Part shown: positions 1-28,366 of the stretch, piece after piece | Layout: every line of letters starts with the position of its first letter | Numbering within the stretch: position 1 is the first letter of the stretch | NCBI GenBank assembly: GCA_964493105.1 | Contig: CAZBNI010000001.1 | Coordinates: 1 to 28,366 of the forward strand | Length of the DNA stretch: 28,366 bases | DNA from: an uncultured Gammaproteobacteria bacterium | Lineage (GTDB): Bacteria; Patescibacteriota; Patescibacteriia; UBA10025; JAHIVO01 | Direction of reading: 5' to 3' | Program-made: the position numbers and the translations under genes | The notes under the pieces: generated by a model | The model's database searches: none | What the model was told of the DNA's origin: nothing | What the model saw: the letters and a program-made list of their open reading frames with translations, nothing else

Positions 1-3000
1 CATTATAAACACTTCCAGAAGTAACACAAGTAACACCGCTGTTGTCTGCACAAACACCACCCAAGGAATAATCTCCAGTTGTAATATCAGTCGTGCAAAA
101 AGCCATTGTGGAATAAGAATTGCCACAGCCAGCATTAGAGCAGGCGCTATAAAAAGCGCTGCTGGTTCTTTGGCAGATATGCCCAGAAGTTGTACAGCCA
201 CTGCTCGTGCAAAGCCCGTTTTGTACAAAATTACCACCCGCATCACTATCACAAGAATCACCGGAAGTAGAAGTACAAGCAGAATAAGTTGGATCAGTCC
301 CATTAGTACAACTCGTGCCACAATTTGTCCTAAATTCATTAGTATAATCACAACCAAACGTTCCACCGGTCGCCGTTGGTGTACTATCATAACAAGTACC
401 AGCTGCAGCATTATTATATGCAGTTGTATTAGTACTACAACCATAACCAGATTTATTAATACCGCTTTCATAATCACATGATGCCCGGCAATAACCATTC
501 ACACACAATGCTCCACAATCCGCACAATCCGTACTACCATTACTGCAAGCATCGCCCACACTGCATCCGCCGCCGACACCGCAAGTTTCAGGATCATCAT
601 CCCCTTCGCAGCATGACTCGCCTGAATTCCAAGTATAAGCTGTATCTAATTCACTATCACAACGGTATGATTGAGATCCCGAAGATGCACAACAATTCAA
701 ACATGCAGACTCCGAAGAGTCACAATCAGCACATGTGGCATTGCGTTCACCTGAATCACAAACTCCAAAATAACAACAAGATTGACCATCAATACACCCT
801 CCTACCACAGATCCGCAAACAGCAAGCAAAGGCTCGTAAATCTGGTTTTGGTTTTCACTTTGCTTCATTTCATATTCATAAGGAGCCATGGTAATATTGT
901 TGTTTATGGCATTGTAAACATCCAGCCTTGAAATGCTTATCTCGGTAACGGGATCTATATTGTATGAAATTGGTTCGCCGGTACTTCTAAGTCTGTACTT
1001 GAGATCCAAAGGGGAAAGGTCTTCATTCTCAAGCACCAAAGCCGCCCCCGCAGAAACCATTGGAGTACTTACAGATGTTCCAGAAACCTCTCCGTATCCC
1101 CCGTTTAATAAAGGAACGTTAATATTTTGTCCAGGAGCCAATACATCAGTAAATTCATTCAAATTTGCAAAATCAGTCAGAGTGTCTGACTTTGTTGTTG
1201 ATGATACGCGGGTGGCCTTTGTTGCGCACGAAGGCGACTTCATGTTTTCAGACGCATCATTTCCTGTTGCCGCGGCAACAAAAATTCCTAAATCAACGGC
1301 TTCATTAACCAATTCGGCGACAACATTTGAATCACATGCTCCCAAATAATTCCCCGCCCCGATACTGAAAGAAATAATATCAGATCCTTGATCGATGCAC
1401 CATTGTAATCCCTGCAAAACATCGCTTTCATAACCAATTCCATTTGCGTCCATAACTTTCGCCACCAGCAATTCAGAACCGGATGCTATCCGTGAAACAA
1501 CTCCCGCAACACTTGTCCCGTGCCCATGGTCATCAAGCGGATCCTCGTCGTCATTAATAAAATCGTAACCAGTCACATAATTTGTTATGGCCTCATGATT
1601 ATAATCCACGCCCGTATCCAAAATGCAAATTTTCATTCCAGTACCTTCTTGACCGTCAGGCCTATCCTCTGGCAAGGCGCGAATCAGCGGAATAGCTTCA
1701 TCAAGCACTAAATCAACCGGCTGATTAACGCTAATAGTCTCTACCTGATCGTTGGCCAACAGCTGCTCCAGACCTTCCTTGTTAACAACGCCACTTTGGT
1801 ATTCTCCGTTCTTTTCGACTTGCTTAAAGTCCTGCTGACTAATATCCAGCTGCTTATCAGGAATTCGCAGCTTGGTAATTATTTTCGGTGATTCTCCAGC
1901 GGCTACCTTATCCAATATTTCATTCTCCACCTTACCCTGCTTCAAAGCCACGTTCCATTGGTGATCTAAGTTGACTTCTCCATCCGAGGTGATTAATACG
2001 GTCGGACCAAAACTGTAAAAAGTTCCCTCGGGCTGATCTGAAATAAATTGATATTCAAATATGTTGGTAGTGTCCCGTTTTACTTCAATTTGACAAACAA
2101 TATCAAAATAACCAACAGATTCCCCCTCATCATTGTTAATTTGCTCAAGATAACAGTCGCTATCCACGGCTCCAGCATACAGAAATCCGTCTGGCACTCG
2201 TTCGCGTATTTCTCCCACAAAATCCTTATCAGAAACAATCTCCAAATACATGGTATGAAAATAATTTGGATTAATTCTGGTTGGCCCATGACGCTTAACA
2301 ATAACACTGGGTCCTATTTCTGCAGAAAAACTGCGGGTAACTGTCTGCGTACTGCCTTGATAGGTAGCTGTTAACTCCGCAGTATAATCTCCCTCCAAAT
2401 AAGGAGTATAGGACGCCTCATAATCCGCCTGAGTATAAGCTATATCCTTAATTAAACAATTTTCACTACCACTAATCCCGCCTTCATCTGTGGTCAGGGT
2501 AGTTACCCGACCCTGAGGATCAGTAATTTTGAGTTCTAATTCAGCGTCACAAATAATCCCGCCGTAATCATTAAAAGTGCCCAGTGAAAGCATGGCCGGC
2601 TGTCCGGTTTTGAATATTATTTGATCAACATTTAATACCAGCGTACCCCAGGTAAAATCTTCTACAATCACCTCGCTTTGTCCATCCTGCTCAACTGTCA
2701 AGGCAACGCTATAGCGGCCCGGTTCCTCCAGTTCCATCGCTTCAATCTCATAATCAGTGATTATTTTATTGTCTTCTTCCTTTTTTGTTTCCTTAATATC
2801 AACTTCAACATCCTCACCATCCGCGTTAGTTATTTTTATATCCTTGACAATTCTCTCATTGGAACCAATCCCCAAAAAACCTTTATTCTTAGTATTAACC
2901 TCAATTACTGCTTTATCTGAAATACTGACATCTTTGTCTTTAACCGTTACACTTTCCTTAATTTGCTCAGTAACGGAATTAGGCTCTTCTGCCTCCACTT

Positions 3001-4045
3001 TGATAGCCACACCATCCAAAAAAGCTGTCGATTCTTCGATCCCAGGTACGGCATTATACTTCACCCGAGTACGTAATTCTTCCAAATCTTTGACTTCATT
3101 AACCTTATCAGTTATAGAAAATTCCCAGTACCCATCATTAATAACGTTGCTGGTATCATCCAATAAGGCAAATGAATCAAGCACTTCCCAGGTTTCGCCG
3201 TTGTCTAATGAGTATTCTAAAGTTATTATGTCCTCATTGCTGGCATAACTATCGACCGCCAAGGAAAAAATAAGTTTTACATCTTTTAATAATGCCACTG
3301 AAGGAATAGCTTCCTCTGATTTATAATTATAAGCTTCAAGAGTTGAATCTGTTTCGGAAATAAATTCTCCGCTAACAGCCGACTCTCCTTCATCTGACAC
3401 AGGTTTATTTAAATAGACCGCCGAAATCTTTGTATTAAAATCACTTAAGGGGCTGGTTCCTAAAGCTTCAATATGTTTGGCATTATTGGTACTTTCCCAT
3501 CCTGTTAAATCTGCTGGTTCCAGTGTAACGAAAAGGATATCTTGTGGTTTTTCTTCTGCTTGGGCTAAAAATACATAAGCAAAAAAAGTTACCTGCAATA
3601 CAACAAAGGTAAAGGCAACTAGCGAAGACGAGTAGACAAACACTGAAAATTTACGGCTAATAAAAAAGAGTTTGGCGTTATTCCATGAAAAGCCTGGCTG
3701 GATTACGTATGATCTTTCCTGAGGTTCTGCAACCGGTGCTTGTTTCGGCTCTTCTGGCTGCGTAACCTGACCAAATGACTCTTTGCGAAATGCTGAGGGC
3801 GTTTTCAGATACATCGCCTTGATTGTGTCCCGGTCATACCTTCGATCACGCCGAGCTCCAATACGAAGTGCTTTTAGTTTTCCTGCCTTATCCCAATTGC
3901 GCAATGTATTTGGATGAACACCAAAAATCTCGCTCACTTGTTCAATAGTGAGTAGTTTTGGCAGGGCATTAAAATCAACTGATTCCTCCTTTTTCTCGCC
4001 TTTTCTGCCGGTGAATAGTTCCCTTGCCTTTTTTAAAAATAGCAT
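1..4045 (-). CDS. Giant membrane-anchored protein, 3'-truncated (>1348 aa): MerR/excisionase-type HTH + TM/signal segment + acidic beta-rich ectodomain + propeptide + S8 subtilisin-like protease + Cys-rich region
   Basis: Hand translation from ATG 4045 is open to the window edge; it is absent from the ORF track, probably because no stop lies in the window. HTH: LLTIEQVSEIFGVHPNTLRNWDKAGKLKALRIGARRDRRY. Hydrophobic span: RKFSVFVYSSSLVAFTFVVLQVTFFAYVFLAQA. S8 motifs: ILDTGVD (D810), HGHGTSVAG (H842), AAATGND (N929), SGTSVSTPMV (S991). 36 Cys in the last ~272 codons. Confidence 0.92.
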   Translation of the reverse strand, partial: MLFLKKARELFTGRKGEKKEESVDFNALPKLLTIEQVSEIFGVHPNTLRNWDKAGKLKALRIGARRDRRYDRDTIKAMYLKTPSAFRKESFGQVTQPEEPKQAPVAEPQERSYVIQPGFSWNNAKLFFISRKFSVFVYSSSLVAFTFVVLQVTFFAYVFLAQAEEKPQDILFVTLEPADLTGWESTNNAKHIEALGTSPLSDFNTKISAVYLNKPVSDEGESAVSGEFISETDSTLEAYNYKSEEAIPSVALLKDVKLIFSLAVDSYASNEDIITLEYSLDNGETWEVLDSFALLDDTSNVINDGYWEFSITDKVNEVKDLEELRTRVKYNAVPGIEESTAFLDGVAIKVEAEEPNSVTEQIKESVTVKDKDVSISDKAVIEVNTKNKGFLGIGSNERIVKDIKITNADGEDVEVDIKETKKEEDNKIITDYEIEAMELEEPGRYSVALTVEQDGQSEVIVEDFTWGTLVLNVDQIIFKTGQPAMLSLGTFNDYGGIICDAELELKITDPQGRVTTLTTDEGGISGSENCLIKDIAYTQADYEASYTPYLEGDYTAELTATYQGSTQTVTRSFSAEIGPSVIVKRHGPTRINPNYFHTMYLEIVSDKDFVGEIRERVPDGFLYAGAVDSDCYLEQINNDEGESVGYFDIVCQIEVKRDTTNIFEYQFISDQPEGTFYSFGPTVLITSDGEVNLDHQWNVALKQGKVENEILDKVAAGESPKIITKLRIPDKQLDISQQDFKQVEKNGEYQSGVVNKEGLEQLLANDQVETISVNQPVDLVLDEAIPLIRALPEDRPDGQEGTGMKICILDTGVDYNHEAITNYVTGYDFINDDEDPLDDHGHGTSVAGVVSRIASGSELLVAKVMDANGIGYESDVLQGLQWCIDQGSDIISFSIGAGNYLGACDSNVVAELVNEAVDLGIFVAAATGNDASENMKSPSCATKATRVSSTTKSDTLTDFANLNEFTDVLAPGQNINVPLLNGGYGEVSGTSVSTPMVSAGAALVLENEDLSPLDLKYRLRSTGEPISYNIDPVTEISISRLDVYNAINNNITMAPYEYEMKQSENQNQIYEPLLAVCGSVVGGCIDGQSCCYFGVCDSGERNATCADCDSSESACLNCCASSGSQSYRCDSELDTAYTWNSGESCCEGDDDPETCGVGGGCSVGDACSNGSTDCADCGALCVNGYCRASCDYESGINKSGYGCSTNTTAYNNAAAGTCYDSTPTATGGTFGCDYTNEFRTNCGTSCTNGTDPTYSACTSTSGDSCDSDAGGNFVQNGLCTSSGCTTSGHICQRTSSAFYSACSNAGCGNSYSTMAFCTTDITTGDYSLGGVCADNSGVTCVTSGSVYN

Positions 4046-4121
4046 ATCTGGCACGGGTTTGTACTAAATTGTACTTAGATTAGGGGAAAAACAAACCTTA
4101 CTTACCAAAAATTACAAAATA

Positions 4122-4150
4122 AGTATATCACAAAAAGGCACTCTTGTCCA
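4122..4150 (-). promoter_or_regulatory. sigma70 promoter for the HTH-protease gene
   Basis: TGGACA-N17-TATACT with extended -10 TGn, about 75 nt upstream of ATG 4045. Confidence 0.7.
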
Positions 4151-4156
4151 ATAATT

Positions 4157-4198
4157 TATAAAAGAAGCCTAATCTATCCATAATTAAGTTAGGCTTCT
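4157..4198 (-). terminator. Intrinsic terminator after the 66-aa orphan
   Basis: 10-bp stem AGAAGCCUAA/UUAGGCUUCU followed by UUUAU. Confidence 0.65.
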
Positions 4199-4213
4199 AT
4201 GGCTTTAGTAGTC

Positions 4214-4414
4214 CTACTTAAGGGCGTTGGCTATGCTTTCGAGCTCATTGGCAAGTTGTTCTGCGAGTTCCTCAGGAGTAAATATTTTATTTTCTCCCGT
4301 ATGCGCACCGAGTGCGGATGTATTGCCCTCTGCGCTTGCAATTAGACGATATTGATCAAGCAAGAGCATTCCACTGTTAATAGTATCTACTATTTGCCGA
4401 AAGGATTTTGCCAT
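4214..4414 (-). CDS. Small hypothetical protein (66 aa, MAKSFRQIVD...ANALK)
   Basis: Strong SD AAAGGAG just before ATG 4414, with its own promoter and terminator. The ORF-track start at 4540 runs through a terminator and is unlikely. Confidence 0.65.
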   Translation of the reverse strand: MAKSFRQIVDTINSGMLLLDQYRLIASAEGNTSALGAHTGENKIFTPEELAEQLANELESIANALK

Positions 4415-4460
4415 GGCGTCTCCTTTCAAAAAAAGATTGCGATTTGTATTTTGGAAATTC

Positions 4461-4488
4461 ATCATACCATGGTCAATCAAGCTGTCAA
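4461..4488 (-). promoter_or_regulatory. sigma70 promoter for the 66-aa orphan
   Basis: TTGACA-N16-TATGAT with TGG extended -10. Confidence 0.65.
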
Positions 4489-4504
4489 AACGCCCTATTG
4501 ATGT

Positions 4505-4539
4505 AATAAAAAATGCCCGTCTCGTTTCCAAGGCGGGCA
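4505..4539 (-). terminator. Intrinsic terminator after plsX
   Basis: UGCCCG-C-CUUG-GAAA-CGAG-A-CGGGCA hairpin followed by UUUUUUAUU. Confidence 0.8.
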
Positions 4540-4558
4540 CACGTTTAATGTATTTGTA

Positions 4559-5677
4559 CTATTTTTGCTCATTGATCCTTGCGAGCTCGGTGACAATAGT
4601 ATCGTTGACGCTCGATCGAGCCATAGATACTGCCTCACGGATCGCATTCATGATTGCTACCCACGAAGAACGCCCATGGGCAATGATTACCGTCCCTTGT
4701 ACCCCTAAAAGTGGTGCTCCACCATGTTCTCGCCAGTCAAAACGACGCTTGAGAAACTTATAAATGGGTCGCAATGTCAGAAATGCAATCAACCACGCAG
4801 GAAAATACGTAAGGAGAAACCACGACGGTTGTGTGACTAAGATTACGAGTGGGGGGATCAGAAGCGTTGATAGACCAAAAACCGCGACGACTTTTTTCTT
4901 CTTCTCAACGATGGAAAGAATCCTCTTCAATGCCGAGTAAATACCCTCAGCAACTTTGAGAATTATATTCCCAATAAAGCCATCACATACGATTACATCG
5001 GTTGTACCACGGGCAATGTCAAAACCCTCAATATACCGAGCATCTGGAATTACCTTCTTGATTATTGCGAGAGCACCTTGTACGAGCTTATTCCCTTTGC
5101 ACTCTTCGTCCCCATTACTGAGGATTCCGATACTAGGATTTTGCTTGCCCAAAATCGCTTGTGCATAGACACGGCCGATAATCGCAAACCGCAGCAAATG
5201 CCGTGGTTTACAGTCTGTTGTTGCACCAGAATCAAGTAAAATACTAAGGTCTTTGAGTGTCGGCATGCAGGTCGCAATTGCTGGTCGCACATACATACCC
5301 GACAATAAGCCTAATTTAGTACAAGCGCTAGTAACCACTGCTCCCGTATTTCCAGGACTGACAAGTGCATCTCCCTTTCCTTGACGCACAAGTTCCATAC
5401 CAACTGCGATCGAAGAATCAGAATCTTCGTTCACAGACTCAGGACTATTCTTCATGCCAATGACACTAACGGCATTCACTATTTCAATCCGATTTTTCAC
5501 CCGTCTATACTTCTCACGTAGTTCATGACTGAACTGCAGGACCGACTTAATGTCAGACTCTTTACCAACAAGCGTAATCCGAAAATCTTTGTCGGGTAAC
5601 TGCAAAAGAGCTTCGATTGCTCCGTGAACAATCGCCTCAGGACCATTTTCCCCCATTACATCTAAAACGATATTCAC
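4559..5677 (-). CDS. plsX: Phosphate acyltransferase PlsX with a hydrophobic insertion
   Basis: Motifs IVLDVMG, DALVSPGNTGA, RPAIA, LLDSGA, DVIVCDGFIGNIILK, HGGAPLLGV, IIAHGRS. GTG start at 5677 follows SD GGAAAGGAGG. Confidence 0.9.
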   Translation of the reverse strand: MNIVLDVMGENGPEAIVHGAIEALLQLPDKDFRITLVGKESDIKSVLQFSHELREKYRRVKNRIEIVNAVSVIGMKNSPESVNEDSDSSIAVGMELVRQGKGDALVSPGNTGAVVTSACTKLGLLSGMYVRPAIATCMPTLKDLSILLDSGATTDCKPRHLLRFAIIGRVYAQAILGKQNPSIGILSNGDEECKGNKLVQGALAIIKKVIPDARYIEGFDIARGTTDVIVCDGFIGNIILKVAEGIYSALKRILSIVEKKKKVVAVFGLSTLLIPPLVILVTQPSWFLLTYFPAWLIAFLTLRPIYKFLKRRFDWREHGGAPLLGVQGTVIIAHGRSSWVAIMNAIREAVSMARSSVNDTIVTELARINEQK

Positions 5678-5725
5678 GTTTCCTCCTTTCCAGAGCGTTA
5701 TCAATGTACTATTTCGAATTAAAGT

Positions 5726-5754
5726 AGTATATCACGCACCCACATATAAAACAA
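5726..5754 (-). promoter_or_regulatory. sigma70 promoter for plsX
   Basis: TTGTTT-N17-TATACT with TGA extended -10; same GTGATATACT core as the promoter at 4122-4131. Confidence 0.6.
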
Positions 5755-5759
5755 CCGCG

Positions 5760-5791
5760 TAAAAACAAGCCTACCCGAATGGAGGTAGGCT
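5760..5791 (-). terminator. Intrinsic terminator after the 118-aa orphan
   Basis: AGCCUACC/GGUAGGCU 8-bp stem followed by UGUUUUUU. Confidence 0.75.
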
Positions 5792-5813
5792 CGTACAAAA
5801 AGTGATCTCCCAA

Positions 5814-6170
5814 TCATGTGATGCCTATCTGTATACAAAGCTCATCGACAAAGCACATTACTTCGTAATCATCGCTATACTTCCCACTGTGATTACATAT
5901 GAAACGCTTCCATAACTTATGTTGCGAAAGTTTTATCCCACGTATGCGAGCACAACCTTCTCGAAAACACTGAACAAACCCTTCATGGGGATACACATAC
6001 GAACCAAGTGTGTTCGTCGGCACACAATGACAGAAATGCCAATCATCAGCATTATCTCCGAGATACTCAGTTACTCGACCAATCGCGTCCAGAAAATCAG
6101 TAAGCATTATTCCAGTCACATCCTTGCAACGTGAGTTAAATACAACACACACTTTGATAAAGAACCTCAT
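5814..6170 (-). CDS. Cys/His-rich hypothetical protein (118 aa, MRFFIKVCVV...)
   Basis: SD GGAGG before ATG 6170, own promoter and terminator; 9 Cys including HFCHC. No family recognised. Confidence 0.6.
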   Translation of the reverse strand: MRFFIKVCVVFNSRCKDVTGIMLTDFLDAIGRVTEYLGDNADDWHFCHCVPTNTLGSYVYPHEGFVQCFREGCARIRGIKLSQHKLWKRFICNHSGKYSDDYEVMCFVDELCIQIGIT

Positions 6171-6211
6171 GGCTATTCCTCCAAAAAATAGATTTTGTTT
6201 CCTTTTTTGAA

Positions 6212-6240
6212 ATTTTACTACATTATCCTTTAAAGCGCAA
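6212..6240 (-). promoter_or_regulatory. sigma70 promoter for the 118-aa orphan
   Basis: TTGCGC-N17-TAAAAT. Confidence 0.55.
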
Positions 6241-6244
6241 TACC

Positions 6245-6275
6245 AAAAAGGCGCCGGCAAGCCAGCCCCTTTTTT
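6245..6275 (-). terminator. recA terminator
   Basis: GC-rich hairpin GGGGCUGGC-UU-GCCGGCGCC followed by UUUUU. Confidence 0.65.
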
Positions 6276-6296
6276 AAAAATATCTCCCATTCTCGA

Positions 6297-7325
6297 TTAT
6301 TTATCCTCTGCTGCCGCCTTTTCCGCCGCTTCCATCACTTTTTTCTTAATCTCACCAAGGAGTTTTTTGTTGTCTTTGAGAAAAAATCGTGCATTTTCAC
6401 GCCCAATGCCCAGTTTGGTTTCGCCATATGAAAATGTATTTCCACTCTTATTGACAACACCATGCTCTATGCCAATATCGATCACATCACCGCTGATTGA
6501 AATTCCCTCATTATACATAATATCAAATTCGCAGGTTCGGAACGGTGGCGCTACTTTGTTCTTTACAATTTTACACTTCACCCTGTTACCGATTGACTGG
6601 TCGCCCTTCTTAATCTGGGCTGCCCTACGTACTTCAATACGGACCGATGAATAAAACTTCAACGCCATACCGCCAGTAGTTGTTTCCGGATTGCCAAAAA
6701 ACACACCAATTTTCATACGTGTCTGATTGATAAAAATCACGACAGTCTTGGTCTTGCTCACAATGCCGGCCAGTTTGCGCAGCGCCTGGCTCATTAACCG
6801 TGCCTGCAATCCCATATGCGAATCTCCCATATCTCCTTCTATTTCAGCTTTTGGTACTAATGCTGCAACAGAATCCATAACCACCACATCAACACCATTA
6901 GAACGTACTAGTGTCTCCATAATCTCCAATGCCTGCTCACCAGTATCAGGCTGCGATATGAGAAGATTATCAACATCCACGCCAATCTTCTTGGCATACG
7001 CGGGATCAAGGGCGTGTTCCGCGTCAATAAAAGCAGCAGTACCGCCCATCTGCTGAACCGAAGCAACGATATGCTGTGCCAGCGTTGTTTTACCGGAAGC
7101 CTCGGGCCCATAAATCTCAACAACACGACCGCGCGGTACACCACCGACACCGAGCGCTAAATCCAGGGAAAGGCAGCCTGTCGGTACTGATTCAACTGAT
7201 ATTTTTTTTGCCTCGCCTAACTTCATGATAGATCCTTCACCAAAGCGCTCCTTGATCTGCGCGATGGCTTCCTGTGCTGCACGTGATCTGTTACTACTCA
7301 TATCTTTTTCAGTTTGTTTCGGCAT
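6297..7325 (-). CDS. recA: Recombinase RecA
   Basis: GPEASGKTT Walker [44 protein letters not shown]. Confidence 0.99.
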
Positions 7326-7364
7326 AGTATTTTTACTTACTTATTAACGTATGTTTAGTGTACC

Positions 7365-8045
7365 TTATTCGCCCGATGGCTCAAAGAGCACACGACGCAC
7401 AACTGTCATTTCTTTGCTATGCTCCTTTGCAGCCGATATTTTAATCTCATTAATACCCTCCGTCAAATTGACTGATGCAGAGAAACTCCCATTGGGCTCT
7501 AATATAACTTCCTTACCATTGATCGTCAGCAACGCTTCGGGCATCGTACTACCACTGACTACGATCGTCGTTTGTTGAACTGTCAATAAATCTTCTGGTG
7601 CTAAAACGATAAGGTCAGGTGGAGAAAAAATATTACTGATTTCGAATCCGACATAGACCAAACATGCTGTAATAATCATGCCAATAATAATACTTCGATT
7701 CAATTTTGGCGTGATTATTAATTTTGGTACTGAACTTTTTGGAGTAAAAAAATTGGACTTAAAACCATGCTGCAAAACTTTTTTCTCTTGCTGATCATAC
7801 AGCTCGAGCACAAAATCGCTGCTTACCTTGAGGAAGGTTGCGTATTTTTTTAAAAAACTCTCTATATAAACTGGTCCTGGCAAATGCGAATAATTGCCAT
7901 CTTCGAGCGCAGCCAAATAATCCTTACTAATCTGTGTTGCTTCTGCTGCCTCTTTTAGGCTAATATTAGCCTCTTCTCGCACTTTACGTAATCGCTCGCC
8001 AAGCGTTCTAGTGCGCTGTACTTCTCGTTTTTTAAATGCTGTCAT
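7365..8045 (-). CDS. RodZ-like HTH_25 membrane protein with C-terminal Ig-like domain
   Basis: TLGERLRKVREEANISL...YLAALEDGNYSHLPGPVYIESFLKKYATFL, one TM, then VSGSTMPEALLTINGK...LTEGINEI; located between ftsK and recA. Confidence 0.85.
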   Translation of the reverse strand: MTAFKKREVQRTRTLGERLRKVREEANISLKEAAEATQISKDYLAALEDGNYSHLPGPVYIESFLKKYATFLKVSSDFVLELYDQQEKKVLQHGFKSNFFTPKSSVPKLIITPKLNRSIIIGMIITACLVYVGFEISNIFSPPDLIVLAPEDLLTVQQTTIVVSGSTMPEALLTINGKEVILEPNGSFSASVNLTEGINEIKISAAKEHSKEMTVVRRVLFEPSGE

Positions 8046-8047
8046 AC

Positions 8048-10366
8048 CTACGATCGATACTCCTCTTCTGGTTCATCATCAACTTCGTCCTGATCTTGAT
8101 CTCCAATATTCCCATCACCTTCATTCTCCACTGGCAAATCTCCATGCTCTTCTTCGTTACACTCCTCTTCTCCGGCAATTAGTATTTCTCGTGGCTTTGC
8201 GCCTTCTCCTGGCCCGATAACGCCCTGCTCTTCCAAAATATCAAGTAACCGTGCAGCTCGTGCATAGCCGATCCGGAGTCGGCGCTGCAAATACGAGGCT
8301 GATGCTTTTCCGGCCGTAATAACCAATTCTTTTGCCTGATCCAACAGCTCATCATCACAAAGATCTTCAAAGTTTCCAACCAATGTCTGATCAACCACTT
8401 TTTCAATTACCTCTTCTTGATACTCTGGTGAATCTTTTTCTTTTAAAAAGCTCGTGACTCGTGAGATTTCCTGATCAGTTACATAAGCGCCCTGCAAACG
8501 CTTTGGTTTTGATAACTGTGATGAAATATACAGCATATCGCCACGTCCCAGAAGTTTATCAGCTCCAGAGGTATCAAGAATGGTACGTGAATCGGTCGAT
8601 GACGCGACTGAAAAAGCGATACGGGTTGTAATATTAGCCTTGATCAGACCAGTAATGATATCGACTGAAGGTCGTTGCGTTGCCAATATCAGATGAATTC
8701 CTACAGCACGTGCCATTTGTGCTAAACGGATAATAGCTGCCTCAACTTCATTTGCTGCAACTGACATCAGGTCTGCCATCTCATCAATCGCAATAACCAA
8801 ATAAGTCATTGTATCGCCATTATCCCTATTATAGGCATGAATATTCCGATGCCCTGTCTTTGAAAGTAGTTGGAACCGCCGATCCATCTCTGCAACAACC
8901 CACCTCAGTGCATTGATTGCCTTATCGATTTCGTTGATTACTGGCGTAATCAAATGCGGAATACTATTGTACACTGAGAGTTCCACGCGCTTTGGATCAA
9001 TCAAAATCAGTTTTAATTCATCAGGGGAATTTTGATACAAAAGGCTCAATAGTACGGCGTTAAGACAAACTGATTTACCAGAACCTGTTGCGCCTGCGAT
9101 CAGAAGATGGGGCATGGGATCGATATCAGCAAGCCATGCGTGACCAGCGACGTCACGTCCCAAGCCAACGGTGAGCTTTGACTTACGCTTTTTGAATTCG
9201 CTGCTCATCAGGATATCTTTTAATTTTACAACTGCGACAGCTTCGTTTGGAACCTCAATTCCGACCAGCGATTTGCCGGGTATCGGGGCTTCGATGCGGA
9301 TTGGATGTGCTGCCAAGGCAAGCGACAGATCATTGCTCAACGTCGTGATTTGGGAAAGTTTGACGCCTTCTGCCGGTTTGAGCGAATATTGCGTTACGGT
9401 CGGGCCAACTTGAGTATCACCCATTTCAACTTCAATGCCAAAATTCACCAGTGTTTTTTGAATCTTTTCTTTATGCGCCTCAATATCACCACTTAACGGC
9501 TTCGTGTTGCTTGATTCTAAAAGATCAATCGGAATATCAATTTTCTTACGAGGAACCTTTTTCTTTTCGGGAAACATGTCCATCTGCTCTTCGTTCCCAT
9601 GAACCGCATCATGGCCTTTACTTTCATCATCATTGGCATCGGCCTGCGCTTCTTTGGCAACCCGTTTAACTCCAAATTCGGCATCGGTTTCTCCATCATG
9701 CACGGTCTCATCTTCAGTCGAATCCGTAGTTGTCTGCATATTTGATCTTAACCGATAACGGAATTCTCCGAATCGGCGCATTAGTCTTTTGATAACATTG
9801 CCGCTCTCATATAATCGTCTTAACGAAACGTCAAACATGATAAGCATTGACACCACAAGCAAAGCAAAGAGTATAATACCTCCGGCCCATGGGCCAAGCC
9901 ACTTTTGGAAAATATAGGAGAGGAGTAACCCTGAATAACCGCCACCGGTACCTTCTGCAAAATGGGTCGTAGCCTCGGCGAATGGAATAAAAATAAGATG
10001 AAGAAGCCCAGTAAAACTAAGAATAAAAAGACCCAATCCAACATAGTTCATGGATCGCATACTATACCGCTGCGATCGAATATAAAAAAATCCAATTACT
10101 GCACCAATCACCGGAACAACATATCGCCCCCATCCAAATCCATAACGCAATGCCGTATCAATACCTTTCCCAATACTCCCTGCCCAATCAAAAAGGCTCA
10201 ATACAACCAAAACGGTTACTGCAAAGATCCCAACAACGATAATACCATGTTTTGTCTCAGATTTCAGTCGAGATTCGGGCTCGTCCGTATCCTTATCGCG
10301 AGGCGCGCTCTTGCGCGCTTCTTTTTTAAACTTTTTCAAATATTCCTTCTTTGCCTTTCTTACCAT
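8048..10366 (-). CDS. ftsK: DNA translocase FtsK/SpoIIIE
   Basis: N-terminal 4-TM region, PHLLIAGATGSGKS Walker A, LILIDPKRVEL, IHLILATQRPSVD, gamma domain SASYLQRRLRIGYARAARLLD. Confidence 0.98.
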   Translation of the reverse strand: MVRKAKKEYLKKFKKEARKSAPRDKDTDEPESRLKSETKHGIIVVGIFAVTVLVVLSLFDWAGSIGKGIDTALRYGFGWGRYVVPVIGAVIGFFYIRSQRYSMRSMNYVGLGLFILSFTGLLHLIFIPFAEATTHFAEGTGGGYSGLLLSYIFQKWLGPWAGGIILFALLVVSMLIMFDVSLRRLYESGNVIKRLMRRFGEFRYRLRSNMQTTTDSTEDETVHDGETDAEFGVKRVAKEAQADANDDESKGHDAVHGNEEQMDMFPEKKKVPRKKIDIPIDLLESSNTKPLSGDIEAHKEKIQKTLVNFGIEVEMGDTQVGPTVTQYSLKPAEGVKLSQITTLSNDLSLALAAHPIRIEAPIPGKSLVGIEVPNEAVAVVKLKDILMSSEFKKRKSKLTVGLGRDVAGHAWLADIDPMPHLLIAGATGSGKSVCLNAVLLSLLYQNSPDELKLILIDPKRVELSVYNSIPHLITPVINEIDKAINALRWVVAEMDRRFQLLSKTGHRNIHAYNRDNGDTMTYLVIAIDEMADLMSVAANEVEAAIIRLAQMARAVGIHLILATQRPSVDIITGLIKANITTRIAFSVASSTDSRTILDTSGADKLLGRGDMLYISSQLSKPKRLQGAYVTDQEISRVTSFLKEKDSPEYQEEVIEKVVDQTLVGNFEDLCDDELLDQAKELVITAGKASASYLQRRLRIGYARAARLLDILEEQGVIGPGEGAKPREILIAGEEECNEEEHGDLPVENEGDGNIGDQDQDEVDDEPEEEYRS

Positions 10367-10393
10367 ACGTTTATTAATCGAAATAGTACATAC

Positions 10394-10422
10394 AGTTTAG
10401 CATTTTTTGCCTTCCCAATCAA
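10394..10422 (-). promoter_or_regulatory. sigma70 promoter for ftsK-rodZ-recA
   Basis: TTGATT-N17-TAAACT with TGC extended -10. Confidence 0.6.
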
Positions 10423-10431
10423 TCGAAAACT

Positions 10432-10459
10432 GCCTTCCCAAAATCATGAAAGGGGAAGG
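10432..10459 (-). terminator. Hairpin downstream of rpoC, possible terminator
   Basis: CCUUCCC/GGGAAGG stem with a weak AGUUUUC tail; one arm (TGCCTTCCCAA) is duplicated at 10408 and 10431. Confidence 0.4.
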
Positions 10460-10495
10460 TTAACGGCCGGTAATAATACCAATACGACTACTATT

Positions 10496-13400
10496 TTAAA
10501 ATCCCGTCCCTGCCGGAATCAGCTTACCGATAATCACATTTTCCTTTAAACCACGCAAATGGTCAATCTTGCCAGATACTGCTGCGTCGATTAAAACACG
10601 TGCGGTCTCTTGGAACGATGCAGCTGACAAAAAACTATCGATAGACAACGAAGCTTTTGTAATACCTAGAAGTAACTGCTCACCTACTGCGAGTTTGTCA
10701 CCCCTCTTTTTTACCTCATTATTCGCTTCTACAAATTGGGCGCGCTCAACAATTTCACCGGACAGGAAATTGGTATCTCCGGCTTCTTTGACGTAAACAC
10801 GCGAGAACATCTGACGTACAATAATCTCGATATGCTTGTCATTCAACCTCTGGCCTTGTGATGAATACATATATTGAATTTCTCTAATGATATAGCGCTC
10901 AACAGCCTCCTGACCACTCAAATAAAAAAGTTGATGCAGGTCTAAGCTGCCATCAGTAAGCTGGTCCCCTTTATTAACTAAATCGCCATCTTTCACCCAC
11001 ACCATCTGCCCGGTCGGAACTGCATATTCTTTCTTTTTATCTGCCTCAGAGATAATGGCAATTTTGTTCTCAATAATGCGCACAGTACCACCAGATCGAG
11101 CGAGCAGTTCTTTGCTATCATTACTCATCAGTACTGCTCCTTCCTTAACCACAGCGCCATCTTTAACATGCACCTTTGCATTTTTGCCCTTCAGAAGCCT
11201 GTATTCATCTTCGTCATTTGACTTATAAGCAATAATGATCTGTTTTACACCTTTGGTTTCTTCTATGACTTTGGCTTTACCGGTGACGCCCGAAATCAAT
11301 GCGGGGCGACGAATCGGCCGTGCCTCAAAAAGTTCTTCAACGCGAGGTAAGCCCTGGGTAATATCTTGGCCGGCAACACCGCCAGTATGAAATGTTCTCA
11401 TCGTCAGCTGGGTACCCGGCTCACCAATACTTTGCGCCGCAATAATACCAACGGCTGTGCCAAATTCAACCTCTTTATTATGACCAAGGTCATACCCATA
11501 ACATTTCTTACAAAGACCCCATTTTGATTTGCAGCGTAAAATTGATCGAACTTTCAGCTCATCGAGTTTCAGCTTCGCAATCTTTGGCAGCTTCTCTTCG
11601 GAAATAATTGCCCCAGCTTTTACAACTACCTTTTTCGTTTTTGGATCCTTGATATCTTCTATTGGTACGCGCCCGACAAGTCTCTCTTCAAATTCCTGAT
11701 CCATACGGTCAGATTCTTCTCGTAATATAACAAAGCCCTCGGTATCTTTACAATTTTCTTCAGTGATAATAATATCCTGTGAAACATCAACAAGGCGCCG
11801 CGTTAAATAACCGGCGTTTGCGGTACGGAGCGCCGTATCAGATAAACCTTTACGGGCACCATGAGTAGAAATAAAGTACTCAAGTACATCAAAGCCTTCT
11901 TTAAAGCTTCCACGGACAGGGAGTTCGATCGTTTCGCCGGCTGGATTGGTTACCAGACCCTTCATGCCCATCATCTGGGTTGTCTGTGCCCATGAACCGC
12001 GAGCCCCCGACTCGATCATCGCAAATACCGAACCATGCGGATCAAGTGCTTCGCGACTTACTTTTTGAATCTTGTCCTTTGCCTGCGCCCAGATCTCAAT
12101 CACCTTCATGTGGCGCTCATCATTTGTTAGCAGTCCCTGTTCAAAATGCGACTGGATCTCCTCAAGCTGATTTTCTGCGTCCTGAATAATAGTATATTTA
12201 TCCTTCGGCGTTACTAAATCACCCATTCCCCAGCTAATGCCTGACTGGGTAAGGTAACGGATCGCCAGCTCTTTTAAACGGTCAAGGAAATCTACAACTT
12301 CCTGACGATCTAATTTATTCAGAAAAGAACTGATCAATTTTGACAGGAACTTGCGCTCAACTACTTCATTGATATAGGCAGTATTTTCGGGCAGGATAGA
12401 GTTAAAAATAATTCTTCCGGCTGACGTTTCAACCAGCCCATTATTCATTTTGACAATTGCCTTATCCTGAATATGAAGCTGCCGTAACTCGTACGCACTC
12501 AGTATCTCTTCTTCTGAGCTAAAACTGCGAAGTTTTTCCTTCTCTCCTTTTTTCAATAAAGTCAGATAATAACAACCAAGTACGATATCCTGTGTCGGAG
12601 CAACAATCGGAGTGCCTGTTGAAGGCTTTAGAAGATTCTTTTTTGAAGCAATAATTTCTGCTGCTTCACGCTTTGCGTTTTCAGTAAGCGGTACATGAAC
12701 AGCCATCTGGTCGCCATCAAAATCAGCATTAAAAGCAGTACAAACAAGCGGATGAATCTGAATTGCTTTACCCTCTACCAGAACCGGTTTGAATGCCTGG
12801 ATACCAAGACGATGCAGGGTTGGTGCGCGGTTCAGGAGTACATATGCATCTTTGGTAACTTCCTCAAGAATATCCCATACTTCAGACCTACCAACTTCAA
12901 TAAATCGACTTGCACTACGGACGTTATGTACGTACTCGCGCTTAATCAATTGACTGATAATAAATGGCTTAAACAACTCCAATGCCATTACTTTTGGCAG
13001 TCCACACTCATTCATCCTGAGATGAGGACCTACAACGATAACTGAACGACCTGAATAATCAACACGCTTGCCCAAAAGATTTTGTCGGAATCGTCCTTGT
13101 TTACCTTTTAGGATATCTGCGATTGACTTCAACATTCGCTTCTGTCCGGTCGATGCCGTGACCGTCTTCCCGTGCCGTGCATTATTATCAATCAATGCAT
13201 CAACTGCTTCCTGCAGCATACGCTTTTCATTTCTTTGAATAACTTCGGGTGCATTAAGTGTAATCAGACGTTTGAGACGGTTGTTTCTATTAATAACCCG
13301 GCGATACAAATCATTGAGGTCTGACGCCGCAAACCGACCACCATCAAGTTGCACCATTGGACGCAGATCAGGCGGAATCACAGGAATAACAGTTAAAATC

Positions 13401-14350
13401 ATCCATTCCGGCTTAATTTTGTTGAGCTGTAAATTTTTTAATAATTTTAACCGACGAACAGTCCGACGACGCTTTCCCTCTGGAGACGCCAGAACGTCTT
13501 CCCCCAGCTGTTTGATGCTTTTCTCGAGATCGATTTCGCCCAGTAATTCGTAGATTGCTTCAGCGCCAATGCCTGCTTCAAACACATGCCCATATTTCAA
13601 AGAGAGGTCTCGATAGATTTGCTCTGGAATAATCTGCATCGGCTTCAAGCCTTTTAATTCCTTCTTTGCCAAGTCTACTGCTTCAGCTAAATCTTTTAAT
13701 TTCTCGTCCCGCATTTGTGTATTTGCGGCAAGTTCTTCATCAAGCTCCTTAATTAATGCTTTTTTCTTGGCATCATCCTGCTCCTTAGACTGATCCTCTG
13801 CTCTGCGCTGCTTAATATCATTAGCGATCCGCCCAAATTCAGCTTCAATGCTTTTCTTTTTTGCCTGATGTTCAACATCAATTTGTTCAAGCGCCTCATC
13901 ACGAAGTGCGTCATCAACTTTCGTAATAATGTAATTTGCAAAATAAATGACTTTTTCTAGTTCCTGAATTGACAAGTCTAAAATAAGGCCAATCTTTGAG
14001 GGAACACCGCGCAAAAACCAAATATGCGAAACTGGTGCGGCAAGTTTGATATGCCCCATGCGCTCACGACGCACAACGCTCCTGGTCACTTCCACCCCAC
14101 ATTTGTCGCAAATAATACCTTTGTAGCGAACCTTCTTATACTTACCACAATAACATTCCCAGTCCTTGGTAGGGCCAAATATTTTTTCACAGAACAAACC
14201 ATCTTTCTCGGGTTTCTGTGTGCGATAATTCACTGTCTCTGGCTTCAAAACCTCGCCATGCGACCAATCAAAAATATTTTCTGGTGATGCAAGTTTCAGG
14301 CGAATCGCAGAAAAATTTATCGTCTTTGCTGTTTGTTCGTTAACTGGCAT
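10496..14350 (-). CDS. rpoC: DNA-directed RNA polymerase subunit beta'
   Basis: KPETVNYRTQKPEKDGLFCEKIFGP, RFRQNLLGKRVDYSGRSVI, NADFDGD active site, AAQSIGEPGTQLTMRTFH. Confidence 0.99.
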   Translation of the reverse strand: MPVNEQTAKTINFSAIRLKLASPENIFDWSHGEVLKPETVNYRTQKPEKDGLFCEKIFGPTKDWECYCGKYKKVRYKGIICDKCGVEVTRSVVRRERMGHIKLAAPVSHIWFLRGVPSKIGLILDLSIQELEKVIYFANYIITKVDDALRDEALEQIDVEHQAKKKSIEAEFGRIANDIKQRRAEDQSKEQDDAKKKALIKELDEELAANTQMRDEKLKDLAEAVDLAKKELKGLKPMQIIPEQIYRDLSLKYGHVFEAGIGAEAIYELLGEIDLEKSIKQLGEDVLASPEGKRRRTVRRLKLLKNLQLNKIKPEWMILTVIPVIPPDLRPMVQLDGGRFAASDLNDLYRRVINRNNRLKRLITLNAPEVIQRNEKRMLQEAVDALIDNNARHGKTVTASTGQKRMLKSIADILKGKQGRFRQNLLGKRVDYSGRSVIVVGPHLRMNECGLPKVMALELFKPFIISQLIKREYVHNVRSASRFIEVGRSEVWDILEEVTKDAYVLLNRAPTLHRLGIQAFKPVLVEGKAIQIHPLVCTAFNADFDGDQMAVHVPLTENAKREAAEIIASKKNLLKPSTGTPIVAPTQDIVLGCYYLTLLKKGEKEKLRSFSSEEEILSAYELRQLHIQDKAIVKMNNGLVETSAGRIIFNSILPENTAYINEVVERKFLSKLISSFLNKLDRQEVVDFLDRLKELAIRYLTQSGISWGMGDLVTPKDKYTIIQDAENQLEEIQSHFEQGLLTNDERHMKVIEIWAQAKDKIQKVSREALDPHGSVFAMIESGARGSWAQTTQMMGMKGLVTNPAGETIELPVRGSFKEGFDVLEYFISTHGARKGLSDTALRTANAGYLTRRLVDVSQDIIITEENCKDTEGFVILREESDRMDQEFEERLVGRVPIEDIKDPKTKKVVVKAGAIISEEKLPKIAKLKLDELKVRSILRCKSKWGLCKKCYGYDLGHNKEVEFGTAVGIIAAQSIGEPGTQLTMRTFHTGGVAGQDITQGLPRVEELFEARPIRRPALISGVTGKAKVIEETKGVKQIIIAYKSNDEDEYRLLKGKNAKVHVKDGAVVKEGAVLMSNDSKELLARSGGTVRIIENKIAIISEADKKKEYAVPTGQMVWVKDGDLVNKGDQLTDGSLDLHQLFYLSGQEAVERYIIREIQYMYSSQGQRLNDKHIEIIVRQMFSRVYVKEAGDTNFLSGEIVERAQFVEANNEVKKRGDKLAVGEQLLLGITKASLSIDSFLSAASFQETARVLIDAAVSGKIDHLRGLKENVIIGKLIPAGTGF

Positions 14351-14380
14351 AGTTTATTCTGTTTTTTTCTATTAATCTCT

Positions 14381-17300
14381 TTATTGCCCTTCTTTTGAAC
14401 CTTTCGATTCCTTTTTTGCTTCATCCTCACTGGCGTTCTCATCAGACTCTTGAACACCACCAACAAGCTCTACGTCGAGACATAAGCCTTTTAGCTCGCG
14501 CACTAATACGTTAAAAGATTCAGGTATATTCAGTTTTTTAATAGACTCGCCCTTGATAATAGCTTCGTATGCTTTGGATCGGCCCGGCACATCATCAGAT
14601 TTGATCGTGAGCATCTCCTGCAAAGTATACGCTGCGCCATACGCTTCGAGTGCCCAAACTTCCATTTCACCAAAACGCTGACCACCAAACTGGGCTTTTC
14701 CGCCAAGTGGCTGTTGAGTAACCAACGAATATGGTCCAATAGACCGCATATGGATCTTATCTTCAACAAGGTGGTTCAGTTTCAACATATAGACGTAACC
14801 AACCGTAACTAGCTGATCAAACGATTCTCCGGTTCTGCCATCAAAAAGCTTAATCTTGCCATCTTCTGGGAACCCAGCCTTTTTAAGCTGTTCGCGGATG
14901 ATTTCTTCTTTTACACCATTGAGTGCGGGGCTTGCAACTTTGTATCCCAGGTGTTTTGCTGCGAGACCAAGGTGCGTCTCGAGTATTTGGCCAAGATTCA
15001 TACGCGAAGCGACGCCAAGTGGATTCAAGATAATATCAACCGGAGTGCCATCAGCAAGGTATGGCATATCCTCAACTGCAACAATCCTCGAAATTACACC
15101 TTTATTACCGTGACGGCCCGCCATCTTGTCACCGACCTGAATTTTACGAAGTTGCGCTACTGAAATCTGAATACTTTTGAGAATGCCTGCAGGCAATCTA
15201 TCGCCTCGTTCACGTGAAAAAATCTTGATATCAACCACTTTACCGTGCTCTCCATGCTCCAGGTAGAGTGAACTGTCTTTTACGTCCTTTGCTTTTTCTC
15301 CAAAAATAGCCCTTAAGAGTTTTTCTTCGGCTGATAGCTCAGTTTCACCTTTTGGCGTGATTTTACCAACTAAAATATCACCTGAAGAAACCTGCGCGCC
15401 AATTCGTACGACCCCCTCTTCATCAAGGTCTTTTAATTTCTCCTCGCCAATATTAGGAATATCCCTGGTCACAACCTCTGGGCCTAATTTTGTATCGCGT
15501 ACATCGACCGTATATTCTTCAACATGTACCGAAGTAAAACGATCCTCCTGCACAAGCCGGTCTGAAATAAGAATAGCATCTTCATAGTTGCCGCCTTCCC
15601 ATGACATAAATGCGACAAGAATATTCTGCCCCAAAGCTAATTCTCCATGATCAGTTGCTGGACCATCGGCCAGCACATCGCCTTTGGAAACCTTCTGGTC
15701 TATTTCTACCAATGAACGTTGATTAATACACGTTGAAGCATTTGATCGAACAAACTTTTTAAGCATGTACTTTTGTAATGAACCATCACTGCCCATAACA
15801 TGGATTTCGTCGGAATCAGCTTTTACAACCTTACCATCAACATTCGAAATAATGACCTGTCCGGAATCACGGGCCGCCTTTCCTTCAATACCGGTGCCAA
15901 CAAGTGGCGCATCCGGACTAATACAAGGGACAGCTTGTCGTTGCATATTTGAGCCCATTAATGCACGTACGGCGTCATCATGCTCTAAAAATGGAATAAG
16001 TGCCGTTGTAATACTGACAATCTGGTACGGAGCCACATCCATATAATCAATACGTACGACCGGCTGTACGGTTGGCTCACCGTGCAACCGTACTTCCGCC
16101 CTTTCACTTAAAAAATGTCCTTTTTCATCTATCTGCGTCGTAACCGCAGTAGTAACATAGCGTTCTTCAATGAATGCATCAAGAAATTCAATCTCATTGG
16201 TAACGCGTGGAATAACTGGTACTGTAGTCAGGTCGGTCGCTTCAATCTTCCTGGCAATATCCTTAGTAATATCAGTGCCCTCTGGGACTACAACTGTTCC
16301 GCTTGCGTCTTTTATGTCTTCTCGGGTTATTTCGCCTTCGAGTACTGATGCTTTATTTTCAATATCATGCACGACTTTTCTAAACGGAGTTTCAATAAAA
16401 CCAAAATCATTTATCCGCGCATAGCTGGATAAATGACCAACAAGACCAATATTAGGACCTTCTGGCGTAGCAATAGGGCAAATTCGGCCGTAGTGTGTAC
16501 GATGCACATCGCGGACATCAAACCCTGCGCGTTCTCTTGAAAGACCACCAGGACCCATGGCTGATAAACGTCGCTTGTGTTCCAATTCTGCGAGTGGATT
16601 AGTCTGATCCATAAACTGTGAAAGCTGCGATGACATAAAAAATTCCTTGATCGATCCAATAATCGGCCTGGCATTAATCAACTGATTTGGTGTCAACGTA
16701 TTAATGTCTAATGTACTCATTCTGTCCTTCACGATACGCTCCATACGCGCAAGCCCGACACGGAATTTGTTCTGTACTAATTCGCCAATCGCGCGGACAC
16801 GACGGTTGCCCAAATGATCGATGTCATCTGAGTCCTCTTGGCTGTTATTCAGTTTAATAACCTCTTTTACAATCGCTGTGAGATCATCTTTCTTCAGTAC
16901 CCGATGTTCTTTATCATTCGGCATGTCAAAATTAAAACGTTGGTTTAATTTATATCGGCCAACGCGTCCAAAATCGTAACGGTCGAAACTGAAAAACATC
17001 TTGAAAATGAGCTCTCGTGCGTTATCAACCGTCGCCAAGTCTCCAGGACGGATACGCTTGTATACTTCTTTAAGACCTTCCGCTTCATTACGCGCAACAT
17101 CTTTTGCAAGCGTTGCTTCGATGTACTTACTCTCCGGATGATTATCAACGTCTGAAAAAATGCTCATGATTTCCTCATCAGAGCCATATCCGAAAGCACG
17201 TAAGAGTGACGTTACCGGTACTTTGCGTTTACGATCTATCTTTACTGAAATCACACTATTCGCATCTGTCTCAAGCTCAAGCCACGCACCACGATTTGGA

Positions 17301-17782
17301 ATAATCTTCGCGCCATAACACTTGCGACCACGAATAATTTCTGAATTGAAAAAAACACCAGCTGATCTGATCAGCTGGCTGACAACAACACGCTCTATAC
17401 CATTAATTACAAATGTACCGCGATCTGTCATCAAGGGAAAATCACCAAGGTACACTTCTTGTTCCTTAATCTCGCCCGTTTTCTTATTAACGAGTTTTGT
17501 TTCTACGCGTAGCGGTGCTTCGTAGGTGACGTTCTTTTCTTTCGCGATCCACTCGTCGAAGCGAGGCTCGTCCAGATAATAATTTTGAAAATAGAGTTCA
17601 AGGTCTCTACCAATGAAGTCTCGAATCGGAGAAACTTCATCAAAGAGTTCTCGAAGTCCGCTCTCCATAAGCCAACGATATGATGCCTTTTGGATGTCTA
17701 TCAAATCAGAAAGATCAGTCATCGCGCGGATCTCACTAAAACGCTTCCGGTTATCTTCGGTTGTTATTTCTGGGGTAGACAT
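14381..17782 (-). CDS. rpoB: DNA-directed RNA polymerase subunit beta
   Basis: [62 protein letters not shown]. Start ATG 17782 preferred because SD GAGG precedes it; the ORF track starts at 17812. Confidence 0.99.
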
Positions 17783-17895
17783 AAAATAACCTCTTTCCTC
17801 TGTAGATAACAAAGAAAAGAGTACCTAGCTTAGTGGATTGTATTGTCGTATAACGCCATTAAATGTTTTGACGTCCTCTTAAATGAGGAATTAGT
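17783..17895 (-). promoter_or_regulatory. Structured rpoB 5' leader with an SD-occluding hairpin
   Basis: 13-bp stem CUCUUUUCUUUGU/ACAGAGGAAAGAG (17791-17821) overlaps the SD; two smaller hairpins at 17854-17873 and 17874-17889. Confidence 0.5.
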
Positions 17896-17902
17896 GCTAG
17901 GA

Positions 17903-17931
17903 ATCATACCAAGCCGAAAAAAAACTGTCAA
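17903..17931 (-). promoter_or_regulatory. sigma70 promoter for rpoBC
   Basis: TTGACA-N17-TATGAT with TGG extended -10. Confidence 0.8.
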
Positions 17932-18028
17932 GTTTTTCTAGTGTTTTTTGTCAAGTGGGTATATTTTTCGCTAATATTAGTTGGATTGTTATAAACACCG
18001 CTTTTTTAACAATAAAACAAGGCACACG

Positions 18029-18047
18029 TTATCCACAGTTATTTACA
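18029..18047 (+). promoter_or_regulatory. DnaA box plus an adjacent degenerate box
   Basis: Perfect TTATCCACA at 18029-18037, then TTATTTACA at 18039-18047. Confidence 0.4.
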
Positions 18048-18057
18048 TAAGCCCCTT

Positions 18058-18527
18058 TCACCGAGTTTGGATGCGATTATTATTTGTCTCTTTAATTAAC
18101 TTTATAAATTGTTTTATGCGAACACCGCGTGGTTTTAAAGTTAAAAGTTGTTTTTTATTTACCCATCGGTATTCAGTATGTTCCGGGCTTAATTTCACCT
18201 TCCCAGATACATAGTGCGCTTCAATCAAAATTACCGATACCTTCCAACCATGGTTGATTAAATGCCGCGCCGCGCATAATCCATCACCGCCCTTATTTCC
18301 CTTGCCGACAAATATTACTATCTTTTTATTTTAATGCCCGCCTCTTCTTTTGTCTCGCGAATTGCCGCCGTATAGGGCTGTTCCCCAGATCCCACACCTC
18401 CGCCAGGCAAATCCCAGCCACCGGGAGCGTGCTGATCATTACGGCTCCGTTTTAGTACAAGGTACTTACCCTTCCGCTGGATTGCAACGTGTATTCCTGC
18501 GTTAAATTTTCTCACCTCTTTTTTCAT
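18058..18527 (-). pseudogene. Split NUDIX hydrolase gene whose middle is replaced by a YjeF_N/NnrE-like fragment
   Basis: 18527-18318 carries an intact Nudix box GGVGSGEQPYTAAIRETKEEAG, then TAG. A second frame (18330-18058, no start codon) reads NKKIVIFVGKGNKGGDGLCAARHLINHGWKVSVIL, then the NUDIX-type C-half EAHYVSGKVKLSPEHTEYRWV. Confidence 0.7.
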
Positions 18528-19840
18528 TTTAATAACTCCCTTACCACCTTCCGGTCATCCCATGGCACCTTTTTGCCGCCATTGATAGCCATTACAGTCT
18601 CACTGCCCTTACCGGTAATCAATACAATATCATTTGGTTTTGCGAGCAACAGGGCTTTGGCCAGTGCTTCACGCCTATCCAAAATGGCAAAACAATTCTC
18701 ATCTAGTTTCTTGCCAACCTCAAGCGTCCCCTTGAGTACATCGTCAATAATAATCTGGGGGCCTTCATCATAAGGATCTTCATTAGTCACAATAACAAAA
18801 TCAGCATATCTTCCCGCAAGCCGCCCAAGAATCGGTCGCTTTGCCTTGTCACGACCACCCCCCTGCGACCCGAGCACACTAATAATCTTATGTGGCTTCA
18901 GGCGTCGCGCTGTCTGAAACACGGATTCAAGAGACGCTGGCTCATGCGCGTAATCAACAAAAATTCGAAAGCCGTATTTATTGCCGATTTCTTCCATCCT
19001 GCCGGGAAGAAGCGAAACCTGTTCAAGTGTAATACTCATCTCCGAGAGTGCAATCCCCTGGGACATACCGACCGTAATAGCAGCGAGTGCATTGGATACA
19101 TTAAACTCGCCTAATAGCTGGAGGTGAAATTGCTGTCCACTAACTACAAAATCACTGCCGTCCTTTTTCAATACAATATTATACGCGTGTAGTTCTTGTT
19201 CAGCAGATTCGCCCTTCATATCAATATCCTTCAGCCCAAATGTCCATTTTTCATCAGCAGACGATTCCAAAAACCGCTCCGCTTCAAGATCATCAGCATT
19301 CACAATGCTTATTTTTTGTATCTGCTGTTTATTGATTATTTTATGGCAACTGTTTTCCAGACGTTGCATCAGTTTCAGCTTAGCAGCGCGATAATTTTCA
19401 TAACTGCCGTGCGCCTCAATATGTTCCGGCGATAAATTGGTAAACACCGCGATGTCATAATCGATACCAAGGTGCCGATACTGGGCAATGCCCTCTGACG
19501 ATGTTTCGATAATCGCATACTGGCAACCCGATCGTACCATCTGCTGCAGCAATTTTTGCAAGCGAAACCTCCCAGGCATGGTCTGTTTTGTTTCATTCGC
19601 CCATTCTTTGTCGCCGATCTTAAAATTGATCGTTGAAATAATCCCAGTCGAAAAACCAGCACCCTCGAGTACTTTGGAAACCAGATTAACCACTGTTGAT
19701 TTACCTTTGGTGCCAGTCACTCCAATAACTATCAATTTCTGTGAAGGATACTGATAAATAAAAGATCCCACATGAGCCAATATCAGATGGTATAACTGCA
19801 AGACAAAGGTTGGTGTCAATTTTCGTATCGCCTGTTTCAT
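18524..19840 (-). CDS. murE: UDP-N-acetylmuramoyl-tripeptide synthetase MurE
   Basis: IGVTGTKGKST, TMPGRFRLQ, IETSSEG, FTNLSPEHIEAH, PGRMEE, VDYAHEP, GGGRDKAKR, NEDPYDE, GKGSE. Confidence 0.93.
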   Translation of the reverse strand: MKQAIRKLTPTFVLQLYHLILAHVGSFIYQYPSQKLIVIGVTGTKGKSTVVNLVSKVLEGAGFSTGIISTINFKIGDKEWANETKQTMPGRFRLQKLLQQMVRSGCQYAIIETSSEGIAQYRHLGIDYDIAVFTNLSPEHIEAHGSYENYRAAKLKLMQRLENSCHKIINKQQIQKISIVNADDLEAERFLESSADEKWTFGLKDIDMKGESAEQELHAYNIVLKKDGSDFVVSGQQFHLQLLGEFNVSNALAAITVGMSQGIALSEMSITLEQVSLLPGRMEEIGNKYGFRIFVDYAHEPASLESVFQTARRLKPHKIISVLGSQGGGRDKAKRPILGRLAGRYADFVIVTNEDPYDEGPQIIIDDVLKGTLEVGKKLDENCFAILDRREALAKALLLAKPNDIVLITGKGSETVMAINGGKKVPWDDRKVVRELLK

Positions 19841-19865
19841 AATGACCGAATTCTATTCAGTATCG

Positions 19866-20927
19866 CTATTTAACATTCTGACTTGCTTCGTACGTCGGCA
19901 CCACGTTGATTGTCAGGCTCACCTGCCGGTCAAGCTCATCAACCAAAATGTCAGATAAGCGCCGTACATGCAGTGAGGTAATTTCATTTGGCGAGCGTAG
20001 CGTAGCATTGATCAGAACTAGCCCTCCATTGGAATCCACCGACAAATCAGTAATCACCGTATTCGTCGTATAATTTTCAATAACATCACGTATTGCCCCA
20101 CGCTGCTGGTTTTCTAACAAAATACCTTTCATTACCAAGGTTAATGGGATGATAATGATAATAAGAAAAATAACAAACCAGCTAACATTCCCCATTGCCA
20201 AACTCTTACTTGACCCACGCCTTGGAAACTTAACCCCTACCAGTAAAAATAATATAATAGACGAAAACGTCATTGCGATCAGATTGGTGAAATACAAAAG
20301 CGCCGCACCGGTCGCCAGCACAAAATTACCCGTTGCAAACATGATACCCATAACCGACAGCGGCGGCACTAATGCAACAGCCGCAACCACGCCAGCCAAC
20401 GCAGACGAAAGTTTTGGGTGGGCGATCGCAAACGCACCGACAAACCCCGCAGCCAATGCTATAAATAATTCAAACAAAGTCGGCTTGGTACGTATAATAA
20501 TCTCTCTGCTCTCACCAAGATACGGTGAAAACACACCAATCACAAATGAAACCAGAAATATTATCAGTGTTGACTTGAGAATCGTTAATATTGTTCGCTT
20601 CAACAAACGTCGATTCCCTTTGATAATCGCAAGCGCCAAAGCGAGAAAAGGCCAGATCAACGGCGCGATAATCATACCGCCAATGACAACTGCGGCATTA
20701 TCAGTAATCAAACCAAGCGCGACAATAATAGTAGAGCAAATAGTAAGAACAATATAATCAAGCTTTGGCTTGGACCGTTCCTTGATGTCATCACTGAATT
20801 TCTTCTGACGATCCTCGTCAATTCGGAAAAAACCAACATACTTTTTGACCGGCTTTTCAATCTTTTTTTCCAGCTGCTCTATTTTGTTGTCATCCTTATT
20901 TTGTTGTTTGATTGAGCCATTTTTCAT
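19866..20927 (-). CDS. DUF389 / TIGR00341-family membrane protein
   Basis: IVALGLITDNAAVVIGGMIIAPL, RTKPTLFELFIALAAGFVGA, LAGVVAAVALVPPLSVMGI; multiple TMs. Start MKNGS at 20927 preferred. Confidence 0.88.
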   Translation of the reverse strand: MKNGSIKQQNKDDNKIEQLEKKIEKPVKKYVGFFRIDEDRQKKFSDDIKERSKPKLDYIVLTICSTIIVALGLITDNAAVVIGGMIIAPLIWPFLALALAIIKGNRRLLKRTILTILKSTLIIFLVSFVIGVFSPYLGESREIIIRTKPTLFELFIALAAGFVGAFAIAHPKLSSALAGVVAAVALVPPLSVMGIMFATGNFVLATGAALLYFTNLIAMTFSSIILFLLVGVKFPRRGSSKSLAMGNVSWFVIFLIIIIIPLTLVMKGILLENQQRGAIRDVIENYTTNTVITDLSVDSNGGLVLINATLRSPNEITSLHVRRLSDILVDELDRQVSLTINVVPTYEASQNVK

Positions 20928-21086
20928 ATGGTTTGAATGCTCTGTTAATTGGCAATTCCAAAATGCACGGAACTTTAAATGAATGGTGCTTAACAACGAA
21001 TTGCTCGATTTTTTTAAAATTCTTCTTTTTGGTAGTCACGAGCGTTATCACGCCTTTTGTACTTACGATGCGCTCTACTCAATACG

Positions 21087-21485
21087 TTACAAAGCTCTGA
21101 TGAGATTGCCGTCCGGATCCAGTTCTACAAAATGCTTCGCCGTTCCGTCACGGTATGCCGAACATTGATTTTGTGGCAATTCATCAACAGTCTCCCGCGG
21201 CTCATGGGCAATATCAGCAACCCAGTCGGGAATTACCTCATTAGAAATACAAGGGCCGTCAGATAAATCTTCCCCTTCCAGAAATTTCGCCCGCCATAAT
21301 TCTTTCGCTTTTGCTACAGCGAGGTCTTTGTCGGCTTTTTCTTTGATTTTTAGACTGGCAGTGCCAGTTACCACCTCAGTGGCAGTAAACGAATTTGAAT
21401 TATCATCTGCTTTCTTTTCCCCACAGCCACTCAAGAAAATCACGGCGCATAAAACAAAAGTGAGTACAAATATTTTTTTAAACAT
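21087..21485 (-). CDS. Lipoprotein of unknown function
   Basis: Signal peptide with lipobox LSGC; compact C-terminal domain GPCISNE...DIAHEPR...NQCSAYRDG...HFVELD with two Cys. Confidence 0.8.
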   Translation of the reverse strand: MFKKIFVLTFVLCAVIFLSGCGEKKADDNSNSFTATEVVTGTASLKIKEKADKDLAVAKAKELWRAKFLEGEDLSDGPCISNEVIPDWVADIAHEPRETVDELPQNQCSAYRDGTAKHFVELDPDGNLIRAL

Positions 21486-21517
21486 AGAATCTCTATTAAC
21501 CTCTCTTAATCCATTTT

Positions 21518-21546
21518 ATTATAATGTTTTTATCGCTAAAAAACAA
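21518..21546 (-). promoter_or_regulatory. sigma70 promoter for the lipoprotein gene
   Basis: TTGTTT-N17-TATAAT. Confidence 0.55.
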
Positions 21547-21621
21547 ATAGGTCAAACACTACCCCCGTACGAAATAAAAATATGGTATGCTAATAACATA
21601 CTCCTTATCATTGATCCCGTC

Positions 21622-23142
21622 ATGGACATAAAAAAACAAATACTCAACATAATCACGAATAGTAAGGTGCACGTACTTCTTCTCCTTGTTATTTCTAGCG
21701 TCCTTCTTTTCCAAAACTTACACAAAGGCAGCCTTGCTGATTTTGACGAAGCTACGTATGCACAAATTTCTCGCACTATCGTTGAAACCGGAAATTGGAC
21801 CGATTTACAATGGATGGGTAGTAATTGGTTTGAAAAACCACCATTGGTTTTTTGGCTGACCGCGCTGAATTACAAATTCTTTGGTGTAAGCACGCTGACC
21901 ACTCGATTGTGGCCAGCTCTTTTTGGAGTCCTGACAATCATTGCCGTATACTATCTTGGACTGACCATGTTCAGGAATAAAACGGTTGGTTTTTTTAGTG
22001 CAGGCATTCTCCTAACCAGTTCCCAGTTTCTCCAAATGTCACGTTTCTTTATGCTCGATGTTCCCGTTGTTTTTTTTATAACAACCACACTATTATTTTA
22101 CTGGCTCGGAAAAACAAAAACACACCACTTTTTTTATCTATCCGCCTGTATGAGTGGCCTTGCCGTTTTAACCAAAGGACTTACCGGACTTATTGGACCT
22201 CTTATCATCATTTTTTTCATATTCTGTACCAAAGAGTATGAAAAAATTTCGTGGCGCACTTTCTCACTTTCATGCCTACTATTCTTCGCCGTTACGGCAC
22301 CGTGGCATGCAATTGAAACCATAAAATTCGGTTCATATTTTTGGGAACAGTTTTTTAATGGACAAACACTCACCATATTGCAAAGCGAACATTCTCTTCA
22401 GAACCTCCCAAAAATGATATATGTAGATACGCTCATATACGGCTTTTATTGGTGGGTGTACCTGTCCGCTGCCGCGATCTTTTATTATTGTGCGCAGTTT
22501 GTTATTAAGAAATCACAACATCTATTATTTCTGCTGATTTGGGTTGCGGTGATTGTTACGATACTCTTCATTACAAAAATTAATATTCCCCAATATATCC
22601 TTCCCATATATCCTGCACTTGCACTGCTCGCTGGATTGTTGCTCAAAGATCTGACAGTTCCTTTTAAAAAAACAAAACTGCTTCCAGTAGGCGCTTTGAT
22701 ATTCATTGTCATCTTCACGCTGAGATTTCATTTCCCAGAGGCTCTGTACTGCAACACAACTTTCTATAATATAAATCAATACATTGACGATGCAACAGTG
22801 CTTGTCCATGAGTCAATCCCATTGCATTCGGGAAAAAATCCCGGACCTCTTTTTTATCTAGGCAATCAGCGTGTAAAACTCGATGAAATTAAAAACAAAT
22901 ATCTCAATCAAAAGGATGCTGCCACACTCTTTGTTATTAAGAAAAAAGATTTCCTTGAGACAACGACATTTAAGGAGGCAACAATATTATTTATGGATCA
23001 AACATATATTTTATTTACTGCTCCTGAAAATTCAGCTATGAGGAAAAACCCGCAATATGCCCCGGCTGAACAAAAATCACCGCTACGGTATTGCTATCCA
23101 TATATTACAATGTGGCAGTATACTACTCCGCTAATCTATTAA
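21622..23142 (+). CDS. GT-C fold glycosyltransferase, ArnT/PMT (GT39/GT83-like) family
   Basis: DFDEATYAQISRTIVETGNW, WFEKPPLVFWL, RLWPALFG, SRFFMLDVP, LAVLTKG, PWH, QYILPIYPALALL. ATG 21622 preferred because the longer ORF-track start overlaps the opposite-strand lipoprotein. Confidence 0.9.
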   Translation: MDIKKQILNIITNSKVHVLLLLVISSVLLFQNLHKGSLADFDEATYAQISRTIVETGNWTDLQWMGSNWFEKPPLVFWLTALNYKFFGVSTLTTRLWPALFGVLTIIAVYYLGLTMFRNKTVGFFSAGILLTSSQFLQMSRFFMLDVPVVFFITTTLLFYWLGKTKTHHFFYLSACMSGLAVLTKGLTGLIGPLIIIFFIFCTKEYEKISWRTFSLSCLLFFAVTAPWHAIETIKFGSYFWEQFFNGQTLTILQSEHSLQNLPKMIYVDTLIYGFYWWVYLSAAAIFYYCAQFVIKKSQHLLFLLIWVAVIVTILFITKINIPQYILPIYPALALLAGLLLKDLTVPFKKTKLLPVGALIFIVIFTLRFHFPEALYCNTTFYNINQYIDDATVLVHESIPLHSGKNPGPLFYLGNQRVKLDEIKNKYLNQKDAATLFVIKKKDFLETTTFKEATILFMDQTYILFTAPENSAMRKNPQYAPAEQKSPLRYCYPYITMWQYTTPLIY

Positions 23143-23153
23143 CAGCCCAAATA

Positions 23154-23189
23154 ACAACCCCCCTGTGCCAAATGACAAAGGAGAGTTGT
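23154..23189 (-). terminator. Hairpin between the convergent glycosyltransferase gene and metK
   Basis: ACAAC/GUUGU-closed stem with G-U pairs on the minus strand; weak U tail. Confidence 0.4.
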
Positions 23190-23208
23190 CGAATGTATAG
23201 CAAACGAA

Positions 23209-24369
23209 TTACTGCTTTAGTACGTCTACTTTATCCAACTTTTCCCAAGGAAATTCAACGTCGGTTCTGCCAAAGTGTCCGTATGCTGCCGTTTTTTCAT
23301 AGATTGGTTGCTTCAGGTTTAACTCTTCTATGATATCAGCAGGCTTGATTGGAAAATTTGCAATCACCAGCTTTTCAATCTCCTCGTCAGTAATTGTACC
23401 AGTACCAAACGTATTGACCATAACTGAAACAGGCTGCGCAACACCAATCGCGTATGCCAACTGAACCTCGCACTGCTTCGCGAGTTTTGCCGCAATAATA
23501 TTCTTAGCAATATACCGTGCAACATACGAAGCGCTGCGATCTACTTTGGTAATACATTTTCCCGAAAAACAGCCGCCACCATGTGCCCCATACCCGCCAT
23601 AGGTATCAACAATAATCTTTCTGCCAGTCAGCCCAACATCTGCAGGAGGACCGCCAATCAAAAACTTACCAGTTGAGTTAATAAACGTCTCAATGTCATC
23701 ATGGTACCAATTACCAAGTACTGGTTTAATAACGCGCTTTTTGATATCTTTGCGCAGCTGCCGCATAGCAATGTCTTCTGAATGGTGTGCGGCAATCACA
23801 ACAGTCGTCACGCGTTGTGGTTTACCATCAAGGTATTCAATCGTAACCTGCGACTTACCATCCGGGCGCAGATACGGAAGCGTACCGTCTTTGCGAACTT
23901 CCGAAAGACGACGGGCGAGCTTATGGGCCAATGAAATCGGAAGTGGCATCAACTCTTCAGTTTCATCACATGCATACCCAAACATCAGGCCCTGGTCACC
24001 AGCGCCCTGCTCTTCATAATCTCCTGTGCCGTCAACGCCCTGTGCAATATCAGGCGACTGCTCATGCAGTGTGACGATCACTCCAATATCTTTATAACAA
24101 AAACCATGCTCCGGTCTGCTGTAGCCGATCTGCTTCAGGGTTCGGCGGACAACTTTCTGGATATCAACATATGCCTTGGTACGTGCTTCTCCACCGACCA
24201 TAACCAAGCCAGTCGTGGCAAAACATTCAATACCTGCGTGTGTATCAGGATCTTGTTTGAGCATCTCGTCATAAATAGCATCTGAGATTTGATCACACAC
24301 TTTATCTGGGTGTCCTTCGGTAACTGATTCTGAGGTAAACATTTTTTTTCCTTTTGTTCTGCTGATCAT
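23209..24369 (-). CDS. metK: S-adenosylmethionine synthetase
   Basis: [61 protein letters not shown]. Confidence 0.99.
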
Positions 24370-24385
24370 TTTAAATTTGTTTAGT

Positions 24386-24414
24386 AATAAAAAAATCTCT
24401 GTTACAAGAGATTT
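24386..24414 (-). terminator. Expression-platform terminator of the SAM-I riboswitch
   Basis: AAAUCUCU/AGAGAUUU stem followed by UUUUAUU; its 5' arm can alternatively pair with GAUAAGAGAUU at the P1 3' end. Confidence 0.75.
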
Positions 24415-24425
24415 AGAGTTAATCT

Positions 24426-24553
24426 CTTATCTACCCCCGCAAAGCGGGGCTGGAGTTAGCACCTTGCCAATCAGGTCCTGAAACAAGTTCAGGACTCCTT
24501 CGGAGGTTGCTGGAACGTCATCGGGCCAGGACCCTCAGTTCACTCTTGATAAG
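24426..24553 (-). promoter_or_regulatory. SAM-I (S-box) riboswitch upstream of metK
   Basis: CUUAUCAAGAG...GAGGG..UGGCCCGAUGAC...CAGCAACC...AAGGUGCUAACUCC...GAUAAG matches the SAM-I consensus; P1 is CUUAUC/GAUAAG. Confidence 0.95.
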
Positions 24554-24576
24554 GTTGGTTTGTTAAGGTATTTCGC

Positions 24577-24605
24577 AGTATAGCACCTCTGGAAAAAATG
24601 GTCAA
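24577..24605 (-). promoter_or_regulatory. sigma70 promoter for SAM riboswitch-metK
   Basis: TTGACC-N17-TATACT with TGC extended -10. Confidence 0.75.
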
Positions 24606-24635
24606 TATTGTCAAAACGAATCGCGAACCAGATAT

Positions 24636-24872
24636 AAAAAAATATGCCGAGCCTACGGGTTATAAGGTCCCGAGGCGAAGCATCCTTAAAGGAGAGAGGA
24701 GAAATGAGGGGAGAAACTTGCTTCTTCCCTCATAGACTTTAAAAAGCCTGTACCTGTCTACACACTATTTCGTTGAATAATGTACACAGGTGGTACAGGC
24801 TTTAAAGAAGAAAACCCTTCTTTGTACAGAGAGGGTCGGGATCCTTCCAAACAATTGCCTGGTCGGATCACC
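24636..24872 (-). ncRNA. Candidate ~235-nt structured noncoding RNA (6S-like or novel)
   Basis: Own promoter immediately upstream, U7 tract at the 3' end, no credible ORF. Perfect 12-bp stem (24743-24754/24792-24803), several further hairpins and a 10-bp long-range stem. Confidence 0.55.
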
Positions 24873-24879
24873 AAAAGTA

Positions 24880-24908
24880 AGTATAGCACGTTTAGCCAAT
24901 AAAATCAA
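24880..24908 (-). promoter_or_regulatory. sigma70 promoter driving the candidate ncRNA
   Basis: TTGATT-N17-TATACT with TGC extended -10; same GTGCTATACT core as the metK promoter. Confidence 0.75.
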
Positions 24909-24992
24909 CCATAAAGTCATCTCAAATTGGGAATAAAAAAGTTAAACACAAAAATCCCTTCAAAAGTATGAAAATCTGACGGTTTCATTAAA

Positions 24993-25421
24993 TCAAAAAT
25001 GGTATTTTGTTTTTCTTTCCCAAACGCACGCTAGAAAGCATGCGCTCGGTTGGTGAAATAAAATGATAATTAACGCCCCCAGCGCATCTTCTCTAAGATG
25101 CGCTGGTTTGTAAATAAATATGATCTGGTATCCTTTGATGCGGTTCCCAGAAAGAACGAAACAAAAATCAATACAAAAAGGCACGAGTGGATCCCCATGC
25201 CTTTTAATTTTATCGGGTATGTATCAATACCCCATGAGTCGTGCGATTGCTGCACCGGTGAGTTCTGGTCCTGCTTGTTCACTTAGCCTAAAGAGTTCGA
25301 CAAACGCGAGTTTGCTGGGACGTGTCTGTATGATATCCAGCGCTGCAAGACACACAAGGTGTGCCAACGACTTTTCAAAAAGAACAAAACACAACATCAT
25401 CAATAATCTCCATCTTCTCAT
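24993..25421 (-). pseudogene. Possible degenerate hypothetical gene with an in-frame TGA
   Basis: ORF-track ORFs 25224-25421 and 24993-25184 share one frame, separated by a single TGA (25224-25226); TTGACA-N16-TATTAT upstream at 25498-25525. Confidence 0.3.
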
Positions 25422-25534
25422 GTATTTTCACTACCATAACGTATCTAAACATGCTCTGTCAAATTTTAAAATACTCTCTTTAAAGAGTTAATACTACATA
25501 ATAGACAAAAAAATATATGTGTCAAGCCCTCAGC

Positions 25535-25830
25535 TCTGAGTCGCTCGGACTCGAAGAGGAGCTTCATTAAATCTTATCCAACTTTAATTACCGCCATTAT
25601 TGAATAATCGTATAGAAAATTGTGGTGATGAGGAGTGGTCCCGATACGCATGTGAGGGATTCGAACCCGCTTACCTCAACGCGTATGCGTGGAGGCGACC
25701 GAAGGGAGTTCGGGTCGAACACGACAAAAATCCAATTTTCAAGATTATGAAACTTTGGCGGCGTCTTCCTGACATTCGTCAGGACATGCTTTTGTTCTAC
25801 TTTGGCGCCTGCCCCGCTGAATATCGGGGG
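25535..25830. repeat. Cluster of short GC-rich palindromes (REP-like)
   Basis: GAGTC-gctcg-GACTC (25538), TCCTGAC-attc-GTCAGGA (25767), CCCCG-ctgaatat-CGGGG (25812); ACTTTGGCG occurs twice (25752, 25798). Confidence 0.5.
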
Positions 25831-25860
25831 ACGAGCGGAAAAGTATTAATAAATTAAAAT

Positions 25861-27444
25861 TTATCTCGGCCCAGCGTTACGCACTTCGTCAGATGCGTGT
25901 ATAAATTTCTTAAAATTTTTCTTGAATAATCCAGCCAGTTCCTTGGCCTGCTTCTGATACGCGTCTTTATCTTCCCATGTATTCACTGGGTTGAGAATGT
26001 CTGTAGGAACACCCGGACATTCTTTAGGGATCATTACGTTAAACACTGGATGTTCCTGATATTCAACTTTGTCCAGCTTTCCTTCCAGCGCCGCAGTTAC
26101 CATTGCCCGTGTAAGCTTAATGGCCATACGCTCGCCTACACCGTACGGCCCGCCTGTCCAGCCGGTGTTGATTAAAAAAACATTAGTCCCGTATTTTTTA
26201 ACACAATCACGCAGCAAGTTGGAATACACCATGGGCATACATGGCATAAACGGCTCTCCAAAAAAAGCGGAAAAAGTCGCTTGCGGTTCAGTGATTCCGC
26301 GTTCAGTGCCGGCCAACTTGCTGGTATACCCTGACATAAAATGGTACATGGCCTGTTCGTGCCGAAGTTTGGCAATCGGCGGCATCACACCGAACGCATC
26401 CGCAGTCAAAAAAACAATAGTCTTCGGATGTCCACCAAGGCCGGATAGTTCCGCATCTGGAATATGTTCAATCGGATAAGCTGCCCGCGTATTCTCGGTT
26501 ATTGACGAATCCGCAAAATCAAATTCTTTGGTAGCCGGATCAATCACTACATTTTCCACTACCGCGCCGTGTTTGATTGCGTCAAAAATCTGTGGCTCAT
26601 GTTCTCTGCTTAAGTTAATACACTTTGCGTAACAGCCAGCTTCAAAATTAAAAATACCATCATCTGACCAGCCATGCTCATCATCGCCGATCAACTTGCG
26701 GTTTGGATCCGCTGATAAGGTTGTTTTACCAGTACCTGATAAACCAAAAAATAATGCTGTCCGGCCGTCCTGGCCGATATTTGCGGAACAATGCATGGGC
26801 AGAACACCGGATTCCGGCATCAGAAAATTCATCACCGTAAAAATGGATTTTTTTATTTCACCGCCGTACATAGACGTGCCGATCAAAACAATCTTTTTTT
26901 TATAATTAATTACAATAAACGCTTCAGAATTCACGCCGTGCTTTTTAGGATCAGCTTTACATCCAGGTGCAACCAGAATCGTAAATCCCGGTTTATGATT
27001 TTCTAACTCTTCCTGCGTTGGCCGACGCAACAGCTGGTGTGTTAGTAAACTTTGGGCCGCCAGCTCGTTAATCACACGGACTTTTAGTGAGTGCTTGGGG
27101 TCTGCCCCAACCGCACCGTCAAAAATAAACAACTCATTCCGCTGGGATAAATATTTCCGAATATGATCGTGCAAAACATTAAATTGCTTCTCTGAAATTG
27201 GTATATTAATTTTTCCCCAATTAATCTTGTCGTGTACCGAAGGCTCGTCAACAATAAAACGATCATTTGGAGATCGCCCTGTATATTTTCCCGTTTGAAT
27301 TGTGAGCGCGCCAACCTTGCTGATCTCGCCTTCACCGCGATCTACTGATTTTTTGATTAACTCATCAATGCCTAAATTTCGATGAATCGGTCCAGTGCTT
27401 TTAATACCTATTTTCGAAAGCCCATGATCGTTTGTGTTTGTCAT
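25861..27444 (-). CDS. pckA: Phosphoenolpyruvate carboxykinase (ATP)
   Basis: TGKYTGRSPNDRFIV, YGGEIKKSIF, PMHCSAN, FFGLSGTGKTTLSADP, IGDDEHGW, FNFEAGCYAK, ENTRAAYP, NTGWTGG. Confidence 0.98.
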   Translation of the reverse strand: MTNTNDHGLSKIGIKSTGPIHRNLGIDELIKKSVDRGEGEISKVGALTIQTGKYTGRSPNDRFIVDEPSVHDKINWGKINIPISEKQFNVLHDHIRKYLSQRNELFIFDGAVGADPKHSLKVRVINELAAQSLLTHQLLRRPTQEELENHKPGFTILVAPGCKADPKKHGVNSEAFIVINYKKKIVLIGTSMYGGEIKKSIFTVMNFLMPESGVLPMHCSANIGQDGRTALFFGLSGTGKTTLSADPNRKLIGDDEHGWSDDGIFNFEAGCYAKCINLSREHEPQIFDAIKHGAVVENVVIDPATKEFDFADSSITENTRAAYPIEHIPDAELSGLGGHPKTIVFLTADAFGVMPPIAKLRHEQAMYHFMSGYTSKLAGTERGITEPQATFSAFFGEPFMPCMPMVYSNLLRDCVKKYGTNVFLINTGWTGGPYGVGERMAIKLTRAMVTAALEGKLDKVEYQEHPVFNVMIPKECPGVPTDILNPVNTWEDKDAYQKQAKELAGLFKKNFKKFIHASDEVRNAGPR

Positions 27445-27575
27445 ATATTTATTGAGTATGGTTATTAGTTAAAATGTTTTAAGAAATGAGTATGGTTGTA
27501 AGTTGAATGTTAAATGTAAGAAAAACTAATGATCTTAAATAGATAACTAAACTAATTTCCTTAAACTAACAACTT

Positions 27576-28366
27576 TCAACTTATCTCCGGGCTAACTTCC
27601 TTAAACTTATGACCTTTTTTTACTAACTCTTTACACGTTGTATATAAATTATCGAAAATCTGTTGCAATTTATCAGCACCGACTGACGAAAATGCCACAC
27701 GAATCATATTGCCGATCGAAATCAAACCGGTATCATAGCGCTCCAGTAAATGCTTGCGCACTTCTTCAGCATTCAACTTATCCGATAACTGCAAACACAT
27801 AAAATATCCTGAATTAAAAGGCAGTGGAGTAAAGTATTCTTCATATTCATTATGAGACGACAAAATGATTTTAATTTTACTATACCGCTCTTTCAGGAGC
27901 TCGCTTTTTTCTTTTTTCTCTTCATCATATCCTTTAGAACTGAATGCTTTTAATAATAATGCCTGCGAAATGTTGGGCGAATTGGATGATGTTCCCCGTA
28001 CCGCGCCCGCCGCCTTGTCTTCCAAAGCACCATATAAAGCTTTGGAGCCTCCTTTTATTCCAAATGTAATAAACCCAATCCGGAAACCCCATACATACTC
28101 TTCTTTTGTACAACCGTCAAGCTTAATAGCCAACAAATTCTCATGCAGATTACATAGTTTGCTAAAAATCGATTCTGTATACACGCCATCTTCATACACC
28201 AACCCAAAGTACGCGTCATCACACAGCACAACGAGCTGATAATCTTGAACGTATTTTTCCAACTCAGTTACAAGCTTGTCCGCTTCCTCATTGGTGGGCG
28301 TATACCCTGTTGGGTTGTTTGGAAAATTCAGTAGTAATATCTTTGCTTCTGATTTTTTAAGCGTAT
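27576..28366 (-). CDS. Class I/II PLP-dependent aminotransferase (aspartate aminotransferase-like), 5'-truncated
   Basis: Frame open to the window edge: LLNFPNNPTGYTP, LCDDAYFGL, KLDGCTKEEYVWGFRIGF (PLP lysine), PFNSGYFM, IRVAFS. Confidence 0.9.
   Translation of the reverse strand, partial: TLKKSEAKILLLNFPNNPTGYTPTNEEADKLVTELEKYVQDYQLVVLCDDAYFGLVYEDGVYTESIFSKLCNLHENLLAIKLDGCTKEEYVWGFRIGFITFGIKGGSKALYGALEDKAAGAVRGTSSNSPNISQALLLKAFSSKGYDEEKKEKSELLKERYSKIKIILSSHNEYEEYFTPLPFNSGYFMCLQLSDKLNAEEVRKHLLERYDTGLISIGNMIRVAFSSVGADKLQQIFDNLYTTCKELVKKGHKFKEVSPEIS

Follow-up and report, generated by a model that had tools for sequence, protein, structure and literature searches.

The window analyzed here, an entire contig of 28,366 bp from a tiny uncultured member of the Patescibacteria (CPR), carries at one end the 5′ part of a gene for a giant envelope protein (Table 1). 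The minus-strand frame starts with an ATG at 4045, continues for 1348 codons without a stop and is still open at base 2, where the contig edge truncates it; upstream lie an alternative GTG start at 4054 and an in-frame stop at 4066–4064. The original prediction had recognized this frame as one missed by the open reading frame list, an omission that arises because the frame runs off the window. The orthologue P0002 (2047 aa) is 52.7% identical to the window protein across aa 1–1288 and, judged by its relatives, the full protein is at least 2,000 aa long and maybe ~3,600 aa. From N- to C-terminus, members of the family have in common a basic N-terminus, a BldC/Xis-type winged helix-turn-helix (HTH), a flexible linker, an export or anchor helix with an A-x-A motif, a β-sandwich stalk and a variable payload.

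Table 1. Positions in the window of the giant gene, its encoded segments and its promoter elements
Feature	Position	Strand	Basis
Giant surface-protein gene, 5′ part, 1348 codons	1..4045	-	Open frame; alignment with orthologue P0002
BldC/Xis-type winged HTH, aa 31–81, predicted cytoplasmic	3803..3955	-	Pfam, PDB sequence matches, AF2/Foldseek, conservation
Low-complexity P/E/K/Q linker, aa 82–120	3686..3802	-	Variable across family; low pLDDT
Juxtamembrane and hydrophobic helix, aa 121–163, ending AQA163/EE; export signal or membrane anchor	3557..3685	-	Hydropathy, AF2, conservation
Stalk of β-sandwich (Ig/MG-like) domains, aa 164–700	1946..3556	-	Family-wide homology; AF2; Foldseek; weak Pfam
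Pre-protease linker, aa 701–800	1646..1945	-	Kept only in S8-bearing orthologues P0002 and P0003
Subtilase (peptidase S8), aa 801–1060, D810/H842/N929/S991	866..1645	-	Pfam, motifs, PDB relatives
Cys-rich, G/S/T-rich region, aa 1061–1348, extending past contig	2..865	-	Composition; alignment with P0002
-35-like hexamer TGGACA	4145..4150	-	Consensus scan; conserved in orthologous loci
-10-like hexamer TATACT, preceded by TG	4122..4127	-	Consensus scan; alignment
Candidate operator block 1: TTGGTAAGT (4108–4100), degenerate copy TTTGTAATT before it (4118–4110)	4100..4118	-	Spacing; co-occurrence with HTH
Candidate operator block 2: CTAATCTAAG (consensus GCTAACTTAAGC), ~25 bp past block 1	4074..4083	-	Alignment, fixed spacing

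Domain organization and conservation of the giant protein

The N-terminal HTH, originally described as MerR/excisionase-like, matches HTH_17 (aa 31–77, 34.5 bits; cut-off 27), MerR (aa 33–70) and MerR_1, all above the gathering scores required for a Pfam match to be accepted. Its PDB sequence matches are Pukovnik Xis (4j2n) and BldC (6amk/6ama), and the AF2 model (pLDDT >92) superimposes on Xis with an rmsd of 1.4 Å and on BldC with a TM score of 0.88, with RacA, a MerR-like winged HTH, also among the Foldseek matches. Across 28 divergent members the HTH is the most conserved portion of the protein, with 13 invariant residues. The BldC contact positions T27 and W31 align with the invariant T47 and W51, and R47/R48 with R68 (invariant) and R69 (near-invariant); the basic wing RxDRRY is kept, and the base-contacting R30 of BldC aligns with the variable position N50. 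With its fold match to Xis and BldC, its retained contact positions and its conservation, the HTH looks DNA-competent.

The linker that follows varies in length and sequence among family members and is modeled with low pLDDT. It leads into a continuous predicted helix (aa 121–163) containing the only strong hydrophobic span of the available 1348 residues (aa 132–163), in agreement with the single hydrophobic segment proposed earlier; two further 19-residue windows pass the hydropathy threshold, both within globular domains. Lysine and arginine residues precede the hydrophobic helix and acidic residues follow it, and the topology is plausibly N-in/C-out. The original prediction did not mention the conserved A-x-A with which this "TM" closes: A163 (position −1) is kept in at least 90% of the 28 divergent members, position −3 is A, V, I or L in almost all, and in homologues that lack the HTH the corresponding position is taken by a plain signal peptide with its own A-x-A. 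Because of this ending and its shared position, the helix may be cleaved, and the (−3,−1) pattern suggests that the HTH may belong to a cleavable, very long signal peptide. Two observations speak against cleavage by signal peptidase: the hydrophobic stretch in the window clade is long (~24–31 residues), and the AF2 helix continues right to A163.

The stalk is homologous throughout the family. Residues 164–683 are modeled as an all-β chain of β-sandwiches (pLDDT 80), and aa 166–480 are acidic (68 D+E versus 28 K+R), as had been noted for the ectodomain. The stalk model matches Sap S-layer domains, PrgB Ig-like domains and the MG domains of C3/C5 and bacterial A2M; the macroglobulin-like segment described previously is thus seen at the level of predicted structure, whereas Pfam gives only weak, sub-threshold Filamin/MG2 matches. 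A Pfam search of aa 701–800, the suggested propeptide-like stretch, found neither Inhibitor_I9 nor any other family. The protease itself fits its description of a complete triad with an oxyanion asparagine: Peptidase_S8 matches aa 801–1022 above the gathering score (E 1e-34), the motifs ILDTG (D810), HGHGT (H842), GND (N929) and SGTS (S991) are canonical, and the closest solved relatives are subtilisins (E 7e-31). The S8 domain is intact and active-looking and of normal size, so that "giant" applies to the whole protein and not to the subtilisin. The tail is indeed Cys-rich (36 Cys in the 288 aa from 1061 to 1348), with no Pfam family found in it; its counterpart in the P0002 alignment extends ~750 residues further, through sequence that is in large part repetitive and G/S/T/N-rich, and by homology a similar C-terminal region is expected in the window protein.

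The head formed by HTH, helix and stalk is found at no fewer than 18 independent loci in Patescibacteria and in ~20 further divergent giants of 2,000–6,700 aa, which upholds the claim that HTH, hydrophobic span and huge ectodomain belong to one polypeptide. The fusion is kept in P0002–P0006 and P0008, a head profile search returned ~25 giants of 2,000–6,700 aa within its best 150 matches, and at 11 genome loci an in-frame stop lies just upstream of the HTH. Consistent absence of the HTH from homologues had been named as a possible objection; of 74 metagenome homologues selected on the ectodomain, the closest eight all carry it. Among the family members examined, S8 is confined to the sub-clade of the window protein, P0002 and P0003. 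The protease is therefore the payload of one sub-clade only, on a head that stays constant while payloads vary, and the proposed coupling of protease to DNA-binding domain does not hold for the family. HTH+TM proteins also occur on their own (P0039 and P0037). Small stand-alone HTH genes of the same subfamily are common and include 60-aa versions. Within the ectodomain superfamily, L108, L139 and L155 begin with a tandem HTH_17 and L109 with a transposase-type HTH; a DNA-binding head has thus been acquired more than once. A LytR–giant–350-aa synteny seen at other loci is absent from the window.

A two-block element at the promoter

The promoter of the giant gene, like all promoters here a consensus prediction, matches the consensus at 10/12 positions, with the hexamers 17 nt apart and the −10 extended by TG. 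TTGGACA-N17-TATAAT is kept in 13 orthologous loci, with TATAxT invariant in the alignment (A2). Downstream lies block 1 (consensus TTGKTAAGT, often repeated at 9 bp), which begins 12–15 nt past the −10 in 13/13 loci (13 nt in nine, including the window) and has a second copy with at most two mismatches 9 bp upstream in 7/13. In BldC, the unit bound per protomer is a direct repeat of 9 bp (PMC5859096). The exact 9-mer was found at 16/18 of the giants that bear the HTH versus 0/66 of the homologues that lack it (Fisher 2e-15); the former make up one clade, so that phylogeny partly confounds this association. The regions preceding 64 small HTH genes that stand alone contain nine block 1 matches versus 0.30 expected (P 4e-11), with only 8/64 of these genes carrying the exact 9-mer. 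The 28-kb window has this 9-mer a single time, at the giant gene's own promoter; in the other sequence searched its frequency is that of chance.

Block 2 stands at a fixed +68 from the −35. The combined pattern of both blocks was found at just 12 places in the 888 kb searched, in every case a short distance before an HTH-giant gene, namely in the window and in 11 of the 13 orthologous loci. The divergent clade keeps both blocks, with TTAGCCAAAA as the equivalent of block 2, upstream of the promoter at about −55 to −95, whereas the element of the window clade overlaps the predicted start site. This upstream location favors a site acting at the DNA level over a 5′-UTR RNA, and no RNA structure or covariation was supported in the element region. 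Since the element's position differs between clades, one repression mechanism cannot hold for both. The two blocks also form an imperfect inverted repeat, which leaves room for a hairpin or a different binding protein. What the computation shows is the architecture, how well it is conserved, and that the two-block element accompanies HTH-bearing genes.

Possible roles of the HTH head

The conserved head and the promoter motif suggest that an exported protein regulates its own production through its head. The best reading, to which we assign a probability of roughly 0.5, is an autoregulated giant surface fiber/protease whose cytoplasmic head would bind its own promoter. The N-terminus would stay cytoplasmic while the remainder is exported, presumably via Sec, and the HTH would be held at the membrane on a tether of ~40–50 residues, still attached to the exported protein; alternatively, a signal peptidase cut at AQA163/E164 would leave a 163-aa HTH-helix stub. 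The HTH would then bind the TTGKTAAGT repeats, with a 9-bp period as BldC does, overlapping the transcription start of its own, very costly gene, so that every molecule made could feed back on that gene's transcription. The S8 domain would act outside the cell, on its own protein or on host or prey surface proteins, with no part in the signaling logic. Autoregulation was one of several options offered originally, and it gains support from the conserved promoter element that tracks the HTH; the earlier interpretation as a whole is partly supported, and the sequence observation behind it is confirmed.

We regard as unlikely the ToxR/CadC-type transmembrane one-component signaling proposed earlier, in which an uncleaved protein would detect host contact or substrate with its ectodomain, or be cut by its own S8, and the HTH would then switch on other genes. 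Regulators with a DNA-binding domain, a single TM and an outside domain are a large known class (PMC10269533), the flexible linker is like that of CadC, and the helix, if uncleaved, is the sole membrane anchor. However, the conserved ectodomain is a structural β-sandwich stalk in which no recognizable sensor domain was found, homologues that share this stalk carry ordinary signal peptides, and the exact 9-mer shows the single own-promoter occurrence described above. The restriction of S8 to one sub-clade under a constant head also counts against it, and an extracellular protease alone cannot release a cytoplasmic domain, which undercuts the earlier proposal of self- or substrate-triggered cleavage.

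Improbable, too, is an HTH that does not bind DNA and serves as a protein–protein or organizing module, docking the nascent giant to a cytoplasmic partner or fixing the N-in topology. RodZ, which has the plan HTH-TM-outside, binds MreB through its cytoplasmic HTH; the window encodes a RodZ-like protein (7365–8045) with an N-terminal HTH_25 and a C-terminal Glucodextran_B domain, and PilM/T2SSE genes lie close to the giant gene in L001 and L002. Against docking, the invariant HTH positions are the DNA-contact positions of BldC, the basic wing is kept, and a specific DNA motif co-occurs with the HTH subfamily, including stand-alone 60-aa forms that have nothing to dock.

We see only a slight chance that the HTH is a chromosome–membrane tether, keeping its own locus, or AT-rich DNA generally, at the membrane next to the translocon for the minutes that transcription, translation and export of a 2,000–6,700-aa chain require; in a variant, it might handle DNA at a host contact site. 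The structural matches include RacA, which anchors DNA to the pole, the giants reach great lengths, and an operator-like site less than ~100 bp from the start codon makes cis binding by the nascent N-terminus geometrically easy. HTH-less homologues of similar length nevertheless manage without the HTH, and multiple genomic sites were not found in the 888 kb searched; the present data do not separate a tether from autoregulation. Finally, an artefactual joining of a small excisionase-like gene to a secreted protease gene by mis-assembly, frameshift or read-through, conceivable for a metagenome contig judged without reads given how common the stand-alone HTH genes are, can be practically dismissed, since the same join with conserved linker and helix recurs across several projects in no fewer than 18 independent assemblies, including a closed 1.31-Mb Kerfeldbacteria chromosome (L006), with the in-frame stop only upstream of the HTH.

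Comparison with known systems

In sequence and predicted fold the HTH resembles Streptomyces BldC and phage/ICE Xis (38–41% identity, rmsd 1.1–2.4 Å): it is a minimal MerR-like winged HTH without coiled-coil or effector domain, and it keeps the wing arginines and the recognition-helix Trp. The candidate site is likewise made of 9-bp direct repeats, although the BldC consensus AATTxxxxC differs from the motif here. BldC and Xis consist of 55–70 aa and are free in the cytoplasm, whereas this HTH heads an exported protein of at least 2,000 aa. RodZ has the same order of HTH, TM and extracytoplasmic β domain but an XRE-type HTH_25, a small outside domain and no associated DNA motif. In cellulosome-producing clostridia, RsgI-type anti-sigma factors join a surface-exposed modular ectodomain across a single TM to a regulatory head in the cytoplasm, from which surface-machinery genes are controlled, and the giant protein would share this layout; the RsgI head, however, is an anti-sigma domain and its ectodomains are single carbohydrate-binding modules. 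Some signal peptides are functional after cleavage, as in MMTV Rem, the arenavirus stable signal peptide and the enterococcal pheromones (Eep cuts lipoprotein signal peptides). If A163/E164 is cut, the n-region of an export signal would similarly yield a functional nucleic-acid-binding polypeptide; we know of no bacterial export signal with a folded HTH in its n-region.

The earlier statement that no characterized protein has this architecture is true in detail, but the general class of transmembrane transcription regulators (TTR; DNA-binding domain plus TM) has already been surveyed, with 50,302 members (PMC10269533). Like ToxR, CadC and TcpP of that class, the giant protein is predicted to have its DNA-binding domain at the N-terminus in the cytoplasm, joined by a flexible linker to one hydrophobic span beyond which the C-terminal part lies outside the cell. 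Those regulators have OmpR-type domains and small periplasmic sensors and activate other operons; here a BldC-type HTH is followed by a conserved A-x-A past the span and by a structural stalk and a payload that together run to thousands of residues, and the candidate site lies at the promoter of the gene itself. Giant surface proteins of ultra-small host-dependent bacteria are very long, mostly extracellular and multi-domain, some with S8 domains for which a role in processing the giant itself has been proposed; those of Omnitrophota and others have many TM helices and SecA-like domains, and an HTH head goes unmentioned (bioRxiv 10.1101/2023.11.21.568195). The protein described here is like these giants in its length, its mostly extracellular multi-domain build and the presence of S8 in some members.

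The giant frame and its family

The giant gene reads on the minus strand as 1348 open codons from an ATG at 4045 to base 2, with an in-frame stop at 4066–4064 upstream of the ATG and a GTG at 4054 as the sole alternative start; the frame is missing from the ORF listing because it runs off the end of the sequence, the window being a complete contig of 28,366 bp. Pfam searches of its product matched HTH_17 (aa 31–77, 34.5 bits versus a cut-off of 27), MerR (33.5 bits versus a GA of 28.2), MerR_1 and Peptidase_S8 (aa 801–1022, E = 1e-34, family cut-off 21.8 bits). The protein has one strong hydrophobic stretch (aa 132–163), an acidic ectodomain and 36 cysteines among its last 288 residues. The open frame, the Pfam matches and the catalytic motifs together confirm the original prediction that an HTH, a membrane span, an S8 protease and a Cys-rich part lie in one frame. 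We refer to the HTH, linker and hydrophobic helix as the head, to the β-sandwich domains of aa 164–700 as the stalk, and to the C-terminal part as the payload.

The fusion recurs among relatives. In a full-length search, P0002 (2047 aa, 53% identical over 96% of the query) and the partial P0003 carried both the HTH and an S8 domain, and P0004–P0008 joined the HTH to the same stalk with different C-terminal parts. A word-index search with the head alone returned one relative. When the first ∼215 residues were turned into a profile and run against 1.84 billion representatives, the best 150 matches included ∼25 giants of 2,000–6,700 aa that share the order basic N-terminus, HTH, short linker, single hydrophobic span and an “L.P..C.GW.....A..ID......F...NSA” module. 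Close relatives found in a scan of species-representative genomes are Patescibacteria, a closed Kerfeldbacteria chromosome included, and an in-frame stop stands directly upstream of the HTH in each close-relative locus. Because head order, upstream stops and HTH conservation recur across the family, we consider mis-assembly excluded for practical purposes. One close orthologue (P0003, locus L005) lies on a 3.3-kb contig deposited in a “Zixibacteria” bin, probably a binning error because all other close relatives are Patescibacteria.

We also scanned metagenomes with stalk motifs only, which gave 319 relatives; the best 80 were examined, 74 of them with a defined N-terminus. The 8 closest of these 74 all bear a BldC-like HTH (27–44% identity over most of the query, tblastn E from 9e-103 to 6e-47). 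At least three other stalk relatives (L108, L139, L155) carry two tandem HTH_17 domains of another subtype before the hydrophobic span, a single one shows a weak HTH_17, and another (L109) transposase-type HTHs (HTH_28/HTH_23); L114 is also among the loci with a different head. Since the N-terminal HTHs differ among stalk relatives, a cytoplasmic DNA-binding head has been gained more than once by this kind of exported protein. Of the other N-termini, those inspected (∼34 were read) mostly begin with a plain signal peptide, or with a basic extension, ahead of a hydrophobic segment and A-x-A; in L090/L091, L096, L131 and L135 this directly precedes a “GW...NSA”-like module (for example, ...NYVFASA↓KENP...CGGW in L090/L091). 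The signal peptides and A-x-A motifs of these HTH-less homologues indicate that, by position, the hydrophobic span of the window protein corresponds to the core of a signal peptide. The idea that HTH-less homologues keep a separate HTH gene alongside held for just 2 of 72 loci.

A BldC/Xis-type domain and its candidate operator

The solved proteins closest in sequence to the HTH are mycobacteriophage Pukovnik Xis and Streptomyces BldC. An AF2 model of aa 31–81 (pLDDT >92) superposes on Xis and BldC at 1.1–2.4 Å and reaches Foldseek TM scores of 0.80–0.88 to 4j2n and 6amk, as expected of a BldC/Xis-type wHTH fold. The helix at 72–91 is followed by a low-complexity, low-confidence linker, and there is no MerR coiled coil or effector domain. 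Classical MerR regulators are dimeric, with a C-terminal coiled coil and a sensor domain, and act at promoters with a 19–20-bp spacer; the window HTH lacks the coiled coil and effector domain, its promoter spacer is 17 bp, and we rejected this class. Like the minimal BldC/Xis class, it is without the MerR coiled-coil dimerisation helix. Nor does it belong to the ToxR-like class: the DNA-binding domain is HTH_17/MerR, and Trans_reg_C (OmpR/PhoB-type) was unmatched.

Conservation along the protein is highest in the HTH, with P29, H44, N46, T47, R49, W51, D52, L57, R61, G63, R65, D67 and R68 invariant in 28 divergent members. Proteins of the BldC/Xis type bind head-to-tail on direct DNA repeats. 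In BldC the phosphates are contacted by T27, T29 and K33; W31 puts a kink in the DNA, bases are read by K26 and R30, and the wing residues H46, R47 and R48 reach into the minor groove, each protomer covering a 9-bp direct repeat (PMC5859096). The corresponding window residues are, in the same order, T47, R49, K53, W51, N46, N50, D67, R68 and R69. Because these positions are mostly invariant (N46, T47, R49, W51, D67 and R68, with R69 nearly so), the domain looks competent for DNA binding; position 50 of the recognition helix varies among members (N, L, A, Q, S and others). Two smaller proteins carry the same HTH in series, P0027 with four tandem copies in 325 aa and P0028 with eight copies and then a hydrophobic span in 623 aa; such proteins would suit binding to direct-repeat arrays.

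Upstream of the window gene (4150–4122) and of 12 orthologues we found a promoter-like TTGGACA-N17-(TG)TATAAT site, followed by two conserved blocks, which together form the candidate operator (see table). A second copy of block 1 (up to 2 mismatches) lies 9 bp upstream in 7 of the 13 loci. The combined block 1 and block 2 pattern occurs 12 times in 888 kb searched, every time just upstream of an HTH-giant gene; its strict form misses two of the 13 orthologous loci, L009 and L014, the latter of a divergent clade. Outside these upstream regions the 9-mer of block 1 occurs at chance frequency (1.4e-5 per position). Additional copies were noted at a few loci: L009–L011 have a second, distal exact TTGKTAAGT upstream of the promoter, about 140–150 bp from the proximal site, and the window has a block-2-like CTAACTTAA 41 bp upstream of the -35.

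Features of the window around the candidate operator and elsewhere on the contig
Feature	Position	Strand	Description
Block 1, TTGKTAAGT	4108–4100	-	12–15 nt after the -10; 13 nt in 9 of 13 loci, including the window
Block 2, GCTAACTTAAGC	4083–4074	-	∼25 bp beyond block 1
108-aa ORF	4214–4540	-	Just upstream of the giant gene; no family match
RodZ-like gene, 226 aa	7365–8045	-	Between recA and ftsK; N-terminal HTH_25 and C-terminal Glucodextran_B-like β domain
SAM riboswitch, RF00162	24424–24555	-	69.3 bits versus a gathering score of 44.4

The element travels with the HTH. The exact 9-mer stands at 16 of 18 distinct HTH-bearing giant loci versus none of 66 HTH-less stalk homologues (Fisher 2e-15, a value confounded by shared ancestry). 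It also occurs upstream of 8 of 64 stand-alone HTH genes (60–130 aa) of the same subfamily, from Saccharibacteria, Doudnabacteria and others, with 9 matches versus 0.30 expected (P = 4e-11) and a -10-like box roughly 11–20 nt ahead of it in at least five inspected loci. We take these stand-alone genes as independent support for a tie between element and HTH.

A structured RNA leader, an alternative reading of the element, was supported by none of the tests run. No Rfam family matched it, RNAalifold gave no consensus structure in the window clade, its covariation equals that of shuffled sequences, its folding z-scores are -0.3 to -1.4, and RNA folding of the divergent clade produced only a weak helix of invariant bases in the element. 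This GC-richer clade (L014, L163–L168) keeps both blocks, as YTGGTAAGT ... TTAGCCAAAA; their position there, about -55 to -95, is upstream of a TTGACA-17-TATAAT promoter. Because the blocks there fall outside the transcript on which a 5′-UTR RNA model depends, the evidence favours a protein-binding DNA site and, by association, one for this HTH; since the placement differs between clades, the regulatory sign may differ as well. Under our model the HTH would bind the TTGGTAAGT-containing repeat DNA upstream of the giant gene. The original prediction offered autoregulation and protease-coupled signalling among its options: the first gains support from a conserved DNA element that accompanies the HTH, and the second is disfavoured by the restriction of S8 to the window protein, P0002 and P0003.

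Stalk, payload and neighbouring genes

Behind the segment of the stalk previously called macroglobulin-like, the sole Pfam signal is a set of sub-threshold Filamin/MG2 matches. The AlphaFold model of aa 164–683 (pLDDT 80) is an all-β chain of sandwiches whose structure most resembles Sap S-layer domains, PrgB Ig-like domains, complement C3/C5 and the MG domains of bacterial α-2-macroglobulin, so the description is weak at the level of sequence and agrees with the predicted MG/Ig-like fold. Members of the α-2-macroglobulin/complement C3 family combine MG domains with a thioester (CxEQ) and a bait region; the C[GLAS]EQ thioester motif is absent from the window protein and its relatives, which share the sandwiches only, and membership was rejected.

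The S8 domain has D810, H842, N929 and S991 in canonical order and motifs (the DTG/HGT/GTS triad and the oxyanion Asn), and its nearest solved proteins are subtilisins (E = 7e-31). An N-terminal I9 propeptide acting as an intramolecular chaperone is typical of S8 proteases without being universal. The propeptide-like stretch of the original prediction was not borne out as an I9 domain, Inhibitor_I9 giving no match in aa 690–810 even at E ≤ 10. Similarity to type VII secretion mycosins (TIGR03921) is that of S8 proteases in general (95.9 bits versus an equivalog cut-off of 278.75); the other NCBIfam labels, PatA and dentilisin, likewise score far under their cut-offs, and all three were rejected. 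Other members of the family have His/Thr-rich or other modules, then long repetitive G/S/T/N-rich regions. Because S8 is confined, among the members examined, to the window protein, P0002 and P0003 and other payloads differ, the protease is best read as an interchangeable effector on a common chassis, without a part in a conserved HTH-protease circuit. S8 domains have been noted in other giant proteins, with self-processing suggested (bioRxiv 10.1101/2023.11.21.568195, a preprint on giant genes).

Neither LPxTG nor a C-terminal TM was found in the full-length gene product P0002 or at the possibly incomplete ends of the giants P0021, P0022, P0024 and P0025; a sortase-type or C-terminally anchored class finds no match in these five proteins, and the window protein's own C-terminus lies beyond the contig. 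The four giants terminate in a conserved “...YIANI..TEAG.Y...I.YI.T..F” domain that is also found in a ∼350-aa (354-aa) protein just downstream in L001, the locus of P0002, and this shared domain could keep those giants on the surface via co-assembly. Within L001 (10001–21000), a 1621-aa ORF overlapping the P0002 gene by 10 nt repeats the C-terminal modules of P0002 and terminates in the same domain; the two may be one ∼3,660-aa protein split by a frameshift or slippage.

In seven divergent loci (L163–L169), an LCP (LytR_cpsA_psr) gene on the opposite strand adjoins the HTH-giant gene divergently, and a gene for a secreted protein, of about 330–370 aa in most of them (79 aa in L168), follows the giant. 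L001 and L002 also have a LytR gene on the opposite strand, with one glycosyltransferase gene between it and the giant; the window has no LytR neighbour. L001 further encodes, besides the second, 1621-aa repeat protein, two proteins that each combine a signal peptide with a C-terminal TM; for one of them there is a weak WxL-interacting-protein (WxLIP_PGBD/fn3_5) match. The order at 21325–24430 of L001 is the secreted 354-aa protein after the giant, then these two proteins. The downstream genes look like a fibre or sheet assembly module, and the LytR neighbours together with the repeat and secreted proteins of L001 point to a cell-wall-associated fibre system.

Upstream of the giant, the window carries the 108-aa ORF and then housekeeping plsX, recA, the RodZ-like gene, ftsK, rpoC and rpoB. 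The 108-aa ORF has its own strong promoter-like site (TTGACA-16-TATGAT, 4488–4461) and, at ∼4199–4165, a hairpin with a T-run whose arms, GCCTAACTTAA and AGATTAGGC, resemble block 2; related proteins of 63–111 aa occur on a few other contigs. Should a membrane span separate its domains, the RodZ-like protein would give the contig a second HTH-TM-outside protein, one of classical type. Elsewhere on the contig, the SAM riboswitch lies directly upstream of an S-adenosylmethionine synthetase gene (23209–24369, minus strand).

Anchor or cleavable signal, and comparison with known regulators

A predicted DNA-binding domain and a predicted TM in one protein place the window protein among transmembrane transcription regulators in the broad sense; whether the mature protein retains these two parts depends on a possible cleavage at A163. 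An SPase I signal peptide runs from a positive n-region through a hydrophobic h-region to a c-region whose -3 and -1 residues are small. In the window protein K/R residues lie on the N side of the span and AQA↓EE follows it; across 28 aligned members A occupies -1 (A163) in at least 90%, nearly every member has A, V, I or L at -3, and the residue after the -1 position is acidic or polar. The c-regions of the divergent clade are textbook-like (...FQPSRHALA↓D, ...TWPSERALA↓D), and secreted neighbours in L001 have the same style of cleavage site. Against a plain signal peptide counts an n-region of ∼130 aa that is folded, and against cleavage in the window clade count a long h-region (24–31 residues) and uncharged stretch (29–31 residues), the single helix that AlphaFold predicts for 121–163, and a full-length P0002 with neither a further TM nor LPxTG. 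We put the odds of cleavage at A163↓E164 at about even.

If signal peptidase cuts AQA163↓E164, the giant fibre would be released to the surface, and for every export event a single 163-aa HTH-helix stub would stay behind in the membrane, from which an intramembrane protease might later free it. By binding the TTGKTAAGT repeats at its own promoter, the stub would then tie transcription to the number of exports completed. We regard this full scheme, a transcription factor in a signal peptide whose folded n-region is the HTH, as rather unlikely. Natural equivalents of such a stub are seen in P0039, P0037 and P0127, proteins of 138–353 aa that are made up of this HTH and a single TM, with at most a small ectodomain.

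CPR bacteria (Patescibacteria) are host-attached. Their genomes are tiny and contain few regulators that can be recognised, and much of their coding capacity goes into giant surface proteins. What emerges is a family of giant CPR surface proteins with a BldC/Xis-type HTH at the head. The family is probably autoregulatory, and the head is possibly delivered within a cleavable signal peptide. A DNA-binding head with a conserved site at its own promoters offers a concrete, testable model coupling envelope assembly to transcription. The HTH-helix-“C.GW...NSA” head is in addition a usable marker with which to find and annotate the family, whose members currently bear no labels beyond “helix-turn-helix domain-containing protein” or “S8 family peptidase.”

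The literature searched yielded no account of a giant surface protein with an HTH at its head. Proteins combining a DNA-binding domain, one TM and an outside part are a known, widespread class (PMC10269533); the text of that survey leaves MerR/HTH_17 heads, CPR bacteria and peptidase ectodomains unmentioned. Should the head prove to be cut off within a signal peptide, the result would be a regulatory principle new to bacteria; the full scheme would also give genome-reduced CPR cells a novel means of regulation that needs no dedicated sensors, with the MMTV Rem signal peptide as its viral counterpart.

Follow-up and report, generated by a model that had tools for sequence, protein, structure and literature searches.

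A stand-alone gene for a predicted small structured RNA of a new family upstream of the SAM-I riboswitch and metK in a Kerfeldbacteria-like Patescibacterium

Several kinds of bacterial regulatory RNA have been described that offer a comparison for a short, strongly folded transcript. In RsaE/RoxS and RNAIII of Firmicutes, C-rich or UCCC motifs pair with ribosome-binding sites and block translation. Molecular-mimic RNAs titrate a partner instead, as CsrB/RsmZ do for CsrA, and the leaders of ribosomal protein genes mimic rRNA sites. Structured elements may also be arranged in cis and in tandem, as upstream of Bacillus clausii metE, where a SAM-I and an AdoCbl riboswitch follow one another with two terminators. 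New small RNA families are found routinely. The CPR bacteria constitute a large part of bacterial diversity, with tiny genomes and no cultivated members, and in the literature searched we found no paper on small RNAs or 6S RNA of Patescibacteria or Kerfeldbacteria, nor on the non-coding RNAs of CPR bacteria.

In the present study we have analysed a stretch of DNA of 28,366 nucleotides (the window), in which positions 24908..24741 of the minus strand are, as judged from sequence comparison, a stand-alone gene for a small structured non-coding RNA with predicted promoter and terminator. This identity is secure. The RNA is a new family of a familiar kind, the stand-alone bacterial small RNA, and its predicted distribution is so far confined to Kerfeldbacteria-like Patescibacteria. 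The generic features of a stand-alone trans-encoded small RNA are all found as sequence predictions, namely a promoter, an intrinsic terminator, a conserved structure and the lack of a conserved ORF. With trans-encoded small RNAs such as RsaE/RoxS it shares a stand-alone unit of 120-240 nt, a 5' stem-loop that begins at about +2, a final domain formed by the terminator hairpin, pyrimidine-rich stretches and conservation within a narrow clade. Unlike those RNAs, to which it has no sequence or covariance-model similarity, it possesses no conserved single-stranded seed, its most conserved part is a helix (P1), and its terminator hairpin is unusually long (60-135 nt) and partly conserved. The sequence-invariant helices and the GGA-containing or purine-rich internal loops are shared with the mimic RNAs and suggest recognition of a folded site; there is also a possible partial likeness to the 16S rRNA 3' tail, which extends over only 8-16 nt; unlike CsrB/RsmZ and the other mimics, however, the RNA has neither repeated binding modules nor an associated gene. 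Finally, as in the B. clausii metE tandem, a terminator-ended structured element directly precedes, and shares the orientation of, a SAM-I riboswitch with a terminator of its own, whereas here a conserved promoter separates the two elements and the RNA is also found detached from metK, before convergent or unrelated genes.

Locus and gene neighbourhood

The region from pckA to metK is arranged on the minus strand as follows.

27444 to 25861, minus strand: pckA (PEPCK_ATP)
Between pckA and the SAM-I riboswitch, minus strand: about 1.5 kb without long open reading frames
24908..24636, minus strand: small structured RNA gene, including promoter and 3' module
24605..24577, minus strand: separate promoter of the SAM riboswitch, TTGACC-17-TGCTATACT (promoter scan)
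24555..24424, minus strand: SAM-I riboswitch (Rfam scan, 69.3 bits)
24369 to 23209, minus strand: metK

The nearest MetK among species-representative genomes is that of L001, a Patescibacteria MAG, with 79% identity to the protein of the window, and the closer and similar MetK proteins of a large protein collection are named Kerfeldbacteria or Patescibacteria; the MetK of locus L081 is 94% identical. The window therefore comes from a Kerfeldbacteria-like CPR bacterium, in agreement with the CPR origin that the initial annotation had supposed. The conserved order of the neighbourhood among the loci is pckA, small ORF, RNA, metK, 134-aa protein, CutA1, Mur ligase and rpoB. Only metK and the block downstream of it are constant neighbours of the RNA gene, which looks like plain synteny, and a partner protein sought in the gene context of the homologous loci was not indicated beyond this synteny.

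Several other features of the region were observed. The SAM-I riboswitch (24424-24605 including its promoter, minus strand) has a 27-nt insert within its own P3 loop region and a CUCU/AGAG terminator upstream of metK, and in the homologous riboswitch of L001 the insertion is so long that the score falls below the Rfam gathering score. At 24920-25164 of the minus strand there are about 245 bp that are absent from L081, where the terminator of the small ORF directly abuts the RNA promoter; this insert is bordered on either side by TTGATTTT (about 25168 and 24908), in the manner of a target duplication, and holds a perfect 12-bp hairpin at 25079-25106. The small ORF (25224-25421, minus strand), listed as 65 aa but probably shorter, is equipped with a promoter (25462..25433) and a terminator (25205..25176) of its own and belongs to no Pfam family. 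Its C-terminal half (...AIARLMGY) is kept in L081, L001 and L131 and more loosely in L082, and a related small ORF, present in only 5 loci, always sits between pckA and the RNA gene. Just 3' of pckA there is a GC-richer non-coding stretch (25631-25850, minus strand) with a T-arm-like GCGGGUUCGAAUCCC and a ...GGGACCA end, in which no tRNA or tmRNA is detected by ARAGORN (even relaxed) or Rfam; no more than about 60 nt of it are shared with L123, and the stretch is possibly a remnant or a mobile element fragment. On the other side of metK, a gene for a 604-aa PMT-family glycosyltransferase (21328-23142, plus strand) separates metK from the conserved 132-aa gene, which in relatives directly follows metK and is itself followed by CutA1; the window has only a 51-aa ORF for CutA1. 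In L134, the corresponding place between terC and the SAM riboswitch has, at 4575-4772, a similar promoter (TTGATTTT-N-CATATACT) and not the RNA family; it encodes a different predicted structured RNA of about 170 nt (z = -4.1) that contains CACCUCC, has a strong terminator and matches nothing in Rfam. In most of the well-supported genes of the window (pckA, rpoB, rpoC, ftsK and the Mur ligase gene) the upstream sequence is A/T-rich and shows no recognisable Shine-Dalgarno sequence.

Homologues, promoter and structure of the RNA

In total 15 distinct copies of the RNA were found, all in Kerfeldbacteria-like Patescibacteria. Eight of them (the window, L081, L001, L082, L088, L094, L096 and L131) were reached independently of the RNA sequence, through MetK synteny: the regions flanking MetK relatives were searched with a profile and then with a covariance model. 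The seven further distinct copies (L099, L106, L108, L110, L121, L123 and L117/L130) came from a scan of metagenome contigs for a pattern combining the promoter with the first 8 nt of the RNA, which gave 32 loci, 13 of them carrying the RNA; the same scan returned L103, a short contig identical to the window over the RNA stretch. There is one RNA copy per locus as judged by covariance model R1. No copy was found in the fetched flanks of five related metK loci (L084-86, L090/91, L092/93, L133 and L134), and the RNA is therefore dispensable there or located elsewhere.

The promoter scan recovers the promoter of the initial annotation, TTGATT-N17-(TGC)TATACT, at 24908..24880 of the minus strand, with a predicted transcript start at about UGGUGAUCC (24873) that coincides with the start near 24872 proposed there. 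In the seven scanned copies the invariance of the promoter and of UGGUGRUC is circular, because the pattern required both. Among the eight unbiased copies, which were found independently of the promoter, the promoter is always present, with TTGAYT at equal spacing in 8 of 8, and the 5' end varies in two, L088 (GGUGGUCU) and L131 (CGUGAUCC). In all copies TGCTAnAnT is found 5-6 nt upstream of UGGUG, and the positions of promoter and terminator are conserved across the family. The elements of the core transcription unit are listed below.

24903..24908, minus strand: -35 hexamer TTGATT of the RNA's own predicted promoter (promoter scan)
24880..24888, minus strand: extended -10 element TGC-TATACT of the predicted promoter (promoter scan)
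24741..24873, minus strand: conserved core small RNA, 133 nt, comprising P1/P1b, P2, P3 and U5 (covariance model R1, 15 homologous copies)
24838..24872, minus strand: P1 domain, outer helix GG(U)GAUCC/GGAUCCC (RNAalifold consensus)
24862..24847, minus strand: P1b inner helix CCAGGC/GUUUGG with a 4-nt loop (RNAalifold consensus)
24813..24837, minus strand: P2 hairpin, pyrimidine-rich 5' arm GACCCUCUCU, loop GUACAA, purine-rich 3' arm AGAAGGGU
24741..24803, minus strand: P3 long hairpin, predicted intrinsic terminator of the core (inverted repeat; perfect GC-containing base of 12 bp, then UUUUU)

In order to obtain a consensus structure, 11 full copies were aligned with MAFFT, structural information not being used, and analysed with RNAalifold. 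The consensus consists of three hairpins with 44 pairs, 20 of which show compensatory double changes, and such changes are found in every helix, the inner stem enclosed by the GATCC arms among them. Standard pairs are formed in 93.3% of the cells, versus 38-53% when the 3' partners are slid by 1-3 columns, and the 20 pairs with double changes compare with 5-11 after such sliding; none of 500 shuffles reached the observed covariation values. The collection of homologues with covariation, which the initial annotation had put forward as a check, thus shows the structure to be conserved in relatives. Model R1 gives 114 bits (E = 6.6e-26) over 24873..24740 of the minus strand of the window, its best match on the opposite strand, overlapping the core region, reaching 22.6 bits. 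The minimum free energy (MFE) of the core is -55.3 kcal/mol; that of the 240 nt after the promoter is -89.4 kcal/mol (z = -7.5, with 0 of 200 dinucleotide shuffles as good), and this longer fold is a row of hairpins that reproduces the hairpin list of the initial annotation.

The P1 domain is the most sequence-conserved part of the family. Its outer helix contains an invariant bulged U and is followed by a 2x2 purine-purine internal loop, which varies across the copies as GA/AA, AA/GA, GA/GA and similar combinations; the inner helix P1b has 6 bp, is rich in G-U pairs and covaries, columns 18:33 being occupied by C-G, G-C, G-U, U-A or A-U, and an A-U pair of P1 is changed to G-C in L088. In P2, 3 of the 9 pairs are changed on both sides and the polarity of the arms, Y-rich and R-rich, is kept in all copies. 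P3, whose length ranges from 60 to 135 nt across the family, shows compensatory changes in 14 of 22 pairs and is directly followed by a U-tract in every copy. The largest internal loops are the 2x2 loop of P1 and loops of about 4-6 nt in P3. Both the 5' hairpin GAUCC-GA-CCAGGC/GUUUGG-AA-GGAUC and the hairpin ACCCU/AGGGU of the initial annotation (ACCCUCU.../...AGAAGGGU) are present in the window, as is the perfect 12-bp base AAAGCCUGUACC/GGUACAGGCUUU of its central rod; the rod itself turns out to be P3, a long intrinsic terminator with its U-tract.

The single unit of about 235 nt that had been assigned to this transcript could not be maintained. In 13 of the 15 family members the RNA ends at P3 and its U-tract, with nothing homologous downstream, and the conserved transcript is therefore about 133 nt long in the window (24873..24741), with a predicted range of 121-172 nt across the family. 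Two copies, the window and L001, carry in addition a 3' module.

24740..24636, minus strand: lineage-specific 3' module, 105 nt (hairpin, CU-rich single strand, second terminator with U7)
24704..24733, minus strand: hairpin AUGAGGGA...UCCCCUCAU of the 3' module (MFE)
24688..24703, minus strand: CU-rich tract UUCUCCUCUCUCCUUU, predicted single-stranded, anti-Shine-Dalgarno-like (unpaired in MFE and centroid structures)
24636..24686, minus strand: predicted second terminator hairpin (GGAUGCUUCGCCUCGGG...CCCGUAGGCUCGGCAU) with U7 (sequence and MFE)

The hairpin AUGAGGG/CCCUCAU and the U7 run (24642..24636), both reported initially, belong to this part of the window. The hairpin at 24704..24733 is conserved only in L001/L102 and L103. 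At the place aligned to the CU-rich tract L001 has CACUCCUUCUCCUU, and at that of the second terminator it has a hairpin of different sequence with a U-tract. Read-through of P3 would yield an isoform of 238 nt ending at the second terminator, and such a species is possible. In L081 an unrelated palindromic repeat occupies the place of the module; long palindromic repeats (GTCATTGCGAGG...CCTCGC(A/G)ATGAC) were observed directly after the RNA terminator in two relatives, L081 (585-660) and L121 (about 380-270, minus strand).

Known RNA classes, coding potential and the adjacent riboswitch

Rfam scans of the window and six homologous loci, at the gathering threshold and at E<=10, returned the SAM-I riboswitch only, and in the cmscan proposed initially no family matches the RNA stretch at E<=10. 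Weak matches to ylbH, Thr-leader and miRNA families were dismissed, being on the wrong strand or inconsistent between loci. None of the known SAM-binding riboswitch classes (SAM-I to SAM-VI, SMK box, SAM/SAH) matches over 24636-24908. The initial annotation had seen no signature of tmRNA, RNase P, SRP RNA or T-box, and this agrees with the lack of any such Rfam match at E<=10 and with ARAGORN, which finds 0 tRNA/tmRNA genes in the window; the GNRA/AGCA motif of domain IV of SRP RNA is absent by eye. Resemblances noticed by eye to SRP domain IV, a T-box sequence, boxA, a k-turn and RAT were each dismissed for failing a defining feature or conservation, and so was a triple-helix reading of P2 and its linker.

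Of the two identities left by the initial annotation, a divergent CPR 6S RNA or a new class of non-coding RNA, the second stands, on account of covariation, promoter, terminator and the lack of an Rfam match, and the first does not. A divergent 6S RNA would form a rod, made up of closing stem, central bubble and terminal stem, and would sequester the sigma-70 holoenzyme and template pRNA. With 6S RNA (RF00013 and relatives) our transcript has in common a housekeeping-type, predictedly strong promoter, an abundant- and stable-looking nature, a length of the right order and a high helical content, and the search of the 28-kb window yielded no 6S RNA at any other place. However, the 6S covariance models have no match at E<=10 in the window or the six homologous loci, the family consensus is made of three local hairpins with the 5' and 3' ends unpaired, so that there is no closing stem of the ends and no central bubble, and the 3' element is an intrinsic terminator. 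The long-range stem that had been proposed between 24846-24836 and 24673-24664 appears in neither the MFE nor the centroid structure. Imposing it carries a penalty of 13.4 kcal/mol, with a pair probability of about 0 versus 0.98-1.0 for the competing pairs of P1, the helix supported by covariation; moreover 13 of 15 copies lack its 3' partner, and the aligned segment of L001 is not complementary. With no 6S model match and a closing stem both unfavourable and unconserved, the defining features of 6S RNA thus fail, and we give this identity hardly any credence. A tempting but wrong "CPR 6S RNA" annotation is thereby removed.

We also considered whether the locus might not be an RNA gene at all and represent instead a small or leaderless coding gene, a DNA operator (the GATCC...GGATC inverted repeat) or a mobile palindromic repeat. 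Seven copies have an AUG at the predicted start, the region is overlapped by ORFs of 43-51 aa, and palindromic CPR repeats lie nearby in L081 and L121. The compensatory changes in all helices nevertheless speak against these readings, which we regard as extremely unlikely. Read from the 5' end, the frame runs into a stop after 6-9 codons in L121, L130, L110 and L106, bearing out the earlier statement that there is no real ORF, and the differences in helix spacing between copies are not multiples of 3. A mobile palindrome is excluded by the single copy per locus, the fixed syntenic position and the lack of a match in the phage collection searched; the pattern scan of viral contigs gave two matches only, both by chance.

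The location of the RNA raises the question of a function in cis. In 8 of 15 copies the SAM riboswitch and metK follow the RNA immediately and are oriented alike (one of these copies, L123, is truncated ahead of its downstream flank), three more copies are within about 1-1.4 kb upstream, and L110 and L130 have a SAM riboswitch about 0.9-2.2 kb downstream on the same contig. A cis leader or riboswitch in tandem with SAM-I would use P1-P2 as the sensor and P3 as a regulated terminator, read-through feeding metK. In most copies 4-7 bp can form between the 5' UGGUG(AU) and (AU)CACCA in the 5' arm of P3, a short pairing with no covariation, and P2 resembles the CUCU/AGAG terminator of the riboswitch. 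Against such a leader stands the conserved promoter between RNA and riboswitch, which is the riboswitch's own and is retained in L090, a relative that lacks the RNA. In addition, the gene next downstream of the RNA is convergent in L082 and L131, and in L096 and L110 the RNA is followed by other genes that have promoters of their own; a promoter-free 5' UTR before a constant gene is thus not what is found, the downstream genes being different. Cognate duplexes between the RNA and the riboswitch expression platform are barely better than non-cognate ones (averages of -19.1 versus -17.6 kcal/mol), the z-scores of the P2-platform duplexes against shuffles lying between 0 and -3. Taken with this evidence, a cis leader appears improbable. 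An action of P2 in trans on the expression platform was rejected on the same averages, the CUCU/AGAG complementarity being of low complexity.

Mode of action and significance

The anatomy of the gene, with its own promoter and terminator, argues for an independent small RNA in trans. The explanation that we prefer overall, and which we hold to be reasonably probable, is a stand-alone small RNA gene of a new family that would act in trans, and not on the adjacent metK, its folded core perhaps being recognised by a partner. The near-invariant P1 domain is probably the part through which it acts; the mechanism is our best guess. Conservation is concentrated in the paired P1 with its bulged U and purine loop and in the arm polarity of P2, and not in loops or linkers. 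Both strands of P1 are near-constant, as is the polarity of P2, whereas the loops and linkers lack conservation throughout; a protein or ribonucleoprotein partner may therefore recognise the fold of the core, rather than an antisense seed being used, and we tentatively favour such recognition as the better fit.

The main rival to recognition of a folded object, and in our opinion an unlikely one, is a base-pairing small RNA, in which the CU-rich 5' arm of P2 (CCCUCUCU) or the tract of the long isoform (UUCUCCUCUCUCCUU) would block the ribosome-binding sites of mRNAs. The architecture is typical of trans-acting small RNAs, with own promoter, 5' stem-loop and intrinsic terminator, and the unpaired CU-rich tract of the 3' module, located between hairpin and terminator and kept in the window and L001, could pair with purine-rich ribosome-binding sites. 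However, the core family has no conserved single-stranded segment, its CU-rich arm being locked in P2, and the 3' module occurs in only 2 of 15 copies. Most genes of the window offer no recognisable Shine-Dalgarno sequence as a target; within the 28-kb window there is no complementarity of at least 13 nt to the RNA, and the one 12-nt match involves a variable linker and is at chance level.

A riboregulator directed at the ribosome would be another possibility in a lineage poor in Shine-Dalgarno sequences, to which we assign only a small probability. Here the RNA would bind the 3' tail of the 30S subunit, its 5' GGUGAUCC pairing with its exact complement, 16S rRNA 1529-1536 (GGAUCACC, just 5' of the anti-Shine-Dalgarno; the reference is the E. 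coli 16S rRNA, and the loci collected contain no 16S 3' end of this clade). Alternatively, the 3' strand of P1 together with the 5' arm of P2 would act as a decoy for a factor that recognises the tail (e.g. Era, YbeY or bS21), P1 being an internal competitor, that is, an auto-inhibitory mimic. The segment GGAUCCC-GAUCCUCUCUU, formed by these two strands (GGAUCCC-(G)AUCCUCUCUU), resembles the E. coli 16S 3' tail GGAUCACCUCCUUUCU. The bulged U4 is invariant though unpaired in P1 and would pair with A1534, the L088 variant GGUGGUCU still could pair with the tail through two G-U pairs, and the strong Shine-Dalgarno-like strings stand out because the genes of the window mostly lack such sequences. 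Nevertheless, the match is of 8 nt and post hoc, P1 keeps the segment stably paired (pair probabilities of 0.98-1.0), position 2 is a C in L131, and the literature searched holds no precedent, although its queries were not aimed at ribosome pairing. If true, such an RNA would represent a new control of 30S availability or maturation in CPR bacteria with reduced genomes.

Given how routinely small RNA families are found, the discovery is solid but moderate, and its interest lies mainly in the presence of the RNA in CPR bacteria and in its unusually sequence-constrained 5' domain. Covariance model R1 lets annotators label the family. The RNA gene has been kept with its promoter and structure across about 20% MetK divergence in streamlined genomes, and this conservation points to a likely important function of the RNA in these bacteria.
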